Program-made: the position numbers and the translations under genes
Shown here: in pieces, positions 1 through 55,082 of the stretch
How positions within the stretch are numbered: position 1 is the stretch's first letter
Layout of the letters: the number at the start of each line of letters is the position of its first letter
From: a virus
Lineage: Duplodnaviria > Caudoviricetes
Virus record (IMG/VR): IMGVR_UViG_3300025890_003136
Location: 1-55,082 of that record
Direction: 5' to 3' (one strand)
Length of the DNA stretch: 55,082 nucleotides
Notes under the pieces: generated by a model
Told to the model about the DNA's origin: nothing
The model's database searches: none
The model's input: the letters and a program-made list of their open reading frames with translations, nothing else

Positions 1-264
1 CTGTGCCGGAATAGTTAAGTTTGTTAATGCTGAACCATCTAATGCTGGTAAGTTACCAGATAACACCGAACTTGGTATTAAACTGTTAACAGCATCTACT
101 AGCAGTGTTGAATCATCTCCAAACACACTGCCTACTACATCTCTTCTTGTGTTGGTTACATCAAGTTCTGCAAAGTTATCGTTGATTTTTTTAAATGCTG
201 TTCTTAAAGGATCACCATCACCTTTGTTTGCACTTGTTCCAATGTTTATTGTTTGAATAGCCAT
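1..264 (-). CDS. Tail fibre/baseplate-associated structural protein (N-terminal part; runs off window)
   Basis: Hand translation MAIQTINIGTSANKGDGDPLRTAFKKINDNFAEL; T4 gp9/gp10-like N-terminal motif; ATG overlaps the upstream TAA (TAATG). Confidence 0.75.
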   Translation of the reverse strand, partial: MAIQTINIGTSANKGDGDPLRTAFKKINDNFAELDVTNTRRDVVGSVFGDDSTLLVDAVNSLIPSSVLSGNLPALDGSALTNLTIPAQ

Positions 265-3200
265 TATACTCTCCCTACCACTGCTTCAATTATGCCTGCA
301 CCTGCAGTCACTTTTCTTTGCAGTGCTTTACCGATCACTGTTCCTGTTGATGCATCATTGTTTCTTCTTGCATAACCTGGTGTTGTTGAACTAACCAAAA
401 GGTCACCTTTTTCTATTATGCCTATGACCTTCACAGTGGTTCTTCCAGTTAATGCAACTGCTGTCACATGATCGCCGTGTAATTTACTGTTCATCAAGTA
501 TGCCGGTTTGTCTGAAACAACTCCAGCAACTCTTGTGTCGTTTTTCAATGTTGTTGTGGAAACTTCTGCATCTCCACCAAATATTAAAACTGTACCAACA
601 TCATAAGTGTTGTCTGCAAGATAATTCTCAGCCAAGTCAGCATATTGAGCCTTAGTGGCAATACCATCAAATGTTTCTGCATACACAGTTTTGTATCGTT
701 TGCCGGATGATGAACCAATATCCATGTTGTCATCACCAGGTATTAAACCTTGTGGTGTTGCAATTACTGGAACCACACCATCTGCCACAAAAGCCACTTG
801 ACCTTCTGAAGATTCGTCTAGTCCCACAATGTATGGATTATCATTTCCTAATGCTAGTCCTGTAAAGTTAGCACCTTTACCTTGTGATTCAATAAATTTT
901 GTGTAGATATAAGTTGAAGCCAACGCAGGATCTGTGTTTTGATTTGCTCCATTGTTGTTGCTTGGTGATGTTGCCGCACTTGCTCCACCAAATCCAAATT
1001 CGTTTCCTGTGAAAGTCTGTACTGTGTTTGCTGATGCAGATCCAATTGCTGTGTAAACTGTGACTCCACCTGGAGTTGTAACTTCTAAAGTTGAACTGTC
1101 AATATCAAAAACTAAATTGCCGTCTATTGCCAATGAACTGACATCTAATTGTCCTGCGGCATCAGTTTTTGTGATACTGTTTGCTTCACCTGTGCTAGAA
1201 ACATTGGTGTATGCATAAGTGTTGACACCTGTTTTAATCAGTGCATTGCCTGGATCAGCCGCCGCTCCTATTTCACTAACAAAATCTCCATCTTCTAGTC
1301 CACCACCTGTTCCAACTATTGTTGAAAATGAAACTGCCTCTGGTGCACCTGTTCCTGCTGTGGATCTACCAAATGCGAATGCGTTATCTAATTCAGGTAA
1401 ATCAGCAAAATCAACTGAGGCACTTTTCAGTGTTACCCAACCATTTGTTACTGTGAAGTCTCCTGAATCAAAACTTACTAATCCTAAATCTGCCTGTGTA
1501 ATTCCTGTGTCATTGGCTCTTGTGGTTGCCGCCTGCATTGCCAATTTACTTTGACTGATTGCGGCAGTTGCCGATACATCTGCATTTATAATTGTTCCTG
1601 CGTTAATTTGATAGTTGATTGTTGTTTGTGAATTCGTTCTTGAAGCAGTAACAGTTATGTCAGAGCCAGCATCTAAAATTCCATTACCTATTTCATCAAT
1701 GCCTCTATCAATTACATTGGCTGTAACACCTGCACCATTATCTATTAAATCATTAAGATTGAAATCTGCAACAGAAGTTTGATTGTATGAGATTCTTGTG
1801 GCCAATCCATATCCTGGAACTGTTTCTTGAATTAAATCATAGATAACCGCTGTTGCCCCTGAATTGCTTCCAGTGATTGTGTTCCCTCCTGCAAATTGTC
1901 CACCGTCTGCTGGTGATGTGTAAATTCTTTTTGCTCCATTGAATACCAACATTTGTCCTGATGATATTGGAGTTGAAATGTTTACATCTCTATTGTCTAT
2001 TAATTCATCTGTGTCGTAGTTGACTTGGTCAACATATGATTTTGTTGCCGCATCTTGATCCTGACTAGGATCTTGTAAATTTGTAATTTTATATCCACCT
2101 GCACCAATGTTGTCTGTGAATGGAGTAGAACCATCTCTTGCCACAACACCTGGACCAATTGGATTGGTTACCAATTGACCTTGTTGATCAAAATGCAATC
2201 TTCTGTTTGTGTATCCTCTAACAGCAGATTCAGTTGGCACTGTGTCAGAAGCATTGTCAGTCATTGCTGTGTCAGATGAAAATTCTGCAACAACAACACC
2301 ACGTTTAAATCCAATACCATCCAAATTACTCAATGCAATTGATGCCGAGAATGTTACACTTCCTGTACCTTGGTCAACTGTGAAAAATTTACCTACTCTA
2401 AAGAATCCGTCTTGGTCAGTTGAAACATAAAACACTCTTCCTTTTCCACGTTCATCAACTTCTTGTGCTTGTACTGGTGCTTGTGGATCACCAAATACCA
2501 CATTAGGATAGTTTGTTGTGTTGAACCCACCTGTTCCAATATCTAAGAAATCGTGTCCAGTGGCTCTACAAGTTGAAATGGACACAGTCAAAGTTCCTGT
2601 TTCCAATGCCGCCAGGTTTGCTCTTAAATTTACAGACGCACCTGCTCTGTACATAGAACTGTGTAGACCTGTTCCTATTGGAGTGGCATTGATGTCACTC
2701 ACATCTTGAATTGTGATTGTGGCATATGTGACTCTGTCTGTGTAACCTGTAACTCTGTGAACTTTTCCATCCCAACCAAATATCATGTCACCAGCATTAA
2801 TTCTATCAATGTCTGATTGTTGTGTTACTAAGTCGATAGCAATCACAACATCACCAGCAGTGTCACCCATTGTGGTACCTGATCCTGCATATGTGTTGTT
2901 GACGACTTCATCCATGTTTACATTCATTTTTACAGTGTCGTATGGTGCATCAATTCCTATAATTGCCGCACCCGATGGTAAAGGAATTCCAACTGGGTCA
3001 TTGCTTTGGAAAGATACACTTCTGTAAACAGCCGCAGTGTATTCATCAAACACAATTGCTGTGGAAGGTCTTGTAGGTGAAACGTCTTCTAAATCATTAA
3101 ATCTAAATGTTCTGCTGGATCTTATGATCACTGTCATTCCATCAACAAGAGGTGCTTTAAGTCCTGTTGTTGAAGTTAAATTTGAACCACCTGTTCCCAA

Positions 3201-6200
3201 ATTAATTTTGTAAACTGTGCCATCTCTTGTGGCTGGTTGTGAAGGTGCTGTGGTTGTTTCAATATTTGTAACTTCATATCTCACAATACCTATTGATCCA
3301 CCATGATCAATTTCTATCTCTGATTGTTGATACGGAATGTAATCCACATCATACACATAAACTGCTGTGCCTAAAAGTGGTTGATCATAATCTGTAGATC
3401 CATCATCAAACACCATTGCTTGTTGAGTCATGTTGTTTGCCAATGTGATGGCGTCAATTTTTTCATTAGGATTAGAACCTTCAGCAACTAATCCGTAATC
3501 ACCGTGTGCAGAAGAACAATTCAATGCACGAATTTGTCCACCGTTGTTTGCATACATGGCAATGTGAGTGTAGTATGTGAAAGTGGATACCTGTTCTGAT
3601 AAGCCACCATTGGTAGCAACAAGTCCATATGCTAAATCATTTATCTGTACAAAGTCATTGGCAAGTAATGATCTATTACCTGCTGTTTGAATTATTATGT
3701 TGTAAGGTGTTGCATAAGTTCCGTCCCAACCGTTGCCTGCATTAGAACCAGGTGCTAATAACAATGTGGCTGTTCCAGCACTTTGATCGTAATCTGTGAT
3801 TGCCGCAACTTGATATCTTGCTCCCAGTATGTAGAATGGACAAGGTGTTTGTGGTTTACGTAAAAATAATCCAGTGCCAGCCGCCGATGAAACTTGAAGG
3901 TTGAATGCATTGGTAACTCCTGTGACTGCTGTTTGTACGTTACCTGCGTAACCATCAACATACATACCACCTCTGAATTTTTTAGTGTTTGCACTCTGTG
4001 AAAAAGAAGATCCTGTTTGTGTGTATGGAGATTTTGTAAGCACTTGACCATTTGGATCTAGAACTTCAGCAAAACCACCATGTGCTTGGAAAGTAATATT
4101 TCTAACAACAGAAGCATCGTTCATTAAGAACACATCCATTTCACTATTGTTTATGGCTGTGTTGTATGCAGGGTCATTGCTTGGAACTGTTGTGTTGATT
4201 GGTTTTGTTACATCGTCTGCATAATGATATCCGTATTCTTGTGTGCCAATTGTTAAACTGTCAAAAGTTGTGTTTCTAAAGAAATAAACATTGGCCCATG
4301 GAGATTGTGAAATACCATCCAATGGTCTGATTATAGTTCTTCTAAATTCGTCTCCTTTTATTGAAACGTTTGCTGGAATCTTAATTGGTAAATGTTCATC
4401 ATAAATTCCTGATTCTACTCTGATTGTGATCTGTTTGTTTTTAACTTTGTTACCAAATTCCATTTCTTCACCAACGGTGAAATTAATTGGCTCTCTTAAA
4501 AATATCTGCACAGTGTCATTGGTTCCACCTGCTGTGATTGAAACTATTTCTCCTTTTGCTCCTGAAGTTTTACCTACGATAATTTTTCCTGGAACCAAGT
4601 CTTTGTTGTTTGGTTGATTTTGATCTACAAATCCTGTATTACCATTTGAAATTGTTATGGTGTATGTGCTTCCATCCACCTGTGTCACTATGTAATTGTA
4701 ATCTTGTATTATTCCTTTTATAATGATAAATTTTGCATTGGCAGAATCTTTACCTGATTGAGGAACCACTTTAGTTAGATCAATTGTTTGTGCAACATCA
4801 GTCTGATACAAAGTACCAGGTGCTGTGTTGGTCAATACAAAATTAACCACTAAATTTTGAGCAAATGTGATTGATGCTAATGTTTCAGTTGCTTGTTGAT
4901 TGATTGCTTTTAGTCCACTGTTGCTGTTGTAATATCTTTTTCCTGCTTGGATAGATTGTTGATTTGCTGTTAAACCACTTGTAACGTCAAGCACCACAGC
5001 ATCAGCAATTAATCCTAAATCTCTTTCACACAATGTTGTATCATATGAAAAATTTGGATACGTGGCATTTATGTAAGCAATAGTTTCTTTAATAATAAAC
5101 TGTCTGTTGGATGCCATTAAAGATTCTAATTGTGTTTGTCCTGATGGCGTTGTTATTCCTGCTGTGACAACTGCTGAATTACTAGCACCATTGTTGTAGG
5201 TTATTACCTGAGTGTATGGTCCTGTTTCAAATGGAGCCGTGTCAATAATTTGTTCTGCTCTTTGAGCCGCTTTGGAAATAGTTTTATAAGCATATGCTAA
5301 TGATCTACCATATTTGTCAGCAGGTACTCCTGACATAGTGTCATCACCATCTTGACTCACAAATAAATTTGTTGTAGAAGCATATGATGTTGTGTCAACA
5401 TAAAATTTAGAAGCCGCTTGTAAATCGTCAGCACCATTTGGAGTTCCTGTTCCTGCTAAATCTCCTGGATGATCATTTAGGAAAAGAGATCCTGTCATGG
5501 TGTCACCTTGACGTCTTACTGCTGATGTTCTCTGTATTGCTTCTGTTGAAAGATAATTTCCTGAAAGTGAACTGTTGTATGCTCCGTCAGTTACTGTTTG
5601 AACACCGGTTCCACCTGACACTGTGATTGTGATTCTTGTTGCATCATTGTCGTTGGTTGCTTCTGCTGATGATGTGTGCAAAGAAATTGTGTTTGCATCA
5701 ACATATCTAATATAATAATTTTGTCCACTTGTAACATTGTTGGCATCTGTTCCTGTAGAATTATAAACAAACGGTAAGCCATTCGATGTTGTTGAGAATC
5801 CGTGTGATGGAATATTTAAATTTCCACTTACATATGCTGAAATTGTTTTTGTGTATTCTGTTGCATCAGAAGGTTCTGTACGAACTCTAACTTCACCAGC
5901 AACACCACCGACACCTGAACTTCTTAAATATCTTCTGTCAGCATATCCTTTATCAATAACTAAATCATCTTGAGTGATGTTTGTGCCATGGGCACTGTTG
6001 AAATCATCTACCACTGTTTGATTAATGCCTACGTTACCGATAGCATATGTGTTGGCATTTAATGGACCACCCAAGTCGGGTGTTGTGTCAGTTGATAAAT
6101 TGATAGAATCAACTGTTAATAAAAGATTGTTAGGATCTGTGAAATCTACTGAAATACCTGTTCCAGCAATTCCTTTCATTGTGATGGCAGTTCCTGCTGA

Positions 6201-6395
6201 ATTGGTTACAGGAATTTTATCTGCACCTAATGTATCAGGTGTATCACTTAATGAAGTGAAACCTATCTGTCCACCTTGTCCAAATACAGCATATAATTCT
6301 GTAAAATTTTCATTGGATTTATTGAACGCATCTCTGATACTATCACCTGTACCATCGTTCCCTTCTATACCAATATTAATAAACTGTTTAGCCAT
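264..6395 (-). CDS. Giant tail fibre/baseplate structural protein (2043 aa) with C-terminal autocleaving chaperone-like domain
   Basis: N-terminal INIG..NDGTGDSIRDAFNKSNENFTELY motif; G/T/N/S-rich; DAATKSYVD fibre motif; C-terminal AQYADLAENY..GTVLIFGG (peptidase G2/IMC-like). Confidence 0.8.
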   Translation of the reverse strand: MAKQFINIGIEGNDGTGDSIRDAFNKSNENFTELYAVFGQGGQIGFTSLSDTPDTLGADKIPVTNSAGTAITMKGIAGTGISVDFTDPNNLLLTVDSINLSTDTTPDLGGPLNANTYAIGNVGINQTVVDDFNSAHGTNITQDDLVIDKGYADRRYLRSSGVGGVAGEVRVRTEPSDATEYTKTISAYVSGNLNIPSHGFSTTSNGLPFVYNSTGTDANNVTSGQNYYIRYVDANTISLHTSSAEATNDNDATRITITVSGGTGVQTVTDGAYNSSLSGNYLSTEAIQRTSAVRRQGDTMTGSLFLNDHPGDLAGTGTPNGADDLQAASKFYVDTTSYASTTNLFVSQDGDDTMSGVPADKYGRSLAYAYKTISKAAQRAEQIIDTAPFETGPYTQVITYNNGASNSAVVTAGITTPSGQTQLESLMASNRQFIIKETIAYINATYPNFSYDTTLCERDLGLIADAVVLDVTSGLTANQQSIQAGKRYYNSNSGLKAINQQATETLASITFAQNLVVNFVLTNTAPGTLYQTDVAQTIDLTKVVPQSGKDSANAKFIIIKGIIQDYNYIVTQVDGSTYTITISNGNTGFVDQNQPNNKDLVPGKIIVGKTSGAKGEIVSITAGGTNDTVQIFLREPINFTVGEEMEFGNKVKNKQITIRVESGIYDEHLPIKIPANVSIKGDEFRRTIIRPLDGISQSPWANVYFFRNTTFDSLTIGTQEYGYHYADDVTKPINTTVPSNDPAYNTAINNSEMDVFLMNDASVVRNITFQAHGGFAEVLDPNGQVLTKSPYTQTGSSFSQSANTKKFRGGMYVDGYAGNVQTAVTGVTNAFNLQVSSAAGTGLFLRKPQTPCPFYILGARYQVAAITDYDQSAGTATLLLAPGSNAGNGWDGTYATPYNIIIQTAGNRSLLANDFVQINDLAYGLVATNGGLSEQVSTFTYYTHIAMYANNGGQIRALNCSSAHGDYGLVAEGSNPNEKIDAITLANNMTQQAMVFDDGSTDYDQPLLGTAVYVYDVDYIPYQQSEIEIDHGGSIGIVRYEVTNIETTTAPSQPATRDGTVYKINLGTGGSNLTSTTGLKAPLVDGMTVIIRSSRTFRFNDLEDVSPTRPSTAIVFDEYTAAVYRSVSFQSNDPVGIPLPSGAAIIGIDAPYDTVKMNVNMDEVVNNTYAGSGTTMGDTAGDVVIAIDLVTQQSDIDRINAGDMIFGWDGKVHRVTGYTDRVTYATITIQDVSDINATPIGTGLHSSMYRAGASVNLRANLAALETGTLTVSISTCRATGHDFLDIGTGGFNTTNYPNVVFGDPQAPVQAQEVDERGKGRVFYVSTDQDGFFRVGKFFTVDQGTGSVTFSASIALSNLDGIGFKRGVVVAEFSSDTAMTDNASDTVPTESAVRGYTNRRLHFDQQGQLVTNPIGPGVVARDGSTPFTDNIGAGGYKITNLQDPSQDQDAATKSYVDQVNYDTDELIDNRDVNISTPISSGQMLVFNGAKRIYTSPADGGQFAGGNTITGSNSGATAVIYDLIQETVPGYGLATRISYNQTSVADFNLNDLIDNGAGVTANVIDRGIDEIGNGILDAGSDITVTASRTNSQTTINYQINAGTIINADVSATAAISQSKLAMQAATTRANDTGITQADLGLVSFDSGDFTVTNGWVTLKSASVDFADLPELDNAFAFGRSTAGTGAPEAVSFSTIVGTGGGLEDGDFVSEIGAAADPGNALIKTGVNTYAYTNVSSTGEANSITKTDAAGQLDVSSLAIDGNLVFDIDSSTLEVTTPGGVTVYTAIGSASANTVQTFTGNEFGFGGASAATSPSNNNGANQNTDPALASTYIYTKFIESQGKGANFTGLALGNDNPYIVGLDESSEGQVAFVADGVVPVIATPQGLIPGDDNMDIGSSSGKRYKTVYAETFDGIATKAQYADLAENYLADNTYDVGTVLIFGGDAEVSTTTLKNDTRVAGVVSDKPAYLMNSKLHGDHVTAVALTGRTTVKVIGIIEKGDLLVSSTTPGYARRNNDASTGTVIGKALQRKVTAGAGIIEAVVGRV

Positions 6396-6738
6396 TTACC
6401 CTATCCATATCAAATTGAATACTTTCTCCACAACCACAAGCACTCTTGGTGTTTGGATTGTTGATTTGAAACTGTGAACCAAATACTTCGTCGACGTAAT
6501 CAATTTCAGTTCCAAACAAGAACATCACACTACTGGTATCTACCACTAATTTTCCACCATCTACTTCGATCAGTTCGTCTCCTGATTCAATTTGAGATTG
6601 ATCAGCAAAACTCCAATCATAGGAAAAACCAGCACATCCACCGCCTTTAATACCCAATCTTACAGCATACTTGCTGTTTTTTTCGCACAATGCTTTAATC
6701 TGTGTTTGTGCAGTGCTCGTCAGTGTTAAAATAGCCAT
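6388..6738 (-). CDS. iscA: A-type Fe-S carrier (HesB/IscA/ErpA family)
   Basis: GGGCAGFSY and NPN..SACGCGES motifs with three conserved Cys. Confidence 0.92.
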   Translation of the reverse strand: MAILTLTSTAQTQIKALCEKNSKYAVRLGIKGGGCAGFSYDWSFADQSQIESGDELIEVDGGKLVVDTSSVMFLFGTEIDYVDEVFGSQFQINNPNTKSACGCGESIQFDMDRVNG

Positions 6739-6800
6739 AATGTAATGTTGTCGTTTGTTGTATTTATGGAAATTTTATAAATGCTAATGTAAATACCTAT

Positions 6801-7088
6801 ATGTATTTAGGTGAAAAAACAGTAGAATCAAAGACAGAACGTGTGAGCAAACTAGGTGTGAAACACCAATGCAAACGCACTAAAACGTTTCATGTCTTCA
6901 AATGTGATGCGTGTGAGAAAGAATTTAAAAGAGCCAAAGGCAAAGTTGAAAAAAAGCGTCTATCTACTTTTTATAAACACGTGTGTTCTGAATGCGACCC
7001 AAAACGTTTTGCTCAACAACAAGGTGTAAAACAAAGACAGGTTTTGGGCATGAATGCATCCAGCGATATTCCTATCAGTAAATTGTGA
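6801..7088 (+). CDS. Small basic Zn-finger protein
   Basis: CDAC...CSEC; TAAATA just upstream of ATG. Confidence 0.6.
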   Translation: MYLGEKTVESKTERVSKLGVKHQCKRTKTFHVFKCDACEKEFKRAKGKVEKKRLSTFYKHVCSECDPKRFAQQQGVKQRQVLGMNASSDIPISKL

Positions 7089-7262
7089 TTATTCTGATTT
7101 CCAAATAGTCCAACCACCATACACAATTGCCGCATAAGCAACAATCGAAGCAATAGGTTTGAATATTAAGAATGAAATTCCTGCCGCAATTAAAAGAGCA
7201 CCATCTAGTGTTGTTCTTTCTTTGATTCTGGCATTAATCCATTTTTGTACTTGATTGATCAT
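7089..7262 (-). CDS. Small membrane protein, 57 aa (not in ORF track)
   Basis: MINQVQKWINARIKERTTLDGALLIAAGISFLIFKPIASIVAYAAIVYGGWTIWKSE; AAGGAG SD; two hydrophobic segments. Confidence 0.7.
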   Translation of the reverse strand: MINQVQKWINARIKERTTLDGALLIAAGISFLIFKPIASIVAYAAIVYGGWTIWKSE

Positions 7263-7277
7263 ATTAGTCTCCTTTTT

Positions 7278-7832
7278 TTAAGATTGTAGTCTTAAATTTA
7301 TTGACTCCCAATTAATTATTCTCATCATGCCTTCTATATATTTTTTCTTGGCATCTTTTGCAGGCACATAATCCGAAAATGAATGTTCCCACATATCTAC
7401 AGGCATTAGAATGTCTGTTCTATATGATTGATTTGGTGTAGTTTTGATGTTACCATTTTTGGCAACATACACCCAGCCTGAACCTTGTATGGTCATTGCT
7501 GATCTAATTAATTCTTTTTTGAATGCTTCAAATGATTCGTGTTTTGATTCTATTAAAGTTTTGATTTCACCAGTTGGTTTATTACCTGGACGAGGTGCTT
7601 GTAATTGTAACCAAAACATATTGTGAAGTTTTGCTCCACCGTAATTAAAATCTGCATCACCTTCACCATCATTGTATCTTCTCACGTATGCTTTGGTTAA
7701 TACATTGTAATGATAATCGATATTTGCTTCAGATAATACAGGTGATAGTTCTTTCATTTTGAAAGGCAGTTTTACCACTTCTAGTTTTGATTCTCTATTT
7801 TGTTTTGATTCAGTAAGGTGTTCTAGTTTCAT
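7278..7832 (-). CDS. sod: Fe/Mn superoxide dismutase
   Basis: DYHY, GGAKLHNMFW, QGSGW, DMWEH: four metal ligands (H,H,D,H) present. Confidence 0.88.
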   Translation of the reverse strand: MKLEHLTESKQNRESKLEVVKLPFKMKELSPVLSEANIDYHYNVLTKAYVRRYNDGEGDADFNYGGAKLHNMFWLQLQAPRPGNKPTGEIKTLIESKHESFEAFKKELIRSAMTIQGSGWVYVAKNGNIKTTPNQSYRTDILMPVDMWEHSFSDYVPAKDAKKKYIEGMMRIINWESINLRLQS

Positions 7833-7846
7833 AACGATATTTATCG

Positions 7847-8890
7847 TTATACTAAACCCAACTCAACAGCCTGATTGTGTAAATCTTCCGCCGCTTGATT
7901 CTTCATCTTGGCTTCAACTTGTATGTCTAGTTGCGGTAGAAAACTCAATGCCCATTCATTTACAGCACGATTTGGTAATCGTTCGCTGTGTGCTCTCAAT
8001 TTTTGTTTCTTACAACCTTTAGATAAAAGTGTTTCCATGTCATGAAAACCTTCATGCATTTTTCCATCTGGATAAGCAGGAGTCAACCATTCATCTCTTG
8101 AATAAGAATAGTGCATAGTAGGTCTAACACCACGCCATGAGTCCACAACTCTTTTAACTCTGTCGTCTGTGGCTTGTAGATATTCTCCTGTACGTACCCA
8201 ATGATGATGTATGTCTAGTACCAAGGCACAGTGTTTCTCTAATTCCAAACTGGATTCTAATCCCCAACCCATTTCGTCATTCTCTATGGTGATCAAGTTT
8301 CTTGCTTCAGGCGACAATCTAGGTAATGCTTTTATGATTCCTTCTGGACCTTGTCTACCAGAGATGTGTACATTAATTTTACAACCATCTTGAAATGATT
8401 TACCAAATCCCATCCAACGTGCCATGTTCACATGATATTCAAATTCATCTATGCTACGATCCACAATGTCTGGAGTTTCCGATGCAAGTACAGTAAATTG
8501 TCCTGGGTGGAAACTGATCTTTACATCATGCAATCTTGCCAAGTCGCCTGCTTCAGCAAAATGTTTTTCACAATATTTTATTATCTCGGGTTTGTCCCAA
8601 TAGTATCTCCAATCAGCCTGCGTTGCTACAGGTAATATGGGAGATGAAATTCTACACATACGTCTGCTTTTAGGCAGTGTGGAAACTTTAAGGATTAAAT
8701 TTTTAATACCTTGTATGTTGTGTTTGAATACAAAATCTAGTTTTGCTTCTGCTTCGTCTTTGTGTTCATTTAACCAACGCACAGTAGTTGAACGTGTGTT
8801 CATTGGTCTTTCAATTTCTTCTAATTGTTTCTTTTTAAGAGTTCTATCATGGTGAAACCATTGACAGCAAAATCCAATACGTCTAGTCAT
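7847..8890 (-). CDS. uvsE: UV damage endonuclease (UvsE/UVDE)
   Basis: RISS, SFHPGQF, IENDE, LDIHHH, RAHS, QVEAKMK motifs. Confidence 0.9.
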   Translation of the reverse strand: MTRRIGFCCQWFHHDRTLKKKQLEEIERPMNTRSTTVRWLNEHKDEAEAKLDFVFKHNIQGIKNLILKVSTLPKSRRMCRISSPILPVATQADWRYYWDKPEIIKYCEKHFAEAGDLARLHDVKISFHPGQFTVLASETPDIVDRSIDEFEYHVNMARWMGFGKSFQDGCKINVHISGRQGPEGIIKALPRLSPEARNLITIENDEMGWGLESSLELEKHCALVLDIHHHWVRTGEYLQATDDRVKRVVDSWRGVRPTMHYSYSRDEWLTPAYPDGKMHEGFHDMETLLSKGCKKQKLRAHSERLPNRAVNEWALSFLPQLDIQVEAKMKNQAAEDLHNQAVELGLV

Positions 8891-8895
8891 GCTTT

Positions 8896-8924
8896 ATTAT
8901 AACACAAATTTTGGTAGTTGTCAA
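8896..8924 (-). promoter_or_regulatory. Sigma70 consensus promoter, probably leaderless uvsE mRNA
   Basis: TTGACA-17 bp-TATAAT, then 5 nt to ATG; no SD. Confidence 0.8.
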
Positions 8925-9496
8925 ACATACATTGTATTGAAACTAATGGTTATTCTTTCATCAGTTTGATTAGGATTGGTGTAATGTTCTAACCAACTAG
9001 GAAATAGATATAATGCACCTTGTTCACAAGGGACTTCAACATTTTTTAAATTATATTCTGTGTTCTTTACAAAGAACTCATGCATTCTATAAGGATCTGT
9101 TGGACTTTTAAAATTTAAGCCTGCACTGTCCTTGTCTGCTTTCACATAATATGCCGCACTCAATACACTGACTTCATGTCTGTGTAAATTTACAGATTGT
9201 CCTTTTTGTAAAATATTAAACCAACTCATACTAATTTTAATATTATTGCCTAAACCAATCTTATCACAATACACTTCAACAGCCTTTTGAAAATCTGCTT
9301 TTAAGTCTTTTAAATCTTCGTGGTCTAAAATGTGTTTGTCACTTTTCATGTAACTGCTTTGAGCTCCAGATACCAGTGCATGTGATCCTGTGTCCCATGT
9401 TTTAATTAATTCTAACAGTTTAGCATTATCTTTGTGACTGGCAAAATCAAATTTTAACACAGGCGTAGGGAACATATTTGCTATGTTGTAATTCAT
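8921..9496 (-). CDS. 2OG-Fe(II) oxygenase (TIGR02466-like)
   Basis: FPTP, SWFN, HRH, LFPSWLEH, RITISFN; start moved to ATG 9496 (ATGA overlap). Confidence 0.85.
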   Translation of the reverse strand: MNYNIANMFPTPVLKFDFASHKDNAKLLELIKTWDTGSHALVSGAQSSYMKSDKHILDHEDLKDLKADFQKAVEVYCDKIGLGNNIKISMSWFNILQKGQSVNLHRHEVSVLSAAYYVKADKDSAGLNFKSPTDPYRMHEFFVKNTEYNLKNVEVPCEQGALYLFPSWLEHYTNPNQTDERITISFNTMYV

Positions 9497-10206
9497 TTCC
9501 AATTCTCCTTGCACCAGGGATCCTGGCAATGTTTAGGTTGGGGATCTCCATGAAATACAGCAATGGATGTTTGTGGATGTATCTTTGGTACTCCTGGTGA
9601 AATAAAATCTTTTAATCCATCTTTGTTTCGCACCATTGGTGGCTTGCCACGCATCTCCCATTTGTAACTCATTATCCATTCATCGGGCCAAAAATTAAAA
9701 TCATTTTTTACTTGAGCATACAGCCAATCTTGATCTCCATGAAACCTACGCACAGGTGCGGCTGGATTTTTTATAAAGTCTCTGTAAATTTGTGGATGTT
9801 GTCCAATGTTCCATCTTACCACACTGCTGTTGAATCTATCCCATTTAGGATTATTACATCTATTGAAATCTCTTATTACACAAAATTCATTGGGTTTGTA
9901 AGTTAACAAATTGTCAATGCTTCTAAACACTATCACATCAAGATCAATGTATAGAACAGTGCCTTGTGGGTCTTCCAAAGGTAAACTGGGATTGAATAAT
10001 AGAGGTTTGTGCCACCAACCATTTACACCATAACTTTGTGCAATAGGCATAACTCTCACAGAACTGTTTAGTCCTGTTGGATTTTCTGTAAAGCAAACAA
10101 ATTCAAATGGCAAAGTGCAATACCTACGCACCATTTGTTCCAGTGTATTCACATACTCCGGACCGTACTTGTTACCCCATTTTAAACAAACAATGTAATT
10201 GATCAT
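9493..10206 (-). CDS. GT-A fold glycosyltransferase
   Basis: CLKWGNKY, YIDLD (DxD), FNSS, GDQD, FHGDPQP. Confidence 0.8.
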   Translation of the reverse strand: MINYIVCLKWGNKYGPEYVNTLEQMVRRYCTLPFEFVCFTENPTGLNSSVRVMPIAQSYGVNGWWHKPLLFNPSLPLEDPQGTVLYIDLDVIVFRSIDNLLTYKPNEFCVIRDFNRCNNPKWDRFNSSVVRWNIGQHPQIYRDFIKNPAAPVRRFHGDQDWLYAQVKNDFNFWPDEWIMSYKWEMRGKPPMVRNKDGLKDFISPGVPKIHPQTSIAVFHGDPQPKHCQDPWCKENWK

Positions 10207-10655
10207 TAGCCTTCATAGATTGCTGAGTTGGCTCCATGCTCAGCACATTCAACTTTTACAACATAACATCTATTGTCTGTTGCTTCACGTATAAGTTTGT
10301 CTGCAAAGTTAAAGGCGTGTTCCGCAAATTTTTCTGCACCAACACCATCAAACATTCTAATATCTGCCAAGTCCAATGCTTCAAGTTCTTTAAATTTTTC
10401 TAAATGTGGATCATTAACATCCAAACAAAGTTTGTGATCAAATGAATCTGCCAACCATGCCTTCAATGGTTTCAGTCCTCCAAAGTCCACAGCCCAGTTT
10501 TTATTGTCTAATTTATCACATCCAAACGTGAATGTAAATGCTAAACTGTATCCATGTAAAAAATGGCAATGCGAATGATCTGCGTTAGGTTGTCTGAACA
10601 CTGCTGATAAACCAATGTTGTGTCCATAATGTTTTGTGCTGTAATGTTTTGCCAA
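10206..10655 (-). CDS. queD: 6-carboxytetrahydropterin/6-pyruvoyl-tetrahydropterin synthase
   Basis: CHFLHGY, VDFGGLK, FDH, GAE, C-terminal EHGANSA; TTG start with AGGAG SD. Confidence 0.85.
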   Translation of the reverse strand: MAKHYSTKHYGHNIGLSAVFRQPNADHSHCHFLHGYSLAFTFTFGCDKLDNKNWAVDFGGLKPLKAWLADSFDHKLCLDVNDPHLEKFKELEALDLADIRMFDGVGAEKFAEHAFNFADKLIREATDNRCYVVKVECAEHGANSAIYEG

Positions 10656-10674
10656 TGTAATCTCCTAGTTAAGT

Positions 10675-11268
10675 TTAAATTATAATGTTTTTTTCCAAGT
10701 CTGTCAATGGAATAATTTTTAAATTTGATATATTTTGCCAACTTTCTGGTATTAAGAAATTTTCTTCCACATAGTAATTAAAATTATGTTTTGGATGATG
10801 TTCGAATATTTTTTTATTTTGGTATATCCAATATGAAGGATCCACTTGTTGTTTTGAACTGACGTCATAGGATTTGGTATCTTTATACACATTGTTCACA
10901 TATCCTTCTATGCCAAACAAATCGAAACCCACAATGTGAATGTTATCGGTAGTAGAATATTGCAGGGCAACCAGCAATGCAAATTGTCCTGTCCCCCAAT
11001 GCCAAGGATCATCTTGCCTCAGTTCGCCATCATAAGGAAGATCAGGCACAGGCATCACATCAAATTCTTCATACCAATCCTGTCTAGTGTACACACAACT
11101 CTGTTGAGTATTGTTGTGATTGATTGCTTCACGCACCATGCGTCGGTCACAGCACACCAAATGATCAACTTTTCTGTCTCTGAATATGGCGTTGCAACCT
11201 ACTGTGGGTAATTTCAGTGAATCTATATCGAGTGTTGTTCGACTCTCGCCGTTTCCTATTACTAACAT
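10675..11268 (-). CDS. MptE-like/DUF115 Rossmann-fold protein
   Basis: LVIGNGESR, VGCNAI, LVCCD, IVGFD. Confidence 0.55.
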   Translation of the reverse strand: MLVIGNGESRTTLDIDSLKLPTVGCNAIFRDRKVDHLVCCDRRMVREAINHNNTQQSCVYTRQDWYEEFDVMPVPDLPYDGELRQDDPWHWGTGQFALLVALQYSTTDNIHIVGFDLFGIEGYVNNVYKDTKSYDVSSKQQVDPSYWIYQNKKIFEHHPKHNFNYYVEENFLIPESWQNISNLKIIPLTDLEKNIII

Positions 11269-11284
11269 ATTAAATACTTTTATA

Positions 11285-11722
11285 ATGAACAGTTCTATTT
11301 ACACAGATGTGGTTGAGTGGATGGCGAAAATTGTAACTCCGCAAAAGGAACTCAACGGAGTGGCAATTTGTCCTTATGCCAAAAAAGCATCATGGTCCAT
11401 TGTGGAATGTGAAAAAATGGATATAAATGTCAATCAATGTCAACAAGAAGTAACCATTTTTGTGCTTCCAGCAAAAATGAGCAAATTAAAATTAGAAGCA
11501 CTGACTGTTGAATTAAAACAAAAACATCCTCAATTTGTATTTTTACCAGATCATAAAAATGCCAAAACTAAAATGAAAAACTTTTCAACTGGCAATGGCA
11601 AGCACAATTTATTGTTGGTACAACAACGGAAAAAATTAAATGTTGCTAGGAAGAATCTTGCCAAAGGCAATTATTACAAAAACATGTCTGAAAAATACAA
11701 AAATAGATTATTCAGTTACTAA
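11285..11722 (+). CDS. Hypothetical protein (DUF1415-like)
   Basis: EW...LNGVAICPYAK motif; start at ATG 11285 after TAAATA. Confidence 0.5.
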   Translation: MNSSIYTDVVEWMAKIVTPQKELNGVAICPYAKKASWSIVECEKMDINVNQCQQEVTIFVLPAKMSKLKLEALTVELKQKHPQFVFLPDHKNAKTKMKNFSTGNGKHNLLLVQQRKKLNVARKNLAKGNYYKNMSEKYKNRLFSY

Positions 11723-12036
11723 CGTTTCTTCTTTTTTTTGAGATATTCTTTCTTGATTGTTTTAAGTTCTATCAATACTTCTCCGAACCTTTTATTTGCA
11801 CTGTTCAACAATCTGAATATGTCTTTGACTGCATAAATTACCCACCACCACCATGTAAAGGCTGTAATGGCAAATAATAATGCTATTGCTGAAACAATGT
11901 ATTGAATCCAAGAAGAGAAATCAGTTACCAATACGATACAAAGAATCATAAGGGCAGTCAATGGTCCAACTCTTCCGAGCCACGTCCATATGCCTACTGA
12001 TTTTTTTATTGAGAAATATTTCCGAAACTTTTCCAT
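11719..12036 (-). CDS. Membrane protein, two TM segments and basic C-terminus
   Basis: Two hydrophobic helices, WWWW, KKKKKR tail; start uncertain. Confidence 0.6.
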   Translation of the reverse strand: MEKFRKYFSIKKSVGIWTWLGRVGPLTALMILCIVLVTDFSSWIQYIVSAIALLFAITAFTWWWWVIYAVKDIFRLLNSANKRFGEVLIELKTIKKEYLKKKKKR

Positions 12037-12887
12037 GAACCAGGTGTTCCTGTAACAATACAGACCCATCCAATCACACTTCCTGCTACCGGATTAGAAT
12101 TCCAAACAATATCACCTTTAGCATGAACACCAACGGTCGGTACATCATCTGCTACACTGAAACGTTTGCCTTCCATTCTTACAGGACCCGCTACTTCGAA
12201 ATCTGCATCATCTCTGATGTTATTAATGCCTACTGCTAGTTTTCCATGTATTTTAACTTTTTTATCTGTAGCACCTTGTGTACCAATAGTAATATCACCA
12301 TTTGCTTTTACAAGTATTCTGTCTGTGCTGTCAGTTTGGATTCTTAAATCATGTGTGGTGTATGTTCCAACTTCTGCATCTACGTCATTGGGTTGCACTC
12401 TAAATTCAACATAATTTGAAGCAACTGATAACTGTCCATTACCTGCTTCGATACCAACACCTAATCTGTTCATTCCGGAATTCCAGAAAACAAATTGATC
12501 AATGTTCATGTCGCCATTTACTGCTAATCCATTTAATACGCCAACGGATCTTAAATTTGAATTTCTAATTGTTGGTCCTAATTCTTCTGTGGAAAGAACC
12601 ATTGTGTTATCAATTGAATAGTGTGCATCTCTGTGTAGGTCGATTGAGTTAGAACTCCACAGTCTATCTGGATTTGCTTGGAAGTTCAACATCTTAGTGT
12701 TGCCAAAGCCACTCCATTGTAATCCTTTGCCGTAGATTGGTGTTGTTTCTGAACCAGCGAAGTTGATAGTTTTGTTGGAATTTACTACTGTTTCGTCAGC
12801 AGATGCGTGTACACTTAGGTTTGCTATTGCATCGCCCAGTGTTACTAAACCGTTTCTAATTGAAATTATGTCGTCTCTTGTGCTCAT
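12006..12887 (-). CDS. Putative virion structural/fibre protein
   Basis: beta-rich; RLGVG and C-terminal GDIVWN..P..GWVC..GTPGSWK motif typical of phage fibres; TAAATA upstream. Confidence 0.6.
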   Translation of the reverse strand: MSTRDDIISIRNGLVTLGDAIANLSVHASADETVVNSNKTINFAGSETTPIYGKGLQWSGFGNTKMLNFQANPDRLWSSNSIDLHRDAHYSIDNTMVLSTEELGPTIRNSNLRSVGVLNGLAVNGDMNIDQFVFWNSGMNRLGVGIEAGNGQLSVASNYVEFRVQPNDVDAEVGTYTTHDLRIQTDSTDRILVKANGDITIGTQGATDKKVKIHGKLAVGINNIRDDADFEVAGPVRMEGKRFSVADDVPTVGVHAKGDIVWNSNPVAGSVIGWVCIVTGTPGSWKSFGNISQ

Positions 12888-12897
12888 ATACAGTTAT

Positions 12898-13743
12898 TTA
12901 TCTAACTGCTCTTAACAAAATGACTTCAGAATTAACACGTCCATTCAGTTTGATGCCCATTGTTTTAATGGCGTCAAATAGCTCTATTACCTTCTTAGGG
13001 CCAGAATTCCCAAACTGTTTCAATTGCTCTTCGGGTTTTCTGAGTGTTTTTTGTACACTGGTTTCTTCGTCGAATCCTTTTATGGATGTACCTTTCACTG
13101 TTAATCCTGTGCCTGGTCGGCTCATCCCTCTAGGATCTAACACCTTTGCCAAATAGTGACCTAGTTTTCTAGTCTTGGTGTTGTATACCCAAAGTTGTTC
13201 GGCATATATGATCTCTGTGGGATCGATAGATTTAAGAGTTAACTTTTCGTCATCCTGTTTGAATTGCATTTTAGATACTAATTTCTCTGGAGATTTTTCT
13301 TTTTTCTTTCTAGGCTTACGATTAGCATTGGCAATTGCTATCATTCTATCACAGGCTTCAAAAATATTATCATAGGCTTTGATTCCTTTTTGAATTATTT
13401 CATTATCAACATCTTCGTAAGATTCTAACAGTTGTCTTTCTTCAGAATCGTTATCTTCTTCTTCTGTGATCTCTTTAAATTTAAGATTCTTTTCTCTCAA
13501 TCTTAACAAGTCTTTGTATTCTTGGTATTGAGGTTCATACATTTCCATGATCTTTCTTGCATGTACACCGCCCACTTGTTCTTTTTTAAAAACATCAACC
13601 AGTTTAAATTTATCAGGATTGAATTTATCTGGTTGCACAACATATCTATCCAACCAAACTTCAATTGGTTCTAATATTTCATGAACTCTTTTTTGAATTC
13701 GTTCCTGTATTGTTGGTTTTTTTATTTCTTGAATTTCACTCAT
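12898..13743 (-). CDS. Conserved T4-like phage hypothetical protein
   Basis: 281 aa; LWVYNTKTRKL, VKGTSI.GF, KTLRKPEE, NGRVN. Confidence 0.6.
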   Translation of the reverse strand: MSEIQEIKKPTIQERIQKRVHEILEPIEVWLDRYVVQPDKFNPDKFKLVDVFKKEQVGGVHARKIMEMYEPQYQEYKDLLRLREKNLKFKEITEEEDNDSEERQLLESYEDVDNEIIQKGIKAYDNIFEACDRMIAIANANRKPRKKKEKSPEKLVSKMQFKQDDEKLTLKSIDPTEIIYAEQLWVYNTKTRKLGHYLAKVLDPRGMSRPGTGLTVKGTSIKGFDEETSVQKTLRKPEEQLKQFGNSGPKKVIELFDAIKTMGIKLNGRVNSEVILLRAVR

Positions 13744-13775
13744 ACTATACCTTATATAGTCTCTTCAGAGAAAAA

Positions 13776-14006
13776 TCAAGTCTTTTTCTTTCTTTTGCTT
13801 TCTAAAAGTATTTGTTTCGGTGTCTTTGCACCTGGAGAAAGTTTTGTAATTCTACAAGTAAAAAGTTTCTTTTTGCCTTTGGAAGTGATAATTACAGGCT
13901 GTCCATGCTCGTCTGTTTCAATGTCTAACACTGTGGCAACAACATTTCTGAATCTTCCAACTTCTATTTTATCGCCTCTCTTGATGTCTACAATATATGA
14001 TTTCAT
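13776..14006 (-). CDS. Small basic KOW/SH3-like protein
   Basis: IKRGDKIEVGRFRN; start moved to ATG 14006. Confidence 0.5.
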   Translation of the reverse strand: MKSYIVDIKRGDKIEVGRFRNVVATVLDIETDEHGQPVIITSKGKKKLFTCRITKLSPGAKTPKQILLESKRKKKT

Positions 14007-14076
14007 CTTTTTGGTCCTATGTATCCTGTTAATAAAACTATCAAAGTGAACACTGTGGCAAACACGATCAACTCCA

Positions 14077-14664
14077 TTAACCCACAAAAGCATTAAAACT
14101 AATGCTGATCCTTTCATTGTCTGTCAATTGCTGTTCAACACTATGTTCAATATAACTAGGAAAAAGCAACAGTCTGCCAGTTTTAGGTTTGAAACTGTGG
14201 ACTCTTCTCGTCATGTCATTAATAACAGATGGTGCTTTCCAGGGCCAATTGCTAATTTTATTCTGATCATGAAAAGAAATTCTAGCATCATTCTCTTCTG
14301 CTTGTACATAATAGATTCCGCTTATTGTGTCTGGAACATGATTGTGTGGTCCATGACTGCTGTATTTTCTATTGTTGTTAAACCAACTGCCGGTCATATT
14401 ACAATATCCTTCTAGTCCTAGATCTTTCACTGCTTCTACAACATTGCCCATGATAAAATTTTTCATTTCTTTGCATTCATCATAATCCAGTATGTTAGTG
14501 ATTGGACCATAACTGGTGTAACCTTCTTTGGTGTAGGTCATTTCCTTATTGGGATTTTTATTTTCAATATCTTTGAACATAGGCACAATTTTTTCTCTAA
14601 ATGCTTCTGCTTCACTGTATGTGAATTCCCATATAGGAACAGGAAATATTTCATGTCGTTTCAT
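14077..14664 (-). CDS. 2OG-Fe(II) oxygenase (TIGR02466-like)
   Basis: SWFN, HNH, SGIYY, LFPSYIEH, RISISFN. Confidence 0.85.
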   Translation of the reverse strand: MKRHEIFPVPIWEFTYSEAEAFREKIVPMFKDIENKNPNKEMTYTKEGYTSYGPITNILDYDECKEMKNFIMGNVVEAVKDLGLEGYCNMTGSWFNNNRKYSSHGPHNHVPDTISGIYYVQAEENDARISFHDQNKISNWPWKAPSVINDMTRRVHSFKPKTGRLLLFPSYIEHSVEQQLTDNERISISFNAFVG

Positions 14665-15446
14665 TATACGTCATCACCTTCCATTACATAGAAACTAGAA
14701 CTCTTGCCGACAGAATCTTCCTGTAGATAATATTCTTGACCGTCATATTCGACTTCGCTGAATACTTTAAAACCATCACAATCTTCATAGTTTATTTTGA
14801 TCTTTTTAAGATTGATACCTTCCGGACCTGTTTTAATCAAATCCTCTGTGTACCAACCACCTTTGTTGAAATACTGTCCAAACATATAATGAGTATCCTT
14901 GCAGGTTTTAGATCCTTCATTGTGTACTGCTACACATTTTGTTTTGACACCTTTCTTTTTAAACAGATCAAAATCTATCTTGATGTCTTCCACTGTGCCA
15001 TTTCCTTCTTGATTCCGTTTTGGGTTGCCTTTATCGTCTAACTCTGTGATGTACAATGTGTTGCCGTTTGCCAATTCAGGACCGCATAGGTGAGCGATGT
15101 CATCCTGTTCATGAAATGGTCTGTCAAACTGTGCATCTTTAGGCACGTCTTTGTTGGCATTGTCTGGGTCATAATCCACATCCACCATGTACTGCTCAAA
15201 ATTTTCATTGTTGTACCAATATTCAAATTGTGCAGATGTTATTGTGCCCATGCACACTTCACCGCCATACCTAGTGAATTCAAATTTAAAATACCTTGCT
15301 TCATTTTTTATGGCCTTGATTAATTTTTTTTTCTTTTTACTGCTGACTTTTTTTGTTTTGCTAGACTTCTTTTTGTTCGGAAATGCTTCGGACCATTTGG
15401 CATCAAAACTGTCAAACTGATTGTATTGTTCTTCTGATTTATTCAT
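14664..15446 (-). CDS. Hypothetical protein, paralogue of 27114-27830
   Basis: GGEVCMG.IT..QFEYW..DDIAH..G shared with paralogue; GGAGGAG SD before ATG 15446. Confidence 0.65.
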   Translation of the reverse strand: MNKSEEQYNQFDSFDAKWSEAFPNKKKSSKTKKVSSKKKKKLIKAIKNEARYFKFEFTRYGGEVCMGTITSAQFEYWYNNENFEQYMVDVDYDPDNANKDVPKDAQFDRPFHEQDDIAHLCGPELANGNTLYITELDDKGNPKRNQEGNGTVEDIKIDFDLFKKKGVKTKCVAVHNEGSKTCKDTHYMFGQYFNKGGWYTEDLIKTGPEGINLKKIKINYEDCDGFKVFSEVEYDGQEYYLQEDSVGKSSSFYVMEGDDV

Positions 15447-15804
15447 GTTCTCCTCCTGGGTCGTTTTTGTCATAATATACTTTGTAAGGTTTTCCGTGCT
15501 TGTCATATCCTAGTGTGTATCCTCTGGCTCTTCCCACAGAGTGATATGAATCAAATTTCCATTTTGCGGATAAACTTTTTTTAGTGAATATTATACCATA
15601 GATCACCAATGCATGTGCTATCACACTGGTTGTCACATTTATTCCTATGCTGATGAACCCTTGTGTGATTAATGCAAAGATAAATGCCCACATGGTTGCC
15701 AGCACCATCAGTATCTGAAATCTAGTCACCTTGGGTAATCCACCTTTGAATGCCTTGTCCTCATCAAACAGTTCAGGCAACATATATTTCACAACCTTGT
15801 ACAT
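15439..15804 (-). CDS. Membrane protein
   Basis: Two TM segments; C-terminal DPGGEHE; start at ATG 15804. Confidence 0.6.
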   Translation of the reverse strand: MYKVVKYMLPELFDEDKAFKGGLPKVTRFQILMVLATMWAFIFALITQGFISIGINVTTSVIAHALVIYGIIFTKKSLSAKWKFDSYHSVGRARGYTLGYDKHGKPYKVYYDKNDPGGEHE

Positions 15805-15805
15805 A

Positions 15806-15997
15806 TTATTTGAAAAACTTTTTAAACTTATCAATACTATTTTGTAAAGGCATATAAACCTTTTCAATAAAATCAATATGTTTGGTTAGACGTTTATCCA
15901 GTCCATCAATCTTATCGTTTAGTTGTTTCATCTCTTTCAAGAAAACTTTCTTGTTATCCGCCATTGCTTTCTTTATTATTTCTACTTCTTTAGTCAT
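15806..15997 (-). CDS. Small coiled-coil hypothetical protein
   Basis: Packed ORF with heptad pattern. Confidence 0.6.
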   Translation of the reverse strand: MTKEVEIIKKAMADNKKVFLKEMKQLNDKIDGLDKRLTKHIDFIEKVYMPLQNSIDKFKKFFK

Positions 15998-16154
15998 TTT
16001 TAATATTCTTCACTAATTCTAGTTGTTGTAATAATTTTAATTTTTTTTGTTCTTTGATCAATTGGTTTTGAATTTTAGTCTGTGCTTCTAGTAAGCCAGT
16101 CACTTTACCTAATTGAGCCATATGATCGTATGCATTGTATTTCTTTTTAGCCAT
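15990..16154 (-). CDS. Small hypothetical protein, 54 aa (not in ORF track)
   Basis: MAKKKYNAYDHMAQLGKVTGLLEAQ...; fills the gap between neighbours. Confidence 0.55.
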   Translation of the reverse strand: MAKKKYNAYDHMAQLGKVTGLLEAQTKIQNQLIKEQKKLKLLQQLELVKNIKND

Positions 16155-16159
16155 CTATA

Positions 16160-16477
16160 TTACCACTGGTCCTTAAAATCATTATACAAAGAGTATTTTG
16201 CAGTCAGTTCATCACCTGCTTTAATAGGTGTCGTTGTTACTAGATATTTTACTGGCAGTTGATGCCAGAAGCCTGCAAGGTTCTTACAATTAGGTTTATC
16301 TGAATGATTGTAAAATGCACCTAAGGCAGTTCTAATTGCTCCGTGTGAAAAATTTTTATTCATAATATGCACAATGCCAAGCACCACGTCTTGATCAAAA
16401 TCTTTTGTAGCAAATAACCCCAAGCCTTGTACACTTGACTCTTTTATTGTTATGCCGTCTGGTAATGGTTTATACAT
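16160..16477 (-). CDS. Minimal SET-domain lysine methyltransferase
   Basis: GLGLFAT, YNHSDKPNC, IKAGDELTAKY motifs. Confidence 0.85.
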   Translation of the reverse strand: MYKPLPDGITIKESSVQGLGLFATKDFDQDVVLGIVHIMNKNFSHGAIRTALGAFYNHSDKPNCKNLAGFWHQLPVKYLVTTTPIKAGDELTAKYSLYNDFKDQW

Positions 16478-16670
16478 CTTTAATCTTTCTAATCATTGTG
16501 GCTTTTTTTGGATACAGTTGATTCTTAATATGTTCTTCATCAAATCCACTCATTCGTTTTATTTTGCCATTTACTTTTACAGAGTAAATGTATGGAGGTC
16601 CGTTCCAAGGTTCTAATCTTATGTTTTCATATCCTACTGCAATCACTTTAGATTTTTTCACCAATTTCAA
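16470..16670 (-). CDS. Hypothetical protein
   Basis: Packed 66-aa ORF, TTG start. Confidence 0.5.
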   Translation of the reverse strand: MKLVKKSKVIAVGYENIRLEPWNGPPYIYSVKVNGKIKRMSGFDEEHIKNQLYPKKATMIRKIKDV

Positions 16671-17982
16671 ATCCTCTGAATCTCATAAATCTTGGAAATC
16701 TTAATGAGTATTCTGTTTCACTATCCTGATTTTTTGTGACAGCATCTGCTCTCACTTCCACAATTTGACCAATCAATTGATCCTTGTGTTGCCAAAACTG
16801 ATCTCTATTATCATCTGATAAACCAGAACCTACATTTGTTTTAATCAATTTGCCATCATCTAAACCTTCACAAATCAAAGCACCCAATTTACCTACATTT
16901 CTACCTGTGCCTTCTTCAGTGGCTTTTACTTCTAAACTTACTTCTATGAAAGGTTTTAATTTTAACCAAGCATGACTTCTTTTACATTGATACGAAGCAT
17001 CAATATCTTTAATCATAATACCTTCATAACCACCCTCTACTGCCCTCTTATTCACCTCTGTGTACGTCTTCTGACCTTCAGGTGTGTCTAAGTTCACAAT
17101 TTCATGATCCAGCACTGTAACGGCGTCTAAATTGGTTTTGTGTTGTTCATACCAGGCTTTTAACATTTGAGTTCTCAACGTCTGTGTTTTGTCCCAAGCA
17201 CCTTTTTTAAAATCTTCTAATGGTAAAAAATCAAACAAATGAAGCACTGCATCTTTGGCTGTACCTCCGCTCTTTCTATGTACCTGTTTCATCAAGTCTT
17301 GAAAGTTTTCACTCATTACTTCACCATCTAATACAACTGGGTACGGTGGAGGACTGGATTTAACAACATCACTAATTTGTGTTTGTATGTGTCCAAAGTT
17401 AGTAAACTCTTTTCCATTACGACTGAACATATCAACTTTACCATCTGGATATACAATAGTAACCACTCTCACTCCATCTAGTTTTACTTCTAACATCTTC
17501 TTGCCCACCAACTTCTTTTCATGGTTTGTACTGTCATGGGCAAGTTGGCAAGTAAACACGGGCACCATGTACTTGCCAAACTTATTCTTTTTAGCCACAG
17601 AGTTTACAGTTTTTTCTGAAACTCCACATCTTAAATCTTTTATTAATATTCTTCTGTAAAATCCATTCCATTGTTCAGCAGTTGCCGAGCTCATTACCAG
17701 TTCAATGGCATCTCTTGCCGCATGTCCTGTGAGTTCTCTTGCGTGTAATTTTTCTGCTAGTTCTTTGAACACTTCCCATTTACAACCTTGTGCAGATATA
17801 ACTTCATCTTTTGTGGGCACCTGTTTGACGCCAAAAGTGTACAATTTGTCCAAACACATTTTCAAGCCTTCGAAAAATTCATCCAAGCCTTCATTCATAG
17901 CATCTAACAGAATCTTTTCTTTAGCCAATCTACTGTTGTCTGCTTCTAGTTTAGCAATAATGTCTTGCGGTTGTGTTCTCAT
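16648..17982 (-). CDS. lig: ATP-dependent DNA ligase
   Basis: EVKLDGVR (KxDG), LDGE, EGIMIK, WLKLK, SLRFPRF; start at ATG 17982 after TTGACT-17-TAAAAT. Confidence 0.93.
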   Translation of the reverse strand: MRTQPQDIIAKLEADNSRLAKEKILLDAMNEGLDEFFEGLKMCLDKLYTFGVKQVPTKDEVISAQGCKWEVFKELAEKLHARELTGHAARDAIELVMSSATAEQWNGFYRRILIKDLRCGVSEKTVNSVAKKNKFGKYMVPVFTCQLAHDSTNHEKKLVGKKMLEVKLDGVRVVTIVYPDGKVDMFSRNGKEFTNFGHIQTQISDVVKSSPPPYPVVLDGEVMSENFQDLMKQVHRKSGGTAKDAVLHLFDFLPLEDFKKGAWDKTQTLRTQMLKAWYEQHKTNLDAVTVLDHEIVNLDTPEGQKTYTEVNKRAVEGGYEGIMIKDIDASYQCKRSHAWLKLKPFIEVSLEVKATEEGTGRNVGKLGALICEGLDDGKLIKTNVGSGLSDDNRDQFWQHKDQLIGQIVEVRADAVTKNQDSETEYSLRFPRFMRFRGFEIGEKI

Positions 17983-18021
17983 TGTACTAATTTTATTATC
18001 TTTTGGCATCAAAGTCAACTC

Positions 18022-19026
18022 CTATACTGGTTTCAATACTGTTTGTTTTGCCATTTCTTTCCAATTTTCTGGAAAGGCTTTTGCCAAATCAGCAATTTTA
18101 AGCACAGTTCTAAGACTGATTTCTCTCAATTGTCTTTTGTAGTCATCTATAAAAGCCACAATTGACTGTTCAGTCTCAGTTGGTAATGCATGTGATTTCA
18201 ACATACCATCTGTAACAATTTGTTTTATTCTTAGGATCTTCTCTCTAATAGTATCAATTGTTAGATCAATATAATGACATCTACTTTCTAATGCCTCTAG
18301 GTGATCTCTCAACTTTTTACTTTTTACATTGTCGAATTTAATGTTTGTGATAAAGATCACTGAACCAGCAAATTCAAAAGTATCTGGCACACCTTCTCTT
18401 CTCAACATATGCGAGTCTGTGTTCCAACAAATTTTTCTAGTCTTTTTAGAATCTAAAGCCGCTTTTAATATGTTCAAACTTAAATCGTCTAACAAGATAG
18501 AATCACAGTCATCAAACACCAACACATTGTCAGCATCTGAAAAATTGTATAATTTACAATATAATCCTATTGGAGACATTGCACCTTTTACAACTTCGTA
18601 TTTGGGTCTTGTGTTACCCAATGTACTAACAACACCATATCTATCAAGCACTTGCTCAACACCAAACGATTTACCTACGCCTGGAGGGCCACTTACGATC
18701 ATTGCTCTCACATCACCTCTTTTGGTTGCTTTAGTCATGTCCGTTAATATGTCAAAACGTTGTCTCATTCTTTCAACAGTTTCTGCATCCGATTCTTCTT
18801 TAGGTTGTTCTGGAGCAGAGTCTCTTAATTGATTCTCATTCTCTACATTAATTCTAATTTGATTTTTTGTAGCACCTGGATACTTTGCCAAGTCCTCTAT
18901 TTTAACAGTAATGAATCCACCTTCTTTGTGAGGGTGTGGTTGATAACCTTTTACAAGTTGGAAAGTTTGATTTTCTACTGAAGTTTTTCTGTAAGTGCCT
19001 TCTAGTACGTATATTGTGTTTTTCAT
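18022..19026 (-). CDS. AAA+ ATPase
   Basis: Walker A GPPGVGKS, Walker B LVFDDCD, FITN, ALESR. Confidence 0.85.
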   Translation of the reverse strand: MKNTIYVLEGTYRKTSVENQTFQLVKGYQPHPHKEGGFITVKIEDLAKYPGATKNQIRINVENENQLRDSAPEQPKEESDAETVERMRQRFDILTDMTKATKRGDVRAMIVSGPPGVGKSFGVEQVLDRYGVVSTLGNTRPKYEVVKGAMSPIGLYCKLYNFSDADNVLVFDDCDSILLDDLSLNILKAALDSKKTRKICWNTDSHMLRREGVPDTFEFAGSVIFITNIKFDNVKSKKLRDHLEALESRCHYIDLTIDTIREKILRIKQIVTDGMLKSHALPTETEQSIVAFIDDYKRQLREISLRTVLKIADLAKAFPENWKEMAKQTVLKPV

Positions 19027-19102
19027 ATGTGCCCTTTATGTTGCCTTAATTAATTTGCCTTATTTTATTATTATAGTTTCTAATGACCAAAAAGTCAACC
19101 AA
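19027..19102 (-). promoter_or_regulatory. Early-type promoter and AGGCA-repeat leader, copy 1
   Basis: TTGACT-17-TATAAT; 17-bp TTGGTTGACTTTTTGGT identical to 19994-20010. Confidence 0.7.
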
Positions 19103-19561
19103 TTAGTCTGCTCTACTTTCGCTCATTACGTTCAAACCATACTGCTCTTCTAATACCTTTGCAAAGGCATCACAAGCCACTTCTTTAATGTCTAAAGATT
19201 GACAGTGTCTGTACTGATGATTCTCTGGCATAATATCGTAGTAGGATACTCTCCAACCACCTCTATAACCATTGCTACCAATACCTTGTTTCTTTAACCA
19301 ACCAACAAATTTACCTTGTGCAGGTCTTATTGAGATATTAGCAAATCCACAATACATAGGTTCTTCTTTACCTTCCATATATGTGTCCACGGCATCAACA
19401 GCCGCCTCTTTGGCTACTCCCCACATTGTCATTGGTTCTACTTTTGCGTTTACAAATTTAACTACTTGTTTTACATCTTCTTTTATCATCTTTTTTTCTC
19501 CTGTTATTTTTTCAAAGTGTTTGTACATTTTGTTTAATTGTTTTTCTATTAATTCGCTCAT
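19103..19561 (-). CDS. Hypothetical phage protein
   Basis: CGFA..IRPA.GKF..WLK, QS..IKE..C.AFA; TAATG coupling. Confidence 0.65.
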   Translation of the reverse strand: MSELIEKQLNKMYKHFEKITGEKKMIKEDVKQVVKFVNAKVEPMTMWGVAKEAAVDAVDTYMEGKEEPMYCGFANISIRPAQGKFVGWLKKQGIGSNGYRGGWRVSYYDIMPENHQYRHCQSLDIKEVACDAFAKVLEEQYGLNVMSESRAD

Positions 19562-19941
19562 TAAACCATCAATTGTTTTTGACCATTCATATAACAAGCA
19601 CCTGTCCATTTAACAACGTACTCACCAAAAATGTTACCTCTTGGAGCATTCAGAGCCGGTATTGCCCAACTTGCCGCTTTTAGGATATCACCTTTTTTAA
19701 ACTCTACACCTTTAGAAGATACAAAGTCTTTACTTGCTATAAACGAATGAACTGATCTACCACTACCATGATTACCAGTCATTACTTTAATGTATTTCTT
19801 GCCCGGTTTTACTGTGATGCTTTCACAGAACTCTTTAACCATATTGTCTCTAACAGTTCTTTCTGAGTCTGTTTTTGGATTGTTCCAACCAACATAATCT
19901 TTTTTAATGTTTTCTATGTATGTGTCTATTTGTGTTTGCAT
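19561..19941 (-). CDS. Conserved T4-like early hypothetical protein
   Basis: GKKYIKV..SVHSFI..KGDILKAASW..PA..RGNIF. Confidence 0.7.
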   Translation of the reverse strand: MQTQIDTYIENIKKDYVGWNNPKTDSERTVRDNMVKEFCESITVKPGKKYIKVMTGNHGSGRSVHSFIASKDFVSSKGVEFKKGDILKAASWAIPALNAPRGNIFGEYVVKWTGACYMNGQKQLMV

Positions 19942-20010
19942 TTGTGCCTCTCTGTTTGTTGCCTTGTTATAATATTATTATACAGTCTGAACTACCAAAA
20001 AGTCAACCAA
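19942..20010 (-). promoter_or_regulatory. Early-type promoter and AGGCA-repeat leader, copy 2
   Basis: TTGACT-18-TATAAT; 17-bp block shared with 19086-19102. Confidence 0.7.
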
Positions 20011-20046
20011 AAATGTGATTAAAGAAGTCCCATTCTATGCGGGTTT

Positions 20047-20505
20047 TCAGTCTGTGGATAACTTTTTTGAACCCAAATAGTCCTTTTCACCATAGGTTTT
20101 TGCCATATGACACAGAACACACAGGGTTTGAATGTTGCTTTTGGAGTCATCTCCTCCTCGACTTTTAAGGTGTATATGGTCTCCATGCATTACACCACGC
20201 ATGGCTCTTAACTTATGATATTCATCATCGATGTATCCAAATCTTAATTCGTCTGTTCTAGGATCATAACCACAACTAGAACAATTCCAACCTCTGTAGA
20301 ACGTGTGTGGTCTTTCTGCTTTACCCATACCACCGTATTCAACACATTCCAATTGATGTTCTCTACACAATGTTTGACTGCCCGGACCTTCATACATACT
20401 CAACTTGTTGTCACAGTCTTGCAACATACAAGTTTTTCCTTTAAGTTGTTGTTCTGTTAATACTGCAGAACTCTTAAACTTGTCCTTATCTGGATTGCGA
20501 ATCAT
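20047..20505 (-). CDS. HNH endonuclease
   Basis: CSSC...DHIHLKSRGG...NIQTLCVLCHMAKT. Confidence 0.85.
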   Translation of the reverse strand: MIRNPDKDKFKSSAVLTEQQLKGKTCMLQDCDNKLSMYEGPGSQTLCREHQLECVEYGGMGKAERPHTFYRGWNCSSCGYDPRTDELRFGYIDDEYHKLRAMRGVMHGDHIHLKSRGGDDSKSNIQTLCVLCHMAKTYGEKDYLGSKKLSTD

Positions 20506-21633
20506 TTACCAAAGATCCTTTTTGTCAACTGCATACAGATGTTTGTACTTGGGTGTTTTAAGTTTGGTACTTTTCTTAATTTGTGCAATAAGAAACGGAA
20601 CACCAAAACGTGGTTCTGTTGTAAAGCCTTTTAAACCATTTTCTTCAAACTCTTCTGGATTTGCTTTCTTATACCAAGTTTCATATGACAGTTTTGCCTT
20701 GCTCCAGAACGATCCTGTTTCACTCCAATTGGCTTCAAAGTATTCTTTACAAAACAATGCAAAGTCTAGTAGATACTTGTCATCTACTTTCAACCCATCT
20801 TTAAAACAAGCATCAAAGTATTCATAAAGCATTCTTGCTTCTTTGGCTTGTACTGGACGTTCTTCATTGATATAAACCCAATACTTGGCAAACATACGAG
20901 TAACATCAACGTCTTTACGTTTTTCCAACTTCTTGGTCATAATTGTATCTGCTAACAATGTGAACGCACCTGACTCTCTTTCGTCACCAAACTTTTCGTG
21001 TGTGGCGAACAAACCTGCGTCTTTCAGCAAGTCATTAATTTTAGCAGTGTCTTGCCAAATTGGATCATCACTGTTATCAATTATGGCACCGTAAACCATT
21101 TGACGATACGTATCGATAAAATCTAACTTTTCTTTAGCATCACCGTTTAGTAAAATGAAGTTCCTACGAATTTCTAGTTTTTGTTTTACTGGATAAATGT
21201 TTACAGGAATCATGGTGTTTGCTTGACGTTCACCAAATACTTTTGTGAGTATAAGGTAGAGTGCAATACTGGTGTGTTGTCCGTCCCAAGCAATATAGTT
21301 GTCGCCTTCTTTGTAAACCTGTATAGGCATTACCATAGTTTGACTGAAATAGTTTAGGATCTTTAACACATGACGCATATTCAATGGACGTTGCATTGTG
21401 GAGTCAATTAGTATTTTACTAAAATCTACAGGAATTGCCTGCACCAATTCCATCTCACTGAATGAAGACCAATTGTCTTTATTACGTCTTTTGAATTCTT
21501 CTACAACTGCTTCTAGTTGTGCTTCAAACTTTGGTGCCAGTTTGAATGCTTCTGTGATACGTGTTTGTAGAGATACGAAATTACTCTCTTTGTGATTGTA
21601 TTGTTCATTGACAATATCTGCGTGTTTACTCAT
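20506..21633 (-). CDS. ParB/Srx-like (DGQH-motif) protein
   Basis: IDSTMQRPL and AWDGQHT; GAGGA SD before ATG 21633. Confidence 0.6.
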   Translation of the reverse strand: MSKHADIVNEQYNHKESNFVSLQTRITEAFKLAPKFEAQLEAVVEEFKRRNKDNWSSFSEMELVQAIPVDFSKILIDSTMQRPLNMRHVLKILNYFSQTMVMPIQVYKEGDNYIAWDGQHTSIALYLILTKVFGERQANTMIPVNIYPVKQKLEIRRNFILLNGDAKEKLDFIDTYRQMVYGAIIDNSDDPIWQDTAKINDLLKDAGLFATHEKFGDERESGAFTLLADTIMTKKLEKRKDVDVTRMFAKYWVYINEERPVQAKEARMLYEYFDACFKDGLKVDDKYLLDFALFCKEYFEANWSETGSFWSKAKLSYETWYKKANPEEFEENGLKGFTTEPRFGVPFLIAQIKKSTKLKTPKYKHLYAVDKKDLW

Positions 21634-21765
21634 CTTATATTCCTCTGTTGTCGGCATATCCAGCCTAAGGTTAATTTACACAGTTTTTTTAGAACCGCTA
21701 ATAATATTATACTGTCTTATTGGAAAATGTCAACTGCCAAAAACTTCAATGTTTATGCAGATATT

Positions 21766-22023
21766 TTATTCTTCGAATGCTTTTGCTTTTGGATCTTTGC
21801 TGAACTTACGCCAAATTTTGTGCAACACATAGAACCAAACACCATTTATGCTAGGTTCGATCAGTGCAACTACACCTGCTTCAAAAAGGCTGGCACCTGT
21901 CATTAGACTCACCACTGTCATTGCAATCACAATGTGGCCCAAGGTGTAGATGATCGCTAACGCCAGACTGCTTGTACCTAATAGATGTAAAGCATTGAAT
22001 ATACCTTGTTTAAATTCGCTCAT
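21766..22023 (-). CDS. Membrane protein (DUF2061-like)
   Basis: IYTLGHI..ALIEP..N..WFY..H..W. Confidence 0.6.
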   Translation of the reverse strand: MSEFKQGIFNALHLLGTSSLALAIIYTLGHIVIAMTVVSLMTGASLFEAGVVALIEPSINGVWFYVLHKIWRKFSKDPKAKAFEE

Positions 22024-22072
22024 ACTTTATTATATAATATTTTTGTATGGTTTGTCAATAGTTAAGTCAAAA

Positions 22073-22098
22073 AAAAAGGCGACCGAAGCCGCCTTTTT
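22073..22098. terminator. Intrinsic terminator, potentially bidirectional
   Basis: AAAAAGGCG-accgaagc-CGCCTTTTT. Confidence 0.85.
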
Positions 22099-22120
22099 AA
22101 TCTAGTTAAAAACTATACAA

Positions 22121-22384
22121 TTATAGTTGTACACCTTTTGCTAATGCTTTGTATCCTAAGCCTACTACCATTCTAGATGCTTTACCTGTTCTGTATACTT
22201 TAACACCACTTCTTTTGTTAGTGTTTAAGAACACAGGTAAACCTTTGAATCTTAATGCTTGAATTACTGCACCTGGATTACCAGCACCAAATCTGCTTTT
22301 AATAGCACTTGATGTTAATGCTTCACCATTTAGTAAAGCAGTCTCTACTCTTTTTTGTATAGTCATAGTTTTTTTCTTAGCCAT
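22121..22384 (-). CDS. Small winged-HTH DNA-binding protein
   Basis: LLNGEALT...RFG..NP.A.I..LR..G..V; AAGGAG SD. Confidence 0.6.
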   Translation of the reverse strand: MAKKKTMTIQKRVETALLNGEALTSSAIKSRFGAGNPGAVIQALRFKGLPVFLNTNKRSGVKVYRTGKASRMVVGLGYKALAKGVQL

Positions 22385-22525
22385 TCGACTAACTCCTTTG
22401 TTTGTTTCCAACTGCTCGGTATTCGATACATCTGAAAACATATTTTTTATTATGTTTAACATATTAATACTAATATACATTCTTTTGTTGTATTAGTCAA
22501 TAAGGTAAGTTTACCAAAACAGGAA

Positions 22526-22765
22526 CTATCTTCCAGTTTTACTTACAAATTTCTCAGGACCTTCAGTGACAAATTCCAAACCAACCTGTCTACCGATATA
22601 TAAATTTTTATTTTGGTTCCACTGCATATTGATCTTGGCAGTTTTTTGCACCACCACAGTTAAGAACTCACTCTCTTTAAAAGACAGCACAGCCGCTTCT
22701 ACTTTCTGTCCATTCTTTAAACATTCTATTATGACTTTGTCATCAAAATGTGTCGTTTCCATCAT
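22526..22765 (-). CDS. Hypothetical protein
   Basis: Packed 79-aa ORF. Confidence 0.6.
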   Translation of the reverse strand: MMETTHFDDKVIIECLKNGQKVEAAVLSFKESEFLTVVVQKTAKINMQWNQNKNLYIGRQVGLEFVTEGPEKFVSKTGR

Positions 22766-22961
22766 TGTCCTTATTGTTTGTGTTATCTTGTCTTGAATAA
22801 AAATGATACAGAATAAAGTCTGCCCACAGCAGATTTACAAGGTATCCAAACATGCTGTATCTTATATTGAACAGCATTGGCAAAATGAACAGCACCAACC
22901 ACAACATCAACATGTAATGTCTTTTGCGATTAACGGGTACAGTCCACAGTAACCAGTTCAT
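22743..22961 (-). CDS. Small membrane protein
   Basis: Two hydrophobic segments. Confidence 0.55.
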   Translation of the reverse strand: MNWLLWTVPVNRKRHYMLMLWLVLFILPMLFNIRYSMFGYLVNLLWADFILYHFYSRQDNTNNKDNDGNDTF

Positions 22962-22962
22962 A

Positions 22963-23160
22963 TTATAAAAAGTTTCTTCTTAATTTTTGTGCTTTTTTAA
23001 TATTCACCATTCTTTGCTTTGCTTTTTCTCTTTTGATTTCGCTAGGCTTTTGATAGTATTGTCTGTCTTTCAATTCTTGAAAAACACCTGATGTTTTCAT
23101 CTTCTTTTTCATTAACCTTAATGCTTTTTCAACATTATTATTTCTAACTTCTATCTTCAA
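22963..23160 (-). CDS. rpsU: 30S ribosomal protein bS21
   Basis: VRNNNVEKALR..KKK...YYQKPSE.KR; TTG start with AGGAG SD. Confidence 0.92.
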   Translation of the reverse strand: MKIEVRNNNVEKALRLMKKKMKTSGVFQELKDRQYYQKPSEIKREKAKQRMVNIKKAQKLRRNFL

Positions 23161-23269
23161 TTTAACTCCTATTTTTATTTTTTATTGTCGGTTACTCTAA
23201 TTTAACTAAAATATAACACTAATTAGCCATAAAGTCAATAGGCAATTAAATAGTTTTGGAGATGTTAAA

Positions 23270-23452
23270 ATGGTTAAAAAGTCTGACAGAGTTATTCGTA
23301 GAGAGCAGAAAAAAGCCAATAAACAGATCAAGAATCAATCACGCCGTAAACCAAAAGGTGTGAATGACGTGTCTGAAGAAGACGCAACAACATTTCCAAA
23401 ATCCCATATAATCACCCTAGATGATCTGACTAAACCAGATTCAGATAAATAG
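23270..23452 (+). CDS. Small basic/acidic hypothetical protein
   Basis: TAAATA and GGAG upstream of ATG. Confidence 0.5.
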   Translation: MVKKSDRVIRREQKKANKQIKNQSRRKPKGVNDVSEEDATTFPKSHIITLDDLTKPDSDK

Positions 23453-23481
23453 CACTTGAATTTCGGTTAATAAATTTCCAA

Positions 23482-24042
23482 TTATAAAATATGATCTGCT
23501 ACTTTTAAGTCAACCAATTGTTTGGCTGTGAAGTATTGATCGGAAGGATTGTTGAATTTTTTACGAACATCTACCAAACTGAATCCAGTAGCATCTCTTA
23601 ATATCTGCATACATCTTTGTTCACAGTTGTTGTTTTCTTTCATCTGTGCTTTCATATCATGCATTTTGGATTCCATTGTGTCCGAGTGTTGATGATTTAA
23701 TATACCTGTGTTTTTACCAATGTAACGTTCGCCTTGTTTGCCACTGGCGAATATCAAAAAGCCTGCACTCATCACAGCACCAATACCAATTGTGCTGACA
23801 TGATGATGACTGTTTCGCATCACATCTATCAATGCAAATGATTCATAAAGATCACCACCCACTGTGTTGACATACAACTTCAATGTGCGTTTTGGTTTTT
23901 TGTTGAGATTGGCTGACAGTATCCATTTGACTGCTTTGCTGATATTATCTTCTGTGATTTCTCCGTTCAAATAATGAACGTCATTGTCATAAAGACTGAC
24001 CTCAACTCTTTCGTCTGCACTGTAATTTTCGTATTTTTTCAT
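23482..24042 (-). CDS. clpP: ClpP-family protease subunit
   Basis: YVNTVGG, VMSAG (Ser), NHQ (His), DQYFTA (Asp). Confidence 0.85.
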   Translation of the reverse strand: MKKYENYSADERVEVSLYDNDVHYLNGEITEDNISKAVKWILSANLNKKPKRTLKLYVNTVGGDLYESFALIDVMRNSHHHVSTIGIGAVMSAGFLIFASGKQGERYIGKNTGILNHQHSDTMESKMHDMKAQMKENNNCEQRCMQILRDATGFSLVDVRKKFNNPSDQYFTAKQLVDLKVADHIL

Positions 24043-24100
24043 AATATACTACTATTTATTGTCGTTTGGATATAATGAAATATAGTAGCAGTTAATGAAA

Positions 24101-24565
24101 TTAATCTATTTGAGTCCAGGATTTATTCGCTAATTGTGAGTCCTCTGCCCATCTGATGAACAGTCCTAATTCTTTTCCATGAGCTTCTATTTCCCAAGGC
24201 AGATCCCAATAATTTATGGACTTGTCGATGATATTGTTTTGCCATCTAGTGGATCCTGATCTTGATAAGTCCACCAATTCGCCTTTGGAGTATTGTTTGA
24301 CATGCACCATTTCGTGTGCAATGGTCTCCATCATTTTACGTTTGGAACCTGTACTGTCAACAGTGATGGTGAATTCTTTTGGATTATGATTGGAGTCATC
24401 GAAATCAACCTCACCTAATATACCATCTTCCTTATAGAGTGTTCTTGAAAACTCTACATCAATCACAACCGAATCTTTAATTTTTAATTTGTCTGCACAA
24501 TAATGTACCAGACTTTCGGTTAAGTCAGTAACTTTTCTATTTGTACCAGAAACTGTAACAATCAT
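24101..24565 (-). CDS. Zincin-like metallopeptidase
   Basis: IAHEMVHVKQ (HExxH), PWEIEA. Confidence 0.75.
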   Translation of the reverse strand: MIVTVSGTNRKVTDLTESLVHYCADKLKIKDSVVIDVEFSRTLYKEDGILGEVDFDDSNHNPKEFTITVDSTGSKRKMMETIAHEMVHVKQYSKGELVDLSRSGSTRWQNNIIDKSINYWDLPWEIEAHGKELGLFIRWAEDSQLANKSWTQID

Positions 24566-24729
24566 TATGAGTTGGCAATTTCCATTGCCATTTGCTTAAT
24601 CTCATCTGCAAGAAACTTAATTTCTTCTTCTGATTTGTTGTCAGCAACTGCTTGTTCTACCTCTAAACTTTTTTGTTTCATGGCAGTCAGTTTCAATTTT
24701 ATATCTTGTATATTATGATATTTTAACAT
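24565..24729 (-). CDS. Small helical protein, 54 aa (not in ORF track)
   Basis: MLKYHNIQDIKLKLTAMKQKSLE...; TTGACA-17-TAATAT upstream; TAATG coupling downstream. Confidence 0.6.
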   Translation of the reverse strand: MLKYHNIQDIKLKLTAMKQKSLEVEQAVADNKSEEEIKFLADEIKQMAMEIANS

Positions 24730-24760
24730 ACAACAATATTAACACAACTAGATGTTAATG

Positions 24761-25459
24761 TCAATTGCTTATTTTAGGAAATAGTGCATCTGTACAGAAC
24801 AATTCAACGTCTTCTTCTTTTAATCCCAATGACTTCATTACTCTTGGAGTATGCGGGTTTTGTTGTTGATTGTGGCAATAATAATTTTGTGCTTCTATTG
24901 TATCTTGTGCTTTTGCTGTATTTTTGTATTCTCCAATAGAGTCAAAATATACTTTTAAATTTTCCAATGCCAAATCCACAATTGCTTTGGATTCTTCTTC
25001 ACTGCTGACATTACCTGCCGCAACCATTGAGCCACTGAATATGTTCAATGCCCACTGTGGTAATTCACGTTTCTTACTGGGTATAAATTCTTCAACTGCT
25101 TCTTTAAACCAATCTATCAATGGATGCTCTTCACCACCTGAACTTTTTGAAAAATCATGAAATGCACCAGTCATTTTGTTTTTGCCTGCAATCACATCAA
25201 AACCGTATATAGGTCCATTGTTGTCTAGGTTTGGAAAAATACACACGTGCATCATCCATAATCCTTTTGATTCTCTGGCATCCACAACATCTATGTGACA
25301 ACGTCTACAATCATCAGTTTTCCATACTCTGTTGATCCAACCATTGTCTGGTTGATTGAATTGACTCATACCTTCTTCTTGCACTTCTGTGCCTCTAGCA
25401 TCAAACTCTTTGATAATTTCTTCTTTACAATCTATTAGTGTATCCCAAATTTTGCTCAT
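24761..25459 (-). CDS. pcyX: Ferredoxin-dependent bilin reductase, PcyX type
   Basis: GWINRVW, RRCHIDVVD.RESKGLWMMHVC.FP, PIYGFDVIAG, RELPQWA, QQQNPHTPRVM. Confidence 0.85.
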   Translation of the reverse strand: MSKIWDTLIDCKEEIIKEFDARGTEVQEEGMSQFNQPDNGWINRVWKTDDCRRCHIDVVDARESKGLWMMHVCIFPNLDNNGPIYGFDVIAGKNKMTGAFHDFSKSSGGEEHPLIDWFKEAVEEFIPSKKRELPQWALNIFSGSMVAAGNVSSEEESKAIVDLALENLKVYFDSIGEYKNTAKAQDTIEAQNYYCHNQQQNPHTPRVMKSLGLKEEDVELFCTDALFPKISN

Positions 25460-25462
25460 AAT

Positions 25463-25654
25463 TTAATATATAAACGGATCATCCGTTTCTATTCCTTTCA
25501 ATGCTTTTACTCTTGTTTCTAAACTGTCTATTGTGGTGTAGATGTGTCCTGTATCGGTTTCTTGAATCAAACTTTTAAAATATTTGATTTCGTCTTCTAA
25601 GATTTTTACTCTAATTAAATTGCCTGGAAAGTCTTTAATTTTTTTCTTCGGCAT
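25463..25654 (-). CDS. Small hypothetical protein between hemO and pcyX
   Basis: MPKKKIKDFPGNL..LEDEI..DTGHIYTTI; start at ATG 25654. Confidence 0.55.
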   Translation of the reverse strand: MPKKKIKDFPGNLIRVKILEDEIKYFKSLIQETDTGHIYTTIDSLETRVKALKGIETDDPFIY

Positions 25655-26183
25655 TGTGTAAGTCTTTGAATAATTCTGTAGCAAATTCAAAACACAGTTT
25701 GGCTTCGTCAGCCATGCTATCATCTGTTTTGTTTCTGATTCTTGTTTTAATTTCTGGAATATCAGCTCTACCAAATTCATACATGGTGCCACTGCCTGGT
25801 GCTCTTTTCTTAATCATTTGACCACCACTTAAATCTCCCATGTGTCTAACATAGATGTGAGCCATTAATTTTTTAGGATCCTCTTTGATTGTGTACATGT
25901 GTTGGATATATTTTTCAGTGCTAGGAGCAAGTTCTGGCATATCTTCTTTTTTCCAAAGTTCTTGAAAGTCAGCCAATATAGCAGGTGCTCTACGTATCTG
26001 TGGAAAATCATTGAGTAGTCCATGTGCCATTGCACAGGCTTCTAATAAATTATATATGGCATGTTGATTGAACAAGAACTCTGCATACAGTTCTTCACTC
26101 ATCTCGCCACTCATTAACACCTTAACAAATCCTTGACGTTCTGCGTCTTGGTGTACTTCTTTTGTTAATTCTTTCAATCCCAT
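25635..26183 (-). CDS. hemO: Heme oxygenase
   Basis: LKELTKEVHQDAE (proximal His), AHIYVRHMGDLSGGQ, EA..CF. Confidence 0.92.
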   Translation of the reverse strand: MGLKELTKEVHQDAERQGFVKVLMSGEMSEELYAEFLFNQHAIYNLLEACAMAHGLLNDFPQIRRAPAILADFQELWKKEDMPELAPSTEKYIQHMYTIKEDPKKLMAHIYVRHMGDLSGGQMIKKRAPGSGTMYEFGRADIPEIKTRIRNKTDDSMADEAKLCFEFATELFKDLHNAEEKN

Positions 26184-26191
26184 TTGAATCC

Positions 26192-26497
26192 TTATTCTTG
26201 TTCTATTTTAATTTGTAAAGGAAATCCTCTGTCTCTACTTTCGTTGGTGGCTTCAGTTCCTTTTTGCTCTGCTAATTCATATGTATACAATCCTACAACC
26301 GCAGAACCTTCCTTGTGAATCTTGAGTGTTAGGTCTTTGGCTGTTTCTGGTGTGTGTTTAAAAATCTTTACCAATATTTCAATTACAAAATCCATTGGAG
26401 TTACTTCGTCATTCAACATGATGACTGTGTAATTTTTTGGTGTTTTCAAAATTTGTTTTACTTTCGAATCTACTTTTACTTCTAAATCAGTTGTCAT
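26192..26497 (-). CDS. clpS: N-end-rule adaptor ClpS
   Basis: VIMLNDEVTPMDFV, IH.EG, YELAEQK, GFPL. Confidence 0.92.
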   Translation of the reverse strand: MTTDLEVKVDSKVKQILKTPKNYTVIMLNDEVTPMDFVIEILVKIFKHTPETAKDLTLKIHKEGSAVVGLYTYELAEQKGTEATNESRDRGFPLQIKIEQE

Positions 26498-26520
26498 TTT
26501 TCCTTCTTATTGTTAGTTAG

Positions 26521-26540
26521 GTAGGGTGTTGCCACCCTAC
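26521..26540 (-). terminator. GC hairpin after hsp20
   Basis: GTAGGGTG-ttgc-CACCCTAC; weak U-tract. Confidence 0.55.
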
Positions 26541-26552
26541 CCATATTCTTAG

Positions 26553-26996
26553 TTACTTTACTTCGATCGTTCTTGCTTTTTTACCTTCTGGAATAATACG
26601 TTCCATAGATATTTTTAGCAAACCATCTTTAAGTTCTGCTCCTTTTACTTCTACATCGTCAGCAATAGTAAAGGCTTTTGAAAACCATCTCTTACTGATA
26701 CCTCTGTGAAGCATACCGTCTACGTCTGGATCTTTGGCTTTTTCCTTAGATTTGACAGTCAACATATTGTCTTTGTATTCAACATCTATGTCGTCTTTTG
26801 AAAAACCTGCAAGTGCAAGTTCAACGTCATAAGTGTACTCACCAGTCTTCACTATGTTGTACGGTGGAAAGTTTGTAGCAGTCATGGTGTTGAAACTGTG
26901 ATCATCAATCATTCTTTCGAAATGATCGAACACATTGTCAAATCCTACTGTTACGGGTCTTAATTGATTGAATATAGATAGTGGTTTATTTGTCAT
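26553..26996 (-). CDS. hsp20: Small heat-shock protein (Hsp20/IbpA)
   Basis: FPPYNI, ELALAGF, LHRGIS.R.F, LKDGLL. Confidence 0.93.
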   Translation of the reverse strand: MTNKPLSIFNQLRPVTVGFDNVFDHFERMIDDHSFNTMTATNFPPYNIVKTGEYTYDVELALAGFSKDDIDVEYKDNMLTVKSKEKAKDPDVDGMLHRGISKRWFSKAFTIADDVEVKGAELKDGLLKISMERIIPEGKKARTIEVK

Positions 26997-27056
26997 CGCT
27001 TTTCTCCTTTTTAAGCAAGTTAATGTATGTAAGTCCTATCAAGCAACTTACATTAT
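26997..27056 (-). promoter_or_regulatory. ROSE-like RNA thermometer in hsp20 leader
   Basis: CUUGCUU-AAA-AAGGAG pairs UUGCU with the SD via a bulged G; upstream hairpin AUGUAAGU...ACUUACAU. Confidence 0.6.
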
Positions 27057-27113
27057 TATTTATCACATTGCTTGTCTGTGATATTGTATTATATAATAAC
27101 TCACTAGGATAAA

Positions 27114-27830
27114 TCAAGAGTTAAACCATATATTTTTGTGATTAATTTTACCAAAATCTGATTTACTGGCACCTTTTTTTACACCAATATTAAAACTTAA
27201 ACCTCTAGTATCTGTGGTCAACAAATAATCTAACCCATCGTATTCAAGTTCATGAAACACGTATGTGTTTTCACATCTACTGTACGTGAGTTTTAACTTG
27301 CTTAAATCAAAATTAAAATTTTTTTGCTTAATTTTTTCTTCTGAATACCATACTCCTTTTTCTCGACTGGTACCTTGAAAATAATGCTTGTCCATCAGAC
27401 CTACACTTTTATTTCCACTCCATTGAAATCTTTTGCTAACTTGAATGCCTGCACGTTTTATAGATCGCAGGTCCAACGGGACACACATGAGTGTGTCTTC
27501 ATACTCAAACATATTGTTGAAACGATCCACATACAGTTTGTTGTAAGGTTTTACTAGTATTCCTGAAATATGAGCAATGTCATCATACTCATACCAGTCT
27601 CTATTCAATTGTGCTTTGGATGGCACTTTGTTAAGCATGTTCATATCTCTATATTGAGACATGTAGTTTCCAAATTCTCTGTCAGATTTTTTGTGCCAGT
27701 ATTTGTATGCTTCTGCTGTGATTTCGCCCATGGCAATTTCGCAACCAACACCTTCTAATCTAATTTCGTAATGCTTGGTTTCGTTTTTTATGCGTTCTAA
27801 AAATTTACGCTTTTCCTGAATTGATGCCAT
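27114..27830 (-). CDS. Hypothetical protein, paralogue of 14664-15446
   Basis: GCEIAMGEIT..YKYW..DDIAH.SG..KGVWY..EYDG. Confidence 0.65.
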   Translation of the reverse strand: MASIQEKRKFLERIKNETKHYEIRLEGVGCEIAMGEITAEAYKYWHKKSDREFGNYMSQYRDMNMLNKVPSKAQLNRDWYEYDDIAHISGILVKPYNKLYVDRFNNMFEYEDTLMCVPLDLRSIKRAGIQVSKRFQWSGNKSVGLMDKHYFQGTSREKGVWYSEEKIKQKNFNFDLSKLKLTYSRCENTYVFHELEYDGLDYLLTTDTRGLSFNIGVKKGASKSDFGKINHKNIWFNS

Positions 27831-27853
27831 TGTGTTACTTTAACACAAACAGT

Positions 27854-28498
27854 TTATTCTGTCAATGGTGGGAAGCCGTTTAATTTTGCCAGTTCGTTGT
27901 TGTCTTTGGTCATGGCAATTGAAGTGTTGAAACTCATTGATATTCTCACACTGTCCGAACGATTGCCTTCTACAGAATGCTTTACCCAACTAGGAAAGAT
28001 TAATACTCCACCACTTACAGGTTTGTACGTGGCTCTTACTGCACTGATATGATTTCTTTTTGGCATCACTCTTGGTAAGAAAAATTCTGCATTGTCTTCT
28101 CTTTCAAAGTGTATGTTACCCATATTTTCTTCTGGGATATCAATATAATACACACCACTCAACACACTGTCTCTGTGATCGTGTGGATGGTTGTAATCAC
28201 CCTTGCTGTTAATGTTCCACCAATAATCGCTTATTTGTAAGTCCATCAATCCTGCCATCTTGGTGCATTCGTTGATACAGTTTTGAATTGATTGAATAAA
28301 TCTTTCTATTGCAATTGGTCTTTCGTCTAATATTTCAAATGACTTACTTTGCCATCCGCCGTAATTGGATGCAATTTTGCCTTGCTCATCTTGTGCTTTT
28401 AATTTAATTACATATTCTTTTAACTCTGAATTGTTGATTTGTTTTAATTCTGAATTCCATATCACAGTAGGAAACCACAAGTCTGCTTTCATTGGCAT
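27854..28498 (-). CDS. 2OG-Fe(II) oxygenase (TIGR02466-like)
   Basis: SNYGGWQS, HDH, SGVYY, IFPSWVKH, RISMSFN. Confidence 0.87.
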   Translation of the reverse strand: MPMKADLWFPTVIWNSELKQINNSELKEYVIKLKAQDEQGKIASNYGGWQSKSFEILDERPIAIERFIQSIQNCINECTKMAGLMDLQISDYWWNINSKGDYNHPHDHRDSVLSGVYYIDIPEENMGNIHFEREDNAEFFLPRVMPKRNHISAVRATYKPVSGGVLIFPSWVKHSVEGNRSDSVRISMSFNTSIAMTKDNNELAKLNGFPPLTE

Positions 28499-28896
28499 TA
28501 ATTATTCTCCAGTTCTTCTATTTTGCTAGGTAAAAATTCTAGGTCGTATATCTTATTATTGTTGATTAGGTTATAAGCAAATGCATCACTGCCGTCATAA
28601 AAATAATAACAGTTTGGTTTATTTAGAATATATCCCAACAGCCATCTATCTTTAAACGTGCCATTCACATCCAGCAGTATTACATCGGCAAAATTTACTG
28701 CTTCAATTAACCAATTAATGTTCTGTTGATCATCAGGATCTGCAACTTCAAACATATACAGGTTGATGTCATTTTTAAACTTTAATGCTTTTTGATTGAA
28801 TTCTTCTTTGACTGCTGTTCTAGGATTGATCATCAACACACTAGAATTGCCATTGAACAATTTGTCTGGCTCTGTGATTAAATTTAGTTTTGGCAT
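28498..28896 (-). CDS. Hypothetical protein
   Basis: MPKLNLITEPDK; start at ATG 28896. Confidence 0.6.
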   Translation of the reverse strand: MPKLNLITEPDKLFNGNSSVLMINPRTAVKEEFNQKALKFKNDINLYMFEVADPDDQQNINWLIEAVNFADVILLDVNGTFKDRWLLGYILNKPNCYYFYDGSDAFAYNLINNNKIYDLEFLPSKIEELENN

Positions 28897-28912
28897 ACAA
28901 ATAATTATGCTA

Positions 28913-29074
28913 TTATTCGTACAGTTTCTTCCAATGTGATTGTGGCGATTGTTCTTCGTTTTGGCTGTATGATTCTGGATATACAACTTCAGTAAGATTT
29001 GGTTTTAGTCTTCCTGATGTTCTTTCTTGACTTGCTGATTGCGTTCTCTCATTATGTACGATAAAGTCTTTTTT
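28913..29074 (-). other. Candidate -1 frameshift site and alternative C-terminus of the 521-aa protein
   Basis: TCA AAA AAA AAG; -1 frame open to TAA at 28913, ending YSQNEEQSPQSHWKKLYE. Confidence 0.5.
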
Positions 29075-30570
29075 TTTGAATCAGTGTCTTTGTTTTCCAA
29101 TTCATACTTGATTTCATCTTCGTCGAATCCGTCTGATTCTGGTTTCTTAACTTCTTTTGATACTTCTTTTTCTGCTTCTTCGATCATTTGGTTCCATTGT
29201 TCTAATGGCATTGGTGGTTCAACTGGCTCTGGTTTCCTGCCACCCAATGTTAAGCCTGCTCCAGTTAATCCAGGATGTACAACTTTTCCAGATTCAACTG
29301 GTTTTACTTCTACTTCTGTTTTGGATTCTTCTGCAATTATTTCTTTTTTGTATTCTTCTGCAATCTTTTCTAAATTCTCTTTTTCTTCTTGTTCACGTTT
29401 TTTAAATTCTTCAAGTTTTTCAGCACTAGGCATTGTAGATACTGGCTTCTTCTCAGCAATACTACTCAACTTGATTGGATTGCTTTTCACTGCTTTTTGT
29501 TTTTCAACAATCTCAGTTAAACTGTGTCCGCCCGATGGTGCAGGTGGAGTTGTTAGTGGAGTTGTAGGTGCAGGTGGAGTTGTAGGTGCAGGTGGTAATT
29601 CACCGTGCTTGTCTATGTATCTCCATCTAAAAGTGTATTGTGAAGCAATCAACAATAGCACTGCTAAAGGATCAAACACAAAAATAATTGTTATGATCAC
29701 CCATCTCACTGCTTCTTCTAATAAATTTCTATCTGCTTGTTCTCCATACACAAATTCAGCAATATATCTGATAGGTCCTACTTCAGATTCCAATTTCATT
29801 AACTGACCTTTTAACGGTTCTTGTTCTATGATTAGCACTTCTATTCTGCCTTGTGCATCAAAAATATTCTTTTCTGTTGTCTGTATAGTAATAGAATTCT
29901 TGTCCAATGTGTTGTTGATTTGAGCTCTTAATTTATTGATGTTTTCCTGAGCATCTGTAACTTGTTTATTGATTCTATCTCTTTCTGCTTGTTGACTTTT
30001 ACGCACTTCCAAGCCACGTTTGATATTGTCACCTTTAAACAAACCTTTACCTTGGTCTGTGTAGGCTTTAACATCTGCATCTAATACTTCTAATCGTTTG
30101 TATGCATCATCTATCTTCTTTTGTTCTATCTGGATGTCTTGATTAAACCTGTCATTACTGCCCGTGCTTTGCCCTGTTAGACGCTCTAAAACGTCCTTTT
30201 GTCGCTCTATGTAACTGTTTTCAGCTCTTACTTTATTGTCTATGATTTCGATTCTTTGAGTAACTGTGTCTGAAGATAAATTTTGATCCACGTGTGCTTT
30301 GGATAGGAATCCAAATATACCCATGGAGGTGATCAACATTAGAACTAATACTGCTATTGATAGATAGGTTCTAAGCCACCAAGCCGCTTTGCTCCAGTAT
30401 CTGTGTAACCATACTGCTGTTACCAGTTTGCCTACTTCTAAGGCAGTACCCATAATGATAATTGGCACAGCCGCCGCGGCGAATATTGCCACTAATCCAG
30501 CCACTGAATAATAGATTGCTACACCTGATATGGTGAGAGCCGTAAGAAATGTAATAAGTCCAAATAGCAT
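29005..30570 (-). CDS. Membrane-anchored coiled-coil protein
   Basis: Three N-terminal TMs (LEVGKLV, TSMGIFGFLSKAH), long coiled coil, EVGPIRY..FVFDPLAV TM, Pro-rich linker. Confidence 0.8.
   Translation of the reverse strand: MLFGLITFLTALTISGVAIYYSVAGLVAIFAAAAVPIIIMGTALEVGKLVTAVWLHRYWSKAAWWLRTYLSIAVLVLMLITSMGIFGFLSKAHVDQNLSSDTVTQRIEIIDNKVRAENSYIERQKDVLERLTGQSTGSNDRFNQDIQIEQKKIDDAYKRLEVLDADVKAYTDQGKGLFKGDNIKRGLEVRKSQQAERDRINKQVTDAQENINKLRAQINNTLDKNSITIQTTEKNIFDAQGRIEVLIIEQEPLKGQLMKLESEVGPIRYIAEFVYGEQADRNLLEEAVRWVIITIIFVFDPLAVLLLIASQYTFRWRYIDKHGELPPAPTTPPAPTTPLTTPPAPSGGHSLTEIVEKQKAVKSNPIKLSSIAEKKPVSTMPSAEKLEEFKKREQEEKENLEKIAEEYKKEIIAEESKTEVEVKPVESGKVVHPGLTGAGLTLGGRKPEPVEPPMPLEQWNQMIEEAEKEVSKEVKKPESDGFDEDEIKYELENKDTDSKKKTLSYIMRERNQQVKKEHQED
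29537..29596. repeat. Coding tandem repeat (PPAPTT units)
   Basis: Repeated ggtgcaggtggagttgta 18-mers. Confidence 0.75.
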
Positions 30571-30605
30571 ACTGTTCCTTCTTTGTATGCTATATTTACC
30601 TATTT

Positions 30606-31037
30606 TTACCTAATAAACTGCCAACCCCGATATGCAACATCCTTACAGGCAGTTTCCTTAAAGTCTCTTGCTCTGTCTTTCTTTTGAATTTGTGTAAAAA
30701 CAACTCTGCAATATCCACCACCATGCGGATAACTTGCAACCACTTTTACAAAACCATGTGTGTCTGCTTCAACATTGTGCCATGCAACCACTTTGCCTTC
30801 TTCCAAATTGTCCAATGCAAAGTACACAGCCTTATCCTGTTTCTTTTGATCTTGTTTGGATAACTTGCTCATGTTGTGTCTCATAAAGTTGTACCAAACT
30901 TCTACACTTGTTCCAGCATGGGTGTAGTTGTGACTAACACTCTTTTGACTGCTTAGACTTTTCGAAGTATTTGAGGTTGTTCCACAAGCAGTTAGTAATA
31001 AACTACTTAATAGGATTAACCATTTCCCACGAGCCAT
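30606..31037 (-). CDS. Lipoprotein, 17-kDa surface-antigen-like
   Basis: Lipobox LTAC; ALD...W.N..T.G...CR......AC..W; start uncertain. Confidence 0.7.
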   Translation of the reverse strand: MARGKWLILLSSLLLTACGTTSNTSKSLSSQKSVSHNYTHAGTSVEVWYNFMRHNMSKLSKQDQKKQDKAVYFALDNLEEGKVVAWHNVEADTHGFVKVVASYPHGGGYCRVVFTQIQKKDRARDFKETACKDVAYRGWQFIR

Positions 31038-31347
31038 CAAATTTTTGACAAACATATCCTTTTTTCCTTATCCATTGTTGACTGATATACATATCGAACC
31101 AATATTCTTTGCATTCCTTTGCTATGCCTGAATATGCTAAAAAGTCTTTTGCTCCGTCATCACACACCAAAGTTTCGACTATCTCCTTATTGATAACCTT
31201 TCCTTGAGTGTTCTTTGTAATAACAGTTTCCGTTTTAACATTACAGTATTGGTCTGACCACACTCCGCCTGCATGAGCAGTTGTTGAAAATATGATCAAT
31301 CCCAGTATGAGAAATGCAAGTGCGATTATGTAATAAACGTTTCGCAT
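31003..31347 (-). CDS. Secreted Cys-containing protein
   Basis: Signal peptide ending AHA; four Cys. Confidence 0.6.
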   Translation of the reverse strand: MRNVYYIIALAFLILGLIIFSTTAHAGGVWSDQYCNVKTETVITKNTQGKVINKEIVETLVCDDGAKDFLAYSGIAKECKEYWFDMYISQQWIRKKGYVCQKFDGSWEMVNPIK

Positions 31348-31348
31348 A

Positions 31349-31936
31349 TTATTGCTCAGATTGTTTCAATACTTTATCCGAAGTGTTGCTGATTTTTAAC
31401 TTACTCAATAATTTCTTGTTGTTTTTATCTTCAACAAGGTTAATTATATTTTCAACATCTTTCTTGGATATCTTCATTAAAACAAATGATCTGTAATTGC
31501 TCTTCTCAGTGTTGTATATTGTTAATTTCTTTTCAACAGAATATGTTCTTAACACAGTCTGTTTAATCATATTAACAATCACATCTTGAGCTTCTACTGT
31601 TCCAGTCATTGACTCAGAAGCACCTTTTTCAGAATAGTTGATAGATGTCTTATTGTTCATCTCACCATTTATTCTATCAGTGATCTTCGCTTTTGCTTTA
31701 AGAACTGCCTTCTTTTGCGACATTTCCATATCTGGAGATACTGCTACTGCTACCGCATAATAGAATCCATCTCTAAAGATAAACCCTTCTTTGCCAGTAT
31801 CTGCGTGGTTAAGATACCAAGCCGGTACCTTCTTTGCTTTTATGTTTTCTGTTGGTAACTGTACCATTCTACCCGAACATGCAGATAAAACAAAACCTAA
31901 TACAAGTACCATTATTATATTAATGTGCCTTTTCAT
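31349..31936 (-). CDS. Lipoprotein (LPP20-like)
   Basis: Lipobox LSAC; VPAWY; S.D.EM...KA...AK. Confidence 0.72.
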   Translation of the reverse strand: MKRHINIIMVLVLGFVLSACSGRMVQLPTENIKAKKVPAWYLNHADTGKEGFIFRDGFYYAVAVAVSPDMEMSQKKAVLKAKAKITDRINGEMNNKTSINYSEKGASESMTGTVEAQDVIVNMIKQTVLRTYSVEKKLTIYNTEKSNYRSFVLMKISKKDVENIINLVEDKNNKKLLSKLKISNTSDKVLKQSEQ

Positions 31937-32049
31937 AAGCCTCCTTTGTAAGTTTAAAGTATATAAGAAAATGCCAAAATAGTCAAGTGTTAAATACCAA
32001 AAATAAATGGCGTGTTTATTGACTTTTGGTGATTGATGTTACCAAAATG

Positions 32050-32604
32050 TTACTTGGATACTGTATATTCGAAGTTTTGTGTGGTCTCATTCTTTTGAAT
32101 CAGTTTTGCACCGTTTCTCACATGAAACTTCTCTGCCATTTTAGTAAGTGGAGAAAGGGTAATCAACCTATTCAAATGGTTCGAATGTTTGATCATTTTG
32201 TAAACTTCGTCCACAATCATTTTGCCACCACCTTTTTTAAGACTCCACACTGTGTAAGCAATAGCAATTGATCCTTGCACTCCTGCTCTGTGTGTGGCTT
32301 GTAGATATGCATCTTTAGAAAATGTGTCTAGGTCTTCCACAGTTTTAGGTATTTGATTAACAAAACCAAAACACATCACAGCCATGATATCTTCACCATG
32401 TTTCAGTCCATATATTTTTCTGCCGTAGGAAGTTCTAAATTTCATATCCAGTTCAGGACGCACTGGGTCTTTGGAAATATCAACATCATGCAACTCAACC
32501 AACTCTGACTTTTTGAGCCATTCAAAATCAAACCATTTATTGATTTGCATTTCCTTGATATGATCGAAATCAAACCATTTTTTAATCTTGTTTGTGGTCG
32601 TCAT
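32050..32604 (-). CDS. Hypothetical protein, possible GNAT-like fold
   Basis: DPVRPEL, YTVWSLKKGGG, TLSPLT.MA..FH.RNGA; duplicated KWFDF at N-terminus. Confidence 0.55.
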   Translation of the reverse strand: MTTTNKIKKWFDFDHIKEMQINKWFDFEWLKKSELVELHDVDISKDPVRPELDMKFRTSYGRKIYGLKHGEDIMAVMCFGFVNQIPKTVEDLDTFSKDAYLQATHRAGVQGSIAIAYTVWSLKKGGGKMIVDEVYKMIKHSNHLNRLITLSPLTKMAEKFHVRNGAKLIQKNETTQNFEYTVSK

Positions 32605-32695
32605 CGTATTTTCTTATTTTCAATAAAATTGTTAATACCACCACAGTAACACCCATGCCTAAAAAAAATAATCCTATGCCTGCTGATGCTGTCAT
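32582..32695 (-). CDS. 37-aa single-TM peptide (not in ORF track)
   Basis: MTASAGIGLFFLGMGVTVVVLTILLKIRKYDDDHKQD; abuts upstream stop. Confidence 0.45.
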   Translation of the reverse strand: MTASAGIGLFFLGMGVTVVVLTILLKIRKYDDDHKQD

Positions 32696-32887
32696 TTATG
32701 CTCCTGTATATTTTTGGTTGCCTTGATGCCATCCTATGTCTTCTATCTCTTCACCACAACATGTAGGACAACAATAAAAATTTTCTAATGATTCGTCTTT
32801 GTCTAGTTCCTGTGCAACACCTCTCCATTTGCAAGTCCAACAAATCCAGTTCCACAATTCCTCTGTTTCGGTCTTTGTGTTAATCAT
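32696..32887 (-). CDS. Small Zn-ribbon protein
   Basis: CWTC...CPTC. Confidence 0.55.
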   Translation of the reverse strand: MINTKTETEELWNWICWTCKWRGVAQELDKDESLENFYCCPTCCGEEIEDIGWHQGNQKYTGA

Positions 32888-33164
32888 AATATGGCTCGTT
32901 AAAATTAGGATCGTCTACACCTTCTACTGCTGTTACTTCATGAACATAATGTTTAAGCATATTCTCAACACCCATTTTTAATGTTTGAGTACTGCTTGAA
33001 CAACCTGAACATGCACCACTCATTAACATTGTGGCAATACCTGTGTCCATATCAAACTTTTCAAGTTTTACTATACCTCCGTGCATTGCTACACTGGGTT
33101 GAACATTTTTTTCAATTATGGTTTCAATTTCTTTTATAATTTCTTCTTTAGTTCTATCACTCAT
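32880..33164 (-). CDS. nfuA: NifU C-terminal (Nfu) Fe-S carrier
   Basis: VQPSVAMHGG, GACSGC.SS..TLK.GVE. Confidence 0.88.
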   Translation of the reverse strand: MSDRTKEEIIKEIETIIEKNVQPSVAMHGGIVKLEKFDMDTGIATMLMSGACSGCSSSTQTLKMGVENMLKHYVHEVTAVEGVDDPNFNEPYYD

Positions 33165-33548
33165 TTACTTGTTACCCTTCATTAAGGTTATCTCTGTTGC
33201 CGCCTTACGTCCTGACGCATCATCATCGTCGGCAAACACAGGCACTTGATTACTTTTGTGCATCGTGGCAATACCAACCAACCTACGTTTTCCTGTGTAT
33301 CGCATTTCTTCTTTTTTACTGCCAACGCCTGGAGTATTCACAGGGATCTTGTTGCCCATAGCAACACCTGTTCTTTCCTGAATAGGTTCTATCACCAAAG
33401 GTTCCGATTTCTTTTTTCTAAATTTAATCTTGTCCAGTCCTCTGGCTTTCAACCATTCCTGATGTTCCTGTTTAGCCTGTCGTAACGATTGTGTGTTGGG
33501 CAGGCTGTGTCGTATTTTTTTTGGTTGTTTCAAGATAATAAATCCCAT
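33165..33548 (-). CDS. Conserved T4-like hypothetical protein
   Basis: YTG...GIATMHKSN.VPVF. Confidence 0.65.
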   Translation of the reverse strand: MGFIILKQPKKIRHSLPNTQSLRQAKQEHQEWLKARGLDKIKFRKKKSEPLVIEPIQERTGVAMGNKIPVNTPGVGSKKEEMRYTGKRRLVGIATMHKSNQVPVFADDDDASGRKAATEITLMKGNK

Positions 33549-33568
33549 TGTTTAATTCTACTGTATAT

Positions 33569-34288
33569 TTACTTGTTTGTCAACTCTTCAATTTTTTGAA
33601 GTATGATTTGAGGGTATTCTTCATTGGTACTCCAAGCACTCAAACCAAATACCATTTTAACAATATTGGGTTCATACTTGTCAGCATCTCTTTCTGCTCT
33701 AAAATTTTCATATGCAGGATGTCTGTTTATGATAGCAATTACATCTGCAACACTCTGACATTTTGTTTCATATTTTTTTACACCAAATTTAGCATTAGGT
33801 ATCGCGGCAGGCTTCATGTGTGGTACTTCATCTAAACTCCAAGTTCGCACACCAAACAATGCATTGCCTTCTGTGGCAAATCTACTTGTACCACTGGCTG
33901 ATTCCACAATAGCCATTGCAACTAAAATATTTCTTGGTATTCTCTGATCAGTTGGCAGTGTCCAGTTGATATAGTCTATACATCTATTCATTGCTACAAC
34001 AAACGTTTTAGGTCCATCAAAGTCAAATTCTGGTTCATGCAAACCAAAACTTTTTGCCATTTCAACCATTCTTTCGTCTTCTTGTTTGATAATTTTTTTG
34101 GTTACTATACTGTTAGGATTGAATGTTCCGTAGGTGTATGCTAATAAAAGCACACCCGCCATTGCTAATACTTTGTAGCAGAATATTTTTACTTTGCGTA
34201 TTGTTCTATTAGAAGGTGTTAGTTCTTGTTTAACCTTTAATAAAAACTGTAAAAATTTATCTAAATGTTTTTTGTACCAAACAGCCAT
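33569..34288 (-). CDS. Membrane-anchored glucosaminidase/Bax-like peptidoglycan hydrolase
   Basis: AIVESASGTSRFA.EGNALFG, HPAY..FR; N-terminal TM. Confidence 0.75.
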   Translation of the reverse strand: MAVWYKKHLDKFLQFLLKVKQELTPSNRTIRKVKIFCYKVLAMAGVLLLAYTYGTFNPNSIVTKKIIKQEDERMVEMAKSFGLHEPEFDFDGPKTFVVAMNRCIDYINWTLPTDQRIPRNILVAMAIVESASGTSRFATEGNALFGVRTWSLDEVPHMKPAAIPNAKFGVKKYETKCQSVADVIAIINRHPAYENFRAERDADKYEPNIVKMVFGLSAWSTNEEYPQIILQKIEELTNK

Positions 34289-34336
34289 AATAATATTATA
34301 CACTATTTAGATGTTAAATCAAGCGGAAAGAATGGG

Positions 34337-34603
34337 CTATTTTATTGACTTTTTGAGGTTCTGTTTACAGATTTCATACCAATATTGTCCACCTTCTCTC
34401 AACAGTTCGTTGTCTATTCGTAGACGTTCCATTCTCTTGTGTATTAGATTCCATTGATACTTTGAAATAACTGCGTTACGATCTTGGTATTTGTCCAACC
34501 GCATGAGTATATCATCTATTATAGGGCAAGTGATATCAGGCACTTTGGGTGCTTTCTTTTTCCACTTTTGCCAAGCAGTTGGTTTCTTTTTGATTGTAGG
34601 CAT
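34337..34603 (-). CDS. Hypothetical protein
   Basis: KAPKVPDITCP.ID...LR..N..LR..G.YWY. Confidence 0.6.
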   Translation of the reverse strand: MPTIKKKPTAWQKWKKKAPKVPDITCPIIDDILMRLDKYQDRNAVISKYQWNLIHKRMERLRIDNELLREGGQYWYEICKQNLKKSIK

Positions 34604-34662
34604 AACAACAATATTTAGATATTGCAATTACAAACTTAAATGAAGACTTAATGAAAGTAAAA

Positions 34663-34684
34663 TGTGGGAGCCGAAACTCCCACA
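34663..34684 (-). terminator. Terminator/3' hairpin of tmRNA gene
   Basis: TGTGGGAG-tttcgg-CTCCCACA followed by TTTT. Confidence 0.75.
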
Positions 34685-34980
34685 CCTGATCTATTCTGTT
34701 GCCCGGCAGATCAACCGCCAAGTGGCCGGTATTAAGCGGCAACCAATTCCTGATCAGCGAATACGCTCATCGGAACCGTCACTTCTGGTTTAAATGCGTT
34801 TGCATTTGTAAATGATCCTTTACAGAGATCGGACTGATAAACTCCATGTGCTTTTCAACTCCGGTCGAAACCAAGTACACCCCCTCATAATAAACCAGAT
34901 TATTATAAATGAGTGTTGGTGGAGGTGGAGGGAGTCGAACCCTCGTCCCAAAAGTGTATTACACACACTTCAACGTCTAC
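34663..34980 (-). ncRNA. ssrA: Circularly permuted two-piece tmRNA
   Basis: Acceptor piece ...GACGAGGGTTCGACTCCCTCCACCTCCACCA ends at 34917; 32-nt spacer; coding piece starts GGGGGTG at 34884 (G3.U70 Ala pair); tag 34803-34732 ANAFKPEVTVPMSVFADQELVAA*; outer ends approximate. Confidence 0.93.
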
Positions 34981-35010
34981 AGTGTATTTAAACAGATTTT
35001 TTTGTAAATG

Positions 35011-35208
35011 TCAAGACTTGATTGGTGACCATCTACCATCTTTGCTTCTAACTTTGTCAGAATGCTCTACTTCAATAGTGAATGGTTTGGTGCTGTCAAA
35101 GTCTTTACCGTGTGCAAACACGAACTTATGACCTTTTGACGTTTCAGTCTTCCAGTAATTGATAAAGTCTTTAATCACAATCTTATTCTTTTGTATTTTA
35201 ACTGTCAT
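35011..35208 (-). CDS. Hypothetical protein
   Basis: 65 aa; TTGACA-17-TACATT 6 nt before ATG. Confidence 0.6.
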   Translation of the reverse strand: MTVKIQKNKIVIKDFINYWKTETSKGHKFVFAHGKDFDSTKPFTIEVEHSDKVRSKDGRWSPIKS

Positions 35209-35250
35209 ATGCTTAATGTAGCATACACCAACTAAAATGTCAAGCAGTGA

Positions 35251-35460
35251 TTATTCTTTAATGATTTTGATATCGGTAGCGACTTGTCTATCTCTAAACT
35301 CTTGTAATTGATATTCAACAACATCACCGTCCATAACTTCTTTTATGTTAGCGGCTTTAAGAGCTGAGATGTGTAAGAAAATGTCTTTTCCTTCAACGTC
35401 CGGTGTAATGAATCCAAATCCTTTTGCTGAGTTGAACCATTTAATTTTACCTTGTGCCAT
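35251..35460 (-). CDS. cspA: Cold-shock protein
   Basis: GKIKWFN..KGFGFI..DIFLHISA. Confidence 0.93.
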   Translation of the reverse strand: MAQGKIKWFNSAKGFGFITPDVEGKDIFLHISALKAANIKEVMDGDVVEYQLQEFRDRQVATDIKIIKE

Positions 35461-35526
35461 ATTATTCTTGTTTCTTTTTTTTATCTATGCTGTATTTATT
35501 ATATTTTAAGAATTTTGTAGTGTAGA

Positions 35527-35550
35527 GTTGCGGACTTTTACATCCGCAAC
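35527..35550 (-). terminator. Hairpin after Hc1-like gene
   Basis: GTTGCGGA-cttttaca-TCCGCAAC. Confidence 0.55.
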
Positions 35551-35559
35551 CCTGTTGAA

Positions 35560-35736
35560 TTACATAGAGTTTTTCTTCTCTTGTATTTCTTTTCTTCTAA
35601 CTTTAACTGCTTTGCCTAAAGTACCTAGAGCCTTTCTTGCTCTAGCCGCCGCGGCTTTAACACCTTTAGTTTCGAATGCTTCTGATTCTGAAATGTAAGA
35701 TTCAAAAGCAGTTTTGATTTCTTCATGAGTTGCCAT
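35560..35736 (-). CDS. Histone H1-like (Hc1-family) protein, 58 aa (not in ORF track)
   Basis: MATHEEIKTAFESYISESEAFETKGVKAAAARARKALGTLGKAVKVRRKEIQEKKNSM; AAGGAG SD. Confidence 0.8.
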   Translation of the reverse strand: MATHEEIKTAFESYISESEAFETKGVKAAAARARKALGTLGKAVKVRRKEIQEKKNSM

Positions 35737-36316
35737 GATGTTTCTCCTTTATAACGTTATAAATTTCAGTCCAATCTTTTACTCTTTGAACTGAACTAGT
35801 ATCCTCATTATATACTGAATTGTGAGGAAGGTCAAGTAGCAATGCTACCAAACCCATTTTGTGACCTACCTCTGCGTTAGCAGGTTTATCTTCTATCCAA
35901 ATGGTACCTTCTGGTATTTTAGATAGGGCTTCGTGTTTGTCTGCTCCTGTATCCAAACATTCAATCTGTTCAAATACATCACCAAACAGTTGCTTAAGAT
36001 TCTCTTCTCTCAATAGATTGGCTTTTTTGTCCAATGTTTGACTTGTAACCACATGAAATTTATATCCCAGTTCTGCTATTTTTTTAACATTTTCAACAGC
36101 ACCCGGCATAGGATCCAGCGATTTCATCCATGCACTTTCATTGAATACTTTTATCAACACTTCGCATTGACCTTTATTCAGATGATAGTTCATGTTCATT
36201 TCATAATGGTCACTGGCATGTTTGGGAAAGCCTTGAAACGCCATCCAGTCGTCAAATGCCTGCTCCCAATTGAGTAACACTCCGTCGCAATCTGTTGCTA
36301 TAATTTTTTGCATCAT
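35723..36316 (-). CDS. HAD-family 5'(3')-deoxyribonucleotidase-like protein
   Basis: DCDGVL, VVTS, K, WIEDK..N. Confidence 0.8.
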   Translation of the reverse strand: MMQKIIATDCDGVLLNWEQAFDDWMAFQGFPKHASDHYEMNMNYHLNKGQCEVLIKVFNESAWMKSLDPMPGAVENVKKIAELGYKFHVVTSQTLDKKANLLREENLKQLFGDVFEQIECLDTGADKHEALSKIPEGTIWIEDKPANAEVGHKMGLVALLLDLPHNSVYNEDTSSVQRVKDWTEIYNVIKEKHHGNS

Positions 36317-36600
36317 TTGGGTAATGTTAGTCCTGATGTACCTTCTTGATATTGACGTGCCATGCCATCTTCTGTTTCAGCATAACACACAACATTATTT
36401 TTGTGTATTTCTATTTCAGCATTTTGTGGCACTGTGAATACAAATGGTCCAAGACCTATTCCTTTGTTGGGAATATTGACCACAGCCCTTGGCTTGGATA
36501 CTTTTATTGTATCTTCTTTGATTTCAACTAATCTTGCTAGAACTTCTTCACCACTCATCAATTTGATTGTGATGATATCTCCTTCTTCTATACTAGGCAT
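36313..36600 (-). CDS. Small Sm-like T4-type hypothetical protein
   Basis: TIKLMSGEEV.AR...Y...TSGL. Confidence 0.6.
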   Translation of the reverse strand: MPSIEEGDIITIKLMSGEEVLARLVEIKEDTIKVSKPRAVVNIPNKGIGLGPFVFTVPQNAEIEIHKNNVVCYAETEDGMARQYQEGTSGLTLPK

Positions 36601-36850
36601 TATCGCTCCCTTGTTGATCTATTAATGTTTTTAATTCTTGGTATCCGCCAATGTGTTTTTCATCAACAAATATTTGAGGCACTGTTCTTGCTCCTGGAAC
36701 TGCTTCTTGTAACTGTTGCACAGTCCACGTTCCGTGTGCTATATTTCTTTCTTCAAACTCTATGTTTTTTGACTTCAACAAGTTTTTTGCTTGTTCACAG
36801 TATGAACAACCTACGTTGCTCCATACAATCGCTTTAGTTATCTTTGACAT
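36593..36850 (-). CDS. nrdC: Glutaredoxin
   Basis: CSYC, TVPQIF, IGGY. Confidence 0.9.
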   Translation of the reverse strand: MSKITKAIVWSNVGCSYCEQAKNLLKSKNIEFEERNIAHGTWTVQQLQEAVPGARTVPQIFVDEKHIGGYQELKTLIDQQGSDNA

Positions 36851-37247
36851 TTGGTATCCTTATTGCTCCTATTCCTTCTTTGTGTAGATCTTTTATTTCT
36901 TTATCTGATGCTGTACCGTATATATGGTCATCACGTTCTCCCAGAGACGCTTTCCGAGCCTCTTCGGCAAAGTTGTCTCCAACATTTTCACAGTTTTTCT
37001 CAACCCATGTTTTAAGATGTTGCAGTGTTGATCTGCTGTTGAAGAATGCTGTGTTGCTTTTTTTACTTTTGACTGCTTTGGATTTTAAGTTTACGTTGGG
37101 TGCCATCACGGCTCTACGTACACTTGCATTTTCACACACAGGACATTGGATCAGTTTTTTATTTTTTTGATCCAAATATGATTTCTCAGATGCGAACCAT
37201 CCTTCAAACTTATGATCTCTTGCACAGAGTAAATTATATTTGGGCAT
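36834..37247 (-). CDS. DUF1178-like Zn-ribbon protein
   Basis: C..DH.FEGWF.S, CPVC, MAPNV, ENVG..FAEEAR, IYG.A. Confidence 0.85.
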   Translation of the reverse strand: MPKYNLLCARDHKFEGWFASEKSYLDQKNKKLIQCPVCENASVRRAVMAPNVNLKSKAVKSKKSNTAFFNSRSTLQHLKTWVEKNCENVGDNFAEEARKASLGERDDHIYGTASDKEIKDLHKEGIGAIRIPNVKDN

Positions 37248-37252
37248 GAGTT

Positions 37253-37281
37253 ATTATAGCGTCTTTGTCGAGTAATGTCAA
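37253..37281 (-). promoter_or_regulatory. Sigma70 consensus promoter, probably leaderless
   Basis: TTGACA-17-TATAAT, 5 nt to ATG 37247. Confidence 0.8.
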
Positions 37282-37284
37282 TGA

Positions 37285-37464
37285 TTACAGATGATGTTCT
37301 GGAGTTTGCGTAACAACATCCTCGTCTTGTTTATCAAGATACACACTGATAGCAATCATGGCAATACCAAAACCAATTAGTACCCAAAGGAAAAAACCAT
37401 CTTGAGGATTTGTTAACAAATGAATTAAAACTTCTAATCCATTCATTGAATTAAAATCTGTCAT
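37285..37464 (-). CDS. Small membrane protein
   Basis: MTDFNSMNGLEVL...; TAATG overlap with nrdB stop; one TM. Confidence 0.55.
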   Translation of the reverse strand: MTDFNSMNGLEVLIHLLTNPQDGFFLWVLIGFGIAMIAISVYLDKQDEDVVTQTPEHHL

Positions 37465-38564
37465 TATAAAGAGAACTTTTTGAATTGTCCTTTTTGGACA
37501 TCTTGTTTGATACCGCCAACGATATAGGATTCCACCTCCGTCTCTTGAGGAGCCACCTGCATACCTTTTGATGACAACCAGTGTTGTGTCCAAGGTAAAG
37601 GATTTTGTGATGCTGACACATTATATATTGGATCATATCCTAATGCTTTTAATCTTTTGTTAGCAATCCATTCAACATATTGTCCTAACAGTTTTTCATT
37701 AAGTCCTATTATAGAACCATCTTTGAATAAATGTTTTGCCCATGCTTTTTCTTCTTCAACACAATCTTTGAACATCTGGATCACAGTTTTTTCTGTGCCT
37801 TTCATTGCTTTGGTCATTTCAGGATCGTCACCTTTTTGCCATGCTTTGATGATGTGTGTTGAAAGATTCAAGTGTGTGGCTTCATCTCTAGCAATCAATG
37901 AAAGTATTTTCGCTGAACCTTCCATTAATTTAAGTTCGCCAAATGCAAATGTACATGCAAATGAAATATAAAATCTTAAACCTTCTAATAGGTTAACTGT
38001 GTTCATTGCATAATACAATTGTTTTTTAAGATCAATCATGTCCATCTTTTTGCCTACAGCATAATCTAATGCCATCTTGCCAAACTTGTCATACTCTCCT
38101 GTTACTGATTGAGCTCTCTTTAATATCTCTTTGTCATCCAGTATAGTGTCAAATACTTCTGCAGGGTCACTGTAGATGTTCTTCATGATGTGTGTGTATG
38201 ATCTTGAGTGTATGGTTTCAAAGAAATCCCATGTCACTATACATCCTTCCAGCTCTGGATTGGAAACATAAGGTAGGAACATTAGACTTGGTCCTCTGCC
38301 CTGCACTGAATCCAACAGTGTTTGATATTTCAGATTACTTGTGAATATGTGTTTTTGTTCTGGTCTGAAACTTTGATAATCTGCTCTGTCTTTTTGTAAT
38401 GAAACTTCTTCAGGTCTCCAAAAGTAACCAATCATTGTTTGATTTAATTTGTCAAACTGTGGATATTTAAAATCGTCATATCTTTGCACACCGCCATCTT
38501 CACCAAAGAACATGGGCTGTTTTAAGAAATCTACTTTCTGTTTATTGAATACTGTTTTTGTCAT
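37464..38564 (-). CDS. nrdB: Class Ia ribonucleotide reductase beta subunit
   Basis: FWRPEEV, LLDSVQ, ETIHSRSY, LEG.RFY.SF, RDE..H, APQETE. Confidence 0.96.
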   Translation of the reverse strand: MTKTVFNKQKVDFLKQPMFFGEDGGVQRYDDFKYPQFDKLNQTMIGYFWRPEEVSLQKDRADYQSFRPEQKHIFTSNLKYQTLLDSVQGRGPSLMFLPYVSNPELEGCIVTWDFFETIHSRSYTHIMKNIYSDPAEVFDTILDDKEILKRAQSVTGEYDKFGKMALDYAVGKKMDMIDLKKQLYYAMNTVNLLEGLRFYISFACTFAFGELKLMEGSAKILSLIARDEATHLNLSTHIIKAWQKGDDPEMTKAMKGTEKTVIQMFKDCVEEEKAWAKHLFKDGSIIGLNEKLLGQYVEWIANKRLKALGYDPIYNVSASQNPLPWTQHWLSSKGMQVAPQETEVESYIVGGIKQDVQKGQFKKFSL

Positions 38565-38601
38565 CTAATTTAGTTATCCGTTTTTAAAAATTATAATATG
38601 A

Positions 38602-40986
38602 TTATATTGTACAGGCATCACATTCGCCATCTTCCAAATCTGCTAGTTGTTCTTCCACGGTTGATTCTCCGTTTACTCCATTTGGATGAGCACCATTCAC
38701 CTTTGCTGACATTGTGTCTATGCCTGCTGGTTGCACATCTTCTTCTTCACCTTTGAAGTCATAAGTGTTTTGATAGTAACTTGTTTTCCAACCATATTTG
38801 TATGCTGACAGCATGTCTTGTGCCATTGCTGAAATAGGCACTTCGTTGTTGTCATAGTGCAATGGATTGTAACTCCAATTGCCTGATATGGCTTGATCAA
38901 AATATTTCTGCATCATAGCAACCACATTGATGTAACCTGTGTTGTCTGGCATATCCCAAAGCAATGTGTAAGCATTTTTAAGTTTAGGATAGCCTGGTGC
39001 TATTTGTTTTAGTGGACCTTTTTTACTTTTCTTAATTGATAGCAATGCTCTTGGTGGTTCAATACCATTTGTTTCGTTACTAACAACGGAAGAACTTTCT
39101 GAAGGCATCTGTGCTGACAGTGTGCTGTGTCTCAGTCCATGCTTGGCAATGTCTTTTCTCAACGCCTCCCATGCATATCTTTGTTTGTGTGGCACAATTT
39201 CGTCAATTTCTTTCTTGTAATGATCAATTGGCAATAAACCATCTGCATATTTTGTTTGTTTAAATCCTTCACAAGCACCTTTTTCCTGTGCAATCAAGTT
39301 GCTGGCTTTTAGTAGATAGAATTGAAATGCTTCAGACAGTCTGTCTACAGAATCCCAAGCACCTTTCTCATGATATTTGTGTCCTTGTTTTGCTAGGTAG
39401 TGTGCTAGTCCAATATATCCTATGCCTAAACTTCTTCTTGATTTTGTAGATATCTCTGCCGCTTTAACTGGATAATCTTGATATTCTATAATTTCTTCCA
39501 ATGCTCTAACTGCCAACTCACATAAGTTTTCTAAATCTTCAAGGTTGTTAAGTTGTCCTACATTGATTGCACTCAAGATACACAATGCTATTTCTCCTTG
39601 CGAATCATCTATTGCACTGATAGGCGTTGTGGGCAGTGTGATCTCTTGACACAAATTACTCATTGATACTTTGTCTTTGAAAGATGAGTGACTGTTTGCA
39701 TGGTCAATGTTCATGATGTAAATTCTGCCTGTTTCTGCTCTTTCTTTCAACAAGTCGGAAAATAAATCTTGTGCTGGAATTGACTTCTTATTGACTGATG
39801 AATCTTTTTCATATTTTTTATACAGTGCGTCAAATTTATCTGTACCGAATGCATCATACAATCCTGGTGCATCATGTGGTGAGAATAATGTAATATCTTC
39901 ATCGTTCATAAATCTTTCATAGAACATTTTAGATATCTGTATTGAATAATCCAACTTACGTACTCTGTTGTCTTCTGTGCCTTTGTTGTTCTTAAGCACA
40001 AGGATGTCTTCAATCTCTTGGTGCCATATAGGAAAGTGTACAGTTGCTGATCCGCCACGCACACCATTCTGTGTACAACATCTCACAGTTGATTCGAATT
40101 TTTTAAGGAACGGAATGACTCCTGTGTGTTGGACCTCTCCTCCTCTTATTTTTGCATTGATACCTCTGATACGTCCTGCATTGATTCCTATACCTGCTCT
40201 TCTGGCAACATACAATCCAATTGCCATGTCACTTGAAAATATTGAAGGTAATGTATCATCTGAATCTATCAATACGCATGAAGCAAATTGTCTAATAGGA
40301 GTTCTTACTCCTGCCATTACTGGAGTTGGAATATTGATTTTAAATGTTGATACAGCATCATAGTATTTTTTAACATAACTCATTCTAGTTTTTGCTGGAT
40401 ATTCTGCAAACAGTGTTGCCGCAATCATCATGTACATGTCTTGTGGAGTTTCAAATAAATCTCCTGATGATCTATCTTGCACAAGATATTTGTCTACAAC
40501 TTGTCTTAAACCTGCATATGTAAAATCAAGATCTCTTTCTCTCTTGATCCATGTATTCATTTTTTTAATTTCTGTTTTATTGTATTTTTCTACAATGCCT
40601 TTATCGTAAACACCTGCTTTAATATTTCTTAAAATTAGTTTTAACAAAGGCATGTATTCATATTGACCATGTGCTTCTTTACGCACATCATATGAAAGTA
40701 ACCTTGCCGCGGCATATTGATAGTTAGGTGCTTCTAATGAAATAAGATCGTTTGCTGAACGCACTAAAATTTGTTGAACTTCTTTTGTGGTCATGCCATC
40801 GTAGAATTGTATGTTGGCATTAATTTCTATTTGTGATGAAGATACACCTGCTAATCCTTCACAGGCTTCTTCCACAACAAAATGAATTTTGTCTATGTCT
40901 AATGGCTCTGCTCGTCCATCTCTTTTCTTAATTTTAATTGCCGATGTGTTGATGATTGCTTCTTTAGTCGACGTATTCAATTCCAT
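38602..40986 (-). CDS. nrdA: Class Ia ribonucleotide reductase alpha subunit
   Basis: ATP-cone, PTPVMAG, FASC, SNLCQEI, KTSYY, C-terminal CDAC. Confidence 0.97.
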   Translation of the reverse strand: MELNTSTKEAIINTSAIKIKKRDGRAEPLDIDKIHFVVEEACEGLAGVSSSQIEINANIQFYDGMTTKEVQQILVRSANDLISLEAPNYQYAAARLLSYDVRKEAHGQYEYMPLLKLILRNIKAGVYDKGIVEKYNKTEIKKMNTWIKRERDLDFTYAGLRQVVDKYLVQDRSSGDLFETPQDMYMMIAATLFAEYPAKTRMSYVKKYYDAVSTFKINIPTPVMAGVRTPIRQFASCVLIDSDDTLPSIFSSDMAIGLYVARRAGIGINAGRIRGINAKIRGGEVQHTGVIPFLKKFESTVRCCTQNGVRGGSATVHFPIWHQEIEDILVLKNNKGTEDNRVRKLDYSIQISKMFYERFMNDEDITLFSPHDAPGLYDAFGTDKFDALYKKYEKDSSVNKKSIPAQDLFSDLLKERAETGRIYIMNIDHANSHSSFKDKVSMSNLCQEITLPTTPISAIDDSQGEIALCILSAINVGQLNNLEDLENLCELAVRALEEIIEYQDYPVKAAEISTKSRRSLGIGYIGLAHYLAKQGHKYHEKGAWDSVDRLSEAFQFYLLKASNLIAQEKGACEGFKQTKYADGLLPIDHYKKEIDEIVPHKQRYAWEALRKDIAKHGLRHSTLSAQMPSESSSVVSNETNGIEPPRALLSIKKSKKGPLKQIAPGYPKLKNAYTLLWDMPDNTGYINVVAMMQKYFDQAISGNWSYNPLHYDNNEVPISAMAQDMLSAYKYGWKTSYYQNTYDFKGEEEDVQPAGIDTMSAKVNGAHPNGVNGESTVEEQLADLEDGECDACTI

Positions 40987-41011
40987 TGTATTCCTATTCT
41001 TATTAATTCTA

Positions 41012-41494
41012 TTACGTATTTATCGGTTCTTGTATATGGGTAGTATATTGTAGAATATAGTTTTTGTCAAACTCTGATTTGCTTAATTTTGCCATACTGT
41101 GCGTGTCTATTAAACTGTTATTCATTTCAATAATGTAATTAAACTTATGGTTGTTTGAACTATCTTCCTTCTTATAAACTGTATGTATCTTAACATTTTC
41201 ATCTTTAAAATTATCAGTTAATAAAACAGTATAACTGACTAATAAAGAAATGTCAACAAGATCATATTCATTTTTTTCAATCAATTGCCATCCATCCAGC
41301 CAGGTGTCTCTTTTGTAGATATTGGTGTTGGTTTTGGTTCTTGGACAATATTGAAATATGTTGACCAAGACATCAACAGGATCTTCTACTTCATTGATTA
41401 AATTACGTATGCTTTGCCAGTCTTCAAGACGTTCGGTATAGTCACCGTAAAAAATATTAGGCTTATGAGATATTTTGAATTTGAATTGTGACAT
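41012..41494 (-). CDS. Hypothetical protein
   Basis: 160-aa ORF; start uncertain. Confidence 0.55.
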   Translation of the reverse strand: MSQFKFKISHKPNIFYGDYTERLEDWQSIRNLINEVEDPVDVLVNIFQYCPRTKTNTNIYKRDTWLDGWQLIEKNEYDLVDISLLVSYTVLLTDNFKDENVKIHTVYKKEDSSNNHKFNYIIEMNNSLIDTHSMAKLSKSEFDKNYILQYTTHIQEPINT

Positions 41495-43073
41495 TGGCTA
41501 ATTCTGATGAATTCACCGGAGCAGGATTAATTGCTTCAATCACTAGAGTTTCGAAATCAGTGTCTGCGTTCAAATCATTTAGTGTAACTTGAAAGTTCAA
41601 TCCATCTGCTTTATCTCCTTGGAAATCATAATCGTCACTGATATGGCTTGTATTATTTTCTTTGTCTATTATTATTGTAAGAGTGCCTTTTCTCATTCCT
41701 GTGTCTACTGTGTTTTTGTAAAGATAATTCATATGAATTGTTTTGCTTGTGTCTGCTGGTAATCTTAAAAAATCAGTGTATGCATTTAATTGTCCAATAT
41801 TAAATTTATTGGTAAAATTAAAGTTGCCTGAATATGATCCTTCTACTTCTGTGATGTAAGCGATGTTGTTGAAGTTGCGTATCATTGCGTTTGTTCTAGC
41901 AAAGAAATCATTTTGAGTAACATTTTGATTGCTTTCAAATTTAATCACACTGTGAACTGGTGCAGTGTCTAGTCCAGCATCATTACCAACTTTTAAAAAG
42001 TTGTTTGCTTGACTGATATTGCCTGCTCCATTTTTAATCCAAATACCTTGTTGATTGATTTCATTAAATTTTGAATTGCTAACAGTGTTGTTGACTGGAC
42101 CTGTTGCTTGTCCAACAGCACCTAGCACAGTGTCTTTTCCAAATACAACTCCGTATCCACATTCTTCAATCATAGAATTATCAAATGTGTTGTGTACAAT
42201 ATCATCATCGCTTGATACTGCATATGAAAAATTAGATATTTTAATTTTTTCAAATTTATTGTCTTTGGATGTTACTGGAGTAGATGTTGCTTCTAATAAA
42301 ATTCCAATTTGTGTTGCCACCAATGCGGCTCCTTGTGCCTGAACCCATGGACCTTTGATGTTGATGTCTGTGAATGAACTGTTTTTACAACTTGCTAATT
42401 TTAATCCTGGTTGTGTGGTGTTGCTATCAAGAGTCAATCCTTTTAATTCAATATTGGTTGCTTGATTCAATGAAGTTGTTTGTGCCGCAATACCTTCGCC
42501 ATTGATTGTTTCTAACACAGGAAAAACTCCTGTTTGATTTATTACAGTTTTGTCACTGCCGTCGCCAATGATCGAAGCATGAGGAGGTAATTTTAAACTG
42601 TTTGTAATTTTGTATAATCCTGCAGATAATTTTAGTGTGATTCTTTTTTTGTAGTTGTCTGCATCTTGTGAACTGCTCCAAGGAAGAAACAGTTGATCAA
42701 TCGCTCTTTGCAATGCTAGAGTGTCATCTGTTGTGCCATCACCTACTGCACCAAAAGATGTAGCATTGATAATATCATCTAGTCTTGATTGTAAACTTCT
42801 TTTGATAGGAGTGGCTGAAGTGGCACCTGTTTGTATGTTTGAACCATTGCGATAAGTGTATTGATCACTCAACGTGAACAAGTTATCATGTTCTGTTAAT
42901 ACTTTAGAATTGCCTACTGCTGGAGCACCTTCAGACACAGCACCATTACCTATGTAAAGTTCTTGTGTGTCCACTGCCCAACCTAGTTCTCCGCCCGCTA
43001 GTTGTGGTAATCCAGAACCTAGGTTCTTTCTACCTCTTCTAATCTGAATTCTTGATATTGATACAATTGCCAA
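41463..43073 (-). CDS. Tail/baseplate protein with pectate-lyase-like beta-helix
   Basis: QIRRG..LAGGELGWAVDT N-terminus; FGAVGDGTTDDT.ALQRAI; AGLYKI. Confidence 0.75.
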   Translation of the reverse strand: MAIVSISRIQIRRGRKNLGSGLPQLAGGELGWAVDTQELYIGNGAVSEGAPAVGNSKVLTEHDNLFTLSDQYTYRNGSNIQTGATSATPIKRSLQSRLDDIINATSFGAVGDGTTDDTLALQRAIDQLFLPWSSSQDADNYKKRITLKLSAGLYKITNSLKLPPHASIIGDGSDKTVINQTGVFPVLETINGEGIAAQTTSLNQATNIELKGLTLDSNTTQPGLKLASCKNSSFTDINIKGPWVQAQGAALVATQIGILLEATSTPVTSKDNKFEKIKISNFSYAVSSDDDIVHNTFDNSMIEECGYGVVFGKDTVLGAVGQATGPVNNTVSNSKFNEINQQGIWIKNGAGNISQANNFLKVGNDAGLDTAPVHSVIKFESNQNVTQNDFFARTNAMIRNFNNIAYITEVEGSYSGNFNFTNKFNIGQLNAYTDFLRLPADTSKTIHMNYLYKNTVDTGMRKGTLTIIIDKENNTSHISDDYDFQGDKADGLNFQVTLNDLNADTDFETLVIEAINPAPVNSSELANVTIQIQNIS

Positions 43074-43128
43074 TGTTTTTCTCCTGCTGTGTGTATTTAT
43101 CGAGTGACTTGGTATAATTGATGTTGAT

Positions 43129-43812
43129 TTAAACTGCGTGTTTAATATAATACTCTTCTACTCTACGCCACCACTGATCTTTGTATTTGCTGTAATTTAG
43201 AGGGGTAATATCAAATTGTTGGTATGTAAAATCCCTAGCACACATGAACACGTGCCCTTCTTTGATATCTGTATTGTAAATTTCATTGTGTGCTTCGGCA
43301 TAAGCCACCAACTGTAAAAAATAATCTTCGATCCATTCTTTCTTTTTAGGCTTGTTGGTCTGTTTAAAGTCAATGATGCAAGGTGCTCCTTTGTACTCTC
43401 CAACACAATCTGTGGTGCCTGCATAAATTTTAGGAAAGTAAAGTCCAATTTCTGATCCCCATATTTCATTAACATCTACCAATGCATTTTTGTACACAAC
43501 TTGTGCCATTTCAAATGCTTGTTTGGCATAAGGATTAGATCCTGGAGAAGGCCATTCGCCTAGTTCAATATAGTCTTCAAGGTATTTGTGCATTCTTGTT
43601 CCTATGCCTGCGGCTTCTGTGGTAATACGTTTTGCATTTTGTTCACCAACTCTTTTGCGCCATTCTATGAGATGTGTTTTATCTTTGGTTGCGTCTAATA
43701 TTGTGGTTACACTTGCCACAGCACTGCCATCTGGACATTGGTAAACTCTTTTTCCATTAAGAGAGGTTCGTGATAATTTTTTGTAATCTATTTTATTTGT
43801 AATTAAGGTCAT
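43129..43812 (-). CDS. PD-(D/E)XK exonuclease
   Basis: SVTTIL, GT.MH, AGTTD, IIDFK, QL.AY. Confidence 0.85.
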   Translation of the reverse strand: MTLITNKIDYKKLSRTSLNGKRVYQCPDGSAVASVTTILDATKDKTHLIEWRKRVGEQNAKRITTEAAGIGTRMHKYLEDYIELGEWPSPGSNPYAKQAFEMAQVVYKNALVDVNEIWGSEIGLYFPKIYAGTTDCVGEYKGAPCIIDFKQTNKPKKKEWIEDYFLQLVAYAEAHNEIYNTDIKEGHVFMCARDFTYQQFDITPLNYSKYKDQWWRRVEEYYIKHAV

Positions 43813-44392
43813 TTTTTATTGTTTCACTGTTGAATGCGAAACTCATCCTATTGTTGGTTGTACTTAACACATGACTGACATAGTGCCAGAGCCATGATGG
43901 AAAGTATACACATTGATTTAGTTGTGGTTGCACACTTACTCGGTCACTATTGAATTCATTTGTTTGTTCAATTATGCTACTCTTGAACACATAACTCATT
44001 TGATTGTTTGGATTGATGAATGTAAGTGGAGCACTGCCTTTATCAGCAACGGGCCAATACACAGCACTGAACACACCGTCCACGTGTCTGTGAGGTGATT
44101 CAATGGCACTGTTATCACTGCCATCATTTACCCAGAGACTGGAAACTTTTTGTGTGTGTGAATTTGATAATCCCATTTGTGAATGCAGTTCATTAAAACC
44201 AATTTCAATTTTATCAATCAGTTCTTTCAGCATGGGGTCACTTTTATCTAGGTGATTACTGTCAGTTGACTTATAATTTTTTGTACCATTAAAATTTATT
44301 TCCTGTTTAGCCCAAGATATCAATTGTTCTCTGTTTGCGATGTCTATGTTTTCAACAGCCAGAAAACTGCTAAAGATTGGATTAACTTTCAT
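43793..44392 (-). CDS. 2OG-Fe(II) oxygenase (TIGR02466-like)
   Basis: WVN, HRH, SAVYW, FPSWLWH, RMSFAFN. Confidence 0.85.
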   Translation of the reverse strand: MKVNPIFSSFLAVENIDIANREQLISWAKQEINFNGTKNYKSTDSNHLDKSDPMLKELIDKIEIGFNELHSQMGLSNSHTQKVSSLWVNDGSDNSAIESPHRHVDGVFSAVYWPVADKGSAPLTFINPNNQMSYVFKSSIIEQTNEFNSDRVSVQPQLNQCVYFPSWLWHYVSHVLSTTNNRMSFAFNSETIKNDLNYK

Positions 44393-44430
44393 TAACTGAT
44401 AATAAACTATATTTTAAAAAATGTCAAGTA

Positions 44431-44760
44431 TTATGTGCGTTTTTTGGTTGCTCTCTTTGCCATGGTGTTTAAACTGGCAGAGCGGTCACCTTTTTTTGTA
44501 GGAATGTTTGGTTCTTCAGCGTCAGTGTCAAGTGTGATACCTGACTTGTCAAATGTTTTGATCATTTTTTTGATTGAAGAATTCTTGTTGTAGAGATTTT
44601 TAAAACTGTCGTGATTGATTGAGAAGCCTCCGACGTTGGTCATTATCTTGTTCAACGCATCAAAAGACAAGTATGCTTTTTGATTGCGTGAATCAGCACT
44701 GCTGATTAAATTTCTAAGAACTTGAATTAACTCTGCGCCTGAGGCTTCAGAAATTAAGCC
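44431..44760 (-). CDS. Head-cluster reading frame without a good start; probable -1 frameshift extension of the upstream gene
   Basis: Frame open from GGC at 44760 (GLISEASGAELIQVLRNL...) to TAA at 44431; first canonical start is a TTG 30 codons in. Confidence 0.6.
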   Translation of the reverse strand, partial: GLISEASGAELIQVLRNLISSADSRNQKAYLSFDALNKIMTNVGGFSINHDSFKNLYNKNSSIKKMIKTFDKSGITLDTDAEEPNIPTKKGDRSASLNTMAKRATKKRT

Positions 44761-45947
44761 TTTTTTTTTGAACTTGTTGAAAGTGTTTCTGCTAGTCTTC
44801 TAGACAAATGAATCATTGATTCTCTTTTGCTTCTGTCTGCTGGTTCTTCACCGCCTGTTGCTGGTTCGCTTGCCGAAAAATCGTCTGCTTGATCTGGCAT
44901 GTCTGCATCAGCATCTGTTGTAGGTTCCATCTCTGGTTCCATAGTATCGCTGTCCGCTCCAATTGTATCTGGTGCTTGTTCGCCTGTCAGTACGGCTACG
45001 CCGCCTGTTAGTGATTCTCTTGTTGCTTCTAATGAAGTGTATAAAGATTCTAAACTTGGCTTCACTGCATTAGTAAATTGTTCAGATTGTTCTACTCCCA
45101 TTTCGTCTCTAATAGCATCTGCTAACTCTAGCATTGTTTCAGTTTGCATAGATGCTGTGTCTTCCATCCAACCAGTAATTTTATCAACCATGTCTTTAGC
45201 CGCCATTACCAATTGAGCTGATTCTTCTGCGCCTTCTTTAACTGCTTTTTTCTTTTTGTCTTGCACTGCTTTTTTCATAGGTTCTTTTTTATCCCCATCT
45301 TTGTCCATGTCTAAAAAATCTGGTTTTGCTTTTTCATTCATTGCTGTGGCTAATAAATCTTCTGCATCTTGAAGTGTAAATTCTTTATCGCCTACTTTAA
45401 ACTTGTCGCCTTTTTTCATGCCTGCCGCTTTGGCTTTTTGAACTGCGTCTGCGAAAGCATTGCCTTCCATTGGCTCATCTTTTTGTGATCCATCGTCTTC
45501 AAATTCGTTTTCAACTTTTTGTTTTGCATAGTGTAAAGCAGATGCTTCGTCACCTTGTGCTGTTGCCTGTCTTTTCTCTATGTCAGCGATCACAGCCTGC
45601 TTGTTCATTTTTAATGCTTCTTTGTCCATGTCAAAGTAGTCACCTACTATTTCATCTGCTTGGATTAAAATATCGTTTTGTAATTTTGCTTCTACTGTTC
45701 TGTCATTGATTGCAGAATCTAGTACGTCTAAAAACATTTTTTGCTTGTGGTAGTCTTCGTTGTGACTTAACCCATCAAAGGATTCATTTTGCTCTATGTT
45801 GACAATCTTGTCCAACACACTTGAACGAGCAGTTTCTAACTGTGCGTCTGTGAATTGATCTAATTGGATTGCTGAGCCAAACACTTTTGACAGTCTATCA
45901 TTCAACTGTTCTGTTGTTGCTTGGTGTCTAAATTGCTCTATTTTCAT
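44754..45947 (-). CDS. Putative prohead core/scaffold protein
   Basis: Acidic and helical; KPDFLDMDKDGDKKEPMKKA motif; ends SKKKA; TAAATA and SD upstream. Confidence 0.65.
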   Translation of the reverse strand: MKIEQFRHQATTEQLNDRLSKVFGSAIQLDQFTDAQLETARSSVLDKIVNIEQNESFDGLSHNEDYHKQKMFLDVLDSAINDRTVEAKLQNDILIQADEIVGDYFDMDKEALKMNKQAVIADIEKRQATAQGDEASALHYAKQKVENEFEDDGSQKDEPMEGNAFADAVQKAKAAGMKKGDKFKVGDKEFTLQDAEDLLATAMNEKAKPDFLDMDKDGDKKEPMKKAVQDKKKKAVKEGAEESAQLVMAAKDMVDKITGWMEDTASMQTETMLELADAIRDEMGVEQSEQFTNAVKPSLESLYTSLEATRESLTGGVAVLTGEQAPDTIGADSDTMEPEMEPTTDADADMPDQADDFSASEPATGGEEPADRSKRESMIHLSRRLAETLSTSSKKKA

Positions 45948-45967
45948 CTTTTGTTCCTTTGCTAGTT

Positions 45968-46393
45968 TTATTTATCAAATATGTAGTCGTCTAGGGTGTC
46001 TCTTAGCCTGAGTAAATCTTCCCACACAATATCATATCGTATTTTAGCAGTTTCTCTCTTGATATCATCATCGGTTCTGGCTATTGTGTGTTTGTAAAAC
46101 ACACATTCGTTGTATTTGTTGTGTATTTGGTCATCTGTTGAGCCTATATGACGCAGGCTTTGTTGGTTGTTTTGTGACATCTGTCGGGCCATTGCCAATG
46201 CCGCTGTTTTTGTGAATGTTGTGGCAACTTGCTTGTGGTTTTTGATATCATACAATAGAAATCCCATGCTGTTTTCACGCACCACAAAGTTTTTAATCCT
46301 CAAACTGTTGCCATGTTGAATGGGCAAACACACCTGTTCAGCCTGTTTGTCTATGAATAATTTAAGTTTTTTAGATAGTTTCTTTAGATCCAT
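45968..46393 (-). CDS. Hypothetical protein
   Basis: Packed ORF; start at ATG 46393. Confidence 0.6.
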   Translation of the reverse strand: MDLKKLSKKLKLFIDKQAEQVCLPIQHGNSLRIKNFVVRENSMGFLLYDIKNHKQVATTFTKTAALAMARQMSQNNQQSLRHIGSTDDQIHNKYNECVFYKHTIARTDDDIKRETAKIRYDIVWEDLLRLRDTLDDYIFDK

Positions 46394-46586
46394 TTGCAAC
46401 CACCAATGTTTTGTCGCCCTGTTCAATGCGACGTACCAAACTCTTGTTAATAAGATTTCGTATCACTTCTTGTTCTCTTTCTAAAAAGTTATCCATATTT
46501 GTTATTTCTTTTAGTTTATCCAACATCTGTTGTTCTTCGTTGGAAGTTTGAATTACAAATTCTGTTACAAGTTCGTTTATTTTCAT
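46371..46586 (-). CDS. Small wHTH-like putative internal head protein
   Basis: MKINELVTE; EREQ.VI.NLINKSLV. Confidence 0.6.
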   Translation of the reverse strand: MKINELVTEFVIQTSNEEQQMLDKLKEITNMDNFLEREQEVIRNLINKSLVRRIEQGDKTLVVANGSKETI

Positions 46587-46963
46587 TATTGTGTTGCTTT
46601 TTGTCTACGTTGTAGATTGGTAATCACAGGATTTAAATCTTTTTTATTCACTGTGATTGATTGAGGTGCTTGAGCTGACGGAGTTTTGGTCTTCATTGTG
46701 ACTTCATCTCCATTAACTTTGTCCACTTCATAATCTGTTTCTTTGTTTGCCGCCGTTGGTATCGGCACAGTTTTACCTGGCTTGACTATTTGTTGTTGTG
46801 CTTGAGTATTGGTTTGTTTCAGTGGTGCTTTCACTGAGGCCGATTTAATTGGACCTTTAGGCAGTTTGTTAGGAGGCACAGGTGCTCCTGATTTTTGTTG
46901 ACTGCTCAATGTGTTCAGTGTCTTTTGTAGGTACGGAGTTTCTGTAATTTCAATTATCTTCAT
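46586..46963 (-). CDS. Putative internal head protein
   Basis: MKIIEITE N-terminus; P/Q/K-rich. Confidence 0.55.
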   Translation of the reverse strand: MKIIEITETPYLQKTLNTLSSQQKSGAPVPPNKLPKGPIKSASVKAPLKQTNTQAQQQIVKPGKTVPIPTAANKETDYEVDKVNGDEVTMKTKTPSAQAPQSITVNKKDLNPVITNLQRRQKATQ

Positions 46964-47325
46964 GTGCTTATTGGTTTCCTTTTTCCGCCACCACTTCTTC
47001 TGAATGTTTTTCTTCCAACACTTCGTCTGTTTGGTCTGCTTCTTGATGCACTGGGTCTATTTAATTTTCCTAATCTAATACTGGCTCCAGCAGTTTTCTT
47101 TGTTCTGGATCTCTTAATTTTCATTGTGGATCCTGATCTTGCTTTGGCTTTTTTGATTGCCATCACTGATCCTAATTTTTTAGGTTGAGTACACACTGAA
47201 GGAGAACTGACCACACGTCCTTTACGAGGACCTGCTGTGCATCTGTACTTCCTCACCATTTTGCCTGTTTTGGAACGTGACCAAATTTGGACAACTGATT
47301 CTGTGACTATTTCTGTAATTTTCAT
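46960..47325 (-). CDS. Highly basic putative internal head protein
   Basis: MKITEIVTES; KYRCT.GPRKGR.V...C; Arg/Lys-rich. Confidence 0.65.
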   Translation of the reverse strand: MKITEIVTESVVQIWSRSKTGKMVRKYRCTAGPRKGRVVSSPSVCTQPKKLGSVMAIKKAKARSGSTMKIKRSRTKKTAGASIRLGKLNRPSASRSRPNRRSVGRKTFRRSGGGKRKPIST

Positions 47326-47375
47326 ACTTTACCCTGTGTTGTATGAATATTTAGCAGTTGTGGGGGGTGTTTGAA

Positions 47376-47609
47376 TTAACCTGGAAATTTTAATAACAGT
47401 ACAACAATGGTGGATAACAGTCCAGCAACTATTGTGCCTGTTGCACCGATGATCACTTTCACCATGCTCTTGTTGCCATGTTGAATGTCGGTGTGGATAT
47501 CTTCAACCTTCTCCTCAATTTTATCCAAACGAGTTTCAAGGTTTTTATATCTTTGTTCACACAAATCAACGTGTGCTTCTAAATTTTGTTTTTCTAGCTC
47601 TGTAGCCAT
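47376..47609 (-). CDS. Coiled-coil protein with C-terminal TM (XhlA/holin-like)
   Basis: LEAHVDLCEQRY..L..RL..IE.KV plus hydrophobic tail. Confidence 0.6.
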   Translation of the reverse strand: MATELEKQNLEAHVDLCEQRYKNLETRLDKIEEKVEDIHTDIQHGNKSMVKVIIGATGTIVAGLLSTIVVLLLKFPG

Positions 47610-47712
47610 TTTCTCTCTCTTCCGGTTATTGTATCAATTTTATTTCTCTTGGAAGATGCCTATTATATTATGCCTCATTAAGCCTTATACTTGTATTTAT
47701 ATAGTGTTTATG

Positions 47713-48117
47713 TTAGTTATCTAACTGTTTAATGAACATGATGTTGGTATGGTCCGTGTCCATGGTTCTGTACACACCTGTTTTTATATTAATTGATTCG
47801 TCCAAACCGATCACCATTGGAACCAAATCAAAATCTTGTTTCAGTGAATCCACATTTACAGCATCAGGAAAATCGGGTTCAACTATGGCTGTCCACACCA
47901 TGTGTTCTCCCTGATGGTTGTCACCAAATCTCAAATTGGTAATGTCTTGTCGTTCTGCTGTGGGTCCTGACACAATGTTCATATTGGATCGCAGTTGCAA
48001 AGAATTTTCAAATGTCATGTAGTTGCTGAATTGTTCAATTGTCTTACTGTCTTTGTCACGATCACGACGAGCTCCAGTTTTTGTTAAATCTAATAATGAT
48101 AAAATTTTGTATCTCAT
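47713..48117 (-). CDS. Hypothetical protein
   Basis: 134-aa ORF; D.T.TG..R, DFDLVP...LDE. Confidence 0.6.
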   Translation of the reverse strand: MRYKILSLLDLTKTGARRDRDKDSKTIEQFSNYMTFENSLQLRSNMNIVSGPTAERQDITNLRFGDNHQGEHMVWTAIVEPDFPDAVNVDSLKQDFDLVPMVIGLDESINIKTGVYRTMDTDHTNIMFIKQLDN

Positions 48118-48153
48118 ATGCTGTTGTTCCTAGCACATATACTTATAAGTCGT

Positions 48154-48188
48154 AAAAAAAGAGCGTCCAGTTTCCTGAACGCTCTTTT
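48154..48188 (-). terminator. Intrinsic terminator
   Basis: AAAAGAGCGT...ACGCTCTTTT with long U-tract on minus strand. Confidence 0.8.
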
Positions 48189-48219
48189 AATATTAAAGTT
48201 ATTAAACTTATAACAACTA

Positions 48220-48552
48220 TTAAGTTGCTACAAATCCGTCTAAGTCTCTTGCTGTAACTGTCGCAGAAGATAAGTTGATTGAATCAACTGTACCCATTGC
48301 TCTTAATGTTACTTGCATAGAAGCCGCTGTATTTTGCGAACTGTCTACTAGCATAAAGATTTTACCTGCTGTACCTGTTGATACAGTAGCGATTGGTTGT
48401 AGTGCTTGGTTGATTGCTTCAACAGTTGAACCGATTCCACCTTTTGAAGTTAAATTAACTAAAGCGTCTACTTCCATACCTTGGATGTTTGCAGTACTAT
48501 AATTAGTACCGTGTACATGACCTAAGCCATTTGTTCTTGTTACTGATGCCAT
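48220..48552 (-). CDS. Small late protein, probably an abundant structural/decoration protein
   Basis: MASVTRTNG...; own TATAAATA promoter, AAGGAG SD and terminator. Confidence 0.65.
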   Translation of the reverse strand: MASVTRTNGLGHVHGTNYSTANIQGMEVDALVNLTSKGGIGSTVEAINQALQPIATVSTGTAGKIFMLVDSSQNTAASMQVTLRAMGTVDSINLSSATVTARDLDGFVAT

Positions 48553-48609
48553 TTTTTTTCTCCTTTTTATCGTTAAATGACACACTTCGCTCCGAAGTGT
48601 ATATGCAAG

Positions 48610-48617
48610 TATTTATA
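48610..48617 (-). promoter_or_regulatory. T4-type late promoter
   Basis: Exact TATAAATA; followed by leader hairpin ACACTTCG-gag-CGAAGTGT. Confidence 0.7.
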
Positions 48618-48647
48618 AGGTTTTGGTATTAATTGTGTGGTAATATA

Positions 48648-49553
48648 TTATTTACGGCTCTTTTTGGCTCTAGATTGCAGTGCTTTTAACACACTCACAT
48701 AAGAAGGGCCTGCTTTCACAATATCGTCAATTAATTGTATTGCTGGCAGATATGCCTGCACAATTGAAGAAGGTATTGATTTGCCTGACAGTGCTGAATC
48801 TATAAAACGTTTCACTGCCACTAGATTTTTGCCACCCATGATGTATCTGTACAGTGCAAGGTCTCTGCCTTGAGTACTCACATCTGGCACACTCACTTTA
48901 GGTTCAGCATCATCCACTCTGCCTGTTTCAAGATTTCTATCTGAGGCTAATTTTTCTAGATGTTCTATGCTGTCTGAACTTCTCAATTTGGCTCTTGCGG
49001 CATGAAGCAGTCTTGTCACAAGGTTTTGTTTGTCACGTGTAGACAGTGTGTTGAATTGAAACAAACTTCTTCTGATTGTTTTGTAATCTGTGTTTCTTAT
49101 GTTGAGTCCTGATTCTATGTTCAAGAACACCTGCATGATACTGGGTGCAATCAATCCTTGTTGCAGTGCTGACAAATATCTATTGAATGCCATTGTGGGG
49201 AATCTGCTTTTCTTCCTCATTGCTTTGGCACTGTCTGGATCTTTCAGTTTGTCCAGTGCTTCATCGTCACCTGTCACAAAATACACAAAATTGTACAAAT
49301 CTGTTGAATACATTCTAAATCTATCATAGTTTGAATGTTTTGTTTCTCTGGAATATTTGGAAGCCAACTGTCTGTATGTGGGATATTGATTTAATAGTTG
49401 CATGATCAACAATGTCAAATACAATCTTTCAGCACAATCTGTGAAGGTAAGGATCTTCTGGTCCTTTGAATCACGAGTCATACGTGCTTCAAACAATGAA
49501 CTTAAAAAGTCCAATTGATTAGTAGTTGCTAGGTTCTGCTTTGTCGATTCCAT
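48648..49553 (-). CDS. Hypothetical head-cluster protein
   Basis: LFEARM, YSRET...FR...TDLYN; start uncertain. Confidence 0.6.
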   Translation of the reverse strand: MESTKQNLATTNQLDFLSSLFEARMTRDSKDQKILTFTDCAERLYLTLLIMQLLNQYPTYRQLASKYSRETKHSNYDRFRMYSTDLYNFVYFVTGDDEALDKLKDPDSAKAMRKKSRFPTMAFNRYLSALQQGLIAPSIMQVFLNIESGLNIRNTDYKTIRRSLFQFNTLSTRDKQNLVTRLLHAARAKLRSSDSIEHLEKLASDRNLETGRVDDAEPKVSVPDVSTQGRDLALYRYIMGGKNLVAVKRFIDSALSGKSIPSSIVQAYLPAIQLIDDIVKAGPSYVSVLKALQSRAKKSRK

Positions 49554-49893
49554 ATGTAGACACAAATAGTTGTACCATGTCATCTGCTTGTAAATATTTT
49601 TCAAGTGTTTGACTTTGTTGAAGATCTTTTGTAAACTGTGATTTCACCTGAGGTTTTACTGTGGGTGCAGTTAACAATCTTCTCAACAGTGTGGCTTGCT
49701 TAAATGTAACTTTAAATTTTTTGCCATCATCTGTTGTCACTGTGTCCAATGGATTTGGATTGCCTTGACTGTCCAATATTTTCCCCAATTGATTGAATAT
49801 AGAATCCTGTTTGAATTCTCTATCCATTCCTGAATTTGGATCATCTGCTGGATCTATGTCTTTAAACTCTTTTATAAATTCTTTTGCTTTCAT
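49519..49893 (-). CDS. Putative internal head protein
   Basis: MKAKEFIKE; QL.K..D......V...DG; AAGGAG SD and TAAATA upstream. Confidence 0.6.
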   Translation of the reverse strand: MKAKEFIKEFKDIDPADDPNSGMDREFKQDSIFNQLGKILDSQGNPNPLDTVTTDDGKKFKVTFKQATLLRRLLTAPTVKPQVKSQFTKDLQQSQTLEKYLQADDMVQLFVSTYGIDKAEPSNY

Positions 49894-49903
49894 GTTGTTC
49901 TCC

Positions 49904-51037
49904 TTATCTATTTATCGCTCTGTTGGCTTTACTGAAGCCAGAACGTTTCACTAATTTAATATTACCTTCAGGTGAACCCAACACATAGCCTTCACCGCCT
50001 GGTTTGCCATTGATTGTTGCTGTGATATCTCCTTGAGCCTGATCCAATTGATTGATGATTGAATCTTTAACTTTCATTATTCCGCCAACCAAAAACCATA
50101 GTTTGCTGAATGCTTGTACGTTTGCTTTTACATATTCTTTAATTTTGATTCTTTTGGGTTGACTCACAGCACTTGCCGCCAACCATTTAAGAAAATCATC
50201 TCCTAATCTGTTTAATCCTGTGTCCACTTTGCTGTTGGTATAAGTGTACAAAATATTAGGTAAATCTGTTAATTTCATTTCTGCTATTTTATTTTTGTTC
50301 AACAGGGTGTCTATTTCTGCTCCACTGTTGTTCACTATTGATTTCAATTGATCTACACCTTTAACTTGAATAGGATCTTTTTTATTCAGTGTTGTGGGTG
50401 GTATTGCCAACACACTGCCTTGAATAATATCTAAATCTTTAATGGGTAATATTTTTCCGTCCTCAGACAATGTGTGATGCACAACAACTCCTACGGTGCT
50501 GTTGCCAATTTTTTGTCCCATGTCGCTTGTAGAGTCCACAGCATATTCTACCACATTGGGTTTGAATACAAAATTGTTTCCTGCTTTTTTAGGAGTTTGA
50601 AAAAATAACATGTCTCCAACAAAATAACCTTGAAAGTTTTCAGGCACTGCTTGTTGCATAACATCAAACACTGAAGCCATTTTAGAAGCATACTGTGCCT
50701 GTGCTTTTCTTTTTGTAGGATCTTTTCCTCTGCCCATGATAGCACTTTTTAAATCTGCTGAGTTGGTTGCTCTCCCATCATAACCTTTTGCTACAAAACC
50801 TGACTTGTCTGTAAAAATAAATTCACCATTAGGATTTCTTCCAAACACCACAGCAGGTGAACCATCCCATTTGATTGTCAATGACTGTGTGCTTTGACTT
50901 AATGATTGTAATTGTTCTATTGCTCTGATGGCTCCTTTAGAACCTTCCCAGAAAATTAAATCTTCTGCGTGTTGTATTCTTGATTCTTTAAGAATCAAAT
51001 TCTTTTTGTCTACCTGTTTAAATTCTACCAGTCTCAT
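49904..51037 (-). CDS. RNA-ligase-like (KxDG) nucleotidyltransferase, DUF6267-like
   Basis: HAEDL, IKWDGSPA, TDKSGF, GDMLF, GEGYV, KLVKR..FS..N; start ATG 51037. Confidence 0.65.
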   Translation of the reverse strand: MRLVEFKQVDKKNLILKESRIQHAEDLIFWEGSKGAIRAIEQLQSLSQSTQSLTIKWDGSPAVVFGRNPNGEFIFTDKSGFVAKGYDGRATNSADLKSAIMGRGKDPTKRKAQAQYASKMASVFDVMQQAVPENFQGYFVGDMLFFQTPKKAGNNFVFKPNVVEYAVDSTSDMGQKIGNSTVGVVVHHTLSEDGKILPIKDLDIIQGSVLAIPPTTLNKKDPIQVKGVDQLKSIVNNSGAEIDTLLNKNKIAEMKLTDLPNILYTYTNSKVDTGLNRLGDDFLKWLAASAVSQPKRIKIKEYVKANVQAFSKLWFLVGGIMKVKDSIINQLDQAQGDITATINGKPGGEGYVLGSPEGNIKLVKRSGFSKANRAINR

Positions 51038-51783
51038 ATTTTTATTTTGTTTAATAATGTTCTGTACCAACCAATTGGATCATGTATACTCTCTGGCAAC
51101 GTTTTGCCCATCTTGGCAAATGAATCTTTTACGTCTGCTACCAACGTATCATAATCTGATCTGTCTTTTATTTTTGCATGAATAGTTTCCACAGTGTTTA
51201 AATCATTTGCTGTTGCACCTTTGCCCAACAACAGTTCAGCAATCTTGTTAGGATCTTTTGTGATAGGTTCGTTGGTGTCTCTTGCTAATAGTCCTGCTTT
51301 GTGACTCCATTTGTATCCAAGTGGTTTGGCAATTGATGACATCATCACGTGTCTGTCTGCCCCTTTGTATGGTGATCCAGGCTCGCCACCTTGAAGACTC
51401 CATCTCATCCATTCAGGATCTCCAAACATCAAATCTGATTGAACGTATCCGTTTTTTGCACTGCCTCTGATGGGAGTTTTAAAATGCACACTGATGCCAC
51501 TTTTCTTTACCCACAGTTTAGGATCTTGTTTGTTTTGTATAGCCCATTGATTCAATTTGTCTGCCAGTTGATCTTTTGAAATCTTATTTTGATCTACTGC
51601 AACATCCAAGTCACCAGATGTAGGTGCTTTGCCTGTTGTGCCCAACATGTTAGTTTGTAAATCTAATCCTGTAATTTTTTCTAACCAGGCAAGTGTGGGA
51701 GCCACATCTGCTTGATTAATTCGTTGAGTGGCTAATTGTCCATTAGGATCTTTGAATACATTGCCGCCTTCTTTAAGAATCAT
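51034..51783 (-). CDS. Pol-beta-family nucleotidyltransferase
   Basis: LGTTGK..SGDLDVAVD and VQSDLMF (third Asp); start ATG 51783. Confidence 0.7.
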   Translation of the reverse strand: MILKEGGNVFKDPNGQLATQRINQADVAPTLAWLEKITGLDLQTNMLGTTGKAPTSGDLDVAVDQNKISKDQLADKLNQWAIQNKQDPKLWVKKSGISVHFKTPIRGSAKNGYVQSDLMFGDPEWMRWSLQGGEPGSPYKGADRHVMMSSIAKPLGYKWSHKAGLLARDTNEPITKDPNKIAELLLGKGATANDLNTVETIHAKIKDRSDYDTLVADVKDSFAKMGKTLPESIHDPIGWYRTLLNKIKI

Positions 51784-52036
51784 TTGACTTTTTGCTTTCA
51801 ATTATCTTTTTTACACCCACTTGAAACTTTTTTGCTTCTCTGTTGCGAATACTGTTTAAAAAACGTCTTTCAAGTTCCTGTGCTTGTTCTTCAGGATAAT
51901 TTTCACTTATTGTTTGTAGTAAATTCACAGCACTTTCAATGATGTTGGATCCTGTAGTTTCAATAAATGCTTCAGCATCATCAACTCTACCGATGTTTCT
52001 CAACTCATCTAATATGCTTCTGGTACGTTTTTTCAT
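51773..52036 (-). CDS. Hypothetical helical protein
   Basis: TRSILDEL..NIIESA.NL..LERR..NSI. Confidence 0.65.
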   Translation of the reverse strand: MKKRTRSILDELRNIGRVDDAEAFIETTGSNIIESAVNLLQTISENYPEEQAQELERRFLNSIRNREAKKFQVGVKKIIESKKSNDS

Positions 52037-52169
52037 AATTTTTTGCCTACTTTTTATTATTTACCGATTAAATCATAATAATAATGTATGTAGCGATAGT
52101 ATAGCAGTTGTATTTTTGGTTGTCAATCTATAAATTTTTGCCTATAATACATAGATAAATACACACATA

Positions 52170-52451
52170 ATGACACAGTTTTTTACAATGGTTGCAGAAT
52201 TAGGGCTCCCAATTGCCGCCACAGTGGGCATGGGAGTGTTCATACTGTTCATAATCAAGTACATCTTGAACGGCATAGTGAACTCTATCAAGTTTATTGA
52301 AAGTGTGATATCACAGTTGGACAACAGGATTAAAACCATGAACAATGACATATTGAAAATTGATCAGGAAGTATCTGAAAAACTGGGCATTCCAATAGAC
52401 ACAGACAGAGTTGCTAGAGCAGATGGTAAAACAGATGCCCGAAAGGATTAA
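52170..52451 (+). CDS. Small membrane protein (TM plus coiled coil)
   Basis: LGLPIA..G.FI..I; LDNRIKTMNND; RADGK.DARKD. Confidence 0.7.
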   Translation: MTQFFTMVAELGLPIAATVGMGVFILFIIKYILNGIVNSIKFIESVISQLDNRIKTMNNDILKIDQEVSEKLGIPIDTDRVARADGKTDARKD

Positions 52452-52672
52452 TGGATATTGTTGCTCTGATAAATGATTATGGATTTCCTACTGTTGCTGT
52501 GTTCTTTCTAGCATACTTCATCTACTTCCTTTGGAAATTTATTACAACGCAAATCACTCCTAAATTGAATTCAACATCAGCCACATTGATCAAACTGATA
52601 GACAGAGTGCGTATGTTGGATAATGATCTTATAAGATTGAGAACCAAAGTAAAAACTTTTAAGAAGAAGTAA
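52451..52672 (+). CDS. Small membrane protein, paralogue of the upstream gene
   Basis: YGFP..A..YFIYF.W; LIDRVRMLDND; TAATG coupling. Confidence 0.7.
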   Translation: MDIVALINDYGFPTVAVFFLAYFIYFLWKFITTQITPKLNSTSATLIKLIDRVRMLDNDLIRLRTKVKTFKKK

Positions 52673-54590
52673 TAGTATAAACTTTAATAGATTCTGTTTT
52701 ACCTTTTACAGTGATGCTGTCTATGTATTCAAAACGATACATGGTTTCAATTGTGTGTCTTGTGTCTTCACCAATCACAATAGTTTTTTTCAATGTTTTA
52801 CTAGAACTTTCTAATCTTGATGCTAGGTTCACTGCATCACCAATCACAGAATAATCAAACCTTTGTTCTGATCCCATGTTGCCTACCAATGCATCACCAG
52901 TGTTAATTCCAATTCCTATATTGATTTGAGGCAGTCCTTCTGCTTGTAGTTGTACATTTAATTCTGCCAGTGCTATTGTCATTTGTATTGCACTCTTGAC
53001 TGCCAACTCTCTGTGCTTTTTGTTTTCAATAGGTGCGTTCCAGAATGCCATGATGCAGTCGCCCATAAACTTGTCTATGGTTCCACCATTTGAGATTATA
53101 ACATCTGTCATGCGTGTTAAGAATCTGTTGATCAGTTTGGTCAGTCCTTCAGGATTGCCTTTGTACTGTTCGCTGATAGGAGTGAAGCCTCTGATGTCAC
53201 AGAATAGGAATGTCATGTTTCTTGTTTCACCACCCAGTTTCAACAATGAAGGATCCTTCTGTAGTTTCTTCACCATGCCAGGATCCAAGTAGTGTTCAAA
53301 CTGTTTCTTGATCTGTTGTCTTAATCTGCTCTGTGTGGCAAAGTTGTTGTACACAGAATGAGACCAAATCAAAAACACAGACAACATGATCCATGATGGG
53401 TCTATCAAAAATCCTTTGTTTGCATATGCCATGAATGCTCCGTAAGCCACTCCAGTCTCAACAAACAACAACAATGGCACAGCCAACAACACACTGGTTC
53501 TTGGTATCACGATGATCAACAGCAACAACAGAAATGCCATGAACATGATCTCATGTGTGTCTGCTTGTGGTGTACGCAACAAAAATTTTGCTGTCAACAG
53601 TGTGTCCAATGCCTGAGCACTTATGTTTTGATCTGTTGTCAATCCGTGTGGTGTGTATTTCAACACACTCAATCCTGCGGCATCTAAACCAACAATGATC
53701 ACTCTGCCTTTAATTTTGTTTTCGTTGAACTTGCCTGATAGTATGTCTGTGGCTGACATCTGTATGTAATTGTTTGGGTCAGCATAGTTGATGTACATCT
53801 CAGCATTGTGATTCACAGGCACGCCTGCCTTCTTGCTGACTAGCACTTCGTCTATGCCATGAGGTTTTGCAATCACTTTAATTCTTTTTGATCCATTCAA
53901 CAATCTAACATTTTCTAATATCATACTGGGATATATCTTTCCGCCGATTCTTATCAGCATAGGTATCTTTCTGACCACAGCATCAGGTTCAGGTGACGTC
54001 ACATTGACTCCCATGCCTGTTGCTCCTGCTGACACTTTTGGATATGGAGACACTATGCCTTCAAACTCATACAACCAAGGTTTCACATTGCCTTTTTCAA
54101 TTACTGGTGTTGCACTGGGTAGATTTGTGTCCGCAGTGTTCTTCACACTCATCATCAGTATTGCTCTCTTGGACTGTTTCAACACCGATGAGAACACCTG
54201 ATCAGTGTCCAACAATATCTGTTCCAATTGCTTTCGTGTTTCTTCATCCATTGGCATGGAGTTCAAATATTGTTTGCTACCCATTCTGTCTGGCTCTGCG
54301 AACAGTATGTTGTAGTTGACCAATATTGCTCCTGCGTCTGATAGCCTAGCATGTAACATTGCCATCACGTGTCTGGGCCATGGCCATTGTCCGTATTTTT
54401 CCAGATCCTGTTCCGTGATGTTGACCACGGTGACGGCGTTGCTCACAGTCTTCCTGGGTTGGATCTTTTGAAAATGATCCCATGTCTTGTATCTTAAAAT
54501 TTTTACTGTGTCGCTGTTGTCGATCCTTATGCCTGTCAGCACCAAGGCAAACACCACAACCATCCAAATGCTAGTGAATATCCTCATCAC
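52659..54590 (-). CDS. CHASE2-domain class III adenylate cyclase
   Basis: YGQWPWPR CHASE2 motif; TMs; FCDIRGFT, DKFMGDCIMA, FDYSVIGDAVNLASRLE, VKGK. Confidence 0.92.
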   Translation of the reverse strand: MMRIFTSIWMVVVFALVLTGIRIDNSDTVKILRYKTWDHFQKIQPRKTVSNAVTVVNITEQDLEKYGQWPWPRHVMAMLHARLSDAGAILVNYNILFAEPDRMGSKQYLNSMPMDEETRKQLEQILLDTDQVFSSVLKQSKRAILMMSVKNTADTNLPSATPVIEKGNVKPWLYEFEGIVSPYPKVSAGATGMGVNVTSPEPDAVVRKIPMLIRIGGKIYPSMILENVRLLNGSKRIKVIAKPHGIDEVLVSKKAGVPVNHNAEMYINYADPNNYIQMSATDILSGKFNENKIKGRVIIVGLDAAGLSVLKYTPHGLTTDQNISAQALDTLLTAKFLLRTPQADTHEIMFMAFLLLLLIIVIPRTSVLLAVPLLLFVETGVAYGAFMAYANKGFLIDPSWIMLSVFLIWSHSVYNNFATQSRLRQQIKKQFEHYLDPGMVKKLQKDPSLLKLGGETRNMTFLFCDIRGFTPISEQYKGNPEGLTKLINRFLTRMTDVIISNGGTIDKFMGDCIMAFWNAPIENKKHRELAVKSAIQMTIALAELNVQLQAEGLPQINIGIGINTGDALVGNMGSEQRFDYSVIGDAVNLASRLESSSKTLKKTIVIGEDTRHTIETMYRFEYIDSITVKGKTESIKVYTITSS

Positions 54591-55082
54591 TATCTCTCCT
54601 GTAGGGCCATGCCTATTCCATTGTGGAAAGGTGTCGTCACGTAACTCAATATTGTACGTTCACCTGTTAGTATAAAAATGTGTACCTGCACACCTGGTAC
54701 AAGTTTGTACTGCATATCTCCATTTACAAATGTCTGCGAATCTAATTCTAGTTCTAGTTCATAGTAACTCATCATGTCAGTTTGCACAGCATCTGGTGAT
54801 ATCGAAACCAGTTTTGCTTCGATAGGTAGATATGTGAATGCTTCACTGCTTGCCAGTTTAATTTTTGCGGATTGTCCTACTTCAACATATCCTCTATCCT
54901 TAACCTGTAGTTGTCCTTGAACAATCAATGTTTGATCCAGTGGTACTAACACTGCCAAAGCATCACCTTGTTTAACAACTGATCCTGGATTTTTGTATGT
55001 GAGTTCTTGTATTCTGCCATCTATGTTTGCTTTGATATAGTAAGGCTCATATCCAACTCCTGGATTGATTGTGATTATGATA
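54590..55082 (-). CDS. HlyD-family membrane fusion protein (5' end outside window)
   Basis: IKANIDG.I, G.VV.QG, D.GYV.VGQ, ISPDA, PG..V...I.TG.RT.L.Y...P....ALQER; frame open to window edge. Confidence 0.8.
   Translation of the reverse strand, partial: IIITINPGVGYEPYYIKANIDGRIQELTYKNPGSVVKQGDALAVLVPLDQTLIVQGQLQVKDRGYVEVGQSAKIKLASSEAFTYLPIEAKLVSISPDAVQTDMMSYYELELELDSQTFVNGDMQYKLVPGVQVHIFILTGERTILSYVTTPFHNGIGMALQER

Follow-up and report, generated by a model that had tools for sequence, protein, structure and literature searches.

A nine-A tract near the 3' end of a tailed-phage membrane-protein gene is a probable programmed frame-switch site for two proteins with different tails

Recoding at runs of A is well known, and the textbook case of recoding in tailed phages is the tail-chaperone frameshift. 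In Ebola GP and paramyxovirus P/V, polymerase stuttering ('editing') adds a base and gives an alternative C-terminus, and frameshifting in E. coli dnaX is served by a Shine-Dalgarno-like element before the slippery site and a stem-loop after it, neither of which was detected at the A9 site described here. A-runs longer than seven are a recognised signal for programmed transcriptional realignment, as in the A9 of Thermus thermophilus dnaX (PMC3711429 and PMC5009743, cited here and below from excerpts).

The site lies in a gene of the window, by which we mean the whole 55,082-nucleotide stretch of marine tailed-phage DNA that was analysed. A sequence-only reading had proposed that TCA AAA AAA AAG near the 3' end of a 521-aa membrane-protein gene gives access to a hidden alternative C-terminus, and both the anatomy of the locus and its conservation in relatives agree with this. 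The features, with all coordinates on the minus strand, are as follows.

29005..30570, minus strand: membrane-protein gene, 0-frame product of 521 aa
29068..29079, minus strand: proposed frame-switch site TCA AAA AAA AAG, with A9 at 29077-29069 flanked by C and G
29074-29068, minus strand: heptamer A_AAA_AAG, in phase with the 0 frame
29008..29067, minus strand: dual-coding overlap of 20 codons, read in the 0 frame as TLSYIMRERNQQVKKEHQED (conserved 'motif A') and in the -1 frame, apparently only kept open, as DFIVHNERTQSASQERTSGR..
29005..29007, minus strand: 0-frame stop TAA, 20 codons past the A9
28913..29068, minus strand: 51-aa extension in the -1 frame, closed by TAA and reading DFIVHNERTQSASQERTSGRLKPNLTEVVYPESYSQNEEQSPQSHWKKLYE
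28925..28969, minus strand: tail 'motif B' YSQNEEQSPQSHWKK, family consensus Y-x-Q-N-x-E-Q...[LI/H]-W/F

After the run, the first codon of the -1 frame is GAC at 29068, and the frame ends with TAA at 28915-28913 and then TAG at 28912-28910, ahead of the next gene, which begins with ATG at 28896. A TGA two codons upstream of the A9 marks where the -1 ORF opens, and the ORF has no ATG, GTG or TTG, as had been claimed of its lack of a start codon. In the +1 frame of the window, a stop follows after 6 codons past the run's two Lys codons (KKRLYRT, then two stops).

We consider the A9 tract to be, in all likelihood, a programmed frame-switch site from which two proteins with different tails would be made. 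Standard decoding would yield the 521-aa protein with its Lys-rich motif end (SYIMRERNQQVKKEHQED). In some expression events the frame would move to -1 at the A9, and the last 20 residues would be swapped for 51, the distal part of which is a conserved motif (..KPNLTEVVYPESYSQNEEQSPQSHWKKLYE), giving a predicted long isoform of 501 + 51 = 552 aa. The likeliest route would be that RNA polymerase stutters on the nine A's so that some transcripts gain one A, and -1 ribosomal slippage on A_AAA_AAG may be an alternative or a contributor. The comparisons below show the anatomy of the locus, its conservation, frame-specific selection and a real run length, whereas production of the long isoform, the isoform ratio, the mechanism of the shift, the membrane topology and any function are what we infer.

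Poly-A transcriptional realignment, known from T. thermophilus dnaX (A9), IS-element transposases and Shigella spa13 and mxiE, shares with this locus a run of about nine A's within the gene, no need of an RNA stimulator, products with a common N-terminus and differing C-termini, and conservation of run length rather than codon phase (excerpts of PMC3711429 and PMC5009743). Unlike in those systems, the genes here belong to a dsDNA phage (a membrane-protein gene and an unrelated gene), and the short and long products would bear alternative conserved motifs from overlapping frames; no phage example was found in the excerpted literature on poly-A realignment. E. coli dnaX has the identical, correctly phased heptamer A_AAA_AAG and two products per gene, but its shift truncates the protein, whereas the A9 shift would extend it and replace the tail. 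The tail chaperones G/GT of lambda-like and many other dsDNA phages also combine conserved recoding near the 3' end with a C-terminally extended fusion, G and GT being made at a fixed ratio (excerpt of PMC5009743). Unlike G/GT, the 521-aa gene encodes a membrane protein and no tail chaperone, does not stand before a tape-measure gene, and carries an A9 run where G/GT heptamers vary. In potyvirus P3N-PIPO, as is proposed here, a short A-run leads to another C-terminus, there through a base added by the viral polymerase (excerpt of PMC5009743). RNA-virus editing relies on the viruses' own polymerase, whereas the stuttering proposed here would occur in DNA-templated transcription. In the published literature, supplementary tables aside, no description was found of this membrane-protein family or of A-run recoding in pelagimyophages, and the words 'frameshift' and 'slippage' have 0 occurrences in PMC9004378.

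Four hydrophobic segments of the 521-aa protein lie at about 1-21, 25-47, 65-92 and 286-314, the last two separated by a long coiled-coil-like loop, and the C-terminal tail of ~200 aa is presumably cytoplasmic. Both alternative ends would thus be placed on the cytoplasmic arm of a four-helix membrane protein, so that a short cytoplasmic peptide motif would set the two versions apart. Conservation across large phages covers the N-terminal 320 aa. No Pfam or PHROG family was matched above threshold, Pfam Tetraspanin (PF00335) reaching 23.6 bits against a cut-off of 32.1, and a structure search of the protein atlas returned viral hypothetical clusters and weak coiled-coil/DUF4407 leads with TM <0.5 (DUF4407, a structure lead only, TM 0.36). 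The 521-aa gene is flanked by lipoprotein-like genes, which lie upstream of it in the window, and by a 2OG-Fe(II) oxygenase gene; a lysis-related role drawn from neighbour genes is only a guess.

The same 12-mer was found at the 3' end of an unrelated gene, with the following features.

44754..45947, minus strand: unrelated 397-aa gene, ending ...TCA AAA AAA AAG GCT TAA
44760..44771, minus strand: exact copy of the 12-mer, TCAAAAAAAAAG, at the end of this gene
44434..44760, minus strand: -1 frame extension of 109 aa, with no start codon, filling the gap before the next gene

An A9 or A10 run with the extension in the -1 frame was present in 65/68 informative sequences, and the run was exactly A9 in 63/68; in one relative (L073) it is A10 and the extension is in frame. 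The identical signal appears to join two reading frames in this gene as well, as had been noticed for the window, and the site of 397 aa plus 109 aa resembles G/GT in logic only. The earlier view of a shared ribosomal frameshift signal holds up as to the recoding site; as to the ribosomal mechanism it is less well supported, the comparative pattern leaning to transcriptional slippage. A third candidate lies in a 148-kb relative.

The sequence-only reading had cautioned that A-runs are common in this genome; on the contrary, they are depleted. A8 matches numbered 14 in the window against a shuffle mean of 26 (at least 14 in 98/100 shuffles), and only four A9 runs occur in the whole 55 kb. The 12-mer TCAAAAAAAAAG has 3 copies (22067 on the plus strand, 29068 and 44760 on the minus strand) where 0.12 were expected, a number reached in 0/100 shuffles of the window. 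Both coding sites were bridged by contigs from 4 public runs (2 studies) with 0 differences and no indel listed at either run. The A9 length is real DNA, and the assembly error that had been named as a possible refutation is excluded. Two runs labelled RNA (metatranscriptomic) contain the phage as assembled contigs only, with A9 and a flat, DNA-like depth, and contigs drop minor variants such as A8 or A10 transcripts.

Conservation was examined in 86 distinct family members, comprising IMG/VR contigs and the window. Motif B (Y-x-Q-N-x-E-Q...W/F) was present in 54/86, in either the -1 or the main frame, and persisted down to 34-40% identity of the N-terminal domain. Where it lay in the -1 frame (33/86), a run of A9 (28 members) or A10 (5 members) stood upstream in every case, never a shorter one, and the stretch from run to tail was free of -1 stops in 33/33. 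Where it was fused in the main frame (21/86), no A-run >7 was found in 18/21. The association of the A-run with the -1 tail gave a Fisher p = 1.4e-11, phylogeny being ignored, and the remaining 32/86 members had no tail motif whatever. Runs of at least nine A's were concentrated at the ends of the family ORFs, with 38 in their last 250 nt (21.8 kb in total) versus 14 in 481 kb elsewhere at the same loci. Among 32 relatives, the codon layout at the run was NNA AAA AAA AAG in 21, CAA AAA AAA A.. in 6 and CAA AAA AAA AAG in 5, so the length of at least nine was held in two codon phases and three layouts; in either phase, C preceded the run in 30/32 and G followed it in 28/32. The A9 and A10 variants differ in the codon before the run and so keep one frame relation. 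The proposed check of whether the -1 peptide is kept or fused in frame among related phages thus found both states.

The in-frame relatives appear to be existing natural equivalents of the predicted long isoform. In four of them (L180, L134, L117 and L155) the main frame carries the tail motif without motif A, and four others (L017, L127, L178 and L184) have motifs A and B in one frame, motif A being followed by motif B within the single frame of L017. The long isoform would lack motif A while some in-frame relatives have both motifs, so the two-isoform design is not the family's sole solution. Two relatives, L108 and L164, encode the tail in the main frame and have motif A at +1; this +1 motif could be a leftover of recent origin that is not expressed. 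On the family tree the frame-split state requires 9 to 13 changes at the least, and by this reconstruction it appears to be evolutionarily labile. When the two genes and their extensions were compared with cultured phages by blastn and tblastn, a search from which records very close to the window's own genome may be missing, no match was obtained for the tails or the 397-aa gene; the N-terminal domain matched Pelagibacter phage Mosig and Stenotrophomonas, Flavobacterium, Salicola, Xanthomonas and Microcystis phages. In the three cultured phages examined (Mosig, RAS14 and immuto), the homologues lacked the tail motif, and no A9 was found in the stretches examined. Glucosaminidase, holin or chitinase genes lie near the Mosig and immuto homologues, and these neighbours too stand behind the guess of a lysis-related role.

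The two frames differ in the selection acting on them. Over the stretch from the A-run to the 0-frame stop, codons whose final T would produce a stop in -1 were used 0 times out of 133, versus 1352/3432 upstream in the same genes. Given the protein and its codon usage, the probability of an open -1 frame had a median of 0.14 per sequence; that of the window itself, 0.46, is not small, and the weight of the test comes from the whole family. In the window clade (7 distinct sequences), synonymous and non-synonymous changes in the overlap numbered 9 and 3 when read in the 0 frame but 0 and 12 when read in -1, whereas past the 0-frame stop they numbered 9 and 10 when read in -1 and 5 and 14 when read in the 0 frame, an outcome of the suggested per-frame codon test that speaks for the -1 tail. 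As judged from these substitutions, the overlap is under protein-level (purifying) selection in the 0 frame and only kept open in the -1 frame. The avoidance of -1 stops across the overlap places the frame switch at the A-run.

How the switch is made can be approached through the same relatives. The homopolymer length needed to fill the RNA-DNA hybrid is given as A >7, typically 9-11 (excerpt of PMC3711429), and the window's A9 lies within this range. Three features together favour RNA-polymerase slippage over a ribosomal -1 shift: the run is at least nine long in any phase, no stimulatory structure was found, and the default frames are swapped in two relatives. We regard a transcriptional mechanism as an even call. 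The +1 frame of motif A in L108 and L164 would be reached through loss of one A, not through a -1 ribosomal shift, which would count toward transcriptional slippage if that motif is expressed.

In a purely translational mechanism the transcripts would be faithful and ribosomes would slip by -1 on A_AAA_AAG, either in tandem as in dnaX or by sliding along the Lys A-run. This is a serious contender that we nevertheless hold to be on the doubtful side. The heptamer is reported to be the most shift-prone one in E. coli (excerpt of PMC5009743). It is correctly phased in the window and in 26/32 distinct relatives, the third Lys codon being AAG in the 21 + 5 sequences, and A_AAA_AAA takes its place in the other 6; every -1-tail arrangement thus has a correctly phased slippery heptamer, and the comparative data are compatible with ribosomal frameshifting too. 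However, the heptamer requires only six A's, whereas the run in relatives with a -1 tail is never shorter than nine, so that three further A's are conserved, including the third base of the variable preceding codon. Six lineages lack AAG at the A-site position, and L108 and L164 would require a +1 or -2 shift. Folding z-scores downstream of the run were -0.30 and -1.21 at the membrane-gene site and -0.52 and -0.37 at the 397-aa site, none significant, matching the initial impression that no stimulator is obvious, and no upstream Shine-Dalgarno-like (AGGAGG-like) element was seen on reading the sequence at both sites. What is left beside these two mechanisms goes to others.

DNA-level phase variation, in which replication slippage would create A9 and A10 genome sub-populations with one isoform per virion, is improbable. 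DNA polymerase also slips on poly-A (excerpt of PMC3711429), and single relatives are found in the other state, namely L073 and, with A10 at the membrane-gene site, L108. The change in L108 is a larger rearrangement rather than a single A, however, and the run is exactly A9 in 28/33 relatives at the membrane-gene site and in 63/68 informative sequences at the 397-aa site; for both genes the consensus contigs of the 4 runs are A9-only, and no contig with an indel is listed, even at a share of 1%.

Two further readings are very improbable. The -1 tail could be a dead frameshift remnant, or its conservation could reflect another signal in the nucleotides, for instance one that serves expression of the next gene, as the 0-frame product is complete and conserved and many relatives do without the tail motif. 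A remnant would decay, and the conservation of the tail in distant relatives counts against it, as do the synonymous changes in the -1 frame, the avoided stops in the overlap and the constant company of A>=9 and -1 tail. Alternatively, the tail could come from a small ORF of its own with a non-canonical start, or from what happens at the 0-frame stop, be it termination-reinitiation or a shift on the stop codon itself; motifs A and B would then stay in one chain, and a shift near the stop would mimic the in-frame order of motifs in L017. The lack of any start codon in the -1 ORF speaks against a separate start, and a shift site near the 0-frame stop was rejected, since the stops of relatives share no conserved slippery sequence (GAC TAA A, GAA TAA A, GAA TAG A, TCT TAA C, CGA TAG G) and the avoidance of -1 stops reaches back to the A-run, which such a shift would not need. 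A homopolymer sequencing or assembly error hiding a true A10 and a single 552-aa ORF, which one added A would indeed fuse, can be set aside given four independent assemblies identical across the site, database homologues that terminate in the same 0-frame tail in 53/53 cases, A9 and A10 relatives with one frame relation and purifying selection on the 0-frame tail.

The preferred reading, a programmed frame switch at the A9, would add a second, widespread and apparently undescribed case of recoding in tailed phages. Its scope is a large membrane-protein family of uncultured marine and freshwater phages, and it extends to an unrelated gene carried by these genomes. Gene callers systematically miss a conserved C-terminal module in both genes, all 53/53 database entries stopping short of it, and annotation pipelines for marine phages should join the two frames. 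The conserved, probably cytoplasmic motif Y-x-Q-N-x-E-Q...W is flagged as a candidate partner-binding motif. Because natural variants in phase, run length and default frame exist, the family offers a clean natural system for distinguishing transcriptional from ribosomal slippage. Slightly short of an even chance, in our estimate, is the broader proposal that TC-A9-G serves pelagimyophage-like marine phages as a genome-wide expression device, in which polymerase stuttering would set fixed proportions of two proteins in at least two unrelated genes per genome and the default isoform of the membrane-protein family would have been toggled repeatedly. If this is true, dsDNA phages would use programmed transcriptional slippage at sites that compare with those of RNA-virus editing.

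Close to where the gene for the 521-aa membrane protein ends (3′), the sequence-only reading had described a slippery site from which the −1 frame, lacking a start of its own, passes the 0-frame stop and ends at 28913. The sequence confirmed this anatomy.

Features of the membrane-protein gene
29005..30570 (−): membrane-protein gene, encoding 521 aa
29079-29068 (−): TCA AAA AAA AAG with its nine-A run, 20 codons ahead of the gene's TAA
29007-29005 (−): 0-frame stop, TAA
28915-28913 (−): −1 frame stop, TAA, followed by a TAG at 28912-28910 (−)

From the G of AAG (29068, −) the −1 frame encodes 51 aa, DFIVHNERTQSASQERTSGRLKPNLTEVVYPESYSQNEEQSPQSHWKKLYE, and stops 17 nt ahead of the next gene's ATG at 28896. 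Going upstream, it ends at a TGA that lies two codons ahead of the A9 run, and no ATG, GTG or TTG start was present within the 51-aa frame.

Relatives of the membrane protein were collected from 105 IMG/VR loci, and removal of 11 duplicates and 9 truncated loci left 86 distinct sequences, window included. The tail was recognized by the marker Y-x-Q-N-x-E-Q with W or F a few residues on.

Frame of the tail motif among the 86 distinct sequences
−1 frame: 33/86, with A9 (28) or A10 (5) ≤200 nt upstream
Main frame: 21/86, the longest nearby A-run being ≤7 in 18/21
Absent: 32/86

The −1 peptide and the slippery site, whose conservation in homologues had been proposed as a check, are both kept in the first group, always with A9 or A10, and the in-frame fusion likewise sought was found in the second. 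Neither a run shorter than nine A nor a stop between run and tail occurred among the 33 sequences (Fisher p = 1.4e-11 for the association of A-run and −1 tail, uncorrected for phylogeny). Within the final 250 nt of the family's ORFs, the density of runs of at least nine A (38 in 21.8 kb) was ~60x that found elsewhere in the same loci (14 in 481 kb). On a tree of the N-terminal 330 residues, built by a quick search, the frame-split state was scattered and required 13 changes, of which well-supported branches impose at least 9, and the N-terminal domains of the sequences concerned were only 34-85% identical to that of the window. Motif A and the tail were joined in one frame in four loci (L017, L127, L178 and L184), and the tail stood in one frame without motif A in four others (L180, L134, L117 and L155); these are natural equivalents of the long product that is predicted.

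Past the run, another conserved motif is read in the 0 frame, motif A (K-K-K-[TS]-x(0-2)-Y-[IM]-x-[KR]...Q-[IV]-x-K), and a stop comes next. Within the clade to which the window belongs (7 distinct sequences), variable sites were scored as synonymous or non-synonymous in both frames.

Synonymous/non-synonymous changes
Overlap: 0 frame 9/3; −1 frame 0/12
Beyond the 0-frame stop: 0 frame 5/14; −1 frame 9/10

In the overlap, selection thus acts on the 0-frame protein, yet the −1 frame is kept free of stops there. At codon pairs in which a T-ending synonym would give a −1 stop, T was used in 0/133 cases in the overlap, compared with 1352/3432 (39%) upstream in the same genes; under synonymous-codon resampling the probability of an open −1 frame had a median of 0.14 per sequence (0.46 for the window alone). 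Since this frame is kept open and no conserved slippery sequence was found at the 0-frame stops of the family, the frame change must, by this reasoning, take place at the A-run. In the short product the overlap would then serve as motif A, and in the long one as no more than a linker.

That two unrelated genes have one common signal, as had been claimed, was borne out by the 397-aa gene.

44434-45947 (−): 397-aa gene, ending ...TCA AAA AAA AAG GCT TAA, plus its 109-aa −1 extension

The extension has no start codon and reaches the next gene. Both parts were matched in 68 of the 81 sequences considered (window + 80 loci), comprising 47 distinct junction sequences. The extension lay in the −1 frame behind A9 in 63/68 and behind A10 in 2/68 (65/68 together), in frame with A10 in 1/68 (L073), and in 2/68 (L093, L101) the run was absent and the extension stood apart as a gene that has a start codon of its own.

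The 12-mer TCAAAAAAAAAG was present three times in the 55-kb window, with 0.12 expected, and three copies were reached in 0/100 shuffles.

22067-22078 (+): intergenic copy, adjoining a GC-rich hairpin and then T's
29068-29079 (−): copy in the 521-aa gene
44760-44771 (−): copy at the end of the 397-aa gene

The intergenic copy immediately precedes GGCGACCGAAGCCGCC and a T-run, resembling a bidirectional intrinsic terminator, and the same arrangement was seen in a 148-kb relative (L190). Against what the earlier caveat had supposed, long A-runs were not common in this genome: A8 matched 14 times in the window, with a shuffle mean of 26. The only other A9, at 15332-15324 (−), is made up of three AAA codons, read in frame, within a Lys-rich part of a 280-aa gene; its −1 frame stops at once, and it served as the negative control. 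Five A9 runs were found in the 148-kb relative, namely both coding sites, the terminator copy, an in-frame Lys run and one more TCA AAA AAA AAG. The last (L189, G001:C1:34543-34551, −) reads TCA AAA AAA AAG ACT within a 275-aa ORF, 206 aa before the run and 69 after; its −1 frame stops after four codons, KKKD, and it is possibly a dnaX-like truncating site. No counterpart of this gene was located in the window.

Ribosomal and transcriptional slippage both fit the anatomy and are not exclusive. A −1 ribosomal shift at the heptamer is a tentative candidate: the heptamer is in phase in 32/32 distinct sequences (A_AAA_AAG in 26, A_AAA_AAA in 6), but the run always has at least nine A although six would suffice, and among the surplus A's is the last base of the codon ahead, which specifies Ser, Pro, Ala, Leu or Gln depending on the sequence. 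This length is maintained in two codon phases, and the run is bordered by C in 30/32 and G in 28/32, irrespective of phase. No downstream structure stood out (folding z between −0.3 and −1.2), in keeping with the remark that no stimulator was obvious. In two loci, L108 and L164, the main frame carries the tail and motif A stands intact in the +1 frame, which loss of an A in the transcript would reach and a −1 ribosomal shift would not. Length, flanks, phase independence, lack of structure and these two loci point rather to RNA-polymerase slippage, to which we give an even chance, and a somewhat lower one to ribosomal frameshifting. Passages of PMC3711429 and PMC5009743 describe A-runs >7 as a signal of programmed transcriptional realignment, and Thermus thermophilus dnaX as having an A9 realignment site.

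A homopolymer or assembly error, the danger named beforehand, is ruled out, because contigs of four public runs (two studies) span both coding sites with zero differences and no indel contig was listed at either A9 run even at 1% share, the same 0-frame tail ends 53/53 homologues in a large protein collection, and A10 relatives keep the frame relation of A9 ones, their preceding codon being CAA rather than NCA.

No family assignment was obtained for the 521-aa protein. Hydropathy gave hydrophobic segments at ~1-21, 25-47, 65-92 and 286-314; with basic residues after segments two and four, the positive-inside rule would place the ~190-residue coiled-coil-like loop in the periplasm and the C-terminal arm, which bears both motifs, in the cytoplasm. 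Glucosaminidase, holin and chitinase genes lie near the homologues of Mosig and of a Flavobacterium phage, and an envelope or lysis-related role can be guessed at. The neighbours just upstream, three small genes at 30606-31936 (−), are lipoprotein-like: their products start with a signal-peptide or lipobox-like stretch (...LLLTAC..., ...VLSAC...), and one of them weakly matches the family of the 17-kDa surface antigen. An envelope or lysis-related cassette may be made up of these three and the membrane-protein gene.

By its 643-aa protein (36% identity to Pelagibacter phage HTVC008M, 31% to Methylophilales phage Melnitz, annotated in both as adenylate/guanylate cyclase), the phage is related to these two. 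Four paralogous 2OG-Fe(II) oxygenase genes (phrog_81), all (−), at 8921-9529, 14077-14664, 27854-28498 and 43793-44392, lie near QueD-like, ferredoxin-oxidoreductase-like and Hsp20 genes and the 643-aa protein gene. ARAGORN called a permuted (two-piece) tmRNA gene at 34641-35009 (−), tag ANAFKPEVTVPMSVFADQELVAA, where read depth was raised in four/four runs; a passage of PMC9004378 describes tmRNA genes in Melnitz-like marine phages. Contigs of four/four runs linked positions 38606 and 42242 through four different letters, GATA, and their depth, 68-183, exceeded the window's own; more abundant relatives probably lack or replace this stretch (RNR large-subunit gene and neighbours).

In how they would work, the A9 sites resemble either dnaX-type frameshifting or the sites of poly-A realignment in dnaX, in IS elements and in genes for type III secretion; the phage G/GT frameshift is alike in logic only. 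No prior description of A9 recoding in this family was found in the literature searched. The proposed A9 switch belongs to a sort of recoding already known, and it would be a new variant should the transcriptional route and the genome-wide use be confirmed.

Follow-up and report, generated by a model that had tools for sequence, protein, structure and literature searches.

How does a small protein come to be made when its reading frame opens without a start codon, directly behind a run of nine adenines? The question is raised by a locus on the minus strand of a tailed-phage record (Duplodnaviria; Caudoviricetes; IMG/VR record IMGVR_UViG_3300025890_003136). The whole stretch of DNA analyzed, 55,082 nucleotides, is referred to here as the window. 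A preliminary description of this DNA had proposed that a programmed −1 shift, at a site followed by a possible stem-loop, extends a 397-aa protein taken to be a prohead core or scaffold protein. Our analysis leads to the conclusion that the site is very probably one of programmed −1 recoding, which would yield the 397-aa protein together with a fusion of ~505 aa. The shift and the extension proposed earlier are borne out by the conserved run, phase, and ORF, by dN/dS, and by a natural in-frame fusion; the stem-loop and the scaffold label had to be given up.

Reading Frames at the A9 Run

The 397-aa ORF (45947..44754, minus strand, in the ORF listing) ends TCA AAA AAA AAG GCT TAA. After the run, the −1 frame reads GLISEASGAELIQVLRNL...RATKKRT and ends with a TAA at 44433..44431. 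Upstream, 13 codons ahead of the GGC codon, a TAG at 44802..44800 closes this frame, which spans 122 codons from stop to stop. Its first ATG, GTG, or TTG is a TTG at 44670, which is codon 31; codons 1–30 are start-less, and the tryptic peptide GLISEASGAELIQVLR falls within these first 30 residues of the extension. In the window's ORF listing, the extension is represented by nothing but a 79-aa TTG ORF. All of the elements put forward earlier, from the motif, heptamer, stop, and frame coordinates to the upstream TAG and the 30 codons devoid of ATG, GTG, and TTG, were re-found. The features of the locus are collected in Table 1.

Table 1. Features of the A9 locus and of a second site in the window
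Feature	Position	Strand	Description
Zero-frame gene	44754..45947	−	397 aa + TAA; mostly helical with acidic stretches; CBB gp298 homologue (by profile comparison)
A9 run	44761..44769	−	With the G at 44760, gives NNA AAA AAA AAG
Slippery heptamer A AAA AAG	44766..44760	−	In phase with the zero frame
Zero-frame stop TAA	44754..44756	−	One codon past the slippery AAG
−1 extension	44431..44760	−	109 codons, GLISEASGAELIQVLRNL...MAKRATKKRT, + TAA
Codons ATT TCT GAA (I-S-E)	44746..44754	−	Extension residues 3–5; candidate prohead-protease site [LIV]-x-E
Small hairpin AGGCUU-loop-AAGCCU	44741..44762	−	Abuts the run; GGC subclade only
Promoter-like TTGACA-17-TATTAT	44399..44427	−	11/12 matches; consensus match only
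Second site TCA AAA AAA AAG	28913..29077	−	A9 at 29077..29069, 20 codons before the stop of a 521-aa gene

In the mechanism that we propose, a fraction of expression events would slip back by one base on A AAA AAA AAG. The −1 frame would then be read on, bypassing the TAA one codon downstream, and the fusion would consist of residues 1–396 followed by GLISEAS... for 109 residues. The downstream protein would ancestrally have been a separate gene with its own ATG. Its start would have been lost in this clade, leaving C-terminal addition to the upstream neighbor as the only way of making the small protein. The first helix of the extension (residues 3–24) lies within the predicted fold, which means that translation has to begin no later than the junction.

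The A9 site is covered with 0 gaps in Logan contigs of two DNA and two RNA-library runs, although the RNA-library data are assembled contigs, which cannot reveal minor A10 transcripts, slippage, or even transcription. Because these contigs have no gap and A9G is found in 68 of the 70 run-bearing relatives described below, the length of the run is no assembly slip. An A10 run, which the preliminary description had named as the sign of one continuous ORF, is found neither in the contigs nor in those 68 relatives. One minor-strain contig, from RNA-library run X15, stops at 44768 within the run and is too weak an observation for use.

Conservation of the Run and of the Start-Less Frame

Homologues of the 397-aa protein are encoded at 80 IMG/VR loci, of which three run off their contigs and 77 are readable. 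A run of at least nine A's stands in the same codon phase in 70 of these 77 relatives, the phase being that of the window's slippery heptamer in all 70 run-bearing loci. The sequence is A9G in 68 of the 70 and A10T in the other two, and L036 has A11 followed by the −1 ORF. The runs have 9 to 11 A's, none being shorter, and those of 10–11 occur where the next base is not G (L101/L102 and L036). The zero-frame stop follows 0–3 codons past the run, and the −1 ORF after the run comprises 98–128 codons, except in L038, where it has 65. The combination of an in-phase run and a start-less −1 frame is kept in 70 of the 77 relatives.

The block is far better conserved than its coding requirement would explain. 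The 67 complete loci reduce to 54 unique sequences and to 17 clusters at 80% DNA identity, and a 10-nt block is invariant across all 17. In 20 representatives, the run is invariant from its first A, the third base of a TCA or GGA codon, onward; in the same 20 rows, a single codon is kept in 3 of 48 invariant degenerate amino-acid columns. Background codon use is TCA for 62% of TCN, GGA for 13% of GGN, and AAA for 81% of Lys codons. In these alignments, conservation of the block is far above chance; the rest of the gene shows free variation at its synonymous sites. For the extension, dN/dS is 0.086–0.299 in 12 pairs with dS <1, indicating that it is under purifying selection.

These data bear on whether there is any feature to explain. 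A homopolymer assembly error, or a decaying remnant of a downstream gene, is hardly credible. Homopolymers are indeed error-prone, and the extension is truncated to 65 codons in L038/L030, but an identical A9G recurs in dozens of independent assemblies, and the length of the extension is kept under purifying selection.

The position of the first start codon in the −1 frame addresses a different explanation, in which two ordinary genes are present and the second is translated from a non-canonical start (e.g., the ATT overlapping the stop) with AAAGG as its ribosome binding site, or by termination–reinitiation. In 67 of the 70 loci, the first ATG, GTG, or TTG lies 9–42 codons into the ORF, at a variable position. 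The remaining three have a possible start right at the junction (a GTG, in L100) or just ahead of it (a TTG lying 7 codons upstream, in L074/L075). The GTG of L100 is consistent with an independent start, as are the AAAGG found 5 nt ahead of the in-frame ATT in the window and the fact that the small protein was ancestrally made alone. However, the codon after the run is variable (GGC, GGT, GAG, GTA, GTG, and ATA), which leaves no hidden start. The ATT, flagged earlier as a competing start, was rejected: it is missing in many lineages, which instead read GGC TTA ACT/AAA GAG, GTA ACA GAG, and the like. The junction codons GGC TTA ACT, GGC TTA AAA, GTA ACA, GAG TTA, and ATA AGT share no start or near-start. 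An independent start also leaves the invariant synonymous A's and the fixed phase unexplained, and a natural in-frame fusion indicates that the joined protein is viable. We therefore consider this explanation improbable.

Separate Genes and an In-Frame Fusion in Other Lineages

Other relatives point to the origin of the arrangement. The six distant, run-less relatives L104 and L112–L116, plus L033–L035, encode an extension homologue with its own ATG, in an SD, ATGA, or TAATG arrangement. Homologues with a start of their own, which the preliminary description had set against a slippery site, occur only in run-less lineages, save for the GTG of L100 and the TTG of L074/L075. At the other extreme, the two parts are naturally joined in frame in one cluster of seven proteins from 14 contigs (five proteins of 517 aa, one of 529, and one of 309). 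Alignments match this cluster to the 397-aa protein as far as its KKK (E 3e-46) and to the extension (E 2e-13), and the junction, SKKK-ISED, is of the predicted type. The DNA of one such fusion, P0230, was not found in IMG/VR or JGI metagenome contigs. The pair thus appears to survive among the relatives in three evolutionary states, as separate genes, as genes coupled by slippage, and as genes fused in frame. Recoding sites are seldom so well supported by comparison alone, here with 70 loci, 17 divergent clusters, and both alternative states, and the locus provides a natural series for studying the replacement of a start codon by a slippage site.

The in-frame lineage could also be taken to indicate DNA phase variation, in which the homopolymer changes length during replication and genomes with A9 (short product) and A10 (fusion) are mixed. 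Homopolymers are mutable, as such a mechanism would require. Against it, an in-frame run length is found in 0 of the 70 run-bearing loci, and a fused length near 505 aa in none of the best 120 of >4318 metagenomic homologues of the 397-aa protein. The DNA contigs of two runs have no indel, though contigs drop rare variants. Phase variation is accordingly judged very improbable. Homologues of the extension form 746 clusters at 50% identity. A word search for longer homologues of the extension found none, and no fused form other than the in-frame cluster came to light. Many of those in the profile search begin at profile positions 13–42; gene callers cut the extension to an internal start or overlook it.

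Ribosome or RNA Polymerase

Within the recoding explanation, ribosomal −1 frameshifting on A AAA AAG is slightly favored over RNA-polymerase slippage on A9. The literature provides for both: A AAA AAG is reported to be the most shift-prone heptamer in E. coli, and bacterial RNA polymerase is reported to slip efficiently in vivo on runs of nine A's or nine T's, a form of transcriptional slippage used by T. thermophilus dnaX (PMC5009743). At the marine site, RNA polymerase would slip on the nine A's (template T's) and add one A, affording the same product. We regard this as a serious possibility, if somewhat the weaker one; its probability is a share of that given to recoding and is not additional to it.

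Retention of all nine A's, and never fewer, points to RNA polymerase. The run does not fall below nine in any of the 70 loci and reaches 10–11 A's where the following base is not G. The heptamer requires only the last six A's and the G, yet the first Lys codon and the third-position A of the Ser or Gly codon before it do not vary either, though GGA makes up only 13% of GGN. A conserved ribosomal stimulator was not detected, and the second site (29077..29069) likewise retains A9–A10. By contrast, the G speaks for the ribosomal heptamer, since it persists in three −1 codon contexts. It follows the run in 68 of the 70 loci, although the −1 codon that it opens is variously GGC, GGT, GAG, GTA, or GTG. 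Nine A's also amount to two overlapping heptamers, so the length of the run is compatible with a ribosomal shift. The RNA-library contigs are all A9 and are uninformative on minor species. The A9G locus thus provides a simple test case for ribosomal versus polymerase slippage.

The search for a stimulator covered both sides of the run. When the 70 nt past it were folded for 25 sequences, no shared 3′ structure emerged (z −2.8 to +0.44). The stem-loop proposed earlier is present in the minimum-energy fold of the window, with z = −0.89 versus shuffles; it abuts the run and is not conserved in relatives, and it was discarded as a stimulator. The sole recurrent hairpin abuts the run and is confined to one subclade. 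No upstream SD-like element was seen by eye in the junction sequences of the relatives, and no Rfam element was found at the junction. Given that no conserved 3′ stimulator lies at the canonical spacing, the efficiency of a ribosomal shift could be low.

The site is a new example of a known device that gene callers have overlooked. E. coli dnaX (gamma/tau) and elements of the IS911/IS150 type have an identical zero-frame A AAA AAG and give two products with a common N-terminus. The dnaX and IS sites make use of an SD-like element ahead of the shift site and of a stem-loop ~6 nt past it. The marine site, in contrast, lacks a conserved stimulator and always has at least nine A's; in addition, the shifted product is the shorter one in dnaX and the longer one here. 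Thermus thermophilus dnaX likewise is described as having a conserved homopolymer of nine with nearby stops in the other frames (PMC5009743). There, the unshifted product is the long one and heterogeneous mRNA has been demonstrated; at the marine site, such mRNA would be a prediction of the polymerase mechanism. In lambda G/GT (tail chaperone) and T7/T3 10A/10B (capsid), ribosomes shift to −1 at low frequency close to the 3′ end of a structural or morphogenetic gene, so that a set proportion of the product has an extra C-terminal domain. Those cases involve other genes and other slippery sequences, and the marine extension differs in being a free-standing gene in relatives and fused in frame in one lineage.

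Identity of the Two Proteins

The upstream protein is, by profile comparison, a homologue of virion protein gp298 of the Rak2-like jumbo phage CBB. In hhalign, profile A2 of the 397-aa family matches CBB gp298 with a probability of 96% (E 3.6e-9, 152 columns). Weaker evidence comes from tblastn matches of the C-terminal 191 aa in 13 jumbo-phage records (E up to 1) and from BFVD matches to RaK2 and Atu_ph07 proteins. In INPHARED, neither blastn nor tblastn returned a match for the region, the 397-aa protein, or the extension (E limits 1e-5, 1e-3, and 1e-2), and Pfam gave none for either protein. In PHROGs, the 397-aa protein matches only an unnamed family and phrog_14154, annotated “virion structural protein”. 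AF2 models the protein as helical, with residues 239–321 folded into a helical hairpin.

The “prohead core/scaffold protein” label does not hold. The protein has no Pfam match and no PHROG core or scaffold match, and homology to the T4 internal proteins, gp22, gp67, or gp68 was not found in Pfam or PHROGs. A location in the head module was also rejected: the neighborhood comprises a fiber-like gene and genes for nucleotide metabolism, ribonucleotide reductase (RNR), an exonuclease, and an oxygenase. In CBB, the gp298 gene lies ~35 kb from the gene for the gp21-type (S77) protease.

CBB shares not only the homology of the upstream protein but also the gene order of the marine locus, with gp298, gp299, the exonuclease, and RNR in the same succession. 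Both CBB_298 and CBB_299 are reported among the virion proteins detected by MS (PMC5259590). Unlike the marine locus, CBB, XaC1, Munch, XbC2, and Atu_ph07 lack the A run and encode the two proteins in separate genes that start with an ATG of their own. Comparison of the extension with CBB gp299 and its relatives in hhalign is collinear but not significant (P 0.0065 and 0.013), and the proteins agree in position, size, and a C-terminal V..MA.KA motif. The extension occupies the position of CBB virion protein gp299, and homology between them is suggested by position and size.

Other searches with the extension gave little. PHROGs gave nothing for the extension by itself and no family shared by 27 aligned members: five families each drew a match from only 1 of the 27, with a best E of 0.00085. 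A sequence profile search of the PDB returned nothing below E 0.13. The AF2 model of the extension (pLDDT 74) has the topology H-E-H-H-E-E. Its best Foldseek match in the PDB has an E of 0.23, and its highest VIA Z is 6.2, to an LRRK1 chain with an rmsd of 8.9. The best winged-helix-type VIA matches, JetB (Z 6.1) and the MCM8 WH domain (Z 6.0), are below the tool's trust level. The predicted structure is weakly winged-helix-like, with a basic tail.

Possible Packaging and Release of the Extension

Both partners would be virion proteins, and the fusion may bring the small domain into the particle at a constant, minor level, in the way that Pol travels with Gag. The prohead protease may then free the small domain after a conserved [LIV]xE. 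All 27 representatives, extensions and stand-alone proteins alike, have a [LIVMF]xE that ends at residue 3–6, against a background of 13 of 2644 positions; a VKE at residues 236–238 is conserved as well, in 25 of 26 rows. The specificity of T4 gp21 is given as L/I-X-E (PMC9026906). As a candidate site, the conserved [LIV]xE just beyond the junction is consistent with a prohead protease releasing the small protein.

Among this phage's cultured relatives, a gp21-type protease is present, and a PF03420 search finds the CBB gene. Neither PF03420 (prohead protease) nor PF07068 (Gp23) was found in the window record and nine other marine records, and the CBB protease as a protein query found nothing in the marine records; these are 13–41% complete, and the protease negatives say only that these fragments lack the gene. 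The T4 internal proteins, whose capsid targeting sequence is described as being cut by gp21 (PMC9026906), are likewise small with an N-proximal [LIV]xE. They differ from the marine proteins in that there is no sequence homology and that the stand-alone marine forms would lose only 5–8 residues. By analogy with retroviral Gag-Pol, a frameshift fusion would tie a minor cargo to an abundant particle protein, from which the particle protease would later free it. If packaging and release proved true, the locus would be a phage parallel to Gag-Pol.

A Second Site

The gene at the second site (Table 1) encodes a membrane protein of 521 aa. In all eight relatives with readable ends, the run is kept as A9G or A10G, and a −1 ORF of 51 codons is present. 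The window has further A9 runs, e.g., at 15324–15332. A wider reading, which we offer tentatively and hold to be rather doubtful as a whole, is that at least nine A's plus G serve for recoding throughout the clade, with two or more unrelated genes using the signal. At the locus studied here, it would act in a Gag-Pol-like manner: it would have replaced the start codon of a small virion protein, possibly winged-helix-like and DNA-binding, and a minority fusion would be packaged and freed by the prohead protease at [LIV]xE. The phages concerned are uncultured marine jumbo phages that are very abundant in ocean metagenomes, with contigs of up to 311 kb. The promoter-like element of Table 1 lies just past the stop of the extension, upstream of a 2OG-Fe(II) oxygenase gene.

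The probable recoding site and its conservation

A -1 slip on A AAA AAG, in the run of nine A's at the end of the 397-aa gene, makes GGC the next codon and opens a 109-codon reading, GLISEASGAELIQVLRNL...MAKRATKKRT, hereafter the extension. The fusion of the 397-aa protein with this extension would be roughly 505 aa. The earliest ATG, GTG or TTG of the -1 frame is a TTG at codon 31, so a gene caller would see just a 79-aa ORF. The preliminary description of this arrangement was correct in each element: motif, coordinates and frames. RNA-library contigs over the site carry A9 without indels, as assembled contigs that are blind to minor transcripts. A near-consensus sigma-70-like promoter (TTGACA-17-TATTAT) lies right behind the extension stop, upstream of the 2OG-Fe(II) oxygenase gene.

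Features of the window referred to in the text
Feature	Position	Strand	Remarks
397-aa ORF	45947..44754	minus	3' end ...TCA ACA AGT TCA AAA AAA AAG GCT TAA
Nine A's	44769..44761	minus	then G at 44760
Zero-frame stop TAA	44756..44754	minus	
-1-frame upstream stop TAG	44802..44800	minus	
First canonical start of -1 frame, TTG	44670	minus	codon 31
-1-frame terminal TAA	44433..44431	minus	122 codons open between TAG and TAA
Promoter-like sequence	44399-44427	minus	
Motif AKPDFLDMDKDGDKKEPMKKA	45237-45329		residues 207-237 of 397-aa protein
Second site, TCA AAA AAA AAG	29077..29069	minus	site and -1 ORF 28913-29080; 20 codons before stop of 521-aa gene 30570..29005
Third A9 run	15332..15324	minus	then T; Lys-rich stretch of 280-aa gene 15506..14664
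Permuted tmRNA	34685-35018	minus	
643-aa protein	52659-54590	minus	

Two scans of IMG/VR gave 36 loci with relatives of the extension and 80 with relatives of the 397-aa protein, many on common contigs; three of the 80 run off the contig, leaving 77 readable. Aligning these loci, as the preliminary description had proposed, shows that both the site and the start-less -1 frame are conserved. A run of at least nine A's in the same codon phase (NNA AAA AAA AAG) is found in 70 of the 77, as A9 followed by G in 68 and as A10 followed by T in two (L101 and L102). The zero-frame stop lies 0-3 codons past the run, and the first canonical start of the -1 ORF is 9-42 codons in, at a variable position, in 67 of the 70. 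The -1 ORF spans 98-128 codons, with the sole exception of L038 (65 codons). In L036, A11 is followed by TAA, with the same -1 arrangement. In the -1 frame, the codon right after the run is GGC, GGT, GAG, GTA, GTG or ATA, depending on the lineage. The L038/L030 contig (3300017725_001692) is the only run-bearing relative with a shortened extension; the length of its tblastn match does not divide by 3, and the shortening is an indel or assembly error within the extension.

The 67 complete loci, including the window, comprise 54 unique sequences that form 17 single-linkage clusters at 80% DNA identity and 26 at 90%. Among 20 representative run-bearing genes, 48 invariant amino-acid columns have degenerate codons, and one codon is used throughout in three of them (all GAA), indicating that synonymous sites are well mixed. 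Despite this mixing, the ten bases of the run are fixed, among them the third-position A of the codon just before (TCA in most lineages, GGA in one). In run-bearing genes, GGA accounts for 13% of Gly GGN codons and AAG for 19% of Lys codons.

The extension is clearly a coding sequence, as judged from its dN/dS of 0.086-0.299 (12 pairs with dS <1). In its AlphaFold model (pLDDT 74), residues 3-24 form the first helix of a compact H-E-H-H-E-E domain, so a protein begun at codon 31 would miss part of the fold. Independent initiation of the extension at a non-canonical codon is contradicted by the want of any start common to the lineages and by the invariance of the run's synonymous A's. As a general start, the window's stop-overlapping ATT is ruled out, since many lineages lack it (GGC TTA ACT GAG, GGC TTA AAA GAG, GTA ACA GAG and others). 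Phase variation of the run at the DNA level is likewise contradicted, as none of the 70 run-bearing loci is in frame. Against assembly error and gene decay stand the number of independent assemblies and the purifying selection on the extension. Overall, recoding at the A9 run is highly probable.

Extension of phage structural proteins by a programmed -1 shift is of a known kind. A search of a limited literature collection turned up no account of the site in the 397-aa gene, nor of recoding in jumbo phages that are Rak2-like or marine. The present case is notable for the depth of comparative support for the site, for the three evolutionary states found among relatives and for the probable reuse of the signal in a second gene.

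Ribosomal frameshifting or polymerase slippage

The fusion would arise by ribosomal -1 frameshifting on A AAA AAG, or an identical one by RNA-polymerase slippage on the A run. We place the ribosome slightly ahead. It is favored by the G after the run, which is conserved while the -1 codon that it begins changes by lineage (GGC, GGT, GAG, GTA or GTG). A AAA AAG is described as shifty in bacteria with a single Lys tRNA, which we count for the ribosome; the same source describes efficient slippage of bacterial polymerase on nine A or T and its use in Thermus thermophilus dnaX (PMC5009743). Polymerase slippage is favored by a run that never falls below nine A's when the heptamer needs just six, although nine A's make two overlapping heptamers and are compatible with the ribosome. 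It is also favored by the downstream region, where no conserved structure and no Rfam element were found. The stem-loop put forward in the preliminary description does form in the window, but it does not stand out from shuffles (z = -0.89), it abuts the run, and most lineages have other sequence there.

Relatives with separate or fused genes

The run is missing in seven of the 77 readable loci. In six of these (L104 and L112-L116), the extension homologue is a separate gene of 113-131 aa with its own ATG (MRLFE..., MKIFE...), as it is in L033-L035 from the other scan; this ATG lies behind an SD or overlaps the upstream stop as ATGA or TAATG. The seventh, L084, has an unrelated gene at the extension's position. 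In a tree of the upstream protein (the 397-aa protein and its homologues), run-bearing rows form one large clade, at whose unresolved base L104 is placed; the remaining forms with their own ATG lie on the far side. The well-supported branches are compatible with a single origin of the run.

An extension-family profile searched against 1.84 billion representatives matched 746 clusters (E up to 0.001), most of them either free-standing proteins some 110-135 aa long or gene calls truncated at the N-terminus. Seven of the 150 listed matches were examined, and one of these, P0230 (517 aa), joins the two proteins in frame as a natural fusion. Its alignment with the 397-aa protein starts at residue 1 and reaches its KKK (E 3e-46); the sequence continues with ISEDINS..., which aligns with the extension (E 2e-13). 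The 90% cluster of P0230 comprises seven proteins from 14 contigs with small sequence differences; five are 517 aa long and the others 529 and 309 aa, and all have the SKKK-ISED junction. A -1 slip is predicted to give this type of junction, and L101 is comparable, with SKKK followed by ISENID. No fused form was found among close relatives, the best 120 homologues of the 397-aa protein being 396-406 aa with one of 326, and a word search for longer extension homologues found none. P0125 (463 aa) and P0131 (261 aa) carry the extension domain at the N-terminus with unrelated C-terminal parts, showing that it is fused in the other direction too.

Identity of the two proteins

Neither the 397-aa protein nor the extension matched anything in Pfam. 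Residues 223-383 of the 397-aa protein match phrog_14154, "virion structural protein," in PHROGs. CheckV completeness is 15% for the 55-kb window record and 41% for related 148-kb contigs, implying a jumbo phage of roughly 360 kb. When the C-terminal 191 aa were searched by relaxed tblastn, 13 jumbo-phage records matched weakly (E 0.008-0.2), among them CBB, GAP32, Munch, 7t3, SE_PL, PHA46, fENko-Kae01, XaC1, XbC2 and Atu_ph07. The family profile matches gp298 of CBB, a cultured Rak2-like phage, with a probability of 96% (E 3.6e-9).

CBB, XaC1, Munch and XbC2 encode a protein of ~195-215 aa, next to it one of ~110 aa and then an exonuclease; in the two with a long enough flank, CBB and XaC1, RNR comes a few genes farther on. 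Atu_ph07 has a 771-aa protein, then one of 128 aa. The window holds the 397-aa gene, the extension, the 2OG-Fe(II) oxygenase, an exonuclease, a fibre-like gene and RNR, and the gene order is common to it and these phages. Mass spectrometry of the CBB virion is reported to detect CBB_298 (10 peptides) and CBB_299 (2 peptides) (PMC5259590). Sequence homology between the extension and gp299 is not significant (P 0.0065 and 0.013); their link is drawn from position, size and a common C-terminal V..MA.KA motif. Winged-helix likeness of the extension fold is weak: the best Foldseek hit has E 0.23, and the VIA Z of about 6 falls short of the level at which the tool is trusted.

The upstream protein is modeled with long helices, including a confident helical hairpin at 239-321 followed by an acidic disordered stretch. 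It looks scaffold-like in style, without homology to any core or scaffold family. The earlier label of prohead core/scaffold protein is not supported: besides this lack of homology, the gene is outside the head module, and in CBB the gp21-type protease gene is ~35 kb from gp298. "Virion protein of Rak2-like jumbo phages" is supported instead. Family members show almost no variation in the motif AKPDFLDMDKDGDKKEPMKKA, of which some distant relatives have two copies; over 16-18 residues it matches at 83-94% proteins from the cyanophages S-SCSM1, P-TIM68 and S-CREM2, which are virion or hypothetical proteins. In L101, L107, L114 and L116, Cys-rich inserts (e.g., CCGADV...CTCPASCKECDC and CCCSTKG..CPVHG) that may bind metal sit in the variable middle, between the conserved N- and C-terminal parts.

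Possible packaging and protease release

An [LIVMF]-x-E motif ends at residue 3-6 in every one of the 27 extension or stand-alone proteins aligned (ISE, LKE, LTE, IAE, VTE, VNE, or LFE in MRLFE; the first residue of L100 is written M, its codon being GTG), against 13 of 2644 positions elsewhere in these proteins. CBB gp299 and cultured relatives have ITE, LTE or LLE at residues 6-8. The upstream protein has VKE at 236-238, where the gp298-homologous part begins, in 25 of 26 rows. T4 gp21 is described as cleaving after L/I-X-E and removing short N-terminal targeting peptides from internal proteins (PMC9026906). A gp21 homologue is present in Rak2-like phages, and an inner body inside the capsid is described for at least one of them, phAPEC6 (PMC7247149). 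Searches of the marine fragments (13-41% complete) found no protease gene. A Gag-Pol-like scheme fits by analogy: through the fusion, the small domain would enter the prohead in a fixed minor proportion and would then be freed by the prohead protease.

Other A9 runs and neighboring features

The window has four runs of at least nine A or T versus 6.4 expected from first-order Markov simulation, three of them A9 runs on the coding strand. The second-site run is retained as CCA A9G or CAA A10G in all eight relatives with readable ends, where the -1 ORF has a constant length of 51 codons with SHWKKLYE at its end. This ORF fills a gap of roughly 115 nt to the next gene and shows synonymous changes in the -1 frame. 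The run at 29077..29069 thus probably marks another programmed -1 site that uses the signal of the 397-aa gene. The third run opens no long frame; slippage there would only shorten the 280-aa protein, as the -1 frame meets a stop after 7 codons.

The window also contains a phage permuted tmRNA of alphaproteobacterial type (Rfam tmRNA_permuted 87 bits, alpha_tmRNA 58 bits; ARAGORN tag peptide ANAFKPEVTVPMSVFADQELVAA), whose type hints at an alphaproteobacterial host. The 643-aa protein has 36% identity to an "adenylate/guanylyl cyclase" of Pelagibacter phage HTVC008M and 31% to that of Methylophilales Melnitz phages.
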